Assembly: GCA_027593235.1 (NCBI GenBank)
Contig: JAQCIU010000001.1
Span: 103,132-167,131, forward strand
Reading direction: 5' to 3'
Source: Chloroflexota bacterium
Lineage (GTDB): Bacteria; Chloroflexota; Dehalococcoidia; UBA2979
DNA length: 64,000 nt
The position numbers and the translations under genes are program-made. Position 1 is the stretch's first letter; every line of letters begins with the position of its first letter. Of this stretch, positions 1 to 64,000 are shown piece by piece. The notes below the pieces were generated by a model that worked only from the letters and a program-made list of their open reading frames with translations, had not been told where the DNA came from and did not search any database.

Positions 1-625
1 GGCGATTCGCCTCGGGCGGCTGGTCGTGGAACTGATGCCGGGCGAGCCGGAGGCGATCGGGCTGCTGGCGCTGATGCTGCTGCACGACGCGCGCCGGATG
101 GCGCGCACCGGCCCGGACGGCGACCTCGTAACGCTCGAGGAGCAAGACCGCACGACCTGGGACCGCGCCCAGATCGACGAGGGCGTGGCGCTGATCCACC
201 GTGCGGCCGCGTTGCGGCGACCGGGCGCGTACCAGGTACAGGCGGCGATCGCCGCGATTCACGCGGAGGCGGAGACGCCGGAACACACCGACTGGCACGA
301 AATCGCGTTGCTCTACAACGCGCTGCTGGGAATGCAGCCAACGGCGGTGGTCGAGCTGAACCGCGCCGTGGCGGTCGCGATGGCGTTCGGCATCGAGGGC
401 GGGCTGCGGATGCTCGATCGGCTCGCCGACGACCCGGAGCTGGCGGGCTACCATCTGCTCGATTCGGCGCGCGCGGATCTGCTGCGGCGCGCCGGGCGGT
501 TCGAAGAGGCGGCGAGCGCGTACCGCCGCGCCCTCGCGAGTTGCGAGCACCCGGTGGAGCGCCGCTACCTCGAACGGCGGCTCGCCGAGGTGTCGGCCGC
601 CCGACGAGAGATCGAGGGGAGCTGA
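1..625 (+). CDS. ECF-type RNA polymerase sigma factor, C-terminal TPR-like/DUF6596-type domain (COG4941-like); 5' end cut by window edge
   Basis: The ORF is open from nt 2 in the same frame as track ORF 26..625. It carries the motif YQVQAAIAAIHAEA and a helical repeat tail typical of this sigma subfamily, and ends at TGA 623-625. Confidence 0.75.
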   Translation, partial: AIRLGRLVVELMPGEPEAIGLLALMLLHDARRMARTGPDGDLVTLEEQDRTTWDRAQIDEGVALIHRAAALRRPGAYQVQAAIAAIHAEAETPEHTDWHEIALLYNALLGMQPTAVVELNRAVAVAMAFGIEGGLRMLDRLADDPELAGYHLLDSARADLLRRAGRFEEAASAYRRALASCEHPVERRYLERRLAEVSAARREIEGS

Positions 626-627
626 CG

Positions 628-669
628 ATGGCAGAGGACTCCGAGTACGGAGCGCCGTCGCGGAGGTGA
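628..669 (+). pseudogene. 13-codon remnant of a tag-like gene start (MAEDSEYGAPSRR*)
   Basis: It is coupled to the sigma stop (TGAcgATG). It is near-identical to the first 12 codons of the intact tag gene at 1828, then diverges into a stop. Confidence 0.5.
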
Positions 670-698
670 TCGCCGATCGTTCCAGGCGCTGAGCGTCG

Positions 699-1163
699 CT
701 AGGCCGTGCGGCGGCGCCTGAGTATCGCATCGAGAACGGTGAGCGGTCCGAATGTGGTCGCGGTCCATCCGGCGATCATCCAGTTCACGCTGAATCCGAG
801 CCCGAAAGTCGCGCCAACCCAGGCCAGCGAGAGCACGATCCAACCCGCGGCGACGATCGCTTCCGCGCGGTCCGGGTTTGGACGGGTTCCCATGTCGCTG
901 AACCAGCAGCGGAGGAAGCCACGTCCCTTACGGTATTCGGCCGCAACCGCGGACGGCTCGCCGAACGCGAGCGCCGCGTCATTGAACGCCCCGTCCAGTT
1001 CCTGCCCCTCGTCGATTTGCGACTGGACGGCGGTCCGCAGGTGGTCGGTGAGTTCGTCGAGGTGCGGGGCGACATGCGGGTCCACGCGCTGCGCATCTTC
1101 TGCCCACCGTTCGAGCCGTTGCTCGAGGTCCGGCGGCGTGGAGTCGGGTGAGTGGTCAGACAT
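699..1163 (-). CDS. Membrane sensor-like protein, N-terminal helical 'permease prefix'/DUF1700 (HAAS)-like domain plus C-terminal TM segments, partner of PadR
   Basis: An internal ATG at 1163 overlaps the padR stop by 8 nt. The N-terminus is a soluble helical region (LDELTDHLRTAVQSQIDEG...FGEPSAVAAEYRK) followed by hydrophobic helices. The track ORF 699..1241 is probably over-extended. Confidence 0.6.
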   Translation of the reverse strand: MSDHSPDSTPPDLEQRLERWAEDAQRVDPHVAPHLDELTDHLRTAVQSQIDEGQELDGAFNDAALAFGEPSAVAAEYRKGRGFLRCWFSDMGTRPNPDRAEAIVAAGWIVLSLAWVGATFGLGFSVNWMIAGWTATTFGPLTVLDAILRRRRTA

Positions 1164-1503
1164 GGGTGCCTCCAACCGGGCGCGGGATGAGCGCGCCAAG
1201 CAGCGCGTTGACTGCGGCGAAGCCGGCGCGGTGTTCTTCAAGTTGTCGTTCGCCCGCGGGGAGCAGGCGGTAGTACTTGCGGCGGCGGCCGGAGGGGGCG
1301 GTGCCGTCGTATGCCTCGATCAGTCCTTGTTGATCGAGGCGGTGGAGCAGGGGATAAAGCATCCCCTCTTTCCATTCCAATTGACCGTCGGAGAGGTCGC
1401 GGACATTCCTGATGATCGCGTAGCCGTAGCTGTCGCCACGATGGAGCAGCGACAACACCAGCGGTGTCGCGGAGGCAGCCATCAGGTCCTTCGGTAGCTG
1501 CAC
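1156..1503 (-). CDS. PadR family transcriptional regulator
   Basis: The 115-aa product has a winged-HTH signature (GDSYGYAIIRNVRDLSDGQLEWKEGMLYPLLHRLDQQGLIEA...RRKYYRLLPAG). Confidence 0.9.
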   Translation of the reverse strand: MQLPKDLMAASATPLVLSLLHRGDSYGYAIIRNVRDLSDGQLEWKEGMLYPLLHRLDQQGLIEAYDGTAPSGRRRKYYRLLPAGERQLEEHRAGFAAVNALLGALIPRPVGGTHV

Positions 1504-1519
1504 GCAGCGCCCTTGGTCT

Positions 1520-1564
1520 TACCTATATGTTCTAGGTATCGAGAGTACCTATTCGTTCTAGGCA
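1520..1564. promoter_or_regulatory. Two tandem 19-nt inverted-repeat boxes (TACCTA-N7-TAGGTA and TACCTA-N7-TAGGCA) in the AT-rich padR upstream region; candidate PadR operators
   Basis: Read directly: 1520-1538 is tacctatatgttctaggta and 1546-1564 is tacctattcgttctaggca. They lie 17-60 nt upstream of the padR start, in a locally AT-rich patch. Confidence 0.45.
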
Positions 1565-1652
1565 TGACAACTCCCACGGACCCACAACGGGGCGCGCCCT
1601 GTGCGCGTGGTCTCGGGCGGGGGCGGCTATCGTGTTCCGATGCTGCGCGACG

Positions 1653-1827
1653 TGCGACGGATGGCGCGGACTGGCCCGGCCGGCGACCTCGTGACCCTCG
1701 AGGAGCAAGACCGGACGATTTGGGATCGCGCGCAGATCGACGAGGGTGTCGCGGTGGAGCGACGCTACCTCGAACGGCGGCTCGCCGAGGTGTCGGCCGC
1801 CCGACGAGAGATCGAGGGGAGCTGACG
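1653..1827 (+). pseudogene. Internally deleted copy of the sigma-factor C-terminus (inside track ORF 1601..1825)
   Basis: Nt 1653-1752 resemble sigma nt 91-190, and nt 1752-1827 are near-identical to sigma nt 552-627. The product reads RRMARTGPAGDLVTLEEQDRTIWDRAQIDEGVA joined to VERRYLERRLAEVSAARREIEGS. Confidence 0.7.
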
Positions 1828-2322
1828 ATGGCAGAGGAATCCGAGTACGGGGCGCCGCCGCGGATCAAACCAAAGCGCCTGGGCGACTACCTTGACGTGA
1901 TGAGCAAGTCCGTCTTCCAGAGCGGCATGTCCTGGAAGGTGGTCGAGGCGAAGTGGGACACCACCCGCGAGGCGTTCCACGATTTCGATGCCGAGCGCGT
2001 CGCGTCGATGAGCGAAGCGGAGATCGATGCCCTCGCGAGCGACACCCGCGTGATCCGCAACCGGCGCAAGCTCGAAGCGGTCGTCAGCAACGCGGCGCGG
2101 CTGATCGAGCTGGACGCCGAGCACGGCACCTTCCGGAAGTACCTGCGCTCGCAGCCGGACTTCGAAGCGACCGTGAAGATGCTGAAACAGGACTTCAAGT
2201 TCCTGGGTGACATGGGCAGCTACGTGATGCTCTACGTAGTGGGCGAGCCGGTGCCGTCGCACCAGGAGTGGACGGCGACGCAGGTGGAGCGTCGGTCACG
2301 GCAGGCGCGTCCGAAGCGGTAA
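1828..2322 (+). CDS. tag: DNA-3-methyladenine glycosylase I
   Basis: The product has Tag-family sequence (DYLDVMSKSVFQSGMSWKVVEAKW...IRNRRKLEAVVSNA...DFKFLG). ATG 1828 is coupled to the upstream TGA. The upstream part of track ORF 1513..2322 has non-coding-like composition. Confidence 0.85.
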   Translation: MAEESEYGAPPRIKPKRLGDYLDVMSKSVFQSGMSWKVVEAKWDTTREAFHDFDAERVASMSEAEIDALASDTRVIRNRRKLEAVVSNAARLIELDAEHGTFRKYLRSQPDFEATVKMLKQDFKFLGDMGSYVMLYVVGEPVPSHQEWTATQVERRSRQARPKR

Positions 2323-2391
2323 CTGTCGTTGGTGGAAATCCGGTCGAGCGGAGGGCGTTGTCGCCCCAACGGTTTCGGTGTGCTCAGCCTG

Positions 2392-3048
2392 CTACCTGTA
2401 GATGATGCTCCAGAAGTGCTCAGTCGCTCGCTCAGCGAGGAGCATTGCAGGGAAGAGCAGCGCCACGGCGAGGATCCGTCCCCTCCAGTCACCCGTCAGT
2501 AGCAGCACCGATGCCGCTGCGAGAACGACATCGATCACGGCTTGCACCGGATGGAACGGGAAGTCGCTCGGGAGGTCGATCGTGAGTTCGTTCCAGTACT
2601 GACGGAGCGGACCATCAGCGAGGATCGCGCCGGCGACGAGTGAGGCGACGAGCGCAGCCGCCCATCCGCGTCGCCGATAGCTGAGCGAGACAACTGCTGC
2701 TCCGGGCGGCGCCAGCACGAGTGCCACTCCCGTCCAGATGTAGACGAAATGGCCGCCGCCAAAGCCGAGCACTGCCTCCGAGTAGGTGTAGTACGAGACG
2801 ACGGTCGCCAGGAAGAAGAGCGCGGCACCGAGGATCGCGGCGGCCGACGAGGAAGCGAAACGACCGATCAGCAGGCCGACGAAGATCCATGTTCCCGGGT
2901 AGGTCCCGAGGTCACTCGCCCATTGCCGTGAGGATTCGTCGGCCGCCTTCGCGCCGAGGCCGCAGGCAAGCGCGACGACGACGAGAGCGCCGAGCTTCGA
3001 CACCGTGATCGCGGTGGCGCCCCTTCGCCGGAACAGACGCTCGACCAC
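2392..3048 (-). CDS. Hypothetical polytopic membrane protein
   Basis: The 218-aa ORF has 5-6 hydrophobic helices and high third-position GC. I did not recognise a family. Confidence 0.55.
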   Translation of the reverse strand: MVERLFRRRGATAITVSKLGALVVVALACGLGAKAADESSRQWASDLGTYPGTWIFVGLLIGRFASSSAAAILGAALFFLATVVSYYTYSEAVLGFGGGHFVYIWTGVALVLAPPGAAVVSLSYRRRGWAAALVASLVAGAILADGPLRQYWNELTIDLPSDFPFHPVQAVIDVVLAAASVLLLTGDWRGRILAVALLFPAMLLAERATEHFWSIIYR

Positions 3049-3203
3049 GCGCCCCTCCGCCTCGACGCCCAGCGAGCTGACCCTGTACGCGCGATGATCT
3101 TCTCACCGTGAGCGGCGGCGGTCACGCAAATCAGGACTGGATGAAATCGCCGAGGCAGCGCTCGCCGAAGCCGGCGTCGCGCTCGGAGAACAGATGTCGC
3201 GTT

Positions 3204-3515
3204 CTAAGACGCGGCGCGCACTGCGTCGGCGATCCATTGCCGTTCCGGGAGGCCGCGCAGGCCCTCGGAAGTGGCGTAGAGGCGGCAGCGCGGCGTGCAG
3301 TCGGCGCACTCCGTCCAGCCGGGCTCCACGTCGTGGCCGTTGACGCGGATCGTTGGTGAACCGGGGAAGACCGTGGCGATGCCGGTCGCCTCGTCGGGGA
3401 CCTCGACGCGTTCGATCGCGGCGCTGATGCCGGCATCCGCGAGGACGTCGCGCAGCATCGCCTCCGCCAGCGCGTGGTTGGGGCAGTCCTCGAACCAGAG
3501 CAGTTCAATCTTCAT
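3204..3515 (-). CDS. Small thioredoxin-fold protein (MKIELLWFEDCPNH type)
   Basis: An internal ATG at 3515 gives 103 aa. The N-terminal beta-strand plus CP motif and the later CxxC-like CADC resemble small glutaredoxin/thioredoxin-like proteins. The upstream part of the track ORF looks non-coding. Confidence 0.5.
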   Translation of the reverse strand: MKIELLWFEDCPNHALAEAMLRDVLADAGISAAIERVEVPDEATGIATVFPGSPTIRVNGHDVEPGWTECADCTPRCRLYATSEGLRGLPERQWIADAVRAAS

Positions 3516-3649
3516 ATGGCAGCTCCCGGTGATCGGATTATCGCGCGCTGTCCGTCGCCCGTTGGATTGGCGATCACCTCGGGGGCTTGCGCGGGCATGC
3601 GAAACTGCCGAGGTGAGACACCGGTGAGGGCGTGGACGGAGCAGCAGCA

Positions 3650-3937
3650 ATGGCAAGAGCGACGATCAACGGTCACGTGCTGGCAGAGTCCGACGAGTTC
3701 GAGGTGGTTGAGGGGAACGTCTACTTCCCGCCGTCGGCGGTGAAGCAGGAGCTGTTCGCGCCGAACCCCAGCCACACCATCTGTTCCTGGAAGGGCGAGG
3801 CGTCGTACTACGACATCGTCGTGGATGGCGAACTCTTCGAGGGGCGGGCTTGGTTCTACCCGGATCCGATGGCGGCCGCGGAGAACATCCGCGATTACGT
3901 GGCGTTCTACTCGCCGCCGGTCAGCGTCGAGCGCTAG
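3650..3937 (+). CDS. DUF427 domain protein
   Basis: The N-terminus MARATINGHVLAESDEFEVVEGNVYFP and the C-terminus ENIRDYVAFY match the DUF427 pattern. Confidence 0.75.
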   Translation: MARATINGHVLAESDEFEVVEGNVYFPPSAVKQELFAPNPSHTICSWKGEASYYDIVVDGELFEGRAWFYPDPMAAAENIRDYVAFYSPPVSVER

Positions 3938-3975
3938 CACCTCGGCGGCAGCGGTCACCCTCGAGGGTGCCGGCG

Positions 3976-4422
3976 CTACGGAACGATCGTCGAGCAGTTG
4001 TTGAAGGTGTCGCCGGCCTGGCCACCGCCGTAGCAACTGTCGGTCTCACCGCCGCCATCGAGCGCGTCATCGTCCGCGCCGCCCAGCAGCACGTCGTTGC
4101 CGGTGCCCCCGGTGAGATCATCGATACCGCCGCCGCCGACGATGCAGTCGTCGCCACCAGCGCCGTCGATCACGTCCGCGCCGGCACTGCCGGTGATCAG
4201 GTCGTTCGCGCCGGTCCCGGTGAGCGTTCCGGCGCCGGAGACGAGATTCGTCAGCGCCATCCCGAAGCATTCGGGCGGGGCCATGTCCTGCACGGTCACG
4301 GCGGTCGCCTGCTCGGCGACGCTGCTGTTTGGGGTGAGGTTCGCGGCCGTGGACGCCTGCGGACCGTTCTCGATGACGGCGAAGACGACGAGCACGATCA
4401 CGGTGGCGGCGATCAAGCGCAT
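3976..4422 (-). CDS. Small secreted calcium-binding protein with hemolysin-type (RTX-like) GGxGxD repeats
   Basis: There is an N-terminal hydrophobic signal/anchor, followed by TGSAGADVIDGAGGDDCIVGGGGIDDLTGGTGNDVLLGGADDDALDGGG. Confidence 0.7.
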   Translation of the reverse strand: MRLIAATVIVLVVFAVIENGPQASTAANLTPNSSVAEQATAVTVQDMAPPECFGMALTNLVSGAGTLTGTGANDLITGSAGADVIDGAGGDDCIVGGGGIDDLTGGTGNDVLLGGADDDALDGGGETDSCYGGGQAGDTFNNCSTIVP

Positions 4423-4557
4423 GGCGATCCCTCTGACCGGATCGTCGCCGTCTTCGCGGGTTGTCTGACTGAGGGAATCCCCGGCCTCCGGGGGCGGACG
4501 GGCGGATCGCTGCTAACGGGAGACGAGCGATAGCAGCCGGGCGGCTATCGTGAATCG

Positions 4558-6093
4558 ATGCTGACGGCGCTGGTCCACCCGTCCGATCGCATGCGGCTGG
4601 CGCTGCTGCTGCTGCTCGCCGGCGCTTCGACGGCGATCTATGCCTCGTTGACCGTGGTGATGTCGCTCCACGAGTTCTTCCCGGGGCCGGGCGTGACGCT
4701 GGATTTCCAGTTCATGCTGGGCGACGACTGGGTGGCGAACACGTGGCGGCTCTACGGCTCCTTCGTCGCGCTCTTCGCGCTCTGGGGCGTGGCGCTGGTC
4801 CTCGTCGCACCGCTCGCACCATCGAGGTGGGCGGTCGGCGTGATCGCCCTCGGCGGGGTCGCGATGGCGGCGGCGCTCGTGCCGATGTACCCGCCGTTCG
4901 CGGTCGACTTCTTCCACTACCTGGGCGAGGGGCGGTTGCTCTGGGTCGAGGGTGAGAACCCGATGGTCCGTGGTCCCGGCGAGTTCTTTCCGATCGGGAT
5001 GAGCTACGGCAACGAGCCGTCGGCGTACGGGCCGCTCTGGTACTGGACGCTCGGTCCGCCGGTACTCGCCGGCGGCGACGACTTCCCTCGATCTCTGCTG
5101 CTGCTGAAGGCGTGGATGGCAGGCTGGGTCGCGCTGTGTGCGTTCCTCGGCGCACTGATCTCGAGGCAGATCGGGCAGACCTCGCGCGCGTCACGGGGCG
5201 CGGAGGCGACGACGTAGGCGCGCGGTCGCGAGTTGCTGGTGGCGGTGGCGATCGCGTGGAAGCCGTACGTGCTCTGGCGGGTAGCTGGAAACGGGCACAA
5301 CGACATCGTGATGATGGCGTTCGCGCTGGTGGCCGTGTGGTTCGCGGTGGGCGGGGCGTGGCGCTGGGTGCTGCCGGCGCTCGCGGCATCGATCCTCGTG
5401 AAGTACGTGTCGCTGCTGCTGGTCCCGGCGTTCGCGATCTTCCTGCTGCGCCGCACCTCCGAGGAGCGGCGGGCGCTGTTGCCGGATCTGGCCATCGGCG
5501 GTGTGGTCGCGTTGGTCCTCGTGGGCGTCGCGTTCGCGCCCATGTGTGACGGGATCGCGACCTTCGACCAGGTGCGGGCGCAGTCCGACCGGATCATCAC
5601 GAGCTTCCCCGATCTGATCTCGATCGCGGTGCACGGGTGGTTCGACGTGTCGCCGGAGCGCGCGGACGAGATCGGGTTACGCGTCGGCGCCGCGTTGTTC
5701 GTGGTCGCGGCCGCGCTGTTGCTCTGGCGCCAGCGGCCGGGTCCCGAGGCGCTGATCGCGACTGCGGCCTCCGTGATCCTGGCGTACACGTTGCTGGGTA
5801 TTGGCTGGTTTCGGCCCTGGTATTTCCTCTGGGTCGTCACGCTGGCGGCGCTGCTGCCCGGCCGCTGGTGGCTGGCGCTGGTGGTGGTGACGTCGATCGC
5901 CGGGCTCGCGCCGGACGTGGCAGAGAAGTACGCGGTGTTCATCGGCGGGCTGCGCCCGCTGACCGAGCTGCATCCCTCGTTGCCGGCGATGCTGGCGCAG
6001 TTCCTGCCGCCGGCGCTGCTCTGGGCGTTCGCGCTGGGCCGCACCCGCAGCACGCGGCTAGTGTCCGGGGCCTCGGGAGCGACGGCGGACTAG
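4558..6093 (+). pseudogene. GT-C fold membrane glycosyl/mannosyltransferase (DUF2029/GT87-like) interrupted by one in-frame TAG at 5215-5217
   Basis: Track ORFs 4558..5217 and 5233..6093 are in the same frame (both start at position = 1 mod 3) and are separated only by TAG plus 5 codons. The conserved GHNDIVMM motif follows the stop. Both halves are polytopic with high third-position GC. Confidence 0.7.
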
Positions 6094-6191
6094 CTCCCAG
6101 CGAGGACGAATGTCGCCTCGATGTGCGCGCGTTCGGCGAGTTCCGCGACTAGCGCCTGCACCGCCGCGGCGTCGGCAACCGCGGCCGCGAT

Positions 6192-7259
6192 CTACGCGGG
6201 GATAGCGCCCGGCGTGACGTCACGTTCGAGGAGCGCGGACAGCCGTCGGGTGGTGGCCGCATCGACGCGCGAGAGCAACGGCTGCACGCCGCGGAGGAAT
6301 GCGCCACCGCGCGCCAGATCGCGTGCCCGCTGCTCGGGGCTCGCCTGTCCCTGGGCGGCGGCGACGCCCTCGAGGGCGATGCCCTCCAGCGCGGTACGGA
6401 GCAAGGCGACGTGCACGACGTCGTGAGCATCGCGGACGGCCGCGGTGTCGCCGCTGGCGGCGGCGGCGGAGCCCGCGAGGATGGCGGCGAGCGTCTCTTC
6501 GTTGAGGACGCCGTTCAGCGCCGGCGCACCCTGAAGGATCACCCAGACGCGATCCCACTCGTGCGGGGCGCCAAAGGCGCGATCGAGATCGCCGACGCTG
6601 GTCAGCCGTTCGCCGGCCTCGAGGGCGACGAGCGCGCGGACGAGCGGCACCTCGATCGCGAAGAGGTTCGATAGGACGGCGGCGCGATCGGCGGCGGAGC
6701 GGTCGGCGAACTCGCCGCTGCCGCTGATCGCGGCGAGCGCGCGATCGGTCAGCCATGCGGCGGATCCGAACTCCTCGATGTAACTGGCGCCGAGGGGCCC
6801 GGTCGCGGCGGAGGCCGCGACCGCGGCGAGCGACGGCGGGACGGCGCTGCCGATTGGCGCGGGCGCGGCCTCGTAGGCCTCGCGCACGGCGTCCCAGTCG
6901 ACGGTGGCGGGATCGAGGAGCAGGCCGCTGAGCTGCTCGATCGCGGCGTTGGTACGAACCTCGAAGGACACGTCGGAGGCGGGCGTGTAAGGGCCGAGGG
7001 GCTGTCCGGCCGCGCCGGGGATGCCCTCGGCGTTGACGATCACTGGCTCGGTGGGTGTGGGTGGCGGATCGCCGGGGCGCGGCACTTCGCCGCAGGCGGC
7101 GCCGAGGATGGTCGCGACGACGGCTAGGGCGACGAGTGCTCGCAAGCGGCGCAGGCGACGCAGACCGCGCGAGCAGGGCACCCGGGAGGCGTGAGGTGCG
7201 CCGGTTGCGCTGGGCGTGTGGGCATTGACCTGCGTCAACGCGCGCCGTAGCGTTGGCAT
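6192..7259 (-). CDS. Hypothetical lipoprotein
   Basis: The signal peptide carries a lipobox (VATILGAAC), followed by a Pro-rich linker and an Ala-rich helical domain of unrecognised family. Confidence 0.6.
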   Translation of the reverse strand: MPTLRRALTQVNAHTPSATGAPHASRVPCSRGLRRLRRLRALVALAVVATILGAACGEVPRPGDPPPTPTEPVIVNAEGIPGAAGQPLGPYTPASDVSFEVRTNAAIEQLSGLLLDPATVDWDAVREAYEAAPAPIGSAVPPSLAAVAASAATGPLGASYIEEFGSAAWLTDRALAAISGSGEFADRSAADRAAVLSNLFAIEVPLVRALVALEAGERLTSVGDLDRAFGAPHEWDRVWVILQGAPALNGVLNEETLAAILAGSAAAASGDTAAVRDAHDVVHVALLRTALEGIALEGVAAAQGQASPEQRARDLARGGAFLRGVQPLLSRVDAATTRRLSALLERDVTPGAIPA

Positions 7260-7309
7260 ATCATCACGTCAGTGGTGATGCAGCGATGCATCGATTGGCT
7301 TCCGCCGAT

Positions 7310-7410
7310 CGGTCCTGCCGCTGGGGGGGCCGCAAGGCTGAGATTCCGGACACCGGAACCACCCCAGGAACCTGATCTCGGTAATCCGAGCGTAGGGAAG
7401 CGGTGTATGT
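7310..7410 (+). promoter_or_regulatory. TPP (THI-box) riboswitch aptamer
   Basis: Read directly: CUGGGGGGGCCGCAAGGCUGAGAUUCCGGACACCGGAACCACCCCAGGAACCUGAUCUCGGUAAUCCGAGCGUAGGGAAGCGG. This matches the conserved CUGAGA, ACCUGAUCNGGNUAAUNCC and GCGNAGGGAA blocks. P1 is ccgcu/agcgg. Confidence 0.9.
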
Positions 7411-7524
7411 CGAAGATGTGGACCTCCGGGCCCGACCGTTCGCGTACCTCTCGTACTTCTCTTCGTGATCGATTCTCTGATCCGTTCCTTCGCGGCGCAT
7501 CCGTGCAGCCGAAGGAGGAGCGGA

Positions 7525-7830
7525 ATGCTTGCAGAGATCCAGGTACTGCCGAACCCCCCGGGAACGCCCGAGGACTACTACCGACACGTTGAGGCGGCGA
7601 TCGCGGTCATCCAGACCTCGGGCATCACCTACGAGGTCGATGCCCTCGGCACGACGCTCGACGGTGACGCCGACGCCATCTGGGCCACCCTACGCCGTGC
7701 GCACGAAGCCGTGCTGGCGGCCGGCGCCGACAGCGTAGTGACGGTGGTGAAACTGGCCCAATCCGGAGCCACTCGTCCCGACGCCACGATCGAGTCGCTG
7801 ACCGGAAAGTTCCGCGAGGGCGCCTCGTGA
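7525..7830 (+). CDS. MTH1187/YkoF-like thiamine/HMP-binding protein
   Basis: MLAEIQVLPNP... and the ACT-like fold pattern fit this family. ATG 7525 is preceded by GAAGGAGGAG. It is the first gene after the TPP riboswitch. Confidence 0.75.
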   Translation: MLAEIQVLPNPPGTPEDYYRHVEAAIAVIQTSGITYEVDALGTTLDGDADAIWATLRRAHEAVLAAGADSVVTVVKLAQSGATRPDATIESLTGKFREGAS

Positions 7831-8615
7831 CCGGCGCGCTGCCGCGCGTGCGGCGGCTGGCGTGGGAGCTGCTCCCGGCCGCGATCTTCCTCGTGCTCGC
7901 GATCGCGGGCTGGGAGATCTGGGTCCGCGCGCGTGACGTGCCGAGCTACCTCGTGCCCGCGCCGAGCGAGCTGTGGCAGGCCTTCCTCGATCAGCGTGGG
8001 ACGCTGCCGGCGCACACGCGAACGACGCTCAGCGAGGCAATGCTCGGGCTGTTCTTCGCCGCGGTGCTCGGCGTCGTGCTGGCGGCGCTGATCGCCAGCG
8101 TGCCGATCGCGCGCCGGGTGCTGTACCCGCTGCTGGTGCTGAGCCAGAACATCCCGGTGCTGGTGCTCGCGCCGTTGCTGGCCGTCTGGTTCGGCTTCGG
8201 CATGACGCCGAAGGTCGTGATCGTCGTGCTGATCGGCTTCTTCCCGATCGCCGTGAACACCGCCGACGGCCTGCTCCGCGCCGACCGCGAGATGGTCGAC
8301 CTGGTGCGGAGCATGGGCGCGAGTCGCTGGCAGGTGCTGCGAACGGTGCTGGTGCCCTCGGCGGTGCCATCGTTTTTCGCGGGGCTCCAGATCGGCGCGG
8401 CCTACGCCGTGATCGGCGCGGTGATCGCGGAGTGGATGGGCGCCAGCAGCGGTCTGGGCCTGTTCATCACCCGCTCGCAGCGAGCGTTCCGTACCGACCA
8501 GATCTTCATGGCGGTGGTGCTGATCGCCCTCGTGAGCATCGCGCTCTTCGCGTGCGTGCAGTTGCTCGCCCGCCTCGTCATGCCCTGGCGCCAGGCAGGC
8601 GCTGAGACCAATTGA
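7827..8615 (+). CDS. thiX: ABC transporter permease (NitT/TauT family), ThiX-like
   Basis: The product has 6 TM helices and an EAA-like loop (DGLLRADREMVDLVRSMGASRWQ). Its start overlaps the upstream stop by 4 nt. Confidence 0.8.
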   Translation: MTGALPRVRRLAWELLPAAIFLVLAIAGWEIWVRARDVPSYLVPAPSELWQAFLDQRGTLPAHTRTTLSEAMLGLFFAAVLGVVLAALIASVPIARRVLYPLLVLSQNIPVLVLAPLLAVWFGFGMTPKVVIVVLIGFFPIAVNTADGLLRADREMVDLVRSMGASRWQVLRTVLVPSAVPSFFAGLQIGAAYAVIGAVIAEWMGASSGLGLFITRSQRAFRTDQIFMAVVLIALVSIALFACVQLLARLVMPWRQAGAETN

Positions 8616-8707
8616 GGGCGCCGAACGGCGTTGAAACGAACCGAGAACTGAGAACGACCGTGCCGCGACGGGGACAAACGCGGCGCGGTCGCCAGAGAGG
8701 AACTGAG

Positions 8708-9751
8708 ATGAAACGACTACTGACCGGAGCGTTGCTGCTCCTGAGTGTGTTCGCCTTCGGGGCGTGCTCCGACGATGGCGACGCCACAGCAACTGCGGGG
8801 CCGGCCGACACCGCCACCGTTGGGACGGGCGACGAGCCCGCCGATCCGGTGTCCGTGACCGTCATGCTCGACTGGACGCCGAACACGAACCACATCGGCG
8901 TCTACGCAGCCCTCGGACAGGGCTACTACGCGGAAGCCGGCCTGGACGTGCGGATCATCGAGCCGGCCGCCGCCGGCGTGGAAGCGGTGGTCGCCGAGGG
9001 CCAGGCCGACTTCGGGTTCTCGTACTCGGAGGCGCTGCTGCCGGCACGCCTCGCGGGCGTGGGCATCACCTCGATCGCGACGGCGCTGCCGCACAACGAG
9101 TCGAGCCTGATGTCGCTCGCCAGCGCCGGCATCGAGCGCCCTCGGGACTTCGAGGGCAAGCGTTACGGCGGCTTCGGCGGCGTGCTGGAGCAGCGACTAA
9201 TCGAGACGTTGGTCGCCTGCGACGGCGGCGATCCGTCGAAGGTCGAGTTCGTCGAGGTCGGCAACATCGACTACATCCCCGGGATGCAGCAGGACCGCTT
9301 CGACTTCGTCTGGGTCTTCGAGGGCTGGGACGTGATCCGTGCGCGCGGCCTCGAGGGCGTCGAGGTGACGACGCTGCCGTTCATCGACTACACCGAGTGC
9401 ATCCCGGACTGGTACACCCCGATCATCGTCACCGACGACGACCTGATCGCGAACAACCCGGAGCTGGTGCGGGTCTTCCTCGCGGCGACGGCCCGCGGCT
9501 ACGACTTCGCCGCCAGCAACCCGGACGAGGCCGCGACGGACCTCCTCACCGCGGTGCCGGAACTCGACGAGCAACTCGTCCGCGACAGCGCCGCCTATCT
9601 CGCCAGCCACTTCACGGATGGCGCTGGCTGGGGCCAACAGCAGGATGCGATCTGGGTCGGTTTCGAGGCGTTCCTGCGCGAGGCGGGGTTGATCGAGGAG
9701 CCGGTCGATGTGTCCACGGTCTACACCAACGAGTTCCTACCCGCCTCGTGA
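8708..9751 (+). CDS. thiY: NMT1/THI5-like substrate-binding lipoprotein, ThiY-like (HMP/formylaminopyrimidine binding)
   Basis: ATG 8708 gives the lipoprotein signal MKRLLTGALLLLSVFAFGAC. LDWTPNTNHIGVY and the overall pattern are typical of THI5-like binding proteins. Confidence 0.75.
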   Translation: MKRLLTGALLLLSVFAFGACSDDGDATATAGPADTATVGTGDEPADPVSVTVMLDWTPNTNHIGVYAALGQGYYAEAGLDVRIIEPAAAGVEAVVAEGQADFGFSYSEALLPARLAGVGITSIATALPHNESSLMSLASAGIERPRDFEGKRYGGFGGVLEQRLIETLVACDGGDPSKVEFVEVGNIDYIPGMQQDRFDFVWVFEGWDVIRARGLEGVEVTTLPFIDYTECIPDWYTPIIVTDDDLIANNPELVRVFLAATARGYDFAASNPDEAATDLLTAVPELDEQLVRDSAAYLASHFTDGAGWGQQQDAIWVGFEAFLREAGLIEEPVDVSTVYTNEFLPAS

Positions 9752-9795
9752 TCGGGCGGGCGCCGAGTGACAGGTCGAAGGGCGCGCGGTGAGCA

Positions 9796-10554
9796 ATGAC
9801 TGAAGCGGCGGTCCAGCTCGAGGGCATTCGTCACGTCTTCGCCGGCGACCCGCCGGTGGAGGCGGTGGCGGACGTCTCGCTCGAGGTGGATCGTGGTTCC
9901 TTCGTCTCGCTGCTCGGCCCCAGCGGCTGCGGCAAGAGCACGTTGCTACGCGTCCTCGCCGGCCTCGTCGAGCCCACCGAGGGCCGCGCCACCATCGACG
10001 GCGAGAGCACCATCGGCGCCCCCGGACTCGCCGCCTTCATGCCGCAGCGCGACCTCTTGCTCCCCTGGCGCCGCGTCGAGGCGAACGCCGTGCTCGGCGC
10101 GGAGATCGCCGGCGTCCCGCCCGAGGAGGCACGCCGCCGCGCGCGCGAACTCTACGAACGCTTCGGCCTCGAGGGCTTCGAGCGCTCGTGGCCGGGCCAA
10201 CTCTCCGGCGGCATGCGCCAGCGGCTCGCGCTGCTCCGCACCTTCCTCATGCCGCGTGACACGCTGCTCCTCGACGAGCCGTTCGGCGCGCTCGACGCCA
10301 TGACTCGCCGCGAAATGCAGGTCTGGCTCGAAGGCGTGCTGGCACAGGATCCGCGCACAGTGCTGCTGGTCACGCACGACATCGATGAGGCGCTCTTGCT
10401 GTCGGACGTCGTCTACGTCATGTCGCCGCGCCCCGGCCGGATCTCCGCGCGCGTCGAGGTGGATCTGGCGCGCCCTCGACGGGGAGCCGACACGGCGACG
10501 CCGCGCTTCGCCGGGTTGAAGGCGGTGGTGCTGGAGGCGCTGGAGGCGGGGTAG
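9796..10554 (+). CDS. thiZ: ABC transporter ATP-binding protein, ThiZ-like
   Basis: The product has Walker A GPSGCGKST, signature LSGGMRQR and Walker B LLLDEPFGALD. Confidence 0.85.
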   Translation: MTEAAVQLEGIRHVFAGDPPVEAVADVSLEVDRGSFVSLLGPSGCGKSTLLRVLAGLVEPTEGRATIDGESTIGAPGLAAFMPQRDLLLPWRRVEANAVLGAEIAGVPPEEARRRARELYERFGLEGFERSWPGQLSGGMRQRLALLRTFLMPRDTLLLDEPFGALDAMTRREMQVWLEGVLAQDPRTVLLVTHDIDEALLLSDVVYVMSPRPGRISARVEVDLARPRRGADTATPRFAGLKAVVLEALEAG

Positions 10555-10622
10555 GTCGGTCCGGACAGACGTTCCGCCGGCGCACCGCCGTATGCTCGAT
10601 GCCTGACCGGAGGCGTCTACAG

Positions 10623-11981
10623 ATGGCTCGCTCGCTCCAACTCTGGACCGCACTGCTCACCCTCGCGGTGCTGACCGCGGCCGCCTGCACCTCGGGAGAT
10701 GGCGGCACCGCGACGCCCAGCGCGACCGCCAGCGCCGAGCCAACAACGGCGTTTGCCACCGCCTCGCCCACTCGAACGCCGACCCCGACGCCTACGGCCA
10801 CGGGGGAGCCGACACGGGTGCCAGATCCACCACGTACCGTGTGGTTGATCGATGGCGCCACCGGCGAAGTACTCACACTGCACCAGGACGCCTCATATGC
10901 GGACGCCCGCTTCAACGCCGCGGGCACCCGTGTAGAACTGCGAACCGCCGAGGAGTGGCTTGCGTTTGCCCTCGATGGCTCTCCCGCCCCGGCGCCGGAG
11001 CGGCGCGAGTGCCTGCCGGCTGGCGAGGACGCGGTGGTTGGTGGCGTGACCTTCGAAGAAACGCGATGTGGTTCCGTCTCTCCCGACGGCCGCTGGATGC
11101 TGTTCCCGGTTCCGCTCGAAAACACGAATGGCGACTGGGACCAGTGGGTACTCGACCTCGAGACCGGCGAACGGCGTCTCCTCGAACCGGGACTGCGGAG
11201 CTGTGGTGGCTGCGACGGTCGCTTCGGCCCGGGGTACTCGCCGGACGAGGGGCACGTCTACTTCGCGGAGACGGTCGGAAACGGCCGCACCTTCGTGTCC
11301 GACCTTCTGAGCGGCGAGACCGATCTGCTGGGCGACGGCGGCACCGAGATCAATCGGAGACCGCTGTGGGCTCCGAACGGGGAGCGTCTCCTCTACTCGG
11401 ACGACGGCGAGCGTCTCCTGATCCGCGATTTCGAGAGCGGCGACACCTCCGAGGTCCAAGCACTCGATTGGCCCGCGAGCTTCGACGCACTTGGCACCTC
11501 CATCTTTTCGTCCCCGTACTCGGCAGCGGATGCCGCGCCGACGACCACCGTCGTGGACGCGACGACATTCGAGGTCCTGGCCAGCGTCGATGGCGCTGCC
11601 GGCGTCAGCGCCTTCTGGTACCCGCGTGTGGTCGTCGCGCGCTCCGGCGACGGTATCGTTGTCGCCGTCGAACAGGCAGCCAGCTGCGTCGAGGGCATCA
11701 CCATCTACACGCCCGCGTCGCCGGATGGCGCCTGCTTCGAGTCCGCCGTCGGAGCGACCGTCTCACCCGACGGGCGGCTCGTCGCCTTCTCCGTGCAGTC
11801 CGGTGACACTGCCTCCCACAGCGCCCCATCCGACTTCCGAGTCGTGCTCGTCGATACCGAGAGCCTGGAGACGCTCGCGACCATCGAGGGGGCTCAGTCG
11901 TATGACGCGCCGCCGGTGCTCAAGTGGAACCCGGGTAGTACACACCTACTGGTGACCTGGCCCCACGCTCTCGGCTTGTAG
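10623..11981 (+). CDS. Hypothetical lipoprotein with TolB-like beta-propeller repeats
   Basis: ATG 10623 (GGAGG 9 nt upstream) gives MARSLQLWTALLTLAVLTAAAC, followed by a Thr/Pro linker. It has repeated SPDG/APNGERLLY motifs. Confidence 0.6.
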   Translation: MARSLQLWTALLTLAVLTAAACTSGDGGTATPSATASAEPTTAFATASPTRTPTPTPTATGEPTRVPDPPRTVWLIDGATGEVLTLHQDASYADARFNAAGTRVELRTAEEWLAFALDGSPAPAPERRECLPAGEDAVVGGVTFEETRCGSVSPDGRWMLFPVPLENTNGDWDQWVLDLETGERRLLEPGLRSCGGCDGRFGPGYSPDEGHVYFAETVGNGRTFVSDLLSGETDLLGDGGTEINRRPLWAPNGERLLYSDDGERLLIRDFESGDTSEVQALDWPASFDALGTSIFSSPYSAADAAPTTTVVDATTFEVLASVDGAAGVSAFWYPRVVVARSGDGIVVAVEQAASCVEGITIYTPASPDGACFESAVGATVSPDGRLVAFSVQSGDTASHSAPSDFRVVLVDTESLETLATIEGAQSYDAPPVLKWNPGSTHLLVTWPHALGL

Positions 11982-11989
11982 GAGCGACG

Positions 11990-12439
11990 ATCGACCGCGT
12001 CGACCCGGCGAGCGACGATGCGCGCTGGTGTGTTGAGCAGTACTTCGCCGAGCTCGCTGACCGTTTCGAGGCCGGCTTCGACCCCGGCGAGACCGCTCCC
12101 GCCGATGCCGCGGAACTCGTTCCGCCGCACGGCGTCTTCCTCGTCGCCCACCTCGATGGTCGTCCCGTCGCCTGCGGCGCCGTGAAGACCTGGACCGCGG
12201 GTGTGGCCGACATCAAGCGGATGTGGGTCGCTCCCGAGGCCCGCGGCAGCGGCCTCGGCCGACGGATGCTCGTCGCGCTCGAGGGCGAAGCGAGGGCGTT
12301 GGGCCTCGGAGCTGCGCGGCTCGAAACGAACGGCGCACTCGACGAGGCGCTGGCGATGTACCGCAGCCACGGCTACCGCCCGATCGAGCCCTACAGCGGC
12401 GATCCGTACGCCGACTTCGCATTCGAGCGGGAGCTGTAG
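11990..12439 (+). CDS. GNAT family N-acetyltransferase; start codon uncertain (no canonical start for the conserved N-terminus)
   Basis: Track ORF 12182..12439 covers only the C-terminal half (RMWVAPEARGSGLGRRML acetyl-CoA motif). The same frame is open back to 11939 and encodes a GNAT-like N-terminus (IDRVDPASDDARWCVEQYFAELADRF...HGVFLVAHLDGRPVACGA). ATC 11990 sits 5 nt after GGAG. Confidence 0.65.
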   Translation: MDRVDPASDDARWCVEQYFAELADRFEAGFDPGETAPADAAELVPPHGVFLVAHLDGRPVACGAVKTWTAGVADIKRMWVAPEARGSGLGRRMLVALEGEARALGLGAARLETNGALDEALAMYRSHGYRPIEPYSGDPYADFAFEREL

Positions 12440-12470
12440 CACTTTCTCGAGCGCGAAGGCTGCGTGACGG

Positions 12471-12608
12471 CTAGAACGGGTCTGGGATCTCGACGCTGCA
12501 AATCCCGTTGCCTTCCCAGGTACCGCCAAGCTCTGGGCACTCTGACGAAGTGATAGCCATCTGACCAATCAGGCGGCGGCGTTCGATTTCGGGGCGTTCG
12601 TACATCAT
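12471..12608 (-). CDS. Possible 45-aa small ORF (MMYERPEIERRRLIGQMAITSSECPELGGTWEGNGICSVEIPDPF)
   Basis: GGAGAG lies 6 nt upstream of ATGATG, in a locally lower-GC intergenic patch. It is not in the track (under 60 aa), and third-position GC is only moderate. Confidence 0.2.
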   Translation of the reverse strand: MMYERPEIERRRLIGQMAITSSECPELGGTWEGNGICSVEIPDPF

Positions 12609-12781
12609 CCGATGCTCTCCAAATGCTGTGATATTCCTGTTGAGTTACTTCGAGCGCAACTTATCAGAACGGCGGCGTGCGTTCTCCTGTTGCAAAGAAG
12701 ACTCGACGATCCGCCAGCAACCGGACTGAGGTCACTACGTCCCGCCCGGGGGCCAAGCTGCGATCGGTCGGTGGGGGTGCG

Positions 12782-13965
12782 ATGAACTGGTGGCCGGCCG
12801 CTTCCGGTGACGCGTGGACGTGGGGCTGGCAGGCCTTCCCCGGCGTCTGGCTGTTCATCGCCCTGATCGCCGGCGCCTACGTCGCCGCGCTTCGCGGTCC
12901 GGGACGGCGTCGCACCCGCCTCGGTGAGCCCGCGGCCAGCGGGCGCCAGCGGCTCTACTTCGTCCTCGGCCTCGTCGCGCTCTGGCTCGCGATCGATTGG
13001 CCGCTCGGCCTCCTCGGCACGGGCTACTCGCTCGCTGCCCGCATCGTTCATCACATGACGATCGGCTTCGTCGCCACGCCGCTGCTCCTGCTCGGGCTCC
13101 CCGAGTGGATGGCTTCGGCACTCGTCCGCGCTCGAAGGATGCGGGCGGTCATGCGGCAGTTGCTGCGACCGTGGGTCGCGTCGCTGCTCTTCGACGCCGC
13201 GTTCCTCGTCTCGAGCATCCCGCCCGTCGTGAACGGATGGCAGCCGTCTCAGGCCGAATCGTTCGCGATCACAGTGATGTAGGTCGCGTCCGGCCTGCTC
13301 GTCTGGTGGCCGCTGGTCGCGCCGGCCGGCTCGTTCGGGCGGCTCGGTTACCTGCTGATTGCGCCGTACCTGTTCACCCAGTCCCTGCTCCCCAAGGTCC
13401 CGGCCGCCTACTACATCTTTTCCGGTGCCTCGTACGACGACCTGTACCGCGACGCCCCGCGCGCCTGGTCCGACATCTCCGCGGGACTCGACCAGCAGAT
13501 CGCCGGCGCCGTCATCTGGCTGGTCGACGGCATCCTCGTCGTCACCGCGATCCACATGCTGACGCTCCGCTGGCAGCGCGACGAACGGATGCAGGGCGTG
13601 GTCCGCGACTTCGGGCTCCCCGTCAGCCCTCGCGCGCTGTCGCTGCTCTTCGAGGAGCCCGGCGCCTGGGAGGCGATGCAGCGCCTCGCCTCGATGGCGC
13701 GCGTGCAGCTCGGGGAGACCGCCGCCCACGCCGCGCTCGGCTCGACTTCCGGCTGCCGGAGGTGCTCACCGCCGACACCCGCGAGCAAGTCGTCCTCGAG
13801 GTACGCGTTGCCCTCAACCCCGTCGAGCAGCTCGAACTCTGGGAGCGCATCGAACGCGGATACTCGGCCTATCTCGAGGGACTGACCGCGGGGCGGCGAG
13901 TGGCGGTGCGCCGACGCGTGGGCTTCCGTGTCGTGGAGTACGCGCTCACAGCCGTCGAGGGCTAA
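12782..13965 (+). pseudogene. CtaG-like cytochrome c oxidase assembly membrane protein with extra C-terminal soluble domain; in-frame TAG at 13280-13282 and a frame change near 13725-13745
   Basis: It is a paralog of the intact gene at 48923..49759. An ungapped alignment puts the TAG opposite Trp (AITVM*VASGLLVWW vs AIDALWLVAALIFWL). Coding third-position GC continues in frame 2 to about 13735, then in frame 1 to TAA 13963-13965. Confidence 0.7.
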
Positions 13966-14530
13966 GGCGCCTCGTACGCCGCGACGAGGACGACGAAACT
14001 GAGCGAGGCACCTCGGTAGGTCGCGCCGATCTCCCAGCAGCCGGGCGTGAGCGAGCCGCCGCTAATCATGAACTCGTGCAGCTCGCCCCTCGGACGGATG
14101 CCATGGGTTACGGGGCCGGGGAGTTCGGTCAACCCCGGACCGTCGAGCTGCCGATGCACTCTGTGGAGTGCCGGCTCTGGCTCCTCGTGCCAGTCGAACG
14201 CGGTCGAGAACCAGAACTGCTTCAGCGTCAGCCGGCCATCGTCGTTGACGCTCCAGTTCGCGCCGTTCAGGTCGAGTAGTGTCCAGAGGTCGCCGTCGCC
14301 GTACCAGACGGCGTCGTACAACGGTGGTGGCACCGGTGCCAGTCCGAGGGCGGCGAGAACGCCGGCTGAGGCGGGGTCGTGACCGGGCAGGCCTCGCCGC
14401 TGGCGAGCCGCGTCGCCCCCTGGGAGCATCCGGCCCAGAGCATCGCGAGAAGCGCGAGCACTCCGAGGGCTGCGAGTCCGCGGAGCGCGGACCGCGCTGG
14501 TAGCGACGGGTGGTGTTTCATGAGAGACAT
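13962..14530 (-). pseudogene. Hypothetical lipoprotein split by a frameshift at a C5/G5 homopolymer (14416-14420)
   Basis: Track ORF 14267..14530 supplies a lipoprotein signal (LGVLALLAMLWAGCS). The mature part (PLYDAVWYGDGDLWTLLDLNGANW...) is in the frame of ORF 13962..15026. One extra G in the GGGGG run would join them. Confidence 0.55.
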
Positions 14531-14606
14531 ACACCGCCGCGCCTCCGTTGGTTCCGCCCGGACGCGCTAGATCGACGAGGACTGAACGCTCGGCGAGGGA
14601 GCTTTG

Positions 14607-16412
14607 ATGGCGCGTCCTGACCCCCACTCCTACTTCGACGACACCCAGCCGCGCACGCGCCACCTCGAGCTGACGCTCGACGTCGACTTCGAGGAACGCC
14701 GCCTCCGCGGCCGCGCCACCCTCGTCCTCGACCCGCCGGTCCCCGCGGTCGTCGACCCCGACGGCCCGTCGCCCGTGCTCGACCTCGACACCGACGGACT
14801 GACCATCGAGGCGCTGCAAGTCGACGGCGCCCTTGTCGGCGGAATCCTCAGCGACGAAGACGCGGTGCTCGGCCGTCGCCTCCGCATCGACCTCCCCGCC
14901 GGCGCCTCCCGCGTCACGATCGACTACCAGACAGCTACCGAGGCGATCGGCCTCCAGTGGCTCGAGCCGTCGCAGACCGCCGCCGGCGAGCATCCCTTCC
15001 TCTTCTCGCAGTGCCAGCCGATCCACGCCCGCTCCGTCGTCCCCGTGCAGGACTCACCCGCCGCCCGCGTCACGTTCGAGGCGGTGCTGACCGTCCCCGC
15101 TCCGCTCGTCGCGGTGATGGCCGCCGGACCGGCCACCGAGGAGCCAGACTCGCCCGAGGGCACCCGAACCTTCCGCTTCAAGATGCCCCAGGCGATCCCG
15201 CCGTACCTGATCGCGTTCGCGGTCGGCGACCTCGAGGCCCGCGATATTTCAGAGCGCACGCGGGTCTGGGCCGAGCCCTCGATGGTCGAGGCGGCGGCGT
15301 ACGAGTTCGCCGAGACCGAGCAGATGATGGCGACCGCCGAGGAGATGTTCGGCCCCTACGACTGGGACCGCTACGACCTGCTGGTGCTGCCGCCGTCCTT
15401 CCCGTACGGCGGGATGGAAAACCCTCGGCTGACCTTCCTCACGCCGACGGTGATCGCCGGCGACCGCTCGCTCGTCGACGTGATCGCGCACGAGCTGGCG
15501 CACTCCTGGACCGGCAACCTGATCACCAACGCCACCTTCGACCACTTCTGGCTCAACGAGGGCGCCACCACCTGGGCCGAACGTCGCATCGTCGAAGCGC
15601 TGCACGGCGAAGAGTCGGTCGCCCTCGACTGGGCGATCGGTGAACAGGGCCTGCAGGTCGCGTTCGACCGCTTCGGCCTCGACTCGCCGCTGACGAGGCT
15701 CCGCACCGACCTCGAGGGCGGCGACCCGGACGACGCGTACTCGATCATCCCCTACGAGAAGGGCGCCCGCTTCTTCGCACTCCTCGAGCGCACCGCCGGG
15801 CGCGAGCGCTTCGATGCGTTCATCCGTCGCTACATCGAGCGCTACCGCTTCACCTCGATCACCACCGAGGAGTTCGTCGCCTTCCTCGACAGCGAGCTGC
15901 CCGGCGTCGCCGCCGAGGTGGGTGCGAACGCCTGGCTCTACGCGCCCGGCATACCCTCGAACGCCCCGCAGTTCCGCTCCGAACGCCTCGAGTCGCTGAT
16001 CGCCCGCGGCGCCGGCTTCGCCACCGGCGAGCGCCCGACCGCCGAGGAGGTCGCGGCCTGGGCACCCTCGGAGCTGCTCGTCTACCTCCAGCACGTCCCG
16101 CGCCCGCTCCCTCCCGAGGACTGCGCGTGGCTGGACGAACACCTGTCGCTGATGAACCGCGGCAACTACGAGCTCCTCGTCGAGTGGCTCACCATCGCCG
16201 CCGCCTCGGACTACGAACCGGCCTTCGGCCGCCTCGCCGACGTCCTCACCGAGGTGGGCCGCATGAAGTACCTCCGCCCGCTCTACCTCGCGATGGGCGG
16301 ACACCCTCGGACGCGCGCGCTGGCGAGGGAGATCTTCGAGCGCGCGTCACCGGGGTACCACGAGCTCTCGCGCCGAGCGGCGGAGGATGTGATGGCGGGG
16401 TACCCGGAGTAA
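14607..16412 (+). CDS. M1 family metallopeptidase (leukotriene A4 hydrolase-like aminopeptidase)
   Basis: The product has GGMENP, HELAHSWTGN (HExxH) and WLNEG motifs plus a C-terminal ARM-like domain. ATG 14607 follows GAGGGAG. Confidence 0.9.
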   Translation: MARPDPHSYFDDTQPRTRHLELTLDVDFEERRLRGRATLVLDPPVPAVVDPDGPSPVLDLDTDGLTIEALQVDGALVGGILSDEDAVLGRRLRIDLPAGASRVTIDYQTATEAIGLQWLEPSQTAAGEHPFLFSQCQPIHARSVVPVQDSPAARVTFEAVLTVPAPLVAVMAAGPATEEPDSPEGTRTFRFKMPQAIPPYLIAFAVGDLEARDISERTRVWAEPSMVEAAAYEFAETEQMMATAEEMFGPYDWDRYDLLVLPPSFPYGGMENPRLTFLTPTVIAGDRSLVDVIAHELAHSWTGNLITNATFDHFWLNEGATTWAERRIVEALHGEESVALDWAIGEQGLQVAFDRFGLDSPLTRLRTDLEGGDPDDAYSIIPYEKGARFFALLERTAGRERFDAFIRRYIERYRFTSITTEEFVAFLDSELPGVAAEVGANAWLYAPGIPSNAPQFRSERLESLIARGAGFATGERPTAEEVAAWAPSELLVYLQHVPRPLPPEDCAWLDEHLSLMNRGNYELLVEWLTIAAASDYEPAFGRLADVLTEVGRMKYLRPLYLAMGGHPRTRALAREIFERASPGYHELSRRAAEDVMAGYPE

Positions 16413-16420
16413 GGGCCCGT

Positions 16421-16852
16421 GTGGGCGAGACGGTGAGCGCGACTGGAGCGTGGCGGTGGTTCGCGTCGTTCGCTGCGGCGGCGGCCGGCTTTGGCTCGCA
16501 AGCTCTCCTATTCGACGAGGCCGGCGCGATTGACTGGTTCCTTTCGACCAACTGGCTTGTGGGTGGCGCGATCAGCGCGGTCGGCATGGTGGTGCTGACT
16601 CAGGCGGTCTGGGAACTGCGCCTGGGCCGATGGTGGCCGATGCTTGTCGTTGCGCTCGTAGCGCCGATGCCGTTCGCAGTCTACGTCTGGCCGAATAACT
16701 GGGTGCTGGCGGCGAGCCATCTCGTCCCGCTGCTCGCCCTGTCTGCGTCGGGGCGAGCGATGGGAGTACCCGTCGGGCGTGCGCTGGTGTTTGCCCTCGG
16801 GGGGCTCGCGCTCGCGTGGATCTGGCTGTGGCCCGCCTCGTCGATCGAGTAG
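16421..16852 (+). CDS. Hypothetical membrane protein (4 TM)
   Basis: The hydrophobic ORF tail has high third-position GC. GTG 16421 or 16433 just after the peptidase stop is a likelier start than 16127. Confidence 0.5.
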   Translation: MGETVSATGAWRWFASFAAAAAGFGSQALLFDEAGAIDWFLSTNWLVGGAISAVGMVVLTQAVWELRLGRWWPMLVVALVAPMPFAVYVWPNNWVLAASHLVPLLALSASGRAMGVPVGRALVFALGGLALAWIWLWPASSIE

Positions 16853-16862
16853 CCGGCCGAAC

Positions 16863-18224
16863 TCAGGAGCGCTCGGACTCGCGCATTTCCGCGACTGCGG
16901 CACCGGGCGTCGGTGCCGGCCGTGACACCGGGAGCTCGGCAATCCCTCGGGTGAGGTCCGGTCGGGGAAGTTTCAGCGCGACCACGAAGAGGGCGAGTGA
17001 GGCGACGTAGGTGCCGATGAACAGCAGGATCGCGGCGTCGTAGGAACCGGTGCGGTCGAAGATCGCGCCCGCGATCGTCGGACTGATCACCTGGCCAAGC
17101 GTCTCCACGACGACCACGGCTCCGAGGATTGTCGCGAAGTGAGCGACCCCGAACGCGCGGGTCAGCAGCAGTGCCTCGATGATCGGTCCGCCTGCGGTGC
17201 CGGCGACCCAGAAGACGAGGAAGAGGACGATCGCCGCCGGAGCGGTGCTGATCGATAGCGTGGCCATCGCGGAGATCAGGAACAGGACGAGCACGATCGT
17301 CAGCACCTCGAAGCGCGGGACGCGATCGGCGAGTGCGCCGACCAGCAGGCGCGTGCCAATGCCGAGCCCGGCGGTGACTGAGACGAGCCAGGCGGCGTTG
17401 GCCCTCGAGATGCCGACGGACTCGTAGAACGGGATCTGGTGGACGAGCCAGCCGAACATCCCGAAGAAGAGCAGGGTGACGGCGAAGGCGAGCGTCCAGA
17501 ACAGCGGCGTGCGGAGCGCCTCGCGGAGCGTCAGCCCCTCGACGGCTGGGCGCGGCAGGTTCGTGTCGTGTGCGGGAGCGCCGTCGACCTCGGCGCCCAC
17601 GTCGGCGGGTGAGTTGCGAACGATGAACCAGCCCACCGGGAGAAAGAGCGCGGCGGTTGCCACGCCCGAAACGACGAAGGCTCCGCGCCAACCGAGCCCG
17701 CCGATCGCCGCGCTCATCAGCGGAACCATGATGAAGCCGCCGAGCGAGAAGCCGCTGCCCAGGATGCTGACGGCGATGCCACGGCGGCGATCGAACCACC
17801 TGGAGATCAGCGCCATGAACGGCATGAAGAACATCAACTGGCGGACGACCGCGTTGATCGCCGAGAACAGGTACCACTGCCAGAGGGTGTTGGTGAACGC
17901 GAGCAGTAGGTAGCTGAGCGCCGTGAGCACCGCGCCGACGAGGATTGCCGATCGCGGACCTCGGGTGTCGATCCAGCGCCCGATGAGCGGCGCTGCGAGC
18001 CCGCTGACCAGCAACGACACCGAAAAGCCGAGGGAGACCTCGGCTCGCGACCACCCGAACTCGGCTTCGAGCGGCTCGACGTAGAGGCCGAACGACCAGA
18101 ACGAGACGCCGGATCCGAGGGCCATCGACACCACGGCCGCGGCGAGCAACCACCAGCCGTAGAACACCTTGCGGTGCCCCGAGACGACGTCGACAGCTCC
18201 GGAGAGCGCACGCAGAGCGGTCAA
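16863..18224 (-). CDS. MFS transporter (oxalate/formate antiporter-like subfamily)
   Basis: The product has 12 predicted TM helices, a GRWIDTRGPR-type loop, and a central loop dividing it into two halves. Confidence 0.85.
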   Translation of the reverse strand: MTALRALSGAVDVVSGHRKVFYGWWLLAAAVVSMALGSGVSFWSFGLYVEPLEAEFGWSRAEVSLGFSVSLLVSGLAAPLIGRWIDTRGPRSAILVGAVLTALSYLLLAFTNTLWQWYLFSAINAVVRQLMFFMPFMALISRWFDRRRGIAVSILGSGFSLGGFIMVPLMSAAIGGLGWRGAFVVSGVATAALFLPVGWFIVRNSPADVGAEVDGAPAHDTNLPRPAVEGLTLREALRTPLFWTLAFAVTLLFFGMFGWLVHQIPFYESVGISRANAAWLVSVTAGLGIGTRLLVGALADRVPRFEVLTIVLVLFLISAMATLSISTAPAAIVLFLVFWVAGTAGGPIIEALLLTRAFGVAHFATILGAVVVVETLGQVISPTIAGAIFDRTGSYDAAILLFIGTYVASLALFVVALKLPRPDLTRGIAELPVSRPAPTPGAAVAEMRESERS

Positions 18225-18407
18225 GTGGGCTCCGTGGTTGGAGATCAGCGAGGGGCGATCACCGTATCAGTCGAGGGCCGTGGGGAGCGCCGGGGGATCT
18301 CGCGCGCTACCCCACGTGGCGGGCTCTCGCCGACGGAACGTCGGCGGCGTGATCGACCGGCGGCTTGCCCGAGCAAGCCGCCGTGCTGCCGAGGCTTGCG
18401 CTGCTCG

Positions 18408-18710
18408 CTAGCGCTTCACGCCCGCGATCCAGGTCAGGCGCGTGATCTCCGGCCGCGCGCCGGCGACCCCCTTGAGGTCCTCGCCGAGCTGCTTCATGTG
18501 GTCGCTCGCGCCGTGGGCGGCGGAGGCGTCTTCGCTGTCGTACTGCTCGTAGAAGTAGAAGACCGTCGGGTCCTCGTCCGAGGTATGCAGCTCATACTTC
18601 GGCACGCCCGGCTCGTTCGTGCTGACGGCGGCGACCATCTTCTCGAGGGCTGCGCGCATCTCTGCTTCTTTGCCCTCACGGGCCTGGAGCTTGGCAATCA
18701 CGGTTCGCAT
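18408..18710 (-). CDS. Antibiotic biosynthesis monooxygenase (ABM)/quinol monooxygenase-like protein
   Basis: The 100-aa product (MRTVIAKLQAREGKEAEMRAAL...FYFYEQYDSEDA...H) has the typical ABM ferredoxin-like pattern. Confidence 0.8.
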   Translation of the reverse strand: MRTVIAKLQAREGKEAEMRAALEKMVAAVSTNEPGVPKYELHTSDEDPTVFYFYEQYDSEDASAAHGASDHMKQLGEDLKGVAGARPEITRLTWIAGVKR

Positions 18711-18860
18711 CTGGGTCTCCTCGGTGTTGGGTGCGTTGGCAGGCGGAGTCTAGCAAGCGCCGATGCCGCCACCGAGGAGCGCGCCCCGGACGAGGTCGCG
18801 CACTCCGTCAGGCTAGGCTCATGGCAGACGGAGAATGGTGCGGCTCTTGCGGGGGGCGTC

Positions 18861-19496
18861 ATGGGCAAGTGGTGGCTGACGACGCCGATCTTCGTGGCCG
18901 CGGCACTTGCATCGATCACCGCGTGCGGCGGCGGTGCTGACGACGGCGGGTCCGAGCCGACCGCAACCGCAACCGCTACCTCGGCCGCCGCGCCGGCCGC
19001 CGATGACGCCGCCTCGGGCGACGCCACCACCGCCTTCCGCGAGCGAATGACCGCGATCGAGGCCGCCGTCGCCACCTGGCGTGCCGCCGAGACGATCGAG
19101 GACGCTCGCGCCGCCGCCGAGGCTGCTGCCAACCTCGTCGTCGGCCCCGCTGGTCCCGGCTACGGTGACCGCGACGGCAATGGGGCGATCGAGGGCGCAA
19201 GCGACATCGCCCTGCTCCCGGTGCTGGCCGCGCCGCTCGATGCCAACCCCTGCATCGTCGCCGACGTACTCGGTGGCTCGTGGGACGATCCCGAGGCCCG
19301 CTGGAACGCCATGCTCGCCGCCATCGAGGACTGGCGTCCCGACCACAACACCATGCCGAGCCTGCTCAGCCACCCGATGCGGATCGTTGGCTGGGCCACC
19401 TTCACCCTCGCCTCGGACTCCATCGATGAAGCGCACGAGTACGCCGGACACGCGCAGCTCCACGTGAACGTCTCGCTCGCCGCGCTCGATTGCTGA
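18861..19496 (+). CDS. Hypothetical lipoprotein
   Basis: ATG 18861 gives MGKWWLTTPIFVAAALASITAC. The upstream 229 codons of the track ORF look non-coding. Confidence 0.6.
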   Translation: MGKWWLTTPIFVAAALASITACGGGADDGGSEPTATATATSAAAPAADDAASGDATTAFRERMTAIEAAVATWRAAETIEDARAAAEAAANLVVGPAGPGYGDRDGNGAIEGASDIALLPVLAAPLDANPCIVADVLGGSWDDPEARWNAMLAAIEDWRPDHNTMPSLLSHPMRIVGWATFTLASDSIDEAHEYAGHAQLHVNVSLAALDC

Positions 19497-19534
19497 GCGC
19501 GGCGGACGAGGTTGGGTGACGCCCCTCCCTGGGT

Positions 19535-20674
19535 TCAGCGCGCGGGAGCGGTCGCCGCGGTGGCGCCGGTCTTCGGGCGTCGCGGACCGGCGGCGGCACG
19601 ATCGGCGACGAGCGACGCGATGCGCTCGGCATCGCGCCCGACGCCGTGGACCATGTTCGAGGACATCGCGTTCAGGAACTCCAGGCCGACGAAATAGAGC
19701 CCCGGCTGATCGTCGGCGACGCCGCGCTGGTGTTTCGGTTCGTGCTCGCCGTGAATGGGCAGATCGATCCATGAGAAGCCGGGGTGGAACCCGGTGCACC
19801 AGATGACGTTGGGCGCATCCAGCACGCGGCCGTCCTCCAGCCGCGGTTGGCCATCCTCGGTCCCGGCGACGCGCGGTACGCGCTCCACGCTCGCCGCTTT
19901 CAGGTCACGGCTCTTCACGCGGATCAGCGGGCCGCCCTCGCTGATCACCTTCGGGCGCATGCGCCGACCCATCGGCGTGCCGACGGTGAGCACGCGGTGG
20001 AAGAGGCCGCGCAGCACCAGCCGCGTAAGCACGCGCCGTCCGAGGAACCCGTCGATGCGGAAAGGGACCTCCCCGACGTCACGGCCGGACAGCCAGACCT
20101 GACGATCGGCGGCGAGTTCGCGCGCGATTTCCGCTCCGGAGTTGCCGGCGCCGACGATCAGGACACCGCCTGGCTGGAGTTGTTCGGGATTGCGGTACTC
20201 GATGGAATGGAGCTGGGTGATCGCCGGCGCGAGTCCAGCGGCGAACGCCGGGACGTGCGGGCTCTGGTGGTTCGACATTGCGACGACCACCTGGTCGGCG
20301 CGCACGGTTCGATCGCCCAGGTTGAGCAGGAAGCCCTCGCCATCGCGGCTGAGCCGTTCGACACGGCGGCCGGTTTGCACCGGCAGCTCGAAGTGCGCGG
20401 CGTAGCTCTCGAGGTAATCGGCCATCGCGTCCTTCGTGACCAGCTCGAAGCGCGGCGCGGGGAACGGCATGCCGTCGAGCCCATCGAAGCGGGCGGGGGT
20501 GAAGAGCCGCAGTGAGTCCCAGCGGTTGCGCCAGACGTCGCCGATCCGCTCGTTGGCATCGAGGATGACGAAGGGGGCGCCCCGCTGCTTCAGGTGGTGG
20601 CCGACCGACAGGCCCGCCTGCCCGGCGCCGATGATCGCGGTGCCAACCTGCTCTGGACTGGATGGTGTCGTCAT
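19535..20674 (-). CDS. NAD(P)/FAD-dependent oxidoreductase, flavin-containing monooxygenase-like
   Basis: The product has two dinucleotide-binding motifs, GAGQAGLSVG and GAGNSGAEIA. Confidence 0.85.
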   Translation of the reverse strand: MTTPSSPEQVGTAIIGAGQAGLSVGHHLKQRGAPFVILDANERIGDVWRNRWDSLRLFTPARFDGLDGMPFPAPRFELVTKDAMADYLESYAAHFELPVQTGRRVERLSRDGEGFLLNLGDRTVRADQVVVAMSNHQSPHVPAFAAGLAPAITQLHSIEYRNPEQLQPGGVLIVGAGNSGAEIARELAADRQVWLSGRDVGEVPFRIDGFLGRRVLTRLVLRGLFHRVLTVGTPMGRRMRPKVISEGGPLIRVKSRDLKAASVERVPRVAGTEDGQPRLEDGRVLDAPNVIWCTGFHPGFSWIDLPIHGEHEPKHQRGVADDQPGLYFVGLEFLNAMSSNMVHGVGRDAERIASLVADRAAAGPRRPKTGATAATAPAR

Positions 20675-20807
20675 GGCGGTGCTCCGTACTGCTGACCGGC
20701 GCGAACGCGACGGGTTGCATCAAACGCTACGGAAGGGTGGCGGGCGTGACTTCGATCGAACTGTCCATTTCGCGGCGGGACCGCGTATGGGTGATCTGAT
20801 GTAGTCG

Positions 20808-22436
20808 CTAGAGCAGGTCGTGCTCGTAAGCGTAGGCCGTGGCAGCCGAGCGCGAAGAGAGTCCGAGCTTGCCGAAGATGTTGCTGACGTGGCGCGCGAC
20901 CGTCTTATCGCTGATTGTCAGGTGCTCAGCGATCGCGCGGTTCGTCATCCCGGTGGCGACGAGGCTGAGGATCTTCAGCTCGCGTGGGGTCAGCCAGCCC
21001 GGCGCCGTGCTGGTGCCCCCCTCGGCAGCGAGGCGCGCGAGGTCGTTGGCGGCGCCGAGGTGTTCGAAGGTGTCGCGCGCCGCCGTCCGCTCGGCGGTAG
21101 CGCGCTCGGTGTCGCCCTCGCCGTCGGCGACGCGTGCGAGCAGAACACGGGTGCGCGCGGCCTCGTAGGGGGCGCCAAGCGAGAGCCAGATCGTCAGCGC
21201 CTGCCGGAGCTGTGTGCTCGCTTCGGTCAGATCGTCGTCGGCGAGCGCGATCGCTCCGGCCGCCTGCGCGGCGCTGGCCTCGAGGAACGGCGCGCTGAGC
21301 TGTCCAGCGAGGGCGTTGAGTTCCTCGAGCGAGACGGTCGCGAGCGCCGAGTCATTCGCCGCGAGCGCGATTTCGACGGCGGCGATCAGCAAGCGAGCGC
21401 GGGTCGCCGGGACGTGGTGTTCGTTGAGCGCGTGGCGGATCGCGGTGGTCGCCGCGTCACCGCGTCCCTGATCGAGCCGCAGCAGCGCGAGACCCGGCTC
21501 CGGATCGACGCCGTGATCGGCGGCACGGCGGAATGCTTCCTGCGCTGCCGGCAGCGCGCCAATCAGCCGCTGCAGCTCGCCCTGCCGGTAGTAGGCGTCG
21601 CCGATTTCGGGTCGTGGCGGTTCGGAGAGGATCTGGAAGGCGCGCTGCGTTTCCGCCGCGGCATCCGGCCATGAGCCATGCAACTGCATGATCTCCGCGC
21701 GGTAGAGCAGGCACTTCCCGCGGAACGGAACCAGATCCGGCTGCGACTCGCACCAGCGGTGGAGTGCCTGCGTCCATTCCTGCGCGCGCGCCAGGTCGAA
21801 GAGCTCCTGGCACACCTCGATCACCGCGCAGTAGACGATGCCGGCGACGACCGGGCCGACGTCGCCGGCGAGGACGCTGACCATCGCCTCGTCGAGCAAC
21901 GCCGCGCCGCGTACCGGTTCGCCGAGGCGTATCAGCGACTGCCCCTGACCAAGCCGTCCGAGGGTGGCCAGGTCCAGATCGTCGAAGCGTTCGCCGATCG
22001 CCGCCAGTTCCTCGAAGTGCTTGATCGCCTCCGCCGGGTTGCGCTCCTCGAGCAGTTGCAGCGCGCCGGGGAGTTTCAAGTAGCCATGTACCGGGGAATC
22101 CACGCCCGAGCGATCGAGGATGCGCTCCGTCCGCGCGAACCAGCCGCCAGCCTGCGCAGGCTCTCCGCGCTGGACCATCCCGAACGCTAACCAGAACGCA
22201 CAGCGCGCAGCGGATCCCGGGTCATCCGCCGCGAGGTAGCCGTGGTGCGCGCGCTCCCAGAGCGCCGCGCTGCGGTCGTCCTCGGCGATCAGGTAGGCGA
22301 CGACGGCGAACCGTTCGAGGTCTGGCGGGAGCAGGGTGCCAGCGCTGTCCGCCGCCTCAAGTGTGGCGAACGCGCTGCCCCAGTCGCGCGCGACGACGGC
22401 GTCGCGGCCGATGTTCCCGTCGCTCGGTCCGTTCAT
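20808..22436 (-). CDS. LuxR-family transcriptional regulator with large TPR-like sensor domain
   Basis: The C-terminal HTH reads LTPRELKILSLVATGMTNRAIAEHLTISDKTVARHVSNIFGKLG. The N-terminal ~470 aa are helical repeats. Confidence 0.85.
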   Translation of the reverse strand: MNGPSDGNIGRDAVVARDWGSAFATLEAADSAGTLLPPDLERFAVVAYLIAEDDRSAALWERAHHGYLAADDPGSAARCAFWLAFGMVQRGEPAQAGGWFARTERILDRSGVDSPVHGYLKLPGALQLLEERNPAEAIKHFEELAAIGERFDDLDLATLGRLGQGQSLIRLGEPVRGAALLDEAMVSVLAGDVGPVVAGIVYCAVIEVCQELFDLARAQEWTQALHRWCESQPDLVPFRGKCLLYRAEIMQLHGSWPDAAAETQRAFQILSEPPRPEIGDAYYRQGELQRLIGALPAAQEAFRRAADHGVDPEPGLALLRLDQGRGDAATTAIRHALNEHHVPATRARLLIAAVEIALAANDSALATVSLEELNALAGQLSAPFLEASAAQAAGAIALADDDLTEASTQLRQALTIWLSLGAPYEAARTRVLLARVADGEGDTERATAERTAARDTFEHLGAANDLARLAAEGGTSTAPGWLTPRELKILSLVATGMTNRAIAEHLTISDKTVARHVSNIFGKLGLSSRSAATAYAYEHDLL

Positions 22437-22581
22437 GACAGCTCGCGCTCCGTCCGGCCTGTGCCGGGATGATAGGGGGACAGCGGGTCGCCATGGTCGC
22501 GGCGGCGCCTCGACCGCACCTCGACGCCACCACGCTCGCCGCTATGCTCCGTCGAGACCAAGCGGGTACGAGGGGGACGGC

Positions 22582-24063
22582 ATGCCTGATGTGATCGTGG
22601 TCGGCGCGGGGAACGCGGCGATGTGCGCCGCACTGGCGGCGCGCGAGCGCGGCGCCGAGGTGGTGGTCCTCGAAAAGGCCGAACGCGGCGAGCGCGGCGG
22701 CAACACCTTCTTCACCGGCGGCGGCTACCGCTTCCCGTACCGCGGCATCGAGGACATCCAGGGGCTGATCCCGGATCTGTCGGAGGCGGAGCTGGCACGC
22801 ATCGATGTGGGTTCGTACCCGGAGTCGGAGATGCGCTCCGACCTGATGCGGGTGACGGAGAGCAAGGCCGATCCGGCGATGGTCGATCACCTGGTGACCC
22901 AGGCGTACCCCACGATGCGCTGGCTGCACGAGCAGCACGGCATGAAGTGGGTACTGATGTACGGCCGCCAGGCCTACGAGGTGGACGGCAAGCTGCGCTT
23001 CTGGGGCGGGATGATCACCGAGGGTGTCGGCGGCGGCGAAGGCATCTCGGAACAGGAGTTCGCGGCCGCCGAGCGCGCCGGCATCGAGATCCGCTACGGC
23101 GCGAAGGCGACGGCGCTGCTCACCGATGAGCACACCGGCCGGGTCACCGGCGTCCGCGTCCAGACCACGGGCCAGCTCGAGGACCTGCACGCGAAGTCCG
23201 TCGTCCTTGCCGCCGGCGGCTTCGAGGCGAACGTCGAGATGCGGACGCGCTACCTCGGGGCGGGTTGGGAGTTCGCGAAGGTACGCGGAACGCGACATAA
23301 CACCGGCGAGGTGATTCGCCAGGCCCTCGAGATTGGGGCGCAGCCGTACGGGCACTGGTCGAGCGGGCACGCCGTGGCGTGGGACCTCAATGCGCCGCCG
23401 ACGGGCAACCGGCGGGTGGGCGACCTCTACCAGAAGCACTCGTACCCGCTGGGGCTGATCGTCAACATCAACGGCGACCGCTTCGTGGACGAGGGGGCGG
23501 ACCTCCGCAACTACACCTACGCGAAATACGGCCGCGAGATCCTGAAGCAGCCGTACAGCGTGGCGTTCCAGCTCTTCGATCAGCAGACCGTGGCGATGCT
23601 CCGCGACGAGTACCGCATCCGCGAGATCACGAAGGGCGAGGGCGACACGATCGAGGCGCTCGCCGACAGCCTCGGGATCGAGGTCAACGGCCTCGTCAGC
23701 ACCGTCGAGGCGTACAACGCTGCCTGCCAGCCCGGCGAGTTCAACCCGGCCGTCCGCGACGGCCTCCACACCGAGGGCATCGATCCGCCGAAGTCGAACT
23801 GGGCGCTGCCGCTGAACCAGCCCCCGTACTTCGGCGTCGCCGTCACCTGCGGCGTCACGTTCACCTTCGGCGGCCTCCGCATCGAGGCGAAGACGGCGCA
23901 GGTCCTCGATACGGAGGATCGCCCGATGCCGGGCCTCTACGCCGCGGGCGAGCTGGTCGGCGGGTTGTTCTACCACAACTACGCGGGCGGGACGGGGCTG
24001 ATGTCAGGGTCGGTGTTTGGCCGTTCGGCGGGGTACGCGGCCGCGGAAGCGGCGCTCGCCTAG
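22582..24063 (+). CDS. FAD-binding dehydrogenase (TcuA / fumarate-reductase flavoprotein-like)
   Basis: ATG 22582 gives MPDVIVVGAGNAAMCAALAARERG...GGNTFFTGG. The C-terminus reads GLYAAGELVGG. Confidence 0.85.
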   Translation: MPDVIVVGAGNAAMCAALAARERGAEVVVLEKAERGERGGNTFFTGGGYRFPYRGIEDIQGLIPDLSEAELARIDVGSYPESEMRSDLMRVTESKADPAMVDHLVTQAYPTMRWLHEQHGMKWVLMYGRQAYEVDGKLRFWGGMITEGVGGGEGISEQEFAAAERAGIEIRYGAKATALLTDEHTGRVTGVRVQTTGQLEDLHAKSVVLAAGGFEANVEMRTRYLGAGWEFAKVRGTRHNTGEVIRQALEIGAQPYGHWSSGHAVAWDLNAPPTGNRRVGDLYQKHSYPLGLIVNINGDRFVDEGADLRNYTYAKYGREILKQPYSVAFQLFDQQTVAMLRDEYRIREITKGEGDTIEALADSLGIEVNGLVSTVEAYNAACQPGEFNPAVRDGLHTEGIDPPKSNWALPLNQPPYFGVAVTCGVTFTFGGLRIEAKTAQVLDTEDRPMPGLYAAGELVGGLFYHNYAGGTGLMSGSVFGRSAGYAAAEAALA

Positions 24064-24079
24064 CGGGTAGGTGCGGGGG

Positions 24080-24676
24080 CTACTCGCGGTCCAGCCATTT
24101 CTCGACATAGACGGGCTGGAACGCCTCGATGGCGGCGAGTAGGGCGGGGACATCGCCCTCGACGATCAGGGCGTCCCGCTGCGATTCGGCGAGGAAGCGC
24201 TCGCGGACCGCGCCGTCGATGAACTCCAGCAGCGGATCGAAGTAGCCAGCGATGTTGAAGAGCGCGCACGGCTTCTGGTGCAGGCCGAGTTGTGACCACG
24301 TGAGCACTTCGAAGAACTCGTCGATCGTTCCGAAGCCGCCGGGCATCGCGACGAAGGCGTCCGACAACTCCACCATCATTGCCTTGCGCGCGTGCATGCA
24401 GTCGACCGTGTGAAGCTCGGTCAGCCCGGGGTGGGCGACCTCGTGGCTGACCAGCGATTCCGGGAGCACGCCGATCACCTCGCCGCCGGCCTCCAGGGCG
24501 GCGTTGGCCAGGATGCCCATCAGCCCTACGTTCGCGCCGCCGTAGACCAGCCCCGTCCCGCGGCCGGCCAGCGCCACGCCGAGTGACTGAGCGGCGATGC
24601 GGTAGTCGTCGCGGCGGCCCGGACTGGATCCGGTGAAGACGCAGATGCGGCGAAGCGGGGCCATTTCTCCACCCAA
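24080..24676 (-). CDS. LOG family (TIGR00730) nucleotide phosphoribohydrolase
   Basis: The product has the PGGFGTIDEFFE motif and the GGANVGLMG Rossmann pattern. Confidence 0.85.
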   Translation of the reverse strand: MGGEMAPLRRICVFTGSSPGRRDDYRIAAQSLGVALAGRGTGLVYGGANVGLMGILANAALEAGGEVIGVLPESLVSHEVAHPGLTELHTVDCMHARKAMMVELSDAFVAMPGGFGTIDEFFEVLTWSQLGLHQKPCALFNIAGYFDPLLEFIDGAVRERFLAESQRDALIVEGDVPALLAAIEAFQPVYVEKWLDRE

Positions 24677-24804
24677 CGTTCGTCCGACCGCCGCTCGCCG
24701 CGTTGCGTGATCGGTCGTCCGAGGATGCGTGGAAGATCCGAACGGCGCACCTCACACCTCACTCCACCGCACGGTGTAGGCTCGCGAGGCGGAAGGGACT
24801 CTCC

Positions 24805-25857
24805 ATGGCCGAACCGGTCCAGTTCGGGCTGAATCGCTGGAACTTCAGTTCGCCTGCATCGTTCGCGCTCGATGTGCGAGAGGGCGAGGAGCAGGGCTGG
24901 AAACTGGCGCTGATCCCGTCGTCGCCGCTGCTGGTGCCGGACCCGTACGTGATGCTGGCCTTCGCGGCGCGGGGAACCGATCGGATCAAGCTGGGTCCGT
25001 TCATCGAGAACCCCGTGATGCGACACCCGGCGGTACTCGCCTCCTCGATCGCGACCGTTGACGCCGTCGCCAGCGGGCGCACGTTGCTGACGCTGGGATC
25101 GGGCGACACCTCCGTGCGGCTGATGGGCAAGCGCCCGGCGAAGGTCGTGGAGCTGGAGGAGGCGACGCAGCTTGCGCGCCAGCTCCTCTCCGGCGAGAAC
25201 GTCGATACCGGGGCACGCCAGCCCGCACGGTTGCGGCACGCCCGCCGCGTCCCCGTCTGGATCGCCGCCGGCGGGCCGCGCACGTTGCGCATGGCCGGCC
25301 GCGTCGCCGACGGCGTCTTCATCCGCGTCGGCCGCCACGAGGCGAACCTGCGCGCGGCCGTGGAGGCCGTGCACGCCGGGGCCCGCGAGGTCGGTCGTGA
25401 CTCTTCGGACGTGCAGATCGGCGTGGTACTGCACACGCTGCTGACCAACGATCACGCCTATGCGGCACGCGTCGGACGCGCGATCGCGGCGGGTTTCTAC
25501 GAGTACTCGCCGATGCTGTTCGAGGGCGCCGGCCTCGAATGGGGCGGACCGGACGTGAAGTCGTTGCGGGACCGCGTCTGGCCGGACTTCCACCACGCCG
25601 AGGACCTGGCCGCCGCCGGTAAGGTCGTCGACTTCCTGAGCGACGAAGCCGCCGCGGCCTTCGCGGTGAGCGGCGGCACCGACGAGCTGGTGACGCAGCT
25701 TCGAGGCGTGCTCAAGCTCGGCTTGCCGATTTCGACGGTCGTGATCCACCGCCTCCCGGGCAACCCGGGAGCGAAGGCCGTGCGCGGTGCGCGCGGCTGG
25801 AAAGAGATCGTGGCGCGCGACGTGCTCGAACGGCTGCAGCCGGTCGCGATCGACTAG
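24805..25857 (+). CDS. Luciferase-like monooxygenase (LLM) class oxidoreductase, probably F420-dependent
   Basis: ATG 24805. The TIM-barrel LLM pattern includes [12 protein letters not shown]...[19 protein letters not shown]. Confidence 0.8.
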
Positions 25858-26390
25858 CGCTTCTTCGGCTTGCCCGCCTGCGCCAGCAGCTCCGCGTAGG
25901 CCTCGTGGTTTGCCGCGTTGAAGCAGACCAGCGTGACCTCGTCGATGTTGGCGTTCACCTCGAGGACCTCGCGGATCGCTGCGAGGGCGATCGCGGCGGC
26001 GCGGCGGATCGGGAAGCCGTAGAGGCCCGTGCTGATCGAGGGGAACGCGATCGTGCGCGCCCCCAGTTCGAGGGCGAGCGCGAGCGAGTTGCGGTAGCAA
26101 GCGACGAGCGTCGCGTCCTCGCCGTTGTCGCCGCCACGCCAGATCGGTCCGACGGTGTGAATGATCAGCGCCGCCGGCAGCGCGTAGCCCGCGGTCGCAC
26201 GCGCCTCGCCCGGCGGGCAGCCACCGAGGTCGCGACAGGCATCGAGGAGTGCGGGGCCTGCCGCCGCGTGGATCGCGCCGTCCACGCCGCCGCCGCCACG
26301 CAGCTCGGCATTCGCGGCGTTGACGATCGCGTCGACCTCCAGGGTCGTGATGTCGTCGCGGATCAGGCGGATGCGGGGGTCCGCGGTCAC
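25854..26390 (-). CDS. Macro-domain O-acetyl-ADP-ribose deacetylase
   Basis: [33 protein letters not shown]...[13 protein letters not shown] is the canonical macro-domain pattern. Confidence 0.9.
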
Positions 26391-27451
26391 GGCTCCGGTT
26401 CCGTTCCGTCGACGGCTTCGACCACGATCTCGGTCAGCTCCTCGGCAGCGCGTTCGCTGTAGCCGAAGAGGTCACGCATCTTCAGGTCGAGCGACCACAT
26501 CGCGACCAGCCCGGTCGCGCCGATCCAGACCATCAGCAGCAGGCGGGAGCCAATCGCGTAACTGGAAGCATCGAGGCGGGTCGATCCGAGCAGCACCAGC
26601 ACCTCGGTCACGGCGACCTCGTAGGGGCCGATGCTCCAGGGGGTGAGCGGGATCGCCTGCGCCATGTTGGCGGCGATCATCACGGTCAGCGCCTCGGAGA
26701 AGGCGAGCTCGATGCCGAAGGCCTTGCCCATGTACCACCAGACGCCAACCTCCAGCAGCCAGGCAAAGACAGAGAGGGCGACGGCGATCACGGCGCTGCG
26801 CCAGTCGCTGAGCGCCGTCATGCCGGTCACCCACTGACCGAGCCAGCGGTTCACGTGCGGGCGTGCCCGTCGCGGGACCAGTAGCCGCCAGACGCTGTTG
26901 TCGACGGACCAGCTATTCCCTCGGCGGGCGGCGCGGATCGAGACGGAGGCGACGAGCAGCACGACCGCTGCCAGCGCACCGACCCCCGGTCGCAGCGAGG
27001 TGGGGAGATCGAAGATCAGCAGCCCGCCGAACGCAAGCAGCACGAACGCGACGCCATCGAGCAGCGACTCGACGAGGAAGACGCTGCTCGCCATCTCCGC
27101 GCGCGGAACGCCGTAACGGCGGCTGGGCAGCTCGACGCGCAGCAGATCGCCGGCCCGCAACGGCACGATCGCGTTCGCGAGGTTGGACACCAGGAACAGC
27201 TCAAAGAGGCGGCGGAACGGGATCCCCTTGCGGTGGCGGAGGAACCAGCGCCAGCGGTAGGCGTGCACGAACTTCGACAGCGAGAAGGTGAGCGTGCCAG
27301 CGAGCGCCCACTTCAGTTGGAGCTCCGGCAGGTTGCGGACGGCGCCGACGACATCGACGCGCCAGAGGAAGGCGGCGAGGATGAAGCCGCCGAGGAAGAG
27401 CTGGACAAGGATCGCGGTGCGCCAACGCCGGCTTGCCGGTGCCGCTGTCAC
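26387..27451 (-). CDS. Flippase-like (lysyl-phosphatidylglycerol synthase TM region / UPF0104) membrane protein
   Basis: The product has 8 TM helices, [12 protein letters not shown] and [10 protein letters not shown] motifs. GTG 27451 is likelier than 27583. The stop overlaps the macro-domain start (GTGA). Confidence 0.65.
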
Positions 27452-27674
27452 GCCTGGGGTCTTCACGCGGCACGGACCAGCGACCCACCGATCGGCGCGG
27501 GCAACCCCGGCTCGGGTCGAGGCCGGGTGGTGGCGAATATCGGCGCGCGTTCGCGCGAGCGTGGGCGGTCCGGCATCGTGCAACAGCGTAACCCCGGGAC
27601 AGGCGCGAATCGCCGATCACCGGAGGATGACACGCGCATCATCCGCCGGTCCCGTGGACTGTCCGAGGAGCGAC

Positions 27675-29048
27675 ATGGACGACGCTGGTGCAGCGCGTAA
27701 GCCCGGCGACCCGGGAGCACCTCCCGCACCGGCGACGGCGCGGGTGCCGGTGCGCGCGATCTCGCTGCTGCTCCCTTCGGCGCTGAACCTGGGCATCGCG
27801 CAACTGCTGGCGCCGGTGTTGAACGCGCTGCTCGCACGCACCTCCGATCCGGAAGCGGCGATTGGCGGCTTCGCCGTTGCGCTGGGCATCAGCGGGTTGA
27901 TCGCGGTGCCGCAGCTCCGTATCCAGCACCTGACGCTCGTGTTCCTCGAGGGCCGGTCGTCGCTGTTGGCGTTGCGCCGCTTCGTCGCTGTGTTTGTCGT
28001 GGCGGTCAGTGCGGTCGCGCTGTTGGTGGCGCTCACGCCGCTGTCCGGCCTGGTGCTCGGCCGCTTGTTCGCCACCGAGGGCAACATCCGCGACGAGGCG
28101 GCGGTGTCGCTCATCGCGCTGATCCCGTTCCCCGCGCTGACCGTCGCGCGCATGCACCTCTACGGAATCGCGCTCCGCTCGGAACGTCCGAGGGTGGTCT
28201 GGGCCGGCACCGTCGGCGGCGCCACGGCGGTGCTCGCCACCGCCTCGGTACTGCTCGCGCTCGGCGTCGATGGCGCGCCGGTCGCCGCGATCGCCGTCAG
28301 CGTCGGCGCGGCCCTCGAGGTCGCAGGGCTGTCGGTGCTGGCGGGCGGCCTCGGATCGGATCGCCTCGTGTCGATCGAGGCGCCCAGCCAGCGCGCCCTG
28401 CTGGTGTTCTTCACGCCGCTGCTATTCGCTGCGTTCCTCCCCGCCGTCAGCACGCCGCTAATCACCGCGACGATCGCGCGCGCGCCTGAGGCGGACGTCT
28501 CGCTGGCCGCCTTCCCGCTCGCGATGAGCGTCTTCACCTTCGTCACGCTGATCGCCGGCGGCGTGCAACCGACAGTGCTCTCGCAGTTCAGCCGCGGCGA
28601 CGATCCTCGCGGCATCCGGCGCTTCGCCGTCATCGTGGGCTTCGTCGCGATGATCGGCGGGTTGCTCGTGGCCTGGGTGCCGCCGCTGACGGAGCTGGTG
28701 ATCGCCGACATGCTCGGCGCGTCCGGTCGGCTGTTCGATCTGTCGGTGGTGGGCCTGCGCGTGCTCTCGTTCCTGCCGCCGCTGCTCACCGTGGAGCAGC
28801 TCTACGCCGCAGTGCTGTTGCACACGAAGCGCACTCGAGCGCTGGTCTGGGTGAACGCCTGGCGCCTGCTCGGGCTGGTTCTCTATGTGGTGCTGGTACT
28901 TCGGCTGACCGACTGGTCAGGGGCGGCGGTGGGCGCCGGCGCGATCTCGTTCACGCTGGCGCTGGAGGCCGTGGTCGCCGTGCTCTACGGCCGAGGGCCG
29001 TTCCTCGGCATGTTGCGGGCGGCGTCTCCGCGGCACCCCTCGCGCTGA
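27675..29048 (+). CDS. Polytopic membrane protein, MOP/MATE-like flippase architecture
   Basis: About 12-14 TM helices. ATG 27675 follows GAGGAG by 5 nt. The family call rests on topology only. Confidence 0.5.
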   Translation: MDDAGAARKPGDPGAPPAPATARVPVRAISLLLPSALNLGIAQLLAPVLNALLARTSDPEAAIGGFAVALGISGLIAVPQLRIQHLTLVFLEGRSSLLALRRFVAVFVVAVSAVALLVALTPLSGLVLGRLFATEGNIRDEAAVSLIALIPFPALTVARMHLYGIALRSERPRVVWAGTVGGATAVLATASVLLALGVDGAPVAAIAVSVGAALEVAGLSVLAGGLGSDRLVSIEAPSQRALLVFFTPLLFAAFLPAVSTPLITATIARAPEADVSLAAFPLAMSVFTFVTLIAGGVQPTVLSQFSRGDDPRGIRRFAVIVGFVAMIGGLLVAWVPPLTELVIADMLGASGRLFDLSVVGLRVLSFLPPLLTVEQLYAAVLLHTKRTRALVWVNAWRLLGLVLYVVLVLRLTDWSGAAVGAGAISFTLALEAVVAVLYGRGPFLGMLRAASPRHPSR

Positions 29049-29054
29049 TCCGCG

Positions 29055-29102
29055 CAAGTGCCATCGAGGGCGGGCAAGCGCCATCGAGGGCGGGCGAGCG
29101 CC
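29055..29102. repeat. 20-bp tandem repeat, about 2.4 copies (caagYgccatcgagggcggg)
   Basis: Read directly: 29055-29074 and 29075-29094 differ at one base, and a partial third copy runs 29095-29102. Confidence 0.85.
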
Positions 29103-29172
29103 GCCGGACGGACGCCGGACCGGCGCGCGGCGCGGTAGGCTCTGGGCCAGGCCCAGCTTCGGGAGGTGGACC

Positions 29173-29772
29173 ATGCGCGTTCGAGGGGTTGCACTCGCCG
29201 GCGGACTCGCCGCCGTCGGCACACTCTGGGCGGCGGTCGCGCGGCGCAGCCGCGGCGGCGACGGCGCTGACGACGAGGATCGCAGCGGGAACGGCCCGCC
29301 CTCGTTCCGATCGCACTTCACCGTGCGCGCCCCGCTCGAGGTGGTCGCCCGCTTCCACGCCGATCCTCGGGCGCTGCTCCGCTTGACCCCGCCGCCGACG
29401 ATCATCCGCGTGCACCGCATGGATCCGCTCGCCGAAGGCTCGGTCAGCGACTTCACGATGTGGGTCGGTCCGCCGATCCACTGGCGTGCCGTCCACAGCG
29501 ACCTCGGCCCGAATGGCTTCACCGATACCCAGGAGCGCGGCCCGATGGCGCGCTGGGTGCACCGCCATTACTACCGCGCACTCGCGCCCGATCGCACCGA
29601 GGTGACCGACGAGATCTGGTACGCCCACCCGGCGGGGTGGCGCGGCCTGCTCACGCGCCTGCTCTTCTCCACCATCCCGCTACGCGGCCTCTTCGCCTAC
29701 CGCTCGTGGGTCACCCGCCGCACCCTCGACTCGCGACGCGACAGCTCGCTGGAGTGGCACGCCTCCGAGTAG
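29173..29772 (+). CDS. SRPBCC (START/polyketide cyclase-like) family protein with N-terminal anchor
   Basis: FTVRAPLEVVARFHADPRALLRLTPP...WRAVH...MARWVHRHYY fits the SRPBCC pattern. Confidence 0.65.
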   Translation: MRVRGVALAGGLAAVGTLWAAVARRSRGGDGADDEDRSGNGPPSFRSHFTVRAPLEVVARFHADPRALLRLTPPPTIIRVHRMDPLAEGSVSDFTMWVGPPIHWRAVHSDLGPNGFTDTQERGPMARWVHRHYYRALAPDRTEVTDEIWYAHPAGWRGLLTRLLFSTIPLRGLFAYRSWVTRRTLDSRRDSSLEWHASE

Positions 29773-29972
29773 CGCCCGATTCGCGGGAGATCCGCGTCAG
29801 GCCGTCACGCCGGGCACGGAGTCGCGCCTCGGCCCCCGCGGAGCTTCGCTCCGAGTCTGTCTAGGTTGTGAAAAAGCTCTTTAGCGAATGGACATAACCT
29901 CACCCATTCCACACCGTGGAAGGAGTATGTTCACCGCGACCCCCGCTCCGCGCGGGGGCCGACGGTCCGGGG

Positions 29973-30263
29973 ATGGATCCCGCGGACCGGTCCTTCCTGG
30001 CGGGGGGACTCGGCAACCAGCACGGATGCGAGTCGGAGGGGAAACACCTCCCGACGGTCACCGGCGTGCACCAATCTCGGTCGGCGTGCGACCTCGATAC
30101 CGTCTGGGACGACCAGTTCGACGAGCAATACACAAGAAGGCCCCGACGTGGCAGCAACCACGTCGAGGCCGGTGCGAGGGGTGCGTCAGCCCGCCCCCAG
30201 TGCAATCACAGATTGTACGCGGGTTCGCGACCTCTTACGGGTCCGAGCCCGCGTGTTCGTTAA
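29973..30263 (+). CDS. Possible small acidic ORF in the leader of the TasA-like cluster
   Basis: Third-position GC is very high from about 29940 to 30130 in this frame only (MDPADRSFLAGGLGNQHGCESEGKHLPTVTGVHQSRSACDLDTVWDDQFDEQY...). There is no good SD and no recognised family. Confidence 0.25.
   Translation: MDPADRSFLAGGLGNQHGCESEGKHLPTVTGVHQSRSACDLDTVWDDQFDEQYTRRPRRGSNHVEAGARGASARPQCNHRLYAGSRPLTGPSPRVR
30217..30260 (+). terminator. Long stem-loop followed by GTTCGTT; possible attenuator/terminator in the leader
   Basis: acgcgggttcg (30217-30227) pairs with cgagcccgcgt (30244-30254), with one G-U pair. An inner gacc/ggtc helix extends it. The downstream T-tract is weak. Confidence 0.3.
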
Positions 30264-30395
30264 CGCGCGCCTCGCAAACCTCGCACCTCGGACGGAGGTG
30301 TACGCGAGGGAGATTCGAGTCCCCGGGGACGACAACGACCGCCCCGGCTGCGAATGCGATCAGACGACGAACACCATTCTTGGAAGGATGGACCT

Positions 30396-30863
30396 GTGCT
30401 CCGGAAACTCTTTGCAACAACCATGGGTGTCGCGCTCACCGGAGCGGCGATCGTCGGTGGCGTCTACGCGTGGGATGCGAGTGCCGGTTCCGGCACACAG
30501 GTGGCCACGGTCGGTACCGCCTCGATCTCAGTGCAGTACACCCCGAGCGCGAACCTGCTCGGTCCGAACGGAACCTCCGTGCTCGTTGGCGATGGCTCCA
30601 TCACCAACGGAGGAAGTTTCCCTGTATCGATCAGCAGCGGATCCGTCGCCATCGATGCGTTGACGAGTAACGCACCGAATGGTCCGGGCACTTGCGTCCT
30701 CGGAGATTTCGCCGGATCAGTCACCGTGACTGATGCTTCAGCAGTGGCACCGACCGCCAGCGGCGGCGGGTTCGACGTCAATGTCCTTACCGGTGCCGGA
30801 GCCGCTGCAGATTGCCAGGGGGACACGGTCGATTACACCGTGACCATCAACGCAACGACGTAG
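30396..30863 (+). CDS. TasA/camelysin-like secreted protein with SipW-type signal peptide (paralog 1)
   Basis: GTG 30396 lies 7 nt after GGAAGGA. The N-terminus MLRKLFATTMGVALTGAAIVGGVYAWDASAG parallels B. subtilis TasA ...LALVGGGTWAAFND. The body is beta-rich and Ser/Thr/Gly-rich. Third-position GC is lower than in neighbouring genes. Confidence 0.65.
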   Translation: MLRKLFATTMGVALTGAAIVGGVYAWDASAGSGTQVATVGTASISVQYTPSANLLGPNGTSVLVGDGSITNGGSFPVSISSGSVAIDALTSNAPNGPGTCVLGDFAGSVTVTDASAVAPTASGGGFDVNVLTGAGAAADCQGDTVDYTVTINATT

Positions 30864-30876
30864 GAGAGGCTTGGAA

Positions 30877-31467
30877 GTGAGTCGGTCGGCGACGCTTCGC
30901 GCGGTCTTCGCTTCCATGTTTCTTCTGGCGTCCGTCGGGGCGTCCTTGGTCGGTGCGGCGTTCGCATGGAGCGCGAACGGCGGTGCGATTGACACCGCGA
31001 GTGTGGGGGCGAACGGCATGATTGTCCTCATCTTCCCCAGCGGTTCGATCGGACCAAACGGGCAAACGGCGACCGTCGCTACCGGACGAATTAAGAACTC
31101 GGGGGATTTCACGCTGGCAATTACCGGCGGCTCCGTAAGCATCGATGGCCTGACTCCGGCAGCTCCGGGCGGCCTCGCCTGTGCTGCCGGAGATTTTTCG
31201 GGGAACGTCATTGCGTTGCCGCCGTCTCACGTTGGACCCGGTTCGGTCAGCATCCCCGATTTCAATGTGGTGATCGCCACGGCGCTCGACCGGCGATCAG
31301 ATCGCCGGGAGACTCTGGCTGCATCTCCCGAATGCCGGCGGTTGGCTCCAGAAGCTACGGGAGCCATTCAACTTCGGGCTGTTGGCGATGGGGATGGCGC
31401 TCGCGGCCGGAGTCGGCGGGACGGAACTGCGGCGGCGACGCCGGAGACGGAGCAGAACAATGCGTGA
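30877..31467 (+). CDS. TasA/camelysin-like secreted protein (paralog 2) with apparent frame switch near 31274-31292
   Basis: GTG 30877 follows GGAGAGG. LLASVGASLVGAAFAWSANGG and the body align with paralog 1 up to DFNVVIATAL. After that, third-position GC collapses in this frame and rises in the +1 frame. Confidence 0.55.
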   Translation: MSRSATLRAVFASMFLLASVGASLVGAAFAWSANGGAIDTASVGANGMIVLIFPSGSIGPNGQTATVATGRIKNSGDFTLAITGGSVSIDGLTPAAPGGLACAAGDFSGNVIALPPSHVGPGSVSIPDFNVVIATALDRRSDRRETLAASPECRRLAPEATGAIQLRAVGDGDGARGRSRRDGTAAATPETEQNNA

Positions 31468-32695
31468 TTCTCAGGAACGATCGGGCGCCCCTGCCGTCGA
31501 TCGCCGCGCGGACGGCGACCAGCGCGGTGGCTGGCGGCGCGATTGGCGGCGCGATTGGCGACGGGAATGGCGCGGCACGGTGCCGATGGCGCTGATGGGC
31601 GTCGTGAGCCTCGGTGCGGTGCTGATCGTCGTGTTCGCGATGCTCGCGTTCACCTCGTTCCGGCGGAGCACGGAGAGCAGCGAGTACGTCGAGCGCCTCC
31701 AGTACCAGCAGGAAGCCTCGATGCACTACGAGGTCACGATGGCGCGTTCGTCGCTGTACCCGGGCGGAGTGTTCCTCCCGCGCGGCCCCGCGCTCGACAC
31801 GGCGGCCTTCCAGGGCGTCGGCTCGACCGCGACCGTCGACAGCTTCTCGACCCGCCTCGCCAGCGACCTCGAGATCGGCATTCACTACGAGCTGGTCAGC
31901 GCGGCGTTCGCCGATCCGGCGGTCGATCCGCAGGCGCTCGCGGGGACGGTCAGCGCCACCCTCGAGATACAGTCCGGGCGCGACGGGTGGATCCAGGTCC
32001 GCCCCTTGATCGGCACGCAGGAGTTCAGCGGTCCGACCGTGGACGCGATCGGGACCGTCAATCTTCGTGGCATCGCCGCGCTCGTCGAGCGGATCGAAGA
32101 GGAAACCGGGATCGTCCCGCCTCAGTATCTGCTCCGCGTGGTCCCGACGATTGAGCTGAGCGGCCCGATCGGTGTCGAGTCGATCCGAGAGGTCTTCAGC
32201 CCCGTCTTCACATTCGCCTATAACTCGACTCAGGTCGCGACCGATGCGCGTCTGGTGCGCGGTGAATCGCGCATCATCGGACAGGACGTCACCTCCCAGG
32301 AGCGGATCAGCTACGCCGGATTCCAGGGCAGCGTGTCGGAGGCCCGTCAGATCGCGACGGCTGGTCTGGCGCTCTCAATCGCCGCCGTGGCCATCGCCGG
32401 AGCGATGCTCCAGTTGGGAATCGGCAGCGACGAGGACTCCCACATCCGCCAGCGATACCGCTCGCGGCTGGTGGCCGTCGCCACCAGCGGCAGCGCGCAC
32501 CCACGTGACACGATCCAGCTCGCCTCGATCCAGGATCTGGCGCGGGTCGCCGACCGCTCCGGCGGGTTGATCCTCTCCGAGCGGGGTCATCGCGGGACCC
32601 GCTACTTCGTGCCCGACGGTGACGAGATCTACGAGTACGAAACCGTCCGCGGCGAACGGCCGAGCAGCCGGGCGGCAGTGCCGGAGGTGCAGTGA
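31460..32695 (+). CDS. Two-TM membrane protein with large external domain and cytoplasmic tail, DUF5305-like architecture
   Basis: ATG 31460 (the track ORF starts at TTG 31382 in the same frame). The layout is an Arg/Trp-rich N-terminus, a TM (MALMGVVSLGAVLIVVFAMLAF), about 270 aa external, a second TM (ATAGLALSIAAVAIAGAMLQL), and the tail ...RYFVPDGDEIYEYE. The family assignment is from memory of topology and context. Confidence 0.55.
   Translation: MRDSQERSGAPAVDRRADGDQRGGWRRDWRRDWRREWRGTVPMALMGVVSLGAVLIVVFAMLAFTSFRRSTESSEYVERLQYQQEASMHYEVTMARSSLYPGGVFLPRGPALDTAAFQGVGSTATVDSFSTRLASDLEIGIHYELVSAAFADPAVDPQALAGTVSATLEIQSGRDGWIQVRPLIGTQEFSGPTVDAIGTVNLRGIAALVERIEEETGIVPPQYLLRVVPTIELSGPIGVESIREVFSPVFTFAYNSTQVATDARLVRGESRIIGQDVTSQERISYAGFQGSVSEARQIATAGLALSIAAVAIAGAMLQLGIGSDEDSHIRQRYRSRLVAVATSGSAHPRDTIQLASIQDLARVADRSGGLILSERGHRGTRYFVPDGDEIYEYETVRGERPSSRAAVPEVQ
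31532..31575 (+). repeat. 12-nt tandem repeat (tggcggcgcgat x2, then diverged copies) encoding WRRD-WRRD-WRRE-WRG
   Basis: Read directly at 31532-31543 and 31544-31555 (identical), followed by tggcgacgggaa and tggcgcggcacg. Confidence 0.8.
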
Positions 32696-33087
32696 TGCGT
32701 CTGTTCTTCGGCGCCGTAGCGCTGGCAGTGGTTGCCGCGGGTGTGGTTGCCGGGGCTGCCGGGCTTCAGATCGCCGGTGGCCCCGGACAGGTGATCAGCG
32801 CCGGCGTGATCGGACACTCGGCGCCGGATCCCCTCGTGCTCGCGGTCGGCGATGACGCCGCCGTGGAGTTGGAGTGGGCTGCGGTGGCGGGCGCGACCTC
32901 GTATCGCCTGCTCCGCTCCGACGGCGGCCCGTTCACCCTCATCGCCACGCTCAGCGTCGGCGATTTCGACGACACGACGGTCGTGCCTGGCGGCAGCTAC
33001 TCGTACCGCGTCTACGCCGTGGGCGCCGATGGCGCGGTGAGCGACGCGCCAGCGGCAGGCAGCATCGCCGTCCCGCTCGAACCCTGA
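32695..33087 (+). CDS. Membrane-anchored fibronectin type III domain protein
   Basis: ATG 32695 overlaps the upstream TGA, with GGAGG 7 nt upstream. There is an N-terminal TM, then VELEWAAVAGATSYRLLRSDGGPF...GGSYSYRVYAVGADG, a classic FN3 pattern. Confidence 0.7.
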   Translation: MRLFFGAVALAVVAAGVVAGAAGLQIAGGPGQVISAGVIGHSAPDPLVLAVGDDAAVELEWAAVAGATSYRLLRSDGGPFTLIATLSVGDFDDTTVVPGGSYSYRVYAVGADGAVSDAPAAGSIAVPLEP

Positions 33088-33166
33088 GTGGCGGCGGCTG
33101 TACCCCGATCACTCCACGGCGGATGAGTCCCAACCGGTCGCGTGCCCTCGGGAAGGGCGTGCGGCG

Positions 33167-34429
33167 CTAGCGGATCGCGCCGGCGGCGCGCAGTTGCGCG
33201 ATCGCCTCGGCGGAGTAGCCGGCGGCTTCCAGTACGGCGTCCGTGTCTCGGCCCAGGGTCGGTGCGGCGCCCTGCGCGGCCGGTGGCGTGACGCTCATCT
33301 TCCACGGCGGCGCAGCCATCTGCTGCGGGCCGGACAGTTCGTGATCCAGGTCGACCATGTACTGGTTCGCCGTCACCTGCGGGTGCGTCGCCAGCTCCTC
33401 CACGAAGTGGACTTTGCTGACCGGGACGCCGTTCTCCTCGAAGACCCGCTCCCAGTGCTCCGAGGTGTTTCCGCGGATCATGTCCTCGACCTGCTCGGTG
33501 ATCGCCGCGTCGGTCATGATCTGCTCGGGGTTGTAGAGGTCGTAGTCGGGCTCGTCGCGGTTGTGCTCGATCTTCAGCGCGGTGCGCACCTTCGCGCGCA
33601 ACGAAGCGGAGAGCGCGCCGATCGCGATCGCGCCGTCCTTCGTCGCGAACGCGCGGTAGTAGATCTGCGGCGTGCGTTCGTGCTGACGCACGAACTCCGC
33701 GTAGTCGACGCCGTCGGCTTCGCGTGTTTCGAGGTCGGCAAGCAGCCGCCCGCGCGTCGCCGCGTCCGCCGCCGGGAGCGACATCGAGGTGCCCTGGATC
33801 GTCAGCGCGTTGATCAGCAGCGACGTCTCCAGCATCTGCCCCTCGCCCGTCTGCGCGCGATGGAACAGCGCCGCGCAGATGCCGAGGGCAAGCGAGTAGC
33901 CGGTGGTGTAGTCGGCGTACGCGCCGCCAACCTTGGGGCTGCCCCGCTCGTCCAGCTTGCCGAGCCCCGCCATCAGGCCAGAAGCCGCCTGCACGACGAT
34001 GTCGTAGCCGGGCCGGTTCGCCCACGGACCTTCGCGGCCGAACGCGGTGTTGTCCGCGTAGATGATGTCTGGCTTGATCGCGCGCACCGCTTCGTAGTCC
34101 AAACCCAGCTTGGCGGGCACGTCCGGGCGGTAGTTGATCACCATGACATCGATCTCTTCGAGCAGCTTGTAGACCACCTGGCGCGCGTCCGGGTGGCCGA
34201 GGTCGATCGCGAGCGAGCGCTTGCCGCGGTTGAGGCCCTGGTAGGTCTTCGACTCCATCGGCAGAAACTGCTGCGTCAGCCGCCACGGCTCCCCGTGCGG
34301 CGGTTCGATCTTGATCACGTCCGCACCCAGGTCCGCGAGGAGCTGGCAGGAGAGGGGGCCGGCGATAATCTGGGTGAAATCGAGGACGCGCACGCCGTTC
34401 AGCGGGCCAGATGCCACGTTGACCTCCAT
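33167..34429 (-). CDS. CaiB/BaiF family (class III) CoA-transferase
   Basis: ATG 34429 gives [44 protein letters not shown], the canonical family N-terminus. Confidence 0.85.
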
Positions 34430-34697
34430 GGTCGATGCTGGGTTCGCCTTGATCGGCGATGCGGTCACGCGGGCTGGGCGGCGCGTGAGCCTGCGGCTCG
34501 GACTGGCCGAATCGTACGGGACGGATGTCAGGTCAAGAGCCGGTTGCCCCCGCTGCCTGAGCACGCGTGGCGGTTTCCGGCCACGGGACCGCCGCGGATG
34601 CGGGTTTGCCGGTTGCCGGAGCCGGGATCGACGGCCATACTCAATATTCGCGTCGGCGGCAGGTTCGTCGCGTTTCCCGAACAGCAGAGAGTCACAG

Positions 34698-35003
34698 ATG
34701 GCCAAGAAGTCCAAGCTCGCGAAGAACGCCCGTCGGGCAGTGCTCGTGGAGCGCTACGCCGAGAAGCGCGCCGAGCTGGTGAAGGTCACGCACGATCCGG
34801 TCGCGTCGCCGGACGACAAGCTCGCCGCGTACGCCAAGCTGGGCAAGATGCCCCGCGACGCCAGCGCCACCCGCTACGTCAACCGCTGCGGCGTCACGGG
34901 CCGTCCTCGTGCATTCATGCGCCGCTTCGGTGTCTCGCGGATCGTCTTCCGCGAACTCGCGAACCAGGGACTGCTCCCGGGCGTGAAGAAGTCGAGCTGG
35001 TAA
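34698..35003 (+). CDS. rpsN: 30S ribosomal protein S14, long (101 aa) non-zinc-ribbon form, stand-alone
   Basis: [27 protein letters not shown]...[43 protein letters not shown]. It has only one Cys, so no CxxC pairs. Confidence 0.9.
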
Positions 35004-35043
35004 CCAGCTCGGCCCCCAACCGGGCCGACGACGAGCGCTGAAC

Positions 35044-35069
35044 AGCCCGCCGTCGGCGGGCTTTTTGTT
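35044..35069 (+). terminator. Rho-independent terminator after rpsN
   Basis: agcccgcc (35044-35051) pairs with ggcgggct (35055-35062), followed by TTTTTGTT. Confidence 0.75.
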
Positions 35070-35141
35070 GGCCAAGGCAATCGCCGTTTCGGATCGATCG
35101 AGGCCGCTCGCACGGATCGATCCAGCTCGAGGTAGGACCCA

Positions 35142-36380
35142 GTGCTGACCCGGCCGTTCCTCACGCTCGCCTTCGCGATGTTCGCGGCCACCATGGGCAT
35201 CGGCATGGTGACGCCGATCCTGCCGGTCTACGCGGAGTCACAGGGCGCCTCCGGAGCGGAGATCGGGCTGGCGTTCTCCAGCTTCGCGATCACCCAGCTC
35301 ATGATCAGCCCCTTCAGCGGGCGATTGGCCGATCGCTACGGTCGGAAGATCTTCATCGTCGCGGGGCTCGCCTCATACGTGGTCACGGCGCTGGGTTGGT
35401 ACTACACGGACACCGTGTACTGGACGATCGCCTTCCGCGCGTTCTCCGGCATCGGATCCGCGGTGATCTTCTCGCTGTCGCAGGCCTACATCGGCGACCT
35501 CGCGCCTTCCGGCCGCGAAGGCCGCTACATGGGCACCTTCGGCGTGTTCATGTCGGTCGGCTTCGGGATCGGTCCGCTGCTGGCCGGCGTGATCCGGGAC
35601 CAGTGGGACATCCAGACGGTCTTCGTCAGCATGGCGCTGATGTTCGCGGCGGCGACGGTGTTCGTCGCCTTCGCGTTGCCCCGCTCGCACCGCGCGCGCC
35701 GCGGCGACGCGAACTCGCCGCCGCAGGTCCCCTGGGGGACGATCCTCCGCCATCCCTACGTACAGGCGCTCTACCTCGTCGGCACCTCGCTCTCGTTCGC
35801 CATGGGCGCGAGCTTCACCTTCGTCGCCATCTTCCTCGAGAACGAACTCGCCGCCACCGCGACGATGGTCGGCGCGGTGCTCGCGGTGCAGCAGGTCACC
35901 GGCGGCGCAATGCAACCCCTCTCCGGGCTGCTCGCCGACCGCTTCAACCGCCGCTATCTGATTGTGGTCGGCGCCGTCCTCGTCGCCGCCGGCTACCTGC
36001 TCGCCGCGGTGGTCGGCGCGTACTGGATGATCATCCTCGGCTTCATGCTCGGCGTGGGCGTCGGCAGCTCGATCTCTCAGGTGGCCACCCAGGCGCTGCA
36101 GGTGGACATCGGCCGAGGGCTCGGCATGGCGACGGTGATGAGCCTGCAATCGACCTCGTTCGGCTCGGGCATCCTGCTGGGGTCGATGCTGACGGGCGTC
36201 GTGAACGACCAGATCGGGACACGTGCGGTGTTTGTCACCGCCTCGATCGTCATCCTCGCCGGGGCCTCGGCGTTCCTGCTGCGCACTGCCGGGCGGCCGA
36301 TCGAGCGTTTCGCGGTCGCCACCGCCGAGGGCAATGACGCTCACGAGGGTGGCGAGCACGCGGAGGCCGCCAGCGGGTAG
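35142..36380 (+). CDS. MFS transporter (drug/H+ antiporter-like)
   Basis: The product has 12 TM helices and the motif-A-like sequence GRLADRYGRK. Confidence 0.85.
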   Translation: MLTRPFLTLAFAMFAATMGIGMVTPILPVYAESQGASGAEIGLAFSSFAITQLMISPFSGRLADRYGRKIFIVAGLASYVVTALGWYYTDTVYWTIAFRAFSGIGSAVIFSLSQAYIGDLAPSGREGRYMGTFGVFMSVGFGIGPLLAGVIRDQWDIQTVFVSMALMFAAATVFVAFALPRSHRARRGDANSPPQVPWGTILRHPYVQALYLVGTSLSFAMGASFTFVAIFLENELAATATMVGAVLAVQQVTGGAMQPLSGLLADRFNRRYLIVVGAVLVAAGYLLAAVVGAYWMIILGFMLGVGVGSSISQVATQALQVDIGRGLGMATVMSLQSTSFGSGILLGSMLTGVVNDQIGTRAVFVTASIVILAGASAFLLRTAGRPIERFAVATAEGNDAHEGGEHAEAASG

Positions 36381-36482
36381 GCCCCGCCCCTTACCTTGTT
36401 CGCGATCGCCGGCTGGACCGTGGCTGGGGGTCAGATCCGGCAGCGCCGGCATGGCTCATTGCCCCCTGTTCGTTCGAGGACC

Positions 36483-37857
36483 TGGGGGGTGTTGCCACCG
36501 GCGATGCTGGGTGCCATGGACCGCTGATGGGGACCGGCGCCGCGAGCGCTCGTTCGTAAGGTGGATGTCGGCTGAGGCACCCGACCGGATGTCGGACGCG
36601 CACGGTCTCGAGCGGAGGCGGCATGAGGCCGGAAGCGCAGATTGAGGTGTTCATCGGGCTCGATGTCGGGAAGACGGCGCACCACGCCACGCTGATCGAC
36701 CGAAACGGAGAAGTACTCTCCACACGAGCGGCCCGTAATGACCAGGCGGCGCTTGAGGCCCTGCTGCGCTTCGCAGCCGAGCACGGCCCGGCGGCCCTGG
36801 TGCTCGACCAGCCGGGATCGATCGCGGCATTGACCCTCGCCGTCTGCCGGCAGCACGGCGTCCCCGTGGCGTACGTGCCGGGGCTGGTGATGCGGCGGGC
36901 GGCCGACCTCTATCCGGGCGAGGCCAAGACCGATGTCCGCGACAGCTTCGTGCTGGCCGACTTCGCCCGCACCCACCCGGGCAATCTGCGCTGGCTCGAG
37001 GTCACAGACGAGAGACTCGAGGAGCTGCGCCTGCTCTCCGGATACGACGATGACCTCGCCGATGACCGGGTGCGGGTCGTGAACAGGCTGCGTGACCTGC
37101 TCACGAGCCTGCATCCGCCGCTGGAGGCGCTCCTCGGGCCGCGCCTCGACCATCCAGCGGTGCGCGCGCTGCTCAAGCGCTACCCGACACCCTCCGCCCT
37201 GCGCGAGGCCGGCCGCGGGCGCGTCCTGCGCCTGCTCCGACAGCGCGCGCCTCGAATCGCCGAACGCCTGGCCGACGACGTCGTCGTCGTGCTGAACGCT
37301 CAGACGATCACTGTGCCGGCGGAGCCACGGCTCGGGACGATCGTCGCGGAACTGGCGAGTGAACTGGACCGGCTCGACGAACGGAGGGACCGGCTGGCGA
37401 GCGAGATTGAGGCGGTCTTTCGTAGCCATCCGCTGGGACCGATCCTGATCTCGCTGCCCGGCGTGGGGCCAAGGCTGGGCGCCAAGATCCTCGTCGAAGT
37501 CGGTGACGGAACCCGCTTCGCCAGCGGCGCTCAGCTCGCCAGCTACGCCGGCCTGGCGCCAGTCACGCGTCAGTCGGGCACGAGCATCCGTGGCGAGAAG
37601 CGCAGCCGGCGCGGCAACCATCGGCTCAAGAACGCGCTCTTCCTCGCGGCCTTCTGCTCGTTGCGCCATCCCGCTTCGAAGGCCTTCTACGACCGCAAGC
37701 GCCTCCAGGGCAAGAAGCACAACGCCGCCGTGATCTGTCTTGCCCGTCGCCGCTGCGATGTCATCCTCGCCATGCTCAGCACCGCGACCGCGTATGACCC
37801 GCACCACGCCGATCGCACCGCCGTCGCCGCTTGACAACGTCATGGGGACACCCCCCA
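36483..37857 (+). mobile_element. IS110-family insertion sequence (boundaries tentative)
   Basis: A perfect 10-bp inverted repeat, tggggggtgt (36483-36492) and acacccccca (37848-37857), brackets the transposase gene. This leaves a 131-nt 5' non-coding part and a 14-nt tail, about 1375 bp total. IS110 ends are often irregular, so the limits are uncertain. Confidence 0.45.
36623..37834 (+). CDS. IS110 family transposase (DEDD-type)
   Basis: The N-terminus is FIGLDVGKTAHHATLID and the C-terminus is LISLPGVGPRLGAKILVEVGD..RF....LASYAGLAPVTRQSG......R.SRRGNHRLKNALF. Confidence 0.9.
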   Translation: MRPEAQIEVFIGLDVGKTAHHATLIDRNGEVLSTRAARNDQAALEALLRFAAEHGPAALVLDQPGSIAALTLAVCRQHGVPVAYVPGLVMRRAADLYPGEAKTDVRDSFVLADFARTHPGNLRWLEVTDERLEELRLLSGYDDDLADDRVRVVNRLRDLLTSLHPPLEALLGPRLDHPAVRALLKRYPTPSALREAGRGRVLRLLRQRAPRIAERLADDVVVVLNAQTITVPAEPRLGTIVAELASELDRLDERRDRLASEIEAVFRSHPLGPILISLPGVGPRLGAKILVEVGDGTRFASGAQLASYAGLAPVTRQSGTSIRGEKRSRRGNHRLKNALFLAAFCSLRHPASKAFYDRKRLQGKKHNAAVICLARRRCDVILAMLSTATAYDPHHADRTAVAA

Positions 37858-37948
37858 AGACTGGCCGCCAGCGAGCCGGCGCGTGCCTTCCTCCCCCAAC
37901 ACGCCCGCGATGAGTACGATGCGCGTCGCGTATATCGAGGGAGATGCC

Positions 37949-38863
37949 ATGCACACCGAATACGACGTTGGCGAAATCATCGAGGACGAGGGCGCGCTGT
38001 TCACGCCATTCCGGATGGTGGAGAACTACTGGGCGAAGCAGGCTGGCGCGGTCCAGAACGACGAGGTTGCGAAGAAGGTCGGCTTCCAGGGCGGCGTGGT
38101 CCGCGGCGTGGTGCACATCGCGCAGATGCCGCGCGTGCTGCTGGCCGGGTTCGGCCAGGAGTGGTTCGAGCGGGGCGGGGTCGCCTCGATGTTCATCAAG
38201 CCGACGATGCACGGCGACACCGTGCGGATCGGTCTGCAGGAGCCGGAGCTGGGCGGCAAGGCCGAACGCGTCCAGATCTGGGTGGAGCGCGAATCGGACG
38301 GCATGCACCTGGTGAACGGGACCGCCGAGATTGGCGATCCGGCCGGCGGCTCGCTGACGGCGCAGATGATCCTCAACACGGGCGGCGCCGATGAGGTACG
38401 GATCCTGGCGAATCACGTGATCGGCACGATGACCGATCAGATCCCGGTCCGCATCGACAGCGTCGAGCTGGCGAAAGAGCCGAGCGGCCCGATCGCACCG
38501 GAGGCGTGGTTCCGCACGGCGTCGCCGTGGGGCGGTCCGATCGCGAACCCGGCGAACGTGCCGACGGCGGCCGGTCGATCCTCGGGGCAGCTCAACCTCA
38601 GCAGCGAGGGCATCGTTGGGATGCTGGGCGCGCAGGAGGTGAAGCACGTCAAGGGACCGGTGTTCCTCGATCACGACTACGTGAGTCAGAGCGAGCTGGT
38701 GGCGGTGGGGTCCTCGAAGCGGTCGGAGTACGCCTGGTACGAGGCGCGGCTGCTGGAGCCGGACGGCACGCTGATCGCGAAGACCACGACGCAGATGCGC
38801 TTCCTTAAGAAGTCGTCGCCACTGTGGGCGGACGAGTTCCCGGACGACGAAGGCGGCGAATGA
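37949..38863 (+). CDS. MaoC-like/hotdog-fold protein (double hotdog)
   Basis: ATG 37949 follows GAGGGAGA. The hotdog-like segments are weakly recognised. Confidence 0.55.
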   Translation: MHTEYDVGEIIEDEGALFTPFRMVENYWAKQAGAVQNDEVAKKVGFQGGVVRGVVHIAQMPRVLLAGFGQEWFERGGVASMFIKPTMHGDTVRIGLQEPELGGKAERVQIWVERESDGMHLVNGTAEIGDPAGGSLTAQMILNTGGADEVRILANHVIGTMTDQIPVRIDSVELAKEPSGPIAPEAWFRTASPWGGPIANPANVPTAAGRSSGQLNLSSEGIVGMLGAQEVKHVKGPVFLDHDYVSQSELVAVGSSKRSEYAWYEARLLEPDGTLIAKTTTQMRFLKKSSPLWADEFPDDEGGE

Positions 38864-39140
38864 CCGCCAGCGACCTCGAGTGCGGTAGTGACCTCGAGGG
38901 TCGCGGGGCAGCCGTGGCGGCACGCGGGGGTAACCTTCACCACCGCCCGGGCGCTCTCTTAACGTAACGACAGCGCCCCGGGCGAGACTGTTGTCTCGCG
39001 GCTGAGACCGCGATCGGTGGTCGATCGGCCCCAGATGCGGGTGCGATTGCAGATCGCTAGACTGGATCACCCCCCAATACCCGCGTTTGCGCGGGAGAAC
39101 CGGCGCCCCATGCAAGCGTCGGAGCAGGACCGGTTCCCCT

Positions 39141-40229
39141 ATGCCTGATCAGATGACGTCCACCAGCCAGGAAACTGGCGATCTCCACATCGCCAGCACC
39201 GTGCCATTGGCCTCGCCCGCGCAACTGGCGGCGGAGCTACCCACGACCGACGTCCACCGGGCGTCCGTCTCCCGAGGGCGCGCCCAGATCGAGGCGGTGC
39301 TGCGCCAGGACGATCCGCGCTTGATGGTCGTGGTCGGGCCCTGCTCGATCCATGACGAGCGCTCCACGATGGAGTACGCCGAGCGACTCGCCCGCCTGTC
39401 CGAGCAGGTCCAGGACCACCTGCTAGTGGTGATGCGCGTCTACTTCGAGAAGCCACGCACCACCGTTGGGTGGAAGGGGCTGGTCTACGACCCGAACCTG
39501 GACGGCACCTTCGACATCAACGATGGCCTGCGCCGCGCCCGCAAGCTGTTGCTCGATGTGACCGCGATGGGGCTGCCGGCGGGTACCGAGTTCCTCGATC
39601 CGATCGTGCCGCAGTACCTCGCGGACCTCGTTTCCTGGACCGCGATTGGCGCGCGCACGACGGAGAGCCAGACGCATCGCCAGATGGCGAGTGGCCTCTC
39701 GATGCCGGTTGGCTTCAAGAACCGCACGGACGGCAACTCCCAGGTCGCGGTGGACGCGATGGTTGCTGCGCGAGCGCCACACGCATTTCTGGGTATCGAC
39801 CGGGACGGTCGGACCTGCGTCATCAACACAACCGGCAACCCCTATGGCCACCTGGTGCTGCGCGGCGGCACCGGCCAGACGAACTTCGACTCGGCTTCCG
39901 TCGCCGGGGCGCTCGAGGAGCTACGGGCCTCGGGGTCGCGACCGCTGGTGATGGTGGATTGCTCGCACGCCAACTCCGCGAAGGACCACACGCGCCAGTC
40001 GGTCGCGTTCCGCGACGTGATCGAGCAGCGCCGCGCCGGGAGCGATGGGGTCGTCGGGCTGATGCTTGAAAGCCACCTCTTTGCCGGGAACCAGCCGATC
40101 GACGGCGGTGAACTGCGCTACGGCGTGTCGGTCACCGACGCCTGCATCGACTGGAACGAGACCGAGACGCTGTTGAACGAGGCCGCCGAGGCCCTCGCCG
40201 CGGCGCCGGCGGCGCCCGCCGCCGTCTAG
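39141..40229 (+). CDS. aroG: 3-deoxy-7-phosphoheptulonate (DAHP) synthase, class I
   Basis: LMVVVGPCSIHD, VMRVYFEKPRTTVGWKG, GARTTESQTHRQMASG and VDCSHANS are class I DAHP synthase hallmarks. Confidence 0.9.
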   Translation: MPDQMTSTSQETGDLHIASTVPLASPAQLAAELPTTDVHRASVSRGRAQIEAVLRQDDPRLMVVVGPCSIHDERSTMEYAERLARLSEQVQDHLLVVMRVYFEKPRTTVGWKGLVYDPNLDGTFDINDGLRRARKLLLDVTAMGLPAGTEFLDPIVPQYLADLVSWTAIGARTTESQTHRQMASGLSMPVGFKNRTDGNSQVAVDAMVAARAPHAFLGIDRDGRTCVINTTGNPYGHLVLRGGTGQTNFDSASVAGALEELRASGSRPLVMVDCSHANSAKDHTRQSVAFRDVIEQRRAGSDGVVGLMLESHLFAGNQPIDGGELRYGVSVTDACIDWNETETLLNEAAEALAAAPAAPAAV

Positions 40230-40270
40230 GGGTCTTCGACCCTCGGTGACGCTTCGCGCCTCGATGTGAA

Positions 40271-40294
40271 ACGGCCCCGCGTGAGCGGGGCCGT
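40271..40294. terminator. Hairpin between convergent aroG and gpmA (possible bidirectional terminator)
   Basis: acggccccgc (40271-40280) pairs with gcggggccgt (40285-40294), loop gtga, followed by TGTCTTGT. Confidence 0.5.
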
Positions 40295-40327
40295 TGTCTT
40301 GTCCGAGTGCCGACGTGGAGCCGGCGG

Positions 40328-41080
40328 CTACTGGCGGCTGGCTTGCGCGGCGACCGCGGCGGCGGCCGCCGCCGCCGCCTCTTCGCCGCCGAGGTAGCGG
40401 TGCCCGAGGACCTTCATGTCGTCGTCAAACTCGTAGATCAGTGGCATGCCGGTGGGGATGTTGACGTCGGCGATCTCGTCCTGGGAGATCCCGTCGAGGT
40501 GCATCACCAGCGCGCGGATGCTGTTGCCGTGCGCGGCGATCAGGGTGCGGTCACCGGCCTGGACGCAGGGGGAGATCACCTCGTTCCAGTAAGGAAGCAC
40601 GCGCTCCTGCGTCTGCTTCAGGGCCTCGCTGCCGGGGGTGGCCTCGGGCAGTCCGACGGTGGCGTAGCGGCGGTCGAAGCGCGGGTGCGCGGGGTCGCTT
40701 TCGTCGAGGGCCGGCGGCGGAATGTCGAAGCTGCGACGCCAGATGAAGACCTGCTCGTCGCCGTGCTGTTCCGCGGTCTCCACCTTGTTGAGGCCGGCGA
40801 GCGCACCGTAGTGACGCTCGTTGAGCCGCCACGATCGTTCGACCGGGATCCACGCCTGATCCAGTTCGTCGAGGACGATCCAGAGCGTGTGGATGGCGCG
40901 CTTCAGGTAGGAGGTGAATGCGACATCGAACTCGTAGCCCGCCTCGTGGAGCTGGCGACCAGCCTCGTGGGCTTCGGTGCGCCCGGTGTCGGACAGCTCG
41001 ACATCGACCCAGCCGGCGAAGCGGTTCTCGAGGTTCCACTGGCTCTGGCCGTGACGGATCAGGACGACTTCGTGAGGCAT
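40328..41080 (-). CDS. gpmA: 2,3-bisphosphoglycerate-dependent phosphoglycerate mutase
   Basis: [31 protein letters not shown] and [10 protein letters not shown] motifs are present. Confidence 0.9.
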
Positions 41081-41234
41081 GGGCGAGCTCCGTTCGCGCG
41101 TCGGCGGGGAGGGTTTCGCTGCGCGTAGTCAGTGTCGCCGGGATTGCACCCGACTGGCAACGCCTCGGAAGGCGTCGATCGACCTGGCCTCGGTCCGCCT
41201 CGGCGCGCCGCGTTCCCGGGAAGTTGCGCGCGGG

Positions 41235-42314
41235 CTAGTTGAGGATGGCGATCGTTGCCAGCAGCTGCTGCTCGTACATGCCGGGCTGGACCAGGTCGTC
41301 GTAGAGCAGTTCCAGCATGTCCCATTCCAGCGGGCTGAGTTCCTGTTCAGCGAAGGCGACCGGCGACATCAGCCGTCCGGAGACGCTCCAATGATCCGAC
41401 CAACCAATCGCGTGGACGAGTTCGTGGCGAATGTTGGTGTCCAGCAGCGGTCGGGAGATCGTCGTGCCGTTCGCCTGGTTGTAGGGAACGAAGATCGCGG
41501 CGTCATCGATCTCGAAGCGGTCGGCCGGGTCGGTGCCGTTGGGGCCGACGGTGTAGAAGTAGCTGGTGCTGGTGTAGGCGCTCCAACTGGGGACCTGCTG
41601 CTGTGCCTGAAGGTTGTCGAGCGCCCAGCTTGGGAATGTCGCCGGGACATTGTTGCGGTCGAAGCCCATGAAGAGGTGAACGTTCGCGACGGCGGGAGAG
41701 GCGGCGTAGCGCCAGGGAATGTCGAGCCGGCTGGTGAACGCGTTCAGTTCGGTTTCGACGGTGGCGATATCCGCGGCGGTGCCGGAGTAGACGTAGACCT
41801 CCAGCATCTTCGCCTCCGGCCAGCGGATCGTGACGCCGATGTTGCTGCCTGCATATTCGGGCCAGCAGCCGGGGCAGGTGGTGACCTGGAAGTTGGGCCG
41901 CAACAGCGTGTCAACGAACGCCTCCCAGGTGGCCGCCGCGTAGCCGGTGGCCGGGACAGGGACGGGCATGGCGATAGGGGCGCCGACGACGGCCAGCACC
42001 GCTGTTCCGGCCTGGAGCGTCCCCTGCGGGAACTGGGCGAGGAAGCTCGCGTTGACGAAGGTTGGCGCGCCGACGAGGTAGCCGACGAGAACGCCGTTCT
42101 GGCTGACCCAGATCGACGCAACCTGCGGTTGCTCGATGCCGAGCGTCTCGACCGATCCGCCTTCCCAGATCGCGATCGCGACGCCCTTGGTGGGCAGAGT
42201 GCCGCCGATCTTCGCCGCGACGACGGCGCCGTCGTCCGCGCTGGCTGGCGTCGCCACGAGGGCCGGCGCAAGCAGCGCGATTGCCAGGAGGAACGCGATA
42301 GATCGCTGCCGCAT
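41235..42314 (-). CDS. Secreted putative zinc metalloprotease (metzincin-like HExxHxxGxxH)
   Basis: The Sec signal is MRQRSIAFLLAIALLAPALVATPASA. HELVHAIGWSDH is followed by a possible Met-turn (GRLMSP). Confidence 0.55.
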   Translation of the reverse strand: MRQRSIAFLLAIALLAPALVATPASADDGAVVAAKIGGTLPTKGVAIAIWEGGSVETLGIEQPQVASIWVSQNGVLVGYLVGAPTFVNASFLAQFPQGTLQAGTAVLAVVGAPIAMPVPVPATGYAAATWEAFVDTLLRPNFQVTTCPGCWPEYAGSNIGVTIRWPEAKMLEVYVYSGTAADIATVETELNAFTSRLDIPWRYAASPAVANVHLFMGFDRNNVPATFPSWALDNLQAQQQVPSWSAYTSTSYFYTVGPNGTDPADRFEIDDAAIFVPYNQANGTTISRPLLDTNIRHELVHAIGWSDHWSVSGRLMSPVAFAEQELSPLEWDMLELLYDDLVQPGMYEQQLLATIAILN

Positions 42315-42529
42315 CTATGACCGCCGATGGCTGAACACCCGCCGCGCGTGAACGCTGGCCGGTGCGGTTTCCTGATTCGGAGCGCGCACCCAGTGTCCGC
42401 TATCCACGCCTCGCGTGCTGCGGTCGCTGGGCTCCTCTTCGATTGTCGGCGCGGAGCCGGGCAGCACGAAGGCCCGCGCCGGGGAGCGCGAGCCTTCGGA
42501 GAGACGGGTGGGCGGTGCCGAACCGCGCG

Positions 42530-43066
42530 CTAGAGCGCCGCCCAGCGCTGGGGCCGGCCGCCGTCGAGCTTGAACCAGCCCTCACCGTCGAGCGCGACGC
42601 GGCCGTTGCCCGTCGCATCGAAGTGGATGCCGACACGGTGGAACTTGATGACCACGTCCGAGCCGCTGATCGAGAACTCGCCGTTCAGGCCTCGGAAGAT
42701 CATGGTGCCGTCGTCGTTGCGCCGGTGGGCGCGGGCGGAGACGCGGATCTCGGCGTCGCCGGCGTTGTCCACGATCGTCACGGAGTAGCCGTGCGCGATG
42801 CCGCTCATCGAGATCCGGCCGGCGAGGGCGACGTTGCCGGTGCCGCGAGCCTCGAGGGTGTGCGACTCGCGGAGTTCGACGCGACCGTCGATGACGCGGT
42901 CGGTGACTCGATCGGTGACGCCGTCACGGACACGGTCCGTCTGGCGGTCGGCGGGGCGATCGGTCGCGAGATCGGTGTCCGCGGAGGCGACGGCGGGTGC
43001 CACGGCCGAGAACAGGATTGTGATGCCGACGGCCGGCAACGCGACAAACTTCTGCCATTGCTTCAT
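42530..43066 (-). CDS. Secreted hypothetical protein with N-terminal TDRx repeats
   Basis: A signal peptide ending AVASA is followed by DTDLATDRPADRQTDRVRDGVTDRVTDRVIDGR, then a beta-rich domain. Confidence 0.5.
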   Translation of the reverse strand: MKQWQKFVALPAVGITILFSAVAPAVASADTDLATDRPADRQTDRVRDGVTDRVTDRVIDGRVELRESHTLEARGTGNVALAGRISMSGIAHGYSVTIVDNAGDAEIRVSARAHRRNDDGTMIFRGLNGEFSISGSDVVIKFHRVGIHFDATGNGRVALDGEGWFKLDGGRPQRWAAL

Positions 43067-43305
43067 CTGGGGGTTCTCCTTCGTCCTGTGAGAGCGATTG
43101 CGAGGACGGAGGCGTCCCCTTCACGCCCTACAACGGACCGAGCGGCCGCGCGTTCTGGTGGAGAACATAAGAATCGGACGCGTCTCGAAGCCCGTCGCGA
43201 CGACGAGGTGCCGCGAAACGACGGTGCGGCCGACCGCGGCGCGTATGAGAGGGCGCGTTGTGGGGCGGCGGCTGCAGGGCGTCACCCCAGGGAATTGGTG
43301 GTGGG

Positions 43306-45198
43306 CTAGCGGGTGAGGGTGCGCGCCTGCGCGCCGGGGACGCAATCCCAGGCCGCCCAGCGGACGCTGTCGACGCCCTCGATCGTGGCGGGCGTGCACT
43401 CGGCCGCGGCGATCGCCTCGATGTCCTTGAGGATGCCGGTGCGGGCGAGTTGGCGGCCGATCAGCAGGTACGGGACGTCGCCGCCGCGGATCAGGGCGGT
43501 CAGCTCTCCATCCTCGAGGACGGGTACCCGCTGGTAGTTGTTCCAGACGGGGAGGACGGACGCGCCGGTGTAGGCGATCGCCTCGCCGGCGTCGTTGATA
43601 CCGCTGATCGCGAAGCGGTAGCGGGCGTCGGGGAGGACGTCCGCGCCGTGTGCCAGGAGCGCCTCGGCGGGGACGCCGGGCTCGATGTCGGGCGCGGCGA
43701 CGCCGCGCGCGAACTGGAGCGGGTTGGGGCGGGTGATCTGGCCGCTCGGCGGCGCCTCGAGGGTGATCCAGGCGGAGGTGATGAGCATGGCGGCGATCGG
43801 CGCCGCGATCGCGATGCCGTAGGCGACGCGCTGTACGCGCGCCGGGATCGGGAGGCGCGTGGCGAGGATGATGACGCCGACGGCGATCAGTCCGACGCCG
43901 ATCGTGGCGAACGCGGGGACGCGAATCGGCGTGATGAACTGGTAGACACGCACGCCATAAAGCAGAAGCAGCCCGAGGATGGCCGGGCCGACCAGCACCT
44001 GCCAGTCGCGGCGGATGCTGGCGAGGCGCCCGCGAGCACGCCATACCTCGACGAGACCGACGCCCGCGAGGACGGCGATCGCCGGCGCATACGCCTCGTT
44101 GTAGTGGGCGGCCGCGCGGTTGGAGGCGCTGAAGAAGGCGACGCCGGTCAGCAGCCACGCGCCCCAGAAGAGCCCGGGACCATCGAGGATCCAGTCGCGC
44201 CGGCGGAGTGCGACGAGCGCGAGGCCGCCGAGGGCGAGGCAGACTCCGAAGCCGACGAGCCCGGCGTTGTCCTGCCGGATCAGGCGGAACGGGCCGCGGT
44301 CGCCGACGCCGAACGCCTGTCCGGCGTTACCGCCGCCGGTCTGGCCGGGGAGCGGCGTGAAGACGGTAATGTCGCCGGGCAGAACACGCTCCAGGCCGTT
44401 ATAGCGGAGGGCGAGGCCCAACTCGCTGTTCGATTTGTCGTTCATGACGATCGGGCGGCTGTCCTTCGGCGTGAGATCGACAACGGCGATCCACGAGAAG
44501 GAGACGACGGCGCCGACGAGGGCAGCGGCGGCGAGCGGGCGGACCAGGGTGCGCCATTCCTTACGAAAGCCCCAGATGATGTAGAGCAGCGCCGCCGGCA
44601 TCACGATGAAGCCCTCGAAGAACTTCACGTTGAAGAGCACGCCCATCAGCGCGGCCCAGGCGACGATGCGCCAGGGGCGTTTGCCCTCGACGGCGTCGAC
44701 GAGCAGCCATGCGGCGGCGACGAGGCCCATCATCAGCATCGCGTCCATGGTGGAGTCGCGGGCGGTGCCGACGGATTCCGGGAAGACGGCGAGTACGGCG
44801 GCAGCGAGCAGGCCGGCGGCGACGGCGGCACGGGAGCCGCCGACGGCGGTGTAGGAGCGGCGCGCCGCACCGAAGACGAGCGGGACGGCGATGGTTCCGG
44901 CGATCGCGATCGGAGCAATGATCGCGGTGCCGCTAAAGCCGAACAGCTTGGTGGAGATCACCTGCACCCAGAGCGCGACCGGTGGCTTGTCCACGTTGAT
45001 CGTGCCGGCCGGGTCATAGGCGGCGTACAGGAAGTTGTGCCAGGACTCGCCCATCGAGCGAATCGCCGAGGCGTAGAAGAGGTTGCCGAGGCCTGCCCGT
45101 TCGATGTCGATCAGGCGCAGCGCGGCGGCGACAGCGGTGATCAGCGCGAGTGCGAGGACCGTCGCCAGCGTGGCGCGGCGTTCGATGAAGGTGGGCAG
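43306..45198 (-). CDS. Glycosyltransferase family 39 (ArnT/PMT-like) membrane protein; probable non-canonical CTG start
   Basis: The track ORF starts at ATG 45054 (MGESWHNFLYAAYDPAGTINVDKPPVALWV). The frame is open 49 codons further and encodes the expected first TM (PTFIERRATLATVLALALITAVAAALRLIDIERAGLGNLFYASAIRS) with no ATG/GTG/TTG. CTG 45198 lies 6 nt after GGAG. Confidence 0.75.
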   Translation of the reverse strand: MPTFIERRATLATVLALALITAVAAALRLIDIERAGLGNLFYASAIRSMGESWHNFLYAAYDPAGTINVDKPPVALWVQVISTKLFGFSGTAIIAPIAIAGTIAVPLVFGAARRSYTAVGGSRAAVAAGLLAAAVLAVFPESVGTARDSTMDAMLMMGLVAAAWLLVDAVEGKRPWRIVAWAALMGVLFNVKFFEGFIVMPAALLYIIWGFRKEWRTLVRPLAAAALVGAVVSFSWIAVVDLTPKDSRPIVMNDKSNSELGLALRYNGLERVLPGDITVFTPLPGQTGGGNAGQAFGVGDRGPFRLIRQDNAGLVGFGVCLALGGLALVALRRRDWILDGPGLFWGAWLLTGVAFFSASNRAAAHYNEAYAPAIAVLAGVGLVEVWRARGRLASIRRDWQVLVGPAILGLLLLYGVRVYQFITPIRVPAFATIGVGLIAVGVIILATRLPIPARVQRVAYGIAIAAPIAAMLITSAWITLEAPPSGQITRPNPLQFARGVAAPDIEPGVPAEALLAHGADVLPDARYRFAISGINDAGEAIAYTGASVLPVWNNYQRVPVLEDGELTALIRGGDVPYLLIGRQLARTGILKDIEAIAAAECTPATIEGVDSVRWAAWDCVPGAQARTLTR

Positions 45199-45331
45199 CG
45201 GGGGCTCCTGAACTCACACCGGTGACGCGACTTCGCGATCGCGATTGTGAGCAGGCCGCCGTTACGAACACATCAGAACGACAACAGAGCGAATACGGGC
45301 AGCAGACGGTCGTTTCGCGCGGGCGAGCCGG

Positions 45332-46201
45332 CTAGCCCGCGACGCTTGCCGTCGCGATCAGCACGATCGTGCCGTCATCCTTCTCGATCCAAGCGAAGAC
45401 GCCCTCGCGCGACGGATCCTCCTCGGTCGGACCAGTGGCGACGCCCTTGACCGTGACGTGGTCGTTTGGCCAGGTCGGGTTGGTGAACTTCACGTCGAGC
45501 CGTCCGCTGGTCCACCACGGCGCCCCGAAGTGCCCGTCCAGCAGGTGCCCGAGGTAGGACATCGTCATCCGCCCGCCGACGACCACGTCGCCAAAGCCGA
45601 GCGCCTTCGAGGCTTCAAGATCGGTGTGGTAGCTCTTGCTGCCGTGGAAGTACTGGCCGCACATCTCCAGCGTGACCGATCGATCGAGGGGTGCGAGCGC
45701 GTCGCCCTCCGGGACGATGAACTTGCGCGCACCTTCCTTCTTGGTCGGGTCGCGGAACTGGACCTCTTCGGGCGGTGGGTTGAGGAGGAACGACTGGTGG
45801 TGGTTGGAAGTGATCACGGCCTGTCCGTTGGCGTCGACCACCGAGACGGCGGTGTTCACCACCGTGCGGTCGCGTCGCTCGTAGATCTCCTCGATGGTGG
45901 CGTGGGTCTGGTAGGCCCCGTCGACCTGGAGCGGGGCGTGCCACGCCCACTGCTGGCGCATCCAGAGGTGGCCCTTGTCCTGCCGGAAGCGGCTGTACTC
46001 GTGGTAGTTGTCGGCGGCGGTGGCGATCATCGTCGGGACCGGCACGTCGCCGTGATCGAACGGGGCGCGATCGAGTTGCAGGCCCTCGAAGTAGTCGCGG
46101 AGCAGCGCGGGGGTGACGACCCAGTCGAGCGTGGGAAGCGTCTTGCCGACGCTGGGCTCACCGAGCGGTGGGGCGGGGCGGTCGCTGGTTTCGGTCGTCA
46201 T
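45332..46201 (-). CDS. MaoC-family dehydratase-like double hotdog protein
   Basis: The 289-aa ORF has high third-position GC. The hotdog-like C-terminal half reads VVGGRMTMSYLGHLL...VTVKGVATG. Confidence 0.6.
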   Translation of the reverse strand: MTTETSDRPAPPLGEPSVGKTLPTLDWVVTPALLRDYFEGLQLDRAPFDHGDVPVPTMIATAADNYHEYSRFRQDKGHLWMRQQWAWHAPLQVDGAYQTHATIEEIYERRDRTVVNTAVSVVDANGQAVITSNHHQSFLLNPPPEEVQFRDPTKKEGARKFIVPEGDALAPLDRSVTLEMCGQYFHGSKSYHTDLEASKALGFGDVVVGGRMTMSYLGHLLDGHFGAPWWTSGRLDVKFTNPTWPNDHVTVKGVATGPTEEDPSREGVFAWIEKDDGTIVLIATASVAG

Positions 46202-46305
46202 GATTGAAGCTCCTCACGGCTGTTTTCCCCGATCGGGAGCGGTTTGTCCAGTACGAGCGTTGTACAGGCAGCCGGCGCGCGCGACGAGCGGTCCGGTCGC
46301 GCTAT

Positions 46306-46331
46306 GGTTCCCGAACCGCGGTTCGGGAACC
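46306..46331. promoter_or_regulatory. Perfect 26-bp palindrome GGTTCCCGAACCGCGGTTCGGGAACC in a divergent intergenic region
   Basis: Read directly, it is its own reverse complement. It lies between the hotdog gene (start 46201, minus strand) and the PQQ-type dehydrogenase. Its function is unknown. Confidence 0.5.
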
Positions 46332-46356
46332 GCGACGCAGCTTCGGAGCCACGACC

Positions 46357-47520
46357 ATCTGCCGAATCGTCGCCATTCTGGTGCTTGCCGTGTGCGCGAC
46401 GCTGGCCGTGGTGGCGCTCGCGGCCTGTGGCGACGAGACGCCGGCCGAGCCGCCGGCGCTGCCGCCGCTGGAGCTGGCGCCGATCCTCGGAGGCCACGCC
46501 TACGCCGAACCGATCGAGGTAGGCGTCTACCCCGGCGATCGCCTGTTCGTGGCGGAACGCGGCGGGCGTGTGCTGCTGGTCAGCGAGGACGATCCGGACG
46601 GCGCGGTGCTCCTCGACATCACCGATCGCGCGGACTCCGACTTCGGCGAGGGCGTGCTGTCGGTCGCCCTCGATCCCGCCTTCGAGGTCAACGGGTACCT
46701 CTGGGTCTACTACTTCGTCGATCCGAAGCCGGACCGGACGTTGCTGTCGCGGTTCACCGTGGTGGACGACGCAGCCGATCCGGCCAGCGAGCTGGTGGTG
46801 CTGGAATTACAGCAGCCGGGCTTCAACCAGAACGGCGGCGCGATTCGCTTCGGGCCCGCGGACGATCTCCTCTACCTGAGCCTGGGCGATGGCAGCGCCT
46901 CCACCGATCCGTTCGAGAACGGGCAGAACCTGGGCACGCTGCTGGGATCGGTGATCCGGATCGATGTGCGCGAGTCCTCGGAGGCCGCGCCGTACGCGGT
47001 GCCGCCGGACAACCCGTTCGTGGCTACCGAGGGCGCGCGCCCGGAGATCTGGGCCTACGGCCTGCGGAACCCCTGGCGGATGGCGTTCGACGCGGAAAGC
47101 GGCGAGTTGTGGCTGGGGGATGTGCAGGTCTCGTCGTCCGAGGAGGTCGATCGGGTGTCGCGCGGCGACAACCTGGGCTGGCCAATCATGGAGGGCTCCG
47201 GGTGCCTGTCGCAGGGCGGGTGCGATCCGACCGGCCTCGTGTTGCCTCGTACGACCTACCCGCACGGCGAGGGCCGCTGCGCCGTGATCGGTGGGGTCGT
47301 CTACCGCGGCGAGGCGATCGAGGCGTTGCGCGGCCGTTACCCCTTCGGCGAGTTCTGTCGCGGCGATATCTGGGCGATCGAGCGGGAGGGCGATGCGCCC
47401 GCCGAGACGCTGGCGGTGGTGGACGGCAACCCGGTCTCGTTCGGGACGGACGGCGATGGCGAAGTGCTGATATTGGAACTGCGCGGCGGCGTGATTTTCC
47501 GACTGCAACCCGCCGACTGA
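46357..47520 (+). CDS. PQQ-dependent sugar dehydrogenase-like beta-propeller lipoprotein; start uncertain (ATC 46357, GTG 46381 or TTG 46204)
   Basis: NGGAIRFGPDDLLYLSLGDG, YGLRNPWRMAFD and NLGWPIMEG motifs are present. The lipobox VVALAAC follows RIVAILVLAVCATLA. The 51 codons after TTG 46204 have non-coding-like third positions. Confidence 0.75.
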   Translation: MCRIVAILVLAVCATLAVVALAACGDETPAEPPALPPLELAPILGGHAYAEPIEVGVYPGDRLFVAERGGRVLLVSEDDPDGAVLLDITDRADSDFGEGVLSVALDPAFEVNGYLWVYYFVDPKPDRTLLSRFTVVDDAADPASELVVLELQQPGFNQNGGAIRFGPADDLLYLSLGDGSASTDPFENGQNLGTLLGSVIRIDVRESSEAAPYAVPPDNPFVATEGARPEIWAYGLRNPWRMAFDAESGELWLGDVQVSSSEEVDRVSRGDNLGWPIMEGSGCLSQGGCDPTGLVLPRTTYPHGEGRCAVIGGVVYRGEAIEALRGRYPFGEFCRGDIWAIEREGDAPAETLAVVDGNPVSFGTDGDGEVLILELRGGVIFRLQPAD

Positions 47521-47659
47521 TCCTGATTCGCGATTTTTGTTGGCGAGCCACACGGGGTCCGGGGGCGATCCGGCTGTGTCCATTGCCGCTACTCGGACGC
47601 CTCGCTACCGTCGGCTGAGCGCCGCGCCCACCCACGCGTGCCAGGGTTCGAGGCCAATC

Positions 47660-48343
47660 GTGCACTCGCCACTTCCGCCCGCCCCATTCCGGACGATCCT
47701 CCTCGGGCTGTTGATCGCCCTCGGTGGACTCGCGCTTGCGTGCGGTGGGTCGGACGGCGAGCCGACGGCGCCAGCGCTGACCGCCGAGGAGCAGGTGGTC
47801 GCGGACCTCGGGCTGGCCGGTTCGGCGTTCCCGGTGGCGCTCGCGAAGCCCGACTTTGTACTGACGAACGCGGCGACCGGCGCGCCATACGACTTCCGCG
47901 CGGAGACGGCGGGGCAGGTCACGTTGCTCTACTTCGGCTACACGAACTGCCCGGACGTCTGCCCGGTGCACATGGCGAACATCGCCGCCGCACTCGATCA
48001 GGCCCCATTCGAGGTGCGCGACGCGGTCCGCGTGGTTTTCGTTGGCGTCGACGCACCTCGCGACAGCGCGGAGCGGGTCCGCGACTGGCTGGACTTCTTC
48101 GATCGCGACTTCATCGGGCTCACCGGCACCGAGGAGGAACTGGCCGCGGCGCAGACGGCGGCGCAGGTGCCGGTGGCGTTCATCGACAGCGAGTTCGACG
48201 GGGGCTATACCGTCGCGCACGCCGGGTGGATCTTCCTCTACACGCGGGACAACCTGGCACACCTCCGCTACCCGAGCGGGATCCGCCAGGCCGCCTGGGC
48301 GCACGACCTGGAATTGCTGACGACCGAGGGATGGCCATCGTGA
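47660..48343 (+). CDS. SCO1/SenC family copper chaperone (thioredoxin fold)
   Basis: GTG 47660 follows GAGG. The product has a lipoprotein-like signal (LGGLALAC) and the YFGYTNCPDVCP CxxxC motif. Confidence 0.85.
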   Translation: MHSPLPPAPFRTILLGLLIALGGLALACGGSDGEPTAPALTAEEQVVADLGLAGSAFPVALAKPDFVLTNAATGAPYDFRAETAGQVTLLYFGYTNCPDVCPVHMANIAAALDQAPFEVRDAVRVVFVGVDAPRDSAERVRDWLDFFDRDFIGLTGTEEELAAAQTAAQVPVAFIDSEFDGGYTVAHAGWIFLYTRDNLAHLRYPSGIRQAAWAHDLELLTTEGWPS

Positions 48344-48876
48344 TGCCACGCCGCAGTTCGCTGTTGGTCCCGCTGGCGCTGCTGATCGCCGCGCTGGTCG
48401 CCTCGGGCTGCTCGGGGGATGACGATGGCGCCGCCGCCGACGCCACCGTCGCGCGCGGCGCCGTGCTGGCGGAGACCGCCAACCTCGCGATCTACGACGC
48501 GTTCATCCCGGTTCCGGCGACGGATATCGGCGCGCTCTACTTCGAGATGGTGGACACGGACGGTGGTGGCGACCGGCTACTCGGGGTGACGACCACCGTC
48601 GCCGTGATGACCCACTTCCATTCGACCGTGATCGACGGAGACACCTCGCGCATGCTGCCGGTCGCCGGCGGCATCGTGCTGCCACCGGACGGTGCGACGA
48701 AGCTTGCGCCGGGTGGGCTGCACGTGATGCTGATGAACCTCGTCACCCCGCTCACCGCCGGCGACACCGTCCAGGTGACGCTCCAGTTCGAACGCGCCGG
48801 CGCGGTGACGATCGAGGTGCCGGTGCTGCGCTATGAGGACACCGGCATCCTCGGCGGATCGGGCGCCGGGTCGTGA
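48331..48876 (+). CDS. Copper chaperone PCu(A)C (DUF461)
   Basis: The lipoprotein signal is LLIAALVASGC. His/Met motifs (VMTHFHS, GGLHVMLMNL) are present. The start is 48331, 48340 or 48343, overlapping the SCO stop. Confidence 0.8.
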   Translation: MAIVMPRRSSLLVPLALLIAALVASGCSGDDDGAAADATVARGAVLAETANLAIYDAFIPVPATDIGALYFEMVDTDGGGDRLLGVTTTVAVMTHFHSTVIDGDTSRMLPVAGGIVLPPDGATKLAPGGLHVMLMNLVTPLTAGDTVQVTLQFERAGAVTIEVPVLRYEDTGILGGSGAGS

Positions 48877-48922
48877 TCACGCTACGCGCGCTGAGCGAAC
48901 GGCGTTGCGGACTGGCGCGCCG

Positions 48923-49759
48923 ATGAACGTCGGCTGGTGGTGCTCGGCGCAGAAGGGCCCGTGGTCCTGGGCGCCGCAATACTTCCCGGGCATCTGGTTG
49001 ACGATGCTCGCGATCCTCGTGGGCTACGTGTACGCGATCCGTCGCATCGGGCCCTCGAAGGTGGCGGCGGGCGAGCCGGTGGTGACGCGATCGCAGGTGC
49101 TGTCGTTCGCCGTGGGGTACGTGCTGCTCTGGATCGCGACGGACTGGCCGCTGGGCGTGTTGGGCGCGGGGTACCTGCTGACCGTGCACACGATCCAGTA
49201 CGTGATGTACTCGCTGATCGTCGCGCCGCTGCTGATCCGAGGCACGCCAATCTGGCTACGCCACGTGGTGCTGGACGCGCCGGGCCTCGGCTGGGCGCGG
49301 GCCCTCGTGGACCGGCCATTCGCGGCCTTCATCCTGTTCAACGTCACGCTCGCGCTGACGCACATGCCGTTCATCGCGGACCGGCTCAAACCGATCCAGT
49401 TCGGCTCGATGGCGATCGACGCGCTCTGGCTGGTCGCGGCGCTGATCTTCTGGTTGGCCCTCGGCACCTTCGACGAGCGCGAGGGCGCCTCGTCGGCGCA
49501 CGCGAAGCGGCTGCTCTACGTCATTGGCATCACGCTGCTGCCGACGATCCCAGGCGCGTTCTATGTCTACGCCGAGTTCCCGATCTACACGACGTTCGAG
49601 TTTGCGACGCGCGCGGTGGGCGATCTGACGGCGAAGGAAGATCAGGTGATCGCGGGCCTGGTGATGTGGGTCGGGATGACACCGATCCTGCTCTTCCGCC
49701 TGTGGCTGGCTTTCTTCGATTGGTCCGCAGCCGAATCAAACCGCGCCGGCGAAGTCTGA
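48923..49759 (+). CDS. ctaG: Cytochrome c oxidase assembly protein CtaG (caa3-type, membrane)
   Basis: ATG 48923. The polytopic protein (WSWAPQYFPGIWLTMLAIL...HTIQYVMYS...) is the intact paralog of 12782..13965. Confidence 0.75.
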   Translation: MNVGWWCSAQKGPWSWAPQYFPGIWLTMLAILVGYVYAIRRIGPSKVAAGEPVVTRSQVLSFAVGYVLLWIATDWPLGVLGAGYLLTVHTIQYVMYSLIVAPLLIRGTPIWLRHVVLDAPGLGWARALVDRPFAAFILFNVTLALTHMPFIADRLKPIQFGSMAIDALWLVAALIFWLALGTFDEREGASSAHAKRLLYVIGITLLPTIPGAFYVYAEFPIYTTFEFATRAVGDLTAKEDQVIAGLVMWVGMTPILLFRLWLAFFDWSAAESNRAGEV

Positions 49760-49884
49760 CCCGCGGCTTCTACGGCGCCTTCGGCGCGTGACGACCCTTC
49801 GGGGGCGTGCCGACGTGGCTCGGCGGTTGCTTCGGGCCTCGAGGGCTGCTTGCTCGTTCGGAGCGGAGCGCGGGAGCGCGGCTC

Positions 49885-50589
49885 CTAGACCAACTCGTGC
49901 TGGGCGGAGACGGCCATCAGGTCGACCTTCGCGCGGAACTCGTCGACGTCGAGGCTCATGATCTGGAGATCGTGGAGCTGGCCGTCGCGATCGATGAGCT
50001 GGTTGCGGAGGCGTGCTTCGCGTTCGAAGCCGATGTGGCCAAAGACGCGCATCGCCGCCTGCTGGTCGGTGGTCATCTGCGCGATCATCTTGCGCACGCC
50101 ACGCTCGCGGGCGAAGGCGAATGCCTGCTCGATCAGCAAGCGGCCGAGCTGCTGTCCGCGCATCCGAGGGCTGACGAGGATCCGCAGCTCCGCGACGTGG
50201 CGCGTCCAGGCGAGGCCGTCCGACGCCACCGTGGCGTAGCCGACGATCTCATTGTCCTTGAGCGCGAGGATCGTGAGGTAGCGCGCCGCGGCGATGTCGG
50301 CTACCCAGTCGTCGACGACTTCGGGCTGCGTGATGTCACGGCGCAGGAAGAGCAGATCGTGGGGCGGCAGGCTGTTCGCGAAGACGAGCATCGCCTCGCG
50401 GTCGCGGGACTCCATCGGACGGAGACTGATCGGGCCACCGCTCAGTTCGACCGTGGCGGGAAACTCGAACGGCTCCAGCCGTTGCGCGGCAGCCTGGTTC
50501 GCGACGCGCCAGCTCCGGCCAGCGAGTAGTGACATCAACGTGTCGCCGAATCCCATCAGGGTGCCTCCCGCGTCATCGCGCTTATGCAT
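49885..50589 (-). CDS. GNAT family N-acetyltransferase
   Basis: The acetyl-CoA motif is ILVSPRMRGQQLGRLLIEQAFAFARERG. The start may be an internal ATG (MGFGD or MSLL). Confidence 0.75.
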   Translation of the reverse strand: MHKRDDAGGTLMGFGDTLMSLLAGRSWRVANQAAAQRLEPFEFPATVELSGGPISLRPMESRDREAMLVFANSLPPHDLLFLRRDITQPEVVDDWVADIAAARYLTILALKDNEIVGYATVASDGLAWTRHVAELRILVSPRMRGQQLGRLLIEQAFAFARERGVRKMIAQMTTDQQAAMRVFGHIGFEREARLRNQLIDRDGQLHDLQIMSLDVDEFRAKVDLMAVSAQHELV

Positions 50590-50686
50590 TCAGTATGCGG
50601 GTCGGGGGGACGCGACTCGTGCCGGGGTTCACGAGCCGCCGTGCGTCGCTCACCGGCGTCTGACGGCCTCGGAACCGCCGATCGCG

Positions 50687-51595
50687 CTAACCCTGACTGC
50701 GCAGGAACGCGCCGATCTCGAGGATCGCGGCGCGGCTCTCCGGAAGTTCGGGATCGAGCTGCGGGTAGATGTGGATGCCGCCGGGCTCGACCGTGACCGT
50801 GGTGCGAACGCCGGCCGCGCGCGCCTTGTCGGCGAACTCCAGCGTGTCGTCGAGCAGCACCTCGTGATCGGCAACCACCAGGTGGATCGGCGGGAAGCCG
50901 GCGAGGTCACCGAACAGCGGCGACGCGAGTGGCTGCTTCAGATCGGCGTCGCCCATGTACTGCGTCTGGAACCCGGCCAGCAGCGCCGGATCAACGAACA
51001 ACGGATCGATCCCGTGGCGTGACTGGCGCGAGGGGCGGGTGTTGCTGACGTCGGTCCAGGCGGAGATGGAGAAAGCGGCACTCGGCGCCGGCGCTCCGGA
51101 GTCGCGCGCGTTGAGCACCGTGGCGAAGGTGAGGCCGCCACCCGCGGAGTCGCCGCCGATGAAGGAGGCGCTGGCGGCGGACGCGCCGTCCGGGCCGTTC
51201 GTGAGCATCCAGCGGTAAGCGGCGAGCGCGTCATCGACGGCCGCCGGGAAGGGGTGTTCCGGCGCGAGCCGGTAATCGAGGACCAGCGCGGCGCAGCCGG
51301 AGGCGCGGGAGATGTCCGCGGCAAGCCGGCGATGGGTGAGCGCGGAGAGCAGCACGTAGCCGCCACCGTGGAGGTAGAGGATGCGCCGTGCCGGGTCGGC
51401 GCCCGGCGCGACGACCCAGTCGGCGGGGACGCCGCCGGCATCCACGTGGGTGACCGTTACATCCTCGGGAGCCGGGCGCGCCATCGAGTCCGCGCCGGCA
51501 CGCATCGTTGCGAGGTCCGGGCGCGGCTGATCGGCGGCAGCCGCCATTTGCTCGGCGCGCGTCTTGAGGAACGCCTGCATTGCTGGTGAGTTCAT
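50687..51595 (-). CDS. Alpha/beta hydrolase, hormone-sensitive-lipase-like esterase
   Basis: The oxyanion motif is HGGGY and the nucleophile elbow is GDSAGG. Confidence 0.85.
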   Translation of the reverse strand: MNSPAMQAFLKTRAEQMAAAADQPRPDLATMRAGADSMARPAPEDVTVTHVDAGGVPADWVVAPGADPARRILYLHGGGYVLLSALTHRRLAADISRASGCAALVLDYRLAPEHPFPAAVDDALAAYRWMLTNGPDGASAASASFIGGDSAGGGLTFATVLNARDSGAPAPSAAFSISAWTDVSNTRPSRQSRHGIDPLFVDPALLAGFQTQYMGDADLKQPLASPLFGDLAGFPPIHLVVADHEVLLDDTLEFADKARAAGVRTTVTVEPGGIHIYPQLDPELPESRAAILEIGAFLRSQG

Positions 51596-51695
51596 CCGTC
51601 GGGCCTCCTCAGGCGATGCGATGTGAGCGATGCGCGTGCGTGTCCGGCACGTCCGGTAGTGTGACGAGCGTGATTCTGGCAGACCCGCCGGGATC

Positions 51696-52130
51696 GTGGG
51701 AACGGCGATTGGGGCGATTGTGGGCGATCCGGTGGCTTCCGAGGTGGTGGCAGGCGACTTCCTGGGCCTGATCGGCCTCGTGCCTCGTATCGAGGACGGC
51801 GCCCGCGTCTACGAGATCGCGGTCACCTCGGCGCTGATGAACCCCTACGGCGTGCTGCATGGCGGCGTGGTGTACTCGCTGGCGGACACCAGCATGGGCG
51901 GGGCGCTCTCGCCGGAACTGGCGCCGAACGAACGCACCGCGACGATCGAGATCACCATCCACTACCTGGCTCCCGTCCGCGCCGGCACGATCCGCGCGGA
52001 GACGAAGGTGGTGCAACGCGGTCGCCGCGTCGCCACGCTGGAGTCCGACGTGCACAACGTCACCCCCGATGGTGAGAGCCGGCTGGTCGCGAAGGCCCTC
52101 GGTTCGTTCGCGATCTTCGAGGTCAAATAG
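51696..52130 (+). CDS. PaaI-family hotdog thioesterase
   Basis: NPYGVLHGGVVYSLADTSMGGAL matches the family. Confidence 0.8.
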   Translation: MGTAIGAIVGDPVASEVVAGDFLGLIGLVPRIEDGARVYEIAVTSALMNPYGVLHGGVVYSLADTSMGGALSPELAPNERTATIEITIHYLAPVRAGTIRAETKVVQRGRRVATLESDVHNVTPDGESRLVAKALGSFAIFEVK

Positions 52131-52133
52131 ACG

Positions 52134-53621
52134 ATGTTCGATCACGAGCGCGCGCTCCTCGCGATTGACCTCGGCACGACGCGGGTCAAGGTCGCCGCGT
52201 TCTCCGAGGATGGGCGGCTGCTGGGCCGCGAGGCGGCGCGCAACCGCGAGCACCGGCTGCGCGAGGGCGACAGCGACCGCGCCTGGCAGGATCCGGACGA
52301 GTGGTGGAGTGACGCCGTCGCGCTGACCCGCCGCCTGCTCGCGCGCCCGGAACTGGACGGGTTGGAGATCGCGGGCATCGGCCTGTCGGCACGCGCCAAC
52401 GGCTTCGCCGCGATCGACGCGGACGGCACGGTGCTCGCACCATCGTGGTCGGACGGGCGGCATCTCGATCAGATTCGCCTGCTGCACGAATGGCGTGCCA
52501 GCGGCTATCACCTCTCGAACTACGCCGCCGGCCTGATCGCGCGCTGGCGCTGGCTGGAGCAGAACGAGCCGGCGGTCGCCGAGCGCACCACCCGGCTGCT
52601 CTACGCCAAGGACTTCCTCGTCTACCGGCTGACCGGCGAGGCGGTGACCGACCCGACCTCCGGCCCGGATCGCGAGGACTTCGATCCGCGTTCGATCGCC
52701 GGGTTGGGGCTGCCGCGCGATCTGCTGCCGCGGGTGGCGATGCCGTGGACGCTCGCCGGCGCGCTGACCAGCGAGGCCGCGATCGCCCTCGGGCTTCCCG
52801 TCGGGACGCCGGTGTCGGTTGGCGGGCACGACGGAATCTGCGCCAACGTCGGCGCGGCGGCGGGCACCGTGGGCGCGTATGCGATCACCATCGGCACGCA
52901 CGCCGTGGTGCGCGCCGTGACGGCGGATCTCGTGCCGGACGGATACCGCTTCTACGGGCTGCCGCCTGATCGCCACATCTACGGCGGCAACGCGGTGATG
53001 GCAGGGCGCGCGGCGGACTGGTTCCTCGATACCTGGCTCGGGAACCCGGACGACGCCGGCCGCGAGGACGCCTTCGCGGCGATGGACGCGGCCGCGATGG
53101 GCGTTCCGCCCGGTTCCGAGGGAGTGCGCTTCCTCCCCTTCCTCGCCGGGCAGGTCGCACCGGAGCTGCGCCCGGGCGCCAGCGGCGCCTTCATTGGCCT
53201 CCACGGATCGCACGGCCGCGCCGAGATGTTCCGCGCGGTCCTGGAAGGCGGCGCGTTCGCGATTCGCGCGATCTTCGAGCAGGTCCTCGAATGGGGCGGC
53301 GAGCCCTCGGTGGTGCGGTTCACGGGGAGCGGCGCGACCAGCCCGCTCTGGCCGCAGATCATCGTGGACACGCTGCGGCACCCGGTCGAAGCGACCGATG
53401 GCGCGGTCGAGGCCCGCGGCGCGGCGATGTATGCGGCGGTCGCCCTCGAGATGTACGCCGACATCGATGAGGCGGCGCAGGCGATGGTGCAGGTGTCGCG
53501 CGTGGTCACGCCCGACACCGCGCGCGCCGATCGCTATGACGCGCTCTACGGCGACTGGCAGCAGGTGAACGAGGCGCTGCGCCCGCTCGATCAGCGTGAG
53601 CGGATGACGGGGCACCTCTAG
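52134..53621 (+). CDS. FGGY-family carbohydrate kinase (xylulokinase-like)
   Basis: LAIDLGTTRVKVAAF, GGHDGICANVGAG-type and FTGSGATSPLWPQI motifs are present. Confidence 0.85.
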   Translation: MFDHERALLAIDLGTTRVKVAAFSEDGRLLGREAARNREHRLREGDSDRAWQDPDEWWSDAVALTRRLLARPELDGLEIAGIGLSARANGFAAIDADGTVLAPSWSDGRHLDQIRLLHEWRASGYHLSNYAAGLIARWRWLEQNEPAVAERTTRLLYAKDFLVYRLTGEAVTDPTSGPDREDFDPRSIAGLGLPRDLLPRVAMPWTLAGALTSEAAIALGLPVGTPVSVGGHDGICANVGAAAGTVGAYAITIGTHAVVRAVTADLVPDGYRFYGLPPDRHIYGGNAVMAGRAADWFLDTWLGNPDDAGREDAFAAMDAAAMGVPPGSEGVRFLPFLAGQVAPELRPGASGAFIGLHGSHGRAEMFRAVLEGGAFAIRAIFEQVLEWGGEPSVVRFTGSGATSPLWPQIIVDTLRHPVEATDGAVEARGAAMYAAVALEMYADIDEAAQAMVQVSRVVTPDTARADRYDALYGDWQQVNEALRPLDQRERMTGHL

Positions 53622-53657
53622 GCGAGCCGCACGCTCGAGGGAAGGACGACTTCAGAC

Positions 53658-54284
53658 ATGTCGATCGAGTTCCTGCTGACCTCGTTGATCGTCGTCGTGA
53701 TCCCCGGGACCGGCGTGCTGTACACCGTGTCGAGTGCCCTCGGTGGTGGCCTGCGCGTCGGCCTCTTCGCCGCAGTCGGTTGCACGCTCGGCATCGTGCC
53801 GCACCTGCTGGCGGCGATGCTCGGGCTCTCCGGGATCATGCAAGCGGGCGCCGCCGCCTTCGAGGTGCTGCGCTACGCCGGCGTCGCCTACCTGATCTAC
53901 ATGGGCATCTCGATGATCCGCGACCGCGGTGCATTCCAGTTCGACGGTCAGCCCGCTGACCGCGAGCGCGCACGCGGACCGATGCTCGCCGTGGTCCGGC
54001 GCGGGATTCTGCTCAACGTGCTCAACCCGAAGCTGACGATCTTCTTTTTCGCCTTCTTGCCGCAGTTCCTCGATCGCTCGGCCGGCCCGCTCGATCCGCG
54101 GCTGGTCGGTCTCGCAGGGGTGTTCATGGCGATGACGCTGGCGGTCTTCGCCGGGTACGCCTACGCGAGCGCCGCGGCGCGCGAGTTCGTCCTCGGCGCT
54201 CCCGCCGTTCGACGGTGGATCCAACGCTCACTCGGCGCGCTGCTGATCGGCTTCGCGGCAAAGCTTGCAACCACGGATCGGTAG
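53658..54284 (+). CDS. LysE/RhtB family amino-acid exporter
   Basis: IPGTGVLYTVS and LNPKLTIFFFAFLPQF motifs are present, with 6 TM helices. Confidence 0.85.
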   Translation: MSIEFLLTSLIVVVIPGTGVLYTVSSALGGGLRVGLFAAVGCTLGIVPHLLAAMLGLSGIMQAGAAAFEVLRYAGVAYLIYMGISMIRDRGAFQFDGQPADRERARGPMLAVVRRGILLNVLNPKLTIFFFAFLPQFLDRSAGPLDPRLVGLAGVFMAMTLAVFAGYAYASAAAREFVLGAPAVRRWIQRSLGALLIGFAAKLATTDR

Positions 54285-54293
54285 GACGCTCCG

Positions 54294-55439
54294 ATGACCA
54301 CCACACTGATCGAGGGCGGCACGCTGATCGACGTCGCCACCGGCACGAGCGCCCTCGGTGACGTGCTGATCCGCGACGGCGTGGTCGTCGGCCTCGGCGC
54401 GGTCGATGCCACCGCGGTGGACACGCGCTTCGATGCCGGCGGGATGTACGTGTCGCCCGGCTGGATCGATGGCCACAGCCGCGGCTGGAGCGGCAACCGC
54501 ACGCGAGAGCAGAACCTGCGCGCCGACCAGTTCGGCGTGGATCAGGGCGTGGTCGCGATCGTCGAAGCCGGATCGATGGGTGCGCCGACCGCCGACGAGT
54601 TCCCCGCCGGAATGATCGAGGGCGCGTCGACGAAGGTGTTCGGCGCGATCAACATCGGATCCAGCGGCGCGCCGGGCCTCGAGGGCGGCCACTCATCGAG
54701 GTGGGAGTACGTTTCGCTGGAGCAGACCGTCGCCGCGGTGGAGCTCCACCGCGACTGGATGCGCGGCATCAAGGTGCAGGCGTCCTCATCGCACACCGGC
54801 CTGCTCGGCCTCGAAGCGGTGAAGATCGCGCGCAAGGCGGCGGAGCTGACCGGGCTGCCGCTGATGGCGCACATCGGCAACGCACCCCCGCTGCTGGAGG
54901 ACGTGCTCGCGCTGCTGCGCCGCGGCGACATCGTCACGCACACGTACCACGGCAAAGTCGGCGGCATCCTCGAGCGTGACGGGACGCCGATCCGCGCCTT
55001 CCTCGAAGCCGTCGAGCGCGGTGTGATCGTGGCGACGAGCCACGGGCGAGCGTCGTACTCGTTCGCGGTGGCGGAGCGCGCGGTGAAGGAACTGGGCCTG
55101 CCGCTGGACATCATCTCCACCGACATGCACCCCGGGAACATCGAGCACTACTCGCGCTCGATCGCCCACAACCTGACCAAGGCGCTGATGCTCGGCCTCT
55201 CGATTGAGCAGGTCGTCCAGGCCGTCACCATCAACCCCGCGCGCGCCTGGCGCCTCGATGCCGATGGCCTCGGCAGCCTCGCCGTCGGCCGGCCGGCGCA
55301 TGTCACCGTCTTCCGCGTCAACGACGAACCACTCGAGGTGACGGACACCCTCGACGAGGTGCGCACCGCGCCGCGCTGGGTAGAACCGGTCGCCGCCTGG
55401 GTCGACGGCCGCCGCTTCGATCGCACGGCGCCGATCTAG
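54294..55439 (+). CDS. Amidohydrolase/deacetylase-family metallohydrolase
   Basis: The N-terminus (LIEGGTLIDV...GMYVSPGWIDGHSRG) and HTYHGK fit the dihydroorotase-like fold. Confidence 0.75.
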   Translation: MTTTLIEGGTLIDVATGTSALGDVLIRDGVVVGLGAVDATAVDTRFDAGGMYVSPGWIDGHSRGWSGNRTREQNLRADQFGVDQGVVAIVEAGSMGAPTADEFPAGMIEGASTKVFGAINIGSSGAPGLEGGHSSRWEYVSLEQTVAAVELHRDWMRGIKVQASSSHTGLLGLEAVKIARKAAELTGLPLMAHIGNAPPLLEDVLALLRRGDIVTHTYHGKVGGILERDGTPIRAFLEAVERGVIVATSHGRASYSFAVAERAVKELGLPLDIISTDMHPGNIEHYSRSIAHNLTKALMLGLSIEQVVQAVTINPARAWRLDADGLGSLAVGRPAHVTVFRVNDEPLEVTDTLDEVRTAPRWVEPVAAWVDGRRFDRTAPI

Positions 55440-55647
55440 GGGTCGCCGGCGGCGCTCCGCCCTCGAGGCGCGTGCCCCGATCCGATCACGGACGATCTAC
55501 ACTCCGCTCGCTCCGCGCATCGAGCGGACCGTCCTCGTTCCCGTCGCGCTCGTGCGTTGCACCCGACGATCTCCGGCCTCTGGTCACCGCCGCCGGTCGT
55601 CGTGATCGAGGTGACCGAGCGTCGCAATCCTCGGAGGGAGGTGCGTC

Positions 55648-56757
55648 ATGCCAGATCCCAGCCTCGCCGAACGGCTCGATCAGCTCAAAGAAGCGGTCGA
55701 CGCCATCAAGGAGGCCCAGGAGGCTGCCGAGGGCGTCGAGGACATTGCCGACCAACTCGACGAGTTGACACGCCGGATCGACGAGGCGCGCGACGATCCC
55801 GACGCGCTCGATGCGGATACCTACGCCGACCTCGCGCTCGACCTGATGCTGGTGATTCCGAACAACCTGCCGCTTCCGGACGCCGCGAAGAAAGCGATCG
55901 AAGCGGTGGCAAGTGCGATTGCCGCCTTTATCCAGGGCGCGACGGGGCTCGCACTCTCGCTGCTCGCGCGGCGGTTCCGCGATCACCTCAAGGCGGGGAT
56001 GACGCCGGAAGAGGCAGCGCGGGCAGCGACGAACACGAAGGCTGAACGCAGCTGGCTGCTCACGCAGTTCCGCCTCGGCAAGGTGACGGCAGCCGGCGAT
56101 ACCCGCGAGGTCAAGACCCCCACGGAATGGCTATGGGAGAAGTTCAAGGGCATCCTTTCCGCCCTTACCGGCGGGCTGCTGATGGATCGGTCGCCGTTGC
56201 TGGTCGGCGCGGTGTTGGTGTTCCTGGTGGCGCTCGTCACATTCCTCCTCATCGGGCCATTCGGGTTACTCGGCGGCGGTGGCGGCGACGTGCCAGCGGA
56301 CGCCACCGAAGTGCCCACGGCCGCGCCGACCGAGAGCCCTGCGGCGACCGCGGCGACGAGCGAATCGCCTTCGCCGACGCCGACCGCGGCGCCAACGGAA
56401 GCAATCGCGAACCAGATGCCAGTAATCGCCGGCATCCAGGTCACGCTGCGGGTCCCGGTGACGACCTACCTCGTCAACGTGTCCGATCCGGACGGCGACG
56501 CCCTGAGCTTCAACTGGGGAATCGCCGGGGAGAACTGCGGCACCCCACGATCACCGCTGATCCAACCGGGCTCGTCCGCGTCGTTCTCATGGAGTCACAG
56601 CACGGATGCGCCCGACTCGTGTAAACACGCGTCGACCGATCACGCGGTGACCGTCTCCGTCGATGTCATCGAAGCCGGGGTGCCTCGGTGGTCGTGCATC
56701 ATCGAGGGCACCGAAACGCAGACGCTGACCGCGTCCGCCTGCGAGCCGATCCGCTGA
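55648..56757 (+). CDS. Hypothetical single-pass membrane protein: acidic coiled-coil N-terminus, TM, Pro/Thr linker, Cys-containing PKD/Ig-like C-terminal domain
   Basis: GGAGGGAGG lies upstream of ATG. The TM is LLVGAVLVFLVALVTFLLIGPF, the linker is PTAAPTESPAATAATSESPSPTPTAAPT, and the C-terminal domain contains VNVSDPDGDALSFNWG. I did not recognise a family. Confidence 0.6.
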   Translation: MPDPSLAERLDQLKEAVDAIKEAQEAAEGVEDIADQLDELTRRIDEARDDPDALDADTYADLALDLMLVIPNNLPLPDAAKKAIEAVASAIAAFIQGATGLALSLLARRFRDHLKAGMTPEEAARAATNTKAERSWLLTQFRLGKVTAAGDTREVKTPTEWLWEKFKGILSALTGGLLMDRSPLLVGAVLVFLVALVTFLLIGPFGLLGGGGGDVPADATEVPTAAPTESPAATAATSESPSPTPTAAPTEAIANQMPVIAGIQVTLRVPVTTYLVNVSDPDGDALSFNWGIAGENCGTPRSPLIQPGSSASFSWSHSTDAPDSCKHASTDHAVTVSVDVIEAGVPRWSCIIEGTETQTLTASACEPIR

Positions 56758-56848
56758 GTACCGACCGCGCTCGAGCTGAGCGCGCCGCCGCAGCGGGCGG
56801 CACACTGGCAAGTGCATCGCACGGGGCGCTCCGCGTGAGAGGCCGAGG

Positions 56849-57961
56849 ATGACCAACATCTACGAACGGTTCGGCGTCACGTCGGTGATCAACGCCGCCG
56901 GCAAGATGACCGCCCTCGGTGGCACCGCCCAGCACGAGGACGTCGCGCGCGCCCAGGCCGAGGCGGCGCAATCGCACGTCGACCTCGCCGCGCTGCGCGC
57001 ACGCGCCGGCGAATTGATCTCGCAACGTACCGGCGCCGAGGCCGCCAGTGTCACGACCGGCGCCGCCGCCGGGATCGCGATCGCGACCGCCGCGGTCGTC
57101 GCTGGGGCGGACCCGGAGCGCCTCGCTCGCTTGCCGGATTCCGAGGGCTGGACCAACCGCGTGCTCGTTCAGGGCGGCCACTGGATCAGCTTCGGCGCGG
57201 CGGTCGAGCAGATGATCCGTATCGGCGGTGGGCGGCCGGAGCGGATCGGCTCGGCGCAGAACGTGCCCGAGGAGCTGCTCGGTGGGGCGCTGCACGACGG
57301 CACGCCGGTCGCCGCGCTGCTGTACGTGCAGTCGCACCACTCGGCGCAGGAGCGGATGGTCAGCCTCGAACGCTGCGTCGAGCTGGCGCATGGGGTCGGC
57401 GTCCCGGTAATCGTGGATGCCGCCGCCGAGGAAGACCTCCGCCGCTACATCGCGATCGGCTGCGACCTCGTCACCTACTCCGGCGGCAAGGCGTTCGGCG
57501 GGCCGACCGTCGGCTTCATCGCCGGCCGTCGCGACCTGATCGAGGCCTGCGAGGCGCAGACCCGCGGCATCGCCCGTCCGATGAAGGTCGGCAAGGAGCA
57601 GATCGCCGGATTGCTGGTCGCCCTCGAACGCTACGAGGCGGCGGACGAGGCGGCCGAGCTGGAGCGCCGCCGCCGCGTTAACGCCGTCGTCCGCGCAGCC
57701 CTCGAGGGCGTCGCCACCGCCGAGGCATCGATCCACCTCGATGAAGCGGGCCGCCCGATCGAGCGCGTCGCGATCCGCGCCGTCGACGGCGCCTTCGAGG
57801 TGCGCGACCTGGTCGCCTACCTCGAAAGCGGGTCGCCGAGCATTCGGACCCGCAACCACCACCTCGGCGAGGGGGTGGTCTTCCTCGATCCGCGGGAGGT
57901 CAGCGAGGGACAGGCACCGCTAATCGCGGCGCGGCTGCGGGAGTACTTCGCGCCGCGCTGA
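56849..57961 (+). CDS. SelA-related PLP-dependent enzyme (DgaE-like)
   Basis: MTNIYERFGVTSVINAAGKMTALGG and the PLP-lysine context YSGGKAFGGP are present. Confidence 0.75.
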   Translation: MTNIYERFGVTSVINAAGKMTALGGTAQHEDVARAQAEAAQSHVDLAALRARAGELISQRTGAEAASVTTGAAAGIAIATAAVVAGADPERLARLPDSEGWTNRVLVQGGHWISFGAAVEQMIRIGGGRPERIGSAQNVPEELLGGALHDGTPVAALLYVQSHHSAQERMVSLERCVELAHGVGVPVIVDAAAEEDLRRYIAIGCDLVTYSGGKAFGGPTVGFIAGRRDLIEACEAQTRGIARPMKVGKEQIAGLLVALERYEAADEAAELERRRRVNAVVRAALEGVATAEASIHLDEAGRPIERVAIRAVDGAFEVRDLVAYLESGSPSIRTRNHHLGEGVVFLDPREVSEGQAPLIAARLREYFAPR

Positions 57962-57970
57962 CCCACGCTG

Positions 57971-58537
57971 CTACTGGCTCACCTCGGACGGTGCGGGAGC
58001 GGGCGCCAGGTGGGCGCGAACGTCGTCCGCGAAGGCGTCGACGTCGGCCCAGTCGGTGAGTTCGTGGTCGCGTGACATATCGGTGGGCTCGCCCTCTTTG
58101 CGGGCGATGGGGCGCATCACGCGCTTCTTGATGAAGCCGTACTGCGTGTACTTGATCGCGCCAGCGAACACGCCAACGACGTCCGGACTCCAGCCGGTCT
58201 GATCCATGAACTCGCTGGCATAGTCGGCGGCCTGCCCAGCGTATGGCTCGATTTCGGAGCCGGCGGCGCCGCTGACCGAGAAGAACGCCGAAGGCCGCGC
58301 TGTCAGCTCGTCGCGGTGCTGCCGCACGTAGGCCATCAGTTGCGATTCATGGTGGCCGAAGTGCACCGACCCGCCGATCGCGATCGCGTCGAAGTCCCGC
58401 AGGCTCACCGGCGCCTCGTCCATCGAGAAGACGTGGACGATCGCCTCGCGATCCGCGCGCAGTCGATCGGCGATATGGTGCGCGACCCGCGCGGTCTGGC
58501 CTTCGCGGGTGGTGTAGATAATCGCGAACTCACTCAT
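57971..58537 (-). CDS. Flavodoxin-domain protein (HemG-like)
   Basis: ATG 58537 lies 8 nt after GGAGG. The N-terminus is MSEFAIIYTTREGQTARVAHHIADRL. Confidence 0.8.
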   Translation of the reverse strand: MSEFAIIYTTREGQTARVAHHIADRLRADREAIVHVFSMDEAPVSLRDFDAIAIGGSVHFGHHESQLMAYVRQHRDELTARPSAFFSVSGAAGSEIEPYAGQAADYASEFMDQTGWSPDVVGVFAGAIKYTQYGFIKKRVMRPIARKEGEPTDMSRDHELTDWADVDAFADDVRAHLAPAPAPSEVSQ

Positions 58538-58664
58538 GGGGCGCGCCTCCGTACTCAGGCAGCGTCCCAAGGCGGGCGGGCGGAGAGGAGGGCCGGAAGT
58601 CACGATGATGCTGTGCTGAAGGAACGAGGAAGTCCCACCTCGACCCCTGGCCGTGCGCTCGCCG

Positions 58665-60389
58665 TTAGGATGGCCGCCGCATCGTGTCCATCGTGTCGCC
58701 ACGCTGTACGAGGGCGTCGCCACCCGAGTAGCCCATCGGCGCGCCGTCCGCGCGCCAGCAGGCGGCGCCGATGAACAGGCCTGTCTCTGGGTCGCGCATC
58801 AGCCCGTTCATCCCGCCGGCGACCTTGTACACCGGCAGGATCTCGTGGCCGCGCCCGCCGAGGTCGCCCGAGAGGGCGTCGAAGCCGCCGAAGCCCTCGA
58901 AGCCCTGCTCCAGCTCGAGGCCGAGCCCGCGGTCCCACATCCGAGGCGCCTCGACCGCCTGCTGCAGCGTCATGCCGTGGACGATGACGTTGGCGATCGC
59001 CTGAGCGACCGCGCCGAAGATACGGAGGCCGCCCGGGGTGCCGAGCGACATAAACGGCTGGTCGTCTTTGAGCACGATCACCGGCGACATCGAGGAGAGG
59101 ATGCGCTTGCCGGGGGCGATCGAATTCGTGCGGCCGGGAATCGGGTCCATGAGCTGCATGCAGTTGTTCAGCAGCATGCCGGTCCCGGGAACAGTCACTT
59201 TCGAGCCGAATGTGTAGTGCAGCGTGTTCGTCGTGGCGACGATGTTGCCGTCCTCGTCGATGGTCGAGCAGTGCGTCGTCGAGTGCTGTTCGCGGTCGGG
59301 GACGACGGTCGCTACATAATCCTGCGACTCACCCACCATAATCTGCTCGGCTCGCTGCGCCGCGTACTCGTCCGAGGTGAGCCAGTCGATCGGGATGTCC
59401 GAGGTCAGCGGGTCGGCCATGAACTCCGTGCGGTCGGCGAAGGCGATCTTCATCGCCTCCGATAGCAGATGGGTGTAGTCGGGGGAGGCGAAGCCCATCT
59501 CCGCGATCGGGAAGTGGTTGAGGATCTTCAGCATCTGGATGATGTGCGTGGCGCCCGAGGACGGCGGCGGCGGCGCGACGATCTCGTAGCCGCGGACCAT
59601 GCCGCGGACCGGCGGGCGCTCGTAGATCTGGTAGTTCTCGATCTCCTCCATCGTGATCAGGCCGCCGTTGGCGGCCATGTCGTCGGCGATCGCCAGGCCC
59701 AGGGGGCCGTGATAGAGGTAGTCCGCGCCAGCGGTGGAGATCGCCTCAAGCGTGTCGGCGTAGGCCTCGCGAACGATCGTGTCGCCGACGGCGGGCGGCT
59801 GTCCGTCCTTCAGGAAGACGCTCGCCGTGTCCTCGTAGGCACGCATGCCCTCGAGTTCGATCGTGATGATGTTGTTCAGGTAGGGGCTGACGCGAAAGCC
59901 GCGGCGCGCGAAGCGGATCGCCGGCGCCATCACGTCGGCCAGCGGCAGCCGCCCGTACTTCTCGACGGCCGTGCACCAGCCGAGGAGCGTGCCGCCGACC
60001 GCGACCGCCTTGTGGCCCAGCGCGTTGAGGTCGTCAACGACCTCGTAGTTGTGGGCGGGCGGGATCGCGTCGAACAGATCGGGCGTCGCCGCGTGCGGGA
60101 CGGTCGCGTAGTTGTCGATCACGACGGCGGTGCCGTCCGCCATCCGGATGTTGACGAACCCGGCGCCGAAGATCGTCACCATCATCGGCTCGACGACGGT
60201 CAGCGCGAACATCGTCGCGATCGCTGCGTCGACGGCGTTCCCACCGTTGACCAGCATCTCGTTCCCGGCCAGGGAGGCCAGCGGGTGGTTCGAGGTCACC
60301 ATCCCCTTCGACCCGACCGCCGGCTGCTTCACCGTCGGGAAGTCGTAGCGGCCTCGTGGATTGGCAATGCCGGGGAGGGTGGTCGTCAT
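58665..60389 (-). CDS. ggt: Gamma-glutamyltransferase
   Basis: ATG 60389. The autoprocessing/catalytic Thr context is EQHSTTHCSTIDEDGN, and GTPGG is present near the C-terminus. Confidence 0.9.
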   Translation of the reverse strand: MTTTLPGIANPRGRYDFPTVKQPAVGSKGMVTSNHPLASLAGNEMLVNGGNAVDAAIATMFALTVVEPMMVTIFGAGFVNIRMADGTAVVIDNYATVPHAATPDLFDAIPPAHNYEVVDDLNALGHKAVAVGGTLLGWCTAVEKYGRLPLADVMAPAIRFARRGFRVSPYLNNIITIELEGMRAYEDTASVFLKDGQPPAVGDTIVREAYADTLEAISTAGADYLYHGPLGLAIADDMAANGGLITMEEIENYQIYERPPVRGMVRGYEIVAPPPPSSGATHIIQMLKILNHFPIAEMGFASPDYTHLLSEAMKIAFADRTEFMADPLTSDIPIDWLTSDEYAAQRAEQIMVGESQDYVATVVPDREQHSTTHCSTIDEDGNIVATTNTLHYTFGSKVTVPGTGMLLNNCMQLMDPIPGRTNSIAPGKRILSSMSPVIVLKDDQPFMSLGTPGGLRIFGAVAQAIANVIVHGMTLQQAVEAPRMWDRGLGLELEQGFEGFGGFDALSGDLGGRGHEILPVYKVAGGMNGLMRDPETGLFIGAACWRADGAPMGYSGGDALVQRGDTMDTMRRPS

Positions 60390-60552
60390 CGAGGCGCCTC
60401 GGTTCTCTCGGGCGCGCCTCGGGCGGGGCGAGCCGAGGCGCATTGTGCGCGACGGGCGCGGTGCGGGGCCAGCGAGCGCGGGAACGCGGGGGATTGGGCG
60501 CGGACGTGGACAGGAAATGGAAAGATTGAACTGCGGTGTCTAGGCTGCCGTG

Positions 60553-60780
60553 ATGCACTGAGACGAACTCGGACGGCTCCGTCAAGGCGGCGGAAACCTC
60601 AAGGGCCGCGACCTCCGCGATGCCGCCGAGAGTTGCGGTTGGTTTCACGTCAGGACCAAGGGCGGCCACCACGCCTATCGCAAGGGCGGGTTTCGTACGT
60701 TGATCATCCCGGAATCCGTGAATTCTGGTACCGCCCGTAGTATCATAAATGCACTGATCGCCGCGCTAGAGGACGAATGA
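60553..60780 (+). pseudogene. hicA: HicA-family toxin gene with in-frame TGA at codon 3 (60559-60561)
   Basis: Reading ATG CAC TGA and then the same frame gives DELGRLRQGGGNLKGRDLRDAAESCGWFHVRTKGGHHAYRKGGFRTLIIPESVNSGTARSIINAL..., which is HicA-like. Its TGA overlaps the hicB ATG (aATGA). No other start codon exists before the last third of the gene. Confidence 0.7.
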
Positions 60781-61202
60781 TGGATCGACGCACGTTCCTG
60801 GAAGCTCCTTATCACCGTCACTGGTTTCGTGATGAGGACGGGGGCTGGTCCGCGGAGGTCGCTGAACTCGATGGCGTCTTCGCGAGCGGCGATTCGCTCG
60901 AGGAGGTCGCGTCCAACCTCGACGAGGCGATGGCGTTGTGGTTCGAGGTCGAGCAAGAAGAGGGGCGTTCGATTCCAGCGCCCTGGGGAAGCCGCTCCCA
61001 CTCCGGGACGTTGAATCTGCGGCTGCCGAAGTCGCTACACGAGCTCGCGGCCCGGCGGGCGAAGATCGAGGGCGTGTCCCTCAACCAGTACCTTCTGACC
61101 GCGATCGCAGCTCACGTCGGTACTTCCGCCTCGCTCGACGCCCCGCTAGGCACCTCGGCGCGCGCCGCGCAGCCGCCCGAGGATCTGGCCCAGACGGCGT
61201 AG
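60777..61202 (+). CDS. hicB: HicB-family antitoxin with C-terminal RHH/Arc-like DNA-binding domain
   Basis: The N-terminal HicB fold reads WSAEVAELDGVFASGDSLEEVASNLDEAMALWFE. The C-terminus reads LNLRLPKSLHELAARRAKIEGVSLNQYLLTAI. Confidence 0.8.
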   Translation: MMDRRTFLEAPYHRHWFRDEDGGWSAEVAELDGVFASGDSLEEVASNLDEAMALWFEVEQEEGRSIPAPWGSRSHSGTLNLRLPKSLHELAARRAKIEGVSLNQYLLTAIAAHVGTSASLDAPLGTSARAAQPPEDLAQTA

Positions 61203-61215
61203 CCGGTCGATCAGC

Positions 61216-61242
61216 AGAGGCCGCGTCACGGACGCGGCCTCT
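61216..61242. terminator. Perfect 11-bp stem hairpin between convergent hicB and enoyl-CoA hydratase genes
   Basis: agaggccgcgt (61216-61226) pairs with acgcggcctct (61232-61242) across a 5-nt loop. There is no clear U-tract. Confidence 0.45.
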
Positions 61243-61270
61243 GTCAAAGCTGCTTCCGAGGTAGTGGCGG

Positions 61271-62110
61271 CTAGCGGCCGGTGAACTCTGGGTCGCGGCG
61301 CTCCATGAACGACGCGACACCTTCCTTGAAGTCCTCCATGCCGAAGAGCACCCGCAGGTGGACCAGCAGGTGGTCGACCGTCGTCTCGTACGTTTCGTTC
61401 ATGCCCTGGCGCATCATTCGCTTCGTCGCCTGGACGGCCATCGGTGCGTTGGTGGCGATCTCCTGGGCCCACTGGCGAGCGGTCGCCATCAGGTCCTCGT
61501 CCGGCACCACTTCGTTGACGATGCCGAGTTCCTTGCACTCGGCGGCGCCGACGACGCGGCCGCGGAAGAACAGCTCGGCGGACTTGCCCCAGCCGATCAG
61601 GCGCGGGAGCAGCCAGGTGCCGCCGCTCTCGGGGAGCAGGTTCCGCTTCGCGGTGACGGCGGCCATGCGGCCGCTCTCACCGGAGATGCGGATGTCGCAG
61701 AGCAGCGCGAGGTCCATGCCGTACCCGGCGGCGGCGCCGTTGAGCGCGCAGATCACCGGCTTGTCCATGTTCCACAGCACCGTCGGCGGCGAGTCGTGCA
61801 GGTCGAAGAGCTGCTGGACCTGCTTGCCCGCCGCCTCGCGGGCGCCGGGCCCGCTGTCCACGAGGTCGAGGCCGGCGCAGAAGCCGCGCCCGGTCCCGGT
61901 GATGATCAGCGCGCGTACCTCGGGGTCGCGGTTCGCCTGGGTCAGCATGCGGCTGAGCGCGCCCAGCATCTCTGTGCTGATCGCGTTCATGCGGTCAGGG
62001 CGGTTGAAGGTCAGGATCAGGACCTGGCCGTCGCGCTCGGCGAGGAGTTGGTCGGTGCCGGTGTCGACCGCCGTGGTCGACGCCCGCGTGGGGGCGGTTT
62101 CGGTGGTCAT
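61271..62110 (-). CDS. Enoyl-CoA hydratase/isomerase (crotonase) family protein
   Basis: LTFNRPDRMNA, ITGTGRGFCAGLDL and ALNGAAAGYGMDLAL motifs are present. Confidence 0.85.
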   Translation of the reverse strand: MTTETAPTRASTTAVDTGTDQLLAERDGQVLILTFNRPDRMNAISTEMLGALSRMLTQANRDPEVRALIITGTGRGFCAGLDLVDSGPGAREAAGKQVQQLFDLHDSPPTVLWNMDKPVICALNGAAAGYGMDLALLCDIRISGESGRMAAVTAKRNLLPESGGTWLLPRLIGWGKSAELFFRGRVVGAAECKELGIVNEVVPDEDLMATARQWAQEIATNAPMAVQATKRMMRQGMNETYETTVDHLLVHLRVLFGMEDFKEGVASFMERRDPEFTGR

Positions 62111-62183
62111 GGCTTGGCTCCTCGGATCAGCGTGGATGGCGTTTCGAACATTGTTTGAATGCTAGCAGCGGGGGCCGGGGTGT

Positions 62184-62630
62184 CTACGGCCGAACGGCCG
62201 TCTCCTCGGTCACTTCCTCGGTCGCCTCCCGCATCACGACGTCAACGCTGTCGTGCTCCCAGTGGAGGACGTGCTCGACGTGTTCGCGCACCGTCCATTC
62301 GTCGCCCTTCGCGCGCAGTCCGAGGACGGCGTCGTCCGACACGAGGAGCTGACCGGCCAGTTCGACGCGCTCGCGCAGCCAGTCGCGGAGCAGCCGCGCC
62401 AATTCCGATTCCTGCATTGCTTTGCCGTCGTAGCGGGCGCTGCTGATCGCGCCGGCGTGCATGCGGTCGTGCTCGAGGTTGTGGACCAGCAGCCGCCGCA
62501 CCCCGCCGTCCATCGCACAGCCGTGGCTGCACGCGTGATCGAGGTCGTCGTCGCTCAACTGCTGCAGGCGATCGACGGTCTCCGCGATCGAGTCGAGGAG
62601 CTGGCGTGCCAGCGTTCGTGTTTCGCTCAC
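62184..62630 (-). CDS. DinB-family (four-helix bundle, metal-binding) protein
   Basis: GTG 62630 lies 7 nt after GAGGAG. It has a His-rich triad pattern (HACSHGC...HNLEHDRMH...HVEHVLHWEHD). Confidence 0.6.
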   Translation of the reverse strand: MSETRTLARQLLDSIAETVDRLQQLSDDDLDHACSHGCAMDGGVRRLLVHNLEHDRMHAGAISSARYDGKAMQESELARLLRDWLRERVELAGQLLVSDDAVLGLRAKGDEWTVREHVEHVLHWEHDSVDVVMREATEEVTEETAVRP

Positions 62631-62670
62631 CGCTACGCTCCTCGTCTTCGCGCGACTCGATGTGCCTGCG

Positions 62671-63804
62671 CTAGCGGGCGACCATCCCCGACTGCATCCG
62701 ATCGAGGATCTCCTCGGCCTGCTTCGCCATCGCGCGGACGACGTCCTGCGCGCCAAGCTGCGCGGTCACGAGACCGGCGGCCTGGCCACCGGCGTTGCGG
62801 ATCAGGTCGATGCGCCCCGCCTGGCGGGCGGCGCGCTGCGTCGGCTCGGCGATTGCGCCCTGGGCGCCCATCGGCAACGCGTGGAGGCCGCTCTGTTCCC
62901 AGAGGTCGATCAGCGGGTTCTTGATGTTGCGCATCGTCTTGCCGCTGTAGAGGCGGGTGATGATGGTGTCTTCGTCGACCGCCTCGATCACGCGCTCCTT
63001 CAGCTCCTGGTCGAGGTGGGCTTCCTTCGTCGCGAGGAACAGCGTGCCGCACCAGACGCCCTCGGCGCCCAGCGCGAGCGCGGCCGCGAGCCCGCGTCCG
63101 TCGGCGATGCCGCCAGCCGCCACGACCGGCATCGGCGTCACCGCGTCGACCACCTGCGGCACGAGCGCCATCGTCCCGATGCGGCCGGTGTGACCGCCCG
63201 CCTCGGTGCCCTGCGCGACCACGATGTCGGCGCCGCCGTCGCGGATGCGCCGCGCGTTCTTCACGTTACCGACGAGACCGATCACCTTCGCGCCGTTCCC
63301 GTGGAACGCCTCGACGTACTGCGCGGGGTTCCCGAGGCCGCTCGCGAAGACCGGCACGTTCTCCTGGAGGATGACGTCAACCTGGCGGTTCTGCCGCTCA
63401 GCGGAGCTGAGCCGCGCCCATTCCTCGTCGCGCGGCGGATCGGCGGGGCCCGGGTCCGGGAGGTCGAACGCCTCGTAGACCCGCTGCTGGAACTTCACGT
63501 ACTCCTCGGGGAGCTGTGGCGCGCCGGACCCGTCGCGCGTCTCGCGGGACAGGTCGGCGAGGGTGGCAGTGGCGTTCGGCAGCAGGATGTCCACGCCGAA
63601 CGGCTTGCTCGTGTACTCGCGGATCTTGCGGACGCTCTCGGAAATCTCGTCCGGCGTCATCGCCGCCGCGCCCAGCACGCCCAGCCCGCCCGCCTCGGAA
63701 ACCGCGGCGGCTAGCTCCCATTCTGCTACCGGCGACATCCCGGCCAGCATGATTGGGTACTCGATACCAAGCATTTCGGTGATGCGGTTGGAAAGTGACG
63801 CCAT
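62671..63804 (-). CDS. Nitronate monooxygenase (NMO / FabK-like FMN enzyme)
   Basis: LGIEYPIMLAGMS, GGLGVLG and VAQGTEAGGHTG motifs are present. Confidence 0.85.
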   Translation of the reverse strand: MASLSNRITEMLGIEYPIMLAGMSPVAEWELAAAVSEAGGLGVLGAAAMTPDEISESVRKIREYTSKPFGVDILLPNATATLADLSRETRDGSGAPQLPEEYVKFQQRVYEAFDLPDPGPADPPRDEEWARLSSAERQNRQVDVILQENVPVFASGLGNPAQYVEAFHGNGAKVIGLVGNVKNARRIRDGGADIVVAQGTEAGGHTGRIGTMALVPQVVDAVTPMPVVAAGGIADGRGLAAALALGAEGVWCGTLFLATKEAHLDQELKERVIEAVDEDTIITRLYSGKTMRNIKNPLIDLWEQSGLHALPMGAQGAIAEPTQRAARQAGRIDLIRNAGGQAAGLVTAQLGAQDVVRAMAKQAEEILDRMQSGMVAR

Positions 63805-64000
63805 CGGATGCTCCTCGCTGCGAGGTGATGGTGTGCTCCGCCGATCGGCGCGTCAAGCATTACAGGTGTTGGGTTGCCTCCGCGGTTCGCTGGGCGATCG
63901 ATTGCCCTCGGAGGGTCGGGGCTTGCCTTCTGCGGTGACGATGCTGGCCCGGAAGATTCCACCCCCCCCGCCCGAAGTCGTTGAGGAGGTTGTACCCCCT

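Follow-up and report, generated by a model that had tools for sequence, protein, structure and literature searches.

The window, the whole 64-kb stretch of DNA analysed here, contains four co-directional genes, g1 to g4 (30396-33087, all on the + strand; the same calls are found in public assemblies), as stated in the original prediction made from the sequence alone. Together with their leader they occupy an accessory island of 3.4 kb (29773-33166, +) between an SRPBCC gene (29173-29772) and a convergent CoA-transferase gene (33167-34417). In the syntenic loci L010-L014 (flanks 74-86% identical at the nucleotide level), only 17-50 bp separate the stop codons of these two flanking genes; homology of these loci to the window ends at 29728 and restarts at 33163-33167, and the whole 3.4 kb is absent. 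This comparison established the region as an accessory insertion, in keeping with the possible horizontal acquisition suggested originally.

The island begins with an untranslated leader of 623 nt (29773-30395, +) carrying an AT-rich spot (~29854-29900) and a 14-bp hairpin (30139-30170). Measured from the AT-rich spot at ~29860, 536 nt precede g1, which agrees with the earlier estimate of ~540 nt. RNA folding of the leader gave z=-5.3 relative to shuffled sequences; the leader had no match in Rfam, its ORFs had none in Pfam, and a sigma-70 consensus site was not found. The AT-rich spot had been described as the most AT-rich stretch of the window. Within the 64 kb, the 40-nt window at 29858 (GC 0.38) was the lowest jointly with position 1518, whereas at window sizes of 60-100 nt the spot ranked second to third. 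GC3 was 0.69 in g1 and 0.72 in g2, versus a mean of 0.892 (sd 0.031, minimum 0.80) for 40 other genes of the window, but it was not deviant in g3 (0.86) and g4 (0.83). The lower GC is therefore confined to the left half of the island, and the description of the whole as a lower-GC island applies to g1 and g2 but not to g3 and g4.

g1 (30396-30863, +; 155 aa) encodes an intact member of a family of TasA-superfamily-like subunits, with a signal peptide at approximately residues 1-25 ending in GGVYA/W (slash, end of the signal peptide) and an acidic mature part with 2 Cys (pI 4.05). As predicted, g1 and g2 are paralogous to each other, with 42% identity over 118 aa (E=1e-21), and the N-terminal hydrophobic segment of both closes with GG-x-aromatic-A-W. 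The g1 family comprised 128 representatives at E<=1e-3 (alignment and profile A3), in which G21, A25 and W26 are almost invariant; the resulting pattern, GG-x-aromatic-A/W, resembles by eye GGGTWA/AF of TasA. No NCBIfam match (SipW-cognate signal, TIGR04088-type) was obtained for g1, g2 or 71 family members. The named sources of family members are mostly Chloroflexi or Dehalococcoidia MAGs.

An AF2 model of g1 (pLDDT 94) was compared with PDB entries using Foldseek. The best match was the TasA fibre (8AUR), a modest one at E=9.7e-4 (~1e-3), probability 1.00 and TMq 0.50 for a query that still included the signal helix; it was followed by the donor-strand pilins Caf1, FimG, FimA, CfaB and CsuA/B. 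Residues 25-43 are unstructured in the monomer model, as a free donor strand would be. The model supports the view that g1-type small proteins are TasA-like at the level of fold. No link of the family to TasA or AbpX was found at the sequence level. Pfam PF12389 (Peptidase_M73) matched neither g1 nor g2 at E<=1, and weak matches appeared in just 2 of the 71 family members (best E=2.4e-4). In hhalign, A3 versus TasA aligned 12 residues with 5% probability, which is not significant; A3 versus AbpX (the P. abyssi sequence in a preprint supplement) gave E=0.19 over 21 columns including a PG...C motif, also not significant. The g1 family and AbpX are alike in acidic pI, two Cys and size. Overall, the g1 family had no sequence match in Pfam, NCBIfam or PDB. 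The assignment of g1 and g2 to the TasA/camelysin type thus stands at the fold level but not by the Peptidase_M73 profile.

g2 (30877-31467, +; 196 aa) is a truncated subunit. Its homologous part covers 137 codons (30877-31287, +): aligned with P0006, its intact orthologue in L007, g2 ceases to match after ...ATAL (nt 31287), and the family's last ~22 residues (GAPADCQGDxVxYTVTIxVTNP) are missing, among them the second conserved Cys and the final beta-strand. Within the window, this C-terminal motif was found in g1 only. The remaining 59 codons (31288-31467, +) form a basic, non-homologous tail with a GC3 of 0.56 and a pI of 8.25 for the region. Three-frame translations identified this tail as the remnant of a signal peptidase read out of frame.

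The remnant (31283-31459, +) consists of the last ~59 codons of a signal peptidase I domain of SipW/archaeal type, in the frame of g3. It corresponds to residues 101-160 of P0003, which cover the final part of the peptidase domain, a TM segment and a loop of RRRRRR; in a tblastn search of the window, P0003 residues 101-156 matched with 70% identity (E=2e-23). P0003 and P0004 are the nearest homologues of g3 (~67% and 47% identity, respectively), and in both an N-terminal SipW/archaeal-type signal peptidase domain (TIGR02228 sigpep_I_arch, 45-46 bits; also Pfam Peptidase_S24) is fused to DUF5305, as it also is in L009. Residues 1-100 of P0003, with the catalytic Ser and His (Ser40 in SMEP, His76 in IHR) and GDN at 91-93, had no match across the 64 kb, and nor had residues 1-100 of P0004. 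Neither did stand-alone SipW queries, and the window contains no intact peptidase. The remnant frame has a stop at 31271-31273, the earliest possible start thereafter being TTG at 31382, and this inactive remnant is the only peptidase sequence preceding g3 in the window. The original prediction, which reported no SipW/Sec11-type peptidase, was right about an intact enzyme but overlooked the remnant, which gene callers concealed within the tail of another ORF. Judging from the sequence, the catalytic half of the peptidase was lost by rearrangement, and it is missing by damage, not by design. The tempting reading of a peptidase-independent fibre is corrected accordingly: what is seen is a truncation scar.

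The rearrangement junction, where the subunit cassette meets the resident sipW::DUF5305, lies at ~31275-31287. Homology to the g2 family reaches 31287, and that to the L005 SipW domain begins at ~31275-31283; there may be a microhomology of ~10 nt. Such an overlap could seed a misjoin, and together with the difference in GC3 between the halves it might indicate an assembly chimera of two loci from the same or co-occurring genomes. However, the identical junction was present in three assemblies generated with different pipelines from at least 2 runs (ENA ERZ23495042, Logan SRR2027830 and Logan SRR19040531), two of which may share one sample; L002 and L003 are 100% identical to the window and L001 is 99.97% identical. 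Both ends of the island also adjoin conserved host flanks on a single contig. An assembly artefact is very improbable.

g3 (31460-32695, +; 411 aa) is the DUF5305 part of the former fusion. Pfam PF17231 (DUF5305) matched it with 45.7 bits versus a cut-off of 29 (E=6.8e-12). Hydropathy placed TM1 at 31571-31666 (residues 38-69) and TM2 at 32348-32428 (residues 297-323), with an ectodomain of ~230 aa between them, and the cytoplasmic C-terminal tail is the most conserved part of the protein (alignment A4). These features confirmed the predicted two-TM, DUF5305-like protein with a conserved tail, and g3 conforms to the published architecture of a TM, an extracellular domain, a second TM and a cytoplasmic domain (10.64898/2026.01.04.697558). 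The Met at which g3 starts is conserved within the fusion proteins. Its ATG is preceded, at a distance of 7 nt, by a GGAG motif and is overlapped by the end of g2 with the TGA stop (31465-31467). DUF5305 can be made here only as a stand-alone protein, from this conserved internal Met, and its translation is possibly coupled to that of g2.

g4 (32695-33087, +; 130 aa) has at its N-terminus a hydrophobic segment that ends in AGAAGLQI, and contains a single FN3 domain (approximately residues 39-122, nt 32809-33060). A profile of g4 and two homologues (A6) matched the PDB entries 3MPC (Fn3-like, E=5.3e-14) and 5G56 (E=6.4e-13), and further matches were FN3con and the FN3 domains of titin, PTPRF and chitinase A1. 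Pfam fn3 gave no match to g4 at E<=1, and a single-sequence AF2 model was unusable (pLDDT 43). Homologues of g4 lie downstream of the fusion gene in L004 and L005, and the hydrophobic segment of the small protein encoded upstream in L004 ends in the same motif, AAGLNI. Secretion of g4 as a subunit whose cognate signal is cleaved off seems likelier than anchoring in the membrane; of the earlier description, the FN3 domain and the TGATG overlap with g3 were borne out, and the membrane anchor probably has to be given up.

Comparison of gene neighbourhoods revealed two module types. In 5/5 informative contigs (L006, L008, L009, L015 and L017), a SipW-type gene is located directly downstream of g1-family genes, and the peptidases concerned are stand-alone proteins of ~180-200 aa or with Pro/Thr-rich tails. 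A family of ~150-aa TasA-like subunits is thereby documented, its members consistently paired with SipW-type peptidases. The second type, module B, combines small proteins with the fusion gene and a gene resembling g4 (L004, L005 and L009); the small subunits beside SipW::DUF5305 and the FN3 protein differ from the g1/g2 type. L009 carries two SipW paralogues. As a four-gene unit, g1-g4 never occurred together in the related loci examined. These comparisons of sequence and gene order established that the island is chimeric in origin, its halves belonging to two different module types.

The original prediction had taken the locus for one coherent, uncharacterised fibre or surface-layer module, natively lacking a dedicated SipW-type peptidase. 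Tight packing of the four co-directional genes would fit such a module, as would the lack of an intact peptidase, TapA or sortase among the neighbouring genes scanned. Against it, a peptidase remnant persists in the frame of g3, g2 is truncated, the four genes are never together in the related loci examined, and the halves differ in module type and GC3; we consider it hardly credible. Nor is the system uncharacterised: modules that combine TasA-superfamily subunits with SPase I and DUF5305, among them Chloroflexi SPase::DUF5305 fusions, were described in 2022-2026 (PMC11821415, PMC12337348, bioRxiv 10.64898/2026.01.04.697558). SPase I::DUF5305 fusions occur in Anaerolinea thermophila (E8MZY1) and Tepidiforma (WP_158065712.1) (bioRxiv 10.64898/2026.01.04.697558; PMC11821415), and DUF5305 (TafG) has been proposed as an accessory subunit of SPase I, with the Chloroflexi fusions noted (PMC11821415; 10.64898/2026.01.04.697558; PMC12337348).

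Three known systems resemble the island. In the Tat-fimbriae (Tafi) of haloarchaea, encoded by tafA-tafG in Haloarcula hispanica and Natrinema (PMC11821415, PMC12337348), strand donation links small beta-sandwich pilins, to which the small beta-sandwich subunits of the island can be likened; processing requires TafD, a signal peptidase of S26 type dedicated to the system, TafG is a DUF5305 protein, and minor or tip subunits are encoded within the same cluster. However, Tafi is archaeal, uses Tat signals and has TafD and TafG as separate genes, whereas the island is bacterial (Chloroflexi), its signals look Sec-type, its subunits lack detectable sequence similarity to Tafi pilins, and its peptidase was formerly fused to DUF5305 and is now truncated. 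With tapA-sipW-tasA of B. subtilis (PMC9674648, PMC10151520; 8AUR), the island shares the fibre fold that best matched g1 and a signal peptide end of GG-x-aromatic-A beside an aromatic residue, and in relatives a dedicated SipW-type peptidase adjoins family members. The island subunits are, however, half the size of TasA, have no Peptidase_M73 match (g1/g2) and no significant hhalign alignment to TasA, and are accompanied by DUF5305 and an FN3 protein but not by TapA. AbpX-like loci (bioRxiv 10.64898/2026.01.04.697558) likewise encode acidic subunits of ~130-160 aa with two Cys, have reported Chloroflexota homologues, and include DUF5305 with an ectodomain, two TM helices and a cytoplasmic domain, a DUF5305-SPase I fusion being documented in Chloroflexi. 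AbpX-associated peptidases are described as 10-TM proteins, in contrast to those beside g1-family genes, which are of ~180-200 aa or have Pro/Thr-rich tails; the island copy has lost the peptidase domain, and the hhalign match to AbpX is the non-significant one given above.

We read this as a system type already in the literature, of which the island is a chimeric, peptidase-deleted copy. With a probability of roughly 0.8, the region is a 3.4-kb accessory island of a Chloroflexi MAG holding a copy of a TasA-superfamily fibre module that has been rearranged and has no peptidase. In intact relatives, small acidic beta-sandwich subunits with SipW-type signal peptides would be cleaved by a dedicated archaeal/ER-type SPase I, either stand-alone or fused N-terminally to DUF5305, the membrane protein proposed as its accessory subunit. 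Once cleaved, the subunits would polymerise outside the cell by donor-strand complementation, as the analogous TasA, Tafi, ABP and AbpX suggest. The FN3 protein bears a signal of this type too and is probably a minor or tip subunit. In the island, a cassette of lower GC3, comprising the leader, g1 and codons 1-137 of g2, appears to have been joined to a resident sipW::DUF5305 at about codon 100. The joining removed the catalytic Ser/His half of the peptidase and deprived g2 of its final strand and its second Cys, leaving it with the 59-aa out-of-frame tail. The ancestral layout may have been a tandem A-B arrangement followed by deletion, or there may have been a cassette replacement. The island shows that the fibre modules of marine and freshwater Chloroflexi are mobile, modular and prone to decay.

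The rearranged locus is probably either non-functional or reliant on a peptidase encoded elsewhere. The latter would make it a working fibre module, in which g1 and g4 (perhaps also g2) are processed in trans by a SipW-type or housekeeping peptidase and the stand-alone DUF5305 assists, as TafG may assist TafD. g1, g3 and g4 are intact, with ribosome-binding sites and overlapping stop/start codons, and g3 and g4 have host-like GC3; archaeal taf loci keep DUF5305 as a separate gene (PMC11821415). One genome can hold two SipW paralogues, as in L009, and our search covered 64 kb of the genome, so that a SipW-type peptidase outside it could serve g1 and g4. However, g1-family genes are accompanied in cis by a peptidase of their own in all 5 informative contigs, deletion of tafD in Haloarcula abolished fimbriae and left TafA unprocessed with no rescue by other peptidases (PMC11821415), g2 is clearly damaged, and a second peptidase was not found within the 64 kb. 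Processing in trans is possible but rather unlikely. That the freed DUF5305, a foreign TasA-like pair and the FN3 protein actually build a fibre with such a peptidase is more doubtful still. If they do, the locus would be a natural separation-of-function variant, showing that DUF5305 does more than assist its own peptidase and also acts in assembling or anchoring the fibre; the stand-alone DUF5305 left in the island is a natural test case of whether this protein is a peptidase accessory only or more. The remnant itself shows no extra decay, with 70% identity to P0003 versus 66% for the whole of g3. Together with the intact ORFs of g1, g3 and g4, this undecayed remnant indicates that the event was recent or that the genes are still under selection.

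The four + strand genes of the island, called as in public assemblies, are g1 (30396-30863, 155 aa), g2 (30877-31467, 196 aa), g3 (31460-32695, 411 aa) and g4 (32695-33087, 130 aa); in NCBI, g1 is listed as 'MAG: hypothetical protein O3A10_00680 [Chloroflexi bacterium]'. They are preceded by a 623-nt intergenic leader. The GGAGAGG ribosome-binding site and then the GTG start of g2 are found 3' of g1, the stop codon TGA of g2 overlaps the ATG of g3 (ATGCGTGA), and the stop of g3 and the start of g4 overlap as TGATG. These calls bear out the original prediction of four co-directional genes behind a leader, with g4 coupled to g3.

The product of g3 matched Pfam DUF5305 with 45.7 bits (cut-off 29), in agreement with the predicted family. 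Hydropathy showed two hydrophobic segments in g3, and in the alignment with its homologues (A4) the C-terminal tail is strongly conserved, as expected of the two-TM protein that had been proposed. A search with g3 recovered two relatives only, P0003 (567 aa, 67% identity) and P0004 (591 aa, 47% identity), and A4 revealed no related loci in genome contigs or metagenome contigs. Both relatives are about 160 aa longer than g3 at the N-terminus. This extension matched Pfam Peptidase_S24 and, best of all, TIGR02228, the archaeal-type signal peptidase I (45-46 bits, E ~1e-11 to 1e-12); P0003 and P0004 thus begin with a signal peptidase domain of the SipW/Sec11 type. Employing tblastn against the window, we found that homology to P0003 starts 177 nt upstream of the g3 ATG, at 31283, which corresponds to residue 101 of P0003. 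From there to the ATG, the g3 frame encodes the end of the peptidase domain, the second TM helix and an RRRRRR loop, with 70% identity to P0003 over 56 residues (E=2e-23). Across the whole 64 kb there is no counterpart of P0003 residues 1-100, where Ser40 (in SMEP), His76 (in IHR) and the GDN motif lie. The g3 frame is interrupted by a stop at 31271-31273, beyond which TTG 31382 is the earliest candidate start. The claim that the locus has no SipW/Sec11-type peptidase thus held for the catalytic half but not for the C-terminal portion, which persists in frame from 31283; the missing peptidase is probably the scar of a truncated gene.

The same break is seen from the side of g2. Its alignment to the closest relative, the intact orthologue P0006, runs only to ...ATAL (nt 31287); g2 lacks the last ~22 residues of the family, including the second cysteine and the final beta-strand, and its last 59 codons run through the peptidase remnant in a different frame, giving a basic tail with a GC3 of 0.56. 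Because the g2-family and peptidase homologies overlap by ~10 nt, the junction was placed at about 31275-31287. An assembly artefact is unlikely, since three assemblies, derived from at least two sequencing runs, carry the identical junction. Directly 3' of the junction lies a perfect 19-nt palindrome (31290-31308, CCGGCGATCAGATCGCCGG). As a recombination site it was considered and set aside: it is probably due to chance, because the corresponding coding sequence of contig L005 contains it in imperfect form.

In related contigs, the components of the island are distributed between two kinds of loci. In module A, g1-family genes often occur as tandem pairs (as in L009 and L007), and a stand-alone SipW-type peptidase gene lies directly downstream of them in every contig with enough downstream sequence (L006, L008, L009, L015 and L017); no DUF5305 gene adjoins. 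In module B (L004, L005 and L009), other small secreted proteins are encoded 5' of a SipW::DUF5305 fusion, whose stop codon is overlapped by the gene for a further secreted protein; in L004 and L005 this is the FN3 protein, in L009 an unrelated Gly-rich protein of 148 aa. In L009, the two modules are ~4 kb apart in one genome, two g1-family genes and the stand-alone SipW gene at 7476-9131 and two other small secreted proteins, the fusion and the Gly-rich protein at 13259-16225; before a deletion, the ancestral locus may plausibly have looked like this. Compared with these loci, the island consists of module A subunits joined to the truncated peptidase-accessory gene and the FN3 gene of module B. 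As it mixes parts of both, the four genes are not a conserved unit, and the original prediction of one coherent module was not sustained.

The small secreted proteins of module B (L004 9545-9925; L009 13259-14079; L005 1-111) show no sequence relationship to the g1 family; within each locus, one motif closes the signals of both the small proteins and the protein encoded downstream, AAGLNI in L004 and AASNT(V/I)P in L009. The module A peptidases of L015 and L017, both from Chloroflexi or Dehalococcoidia MAGs, carry Pro/Thr-rich tails: in each protein (L015 1450-2838, 463+ aa; L017 8649-10121, 490 aa), an additional TM segment is followed by a long C-terminal extension rich in Pro/Thr/Ser. In the literature on these fibre systems we found no mention of a SipW-type peptidase with such an extension.

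Via homologues of the upstream SRPBCC gene we reached five syntenic contigs (L010-L014) without the island, with flanks 74-86% identical to the window. Only 17-50 bp separate the SRPBCC and CoA-transferase genes in these contigs, and homology of the window to them ends at 29728 and restarts at 33163-33167, so the whole 3.4 kb is an insertion. In L005, module B adjoins the same CoA-transferase gene; module B was therefore resident at the site before the rearrangement. GC3 differs between the two halves of the island: it is 0.69 in g1 and 0.72 in g2, against 0.892 +/- 0.031 (minimum 0.80) in 40 other window genes, whereas g3 (0.86) and g4 (0.83) are ordinary among window genes. The predicted A/T-leaning codon use of the two subunit genes was thereby confirmed, and the lower-GC island is real for its left half but not for g3 and g4. 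Decay after loss of the peptidase could also lower the GC3 of g1 and g2, but is not favoured because the intact orthologues in L007 have equal values (0.70-0.74). With its GC3 of ~0.70, like that of the L007 orthologue, the left part seems either to have arrived later or to be what a larger deletion left behind.

g1 and g2 are paralogous, as predicted (42% identity, E=1e-21). A word-based search with g1 recovered g1 alone; only full HMMER, run with a g1+g2 profile (E<=1e-3), revealed the family, 128 representative proteins mostly of 145-175 aa. Their alignment (A3) shows a common signal peptide that closes with GG-x-aromatic-A-W, the motifs LGPNG and N-x-G, two nearly invariant cysteines and a C-terminal end of the form ...AP-x-D-C-Q-G-D-x-V-x-Y-x-V-T-I. 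Mature g1 has a pI of 4.05, no Lys/Arg and two Cys. Neither Pfam nor NCBIfam covers g1, g2 or the family (2 of 71 members matched Peptidase_M73 weakly), the A3 profile matched no PDB sequence at E<=10, and hhalign of A3 against TasA or AbpX was not significant. The AF2 model of g1 based on the family alignment (pLDDT 94) shows an N-terminal helix, an unstructured segment at 25-43 and a six-strand beta-sandwich. Using Foldseek, the best PDB match of the model was the TasA fibre 8AUR (E=9.7e-4, TMq 0.50), followed by the classical donor-strand pilins Caf1, FimG, FimA, CfaB and CsuA/B; nothing matched among viral structures at E<=0.001. The proposed TasA/camelysin likeness thus stands for the modelled fold but not for sequence. 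Because the sequence and profile searches gave no significant link, it is by fold and gene context only that we place the g1 family in the TasA superfamily.

g4 did not match Pfam fn3 itself, and its single-sequence AF2 model (pLDDT 43) was of no use; however, profile A6, built from g4 and the two proteins homologous to it, matched numerous FN3 domains, among them the Fn3-like structure 3MPC (E=5e-14), in support of the predicted FN3 protein. In L004, the hydrophobic segments of the g4 homologue and of the small protein encoded upstream both close with AAGLNI. This common motif suggests that the N-terminus of g4 is a cleavable cognate signal rather than the membrane anchor that had been proposed.

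The leader contains an AT-rich spot at 29858, which had been taken for the most AT-rich of the window; it is the lowest-GC 40-mer, but a tied one. Folded as RNA, 29860-30400 reached -258.6 kcal/mol versus -223.0 +/- 6.7 kcal/mol for shuffled sequences (z=-5.3), and a GC-rich 14-bp hairpin lies at 30139-30170. No Rfam family, sigma-70 consensus site or block common with upstream regions of related genes was detected in the leader, nor a Pfam match in its ORFs. In L009 and L017, too, the first gene of the family is preceded by a spacer of ~600 nt.

TasA is processed by SipW. TafA processing and fimbriae need TafD (PMC11821415), and donor-strand complementation builds TasA, ABP, Tafi and AbpX filaments (PMC9674648, PMC9245690, PMC12337348, 10.64898/2026.01.04.697558). 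From these systems we infer that in intact relatives the subunits would be secreted, cleaved and polymerised. At the locus in the window, the cognate enzyme is gone and g2 is damaged, so either the locus is a relic of recent origin or it relies on a paralogous peptidase encoded elsewhere. That g1, g3 and g4 are intact and that the remnant has not decayed agrees with a recent event but favours neither reading over the other. The module had been called uncharacterised; however, DUF5305 (TafG) has been proposed as an SPase I accessory subunit, and SPase I-DUF5305 fusions have been noted in Anaerolinea and Tepidiforma (PMC11821415; 10.64898/2026.01.04.697558), so the system type, the proposed DUF5305 role and the fusion in Chloroflexi are already published. 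New are a subunit family that is distinct in sequence and has small SipW partners of its own, and a naturally occurring chimeric locus with a deleted peptidase.

Two further features of the window were recorded. An IS110-family transposase gene (36623-37834, +; DEDD_Tnp_IS110 and Transposase_20) lies within a stretch, 36316-37900, that is missing from the syntenic contigs L012 and L013; this stretch is therefore another insertion, located 3 kb away from the island. A TPP riboswitch (RF00059; 7313-7415, +; 69 bits, gathering score 54.3) is located 5' of genes starting at 7465.
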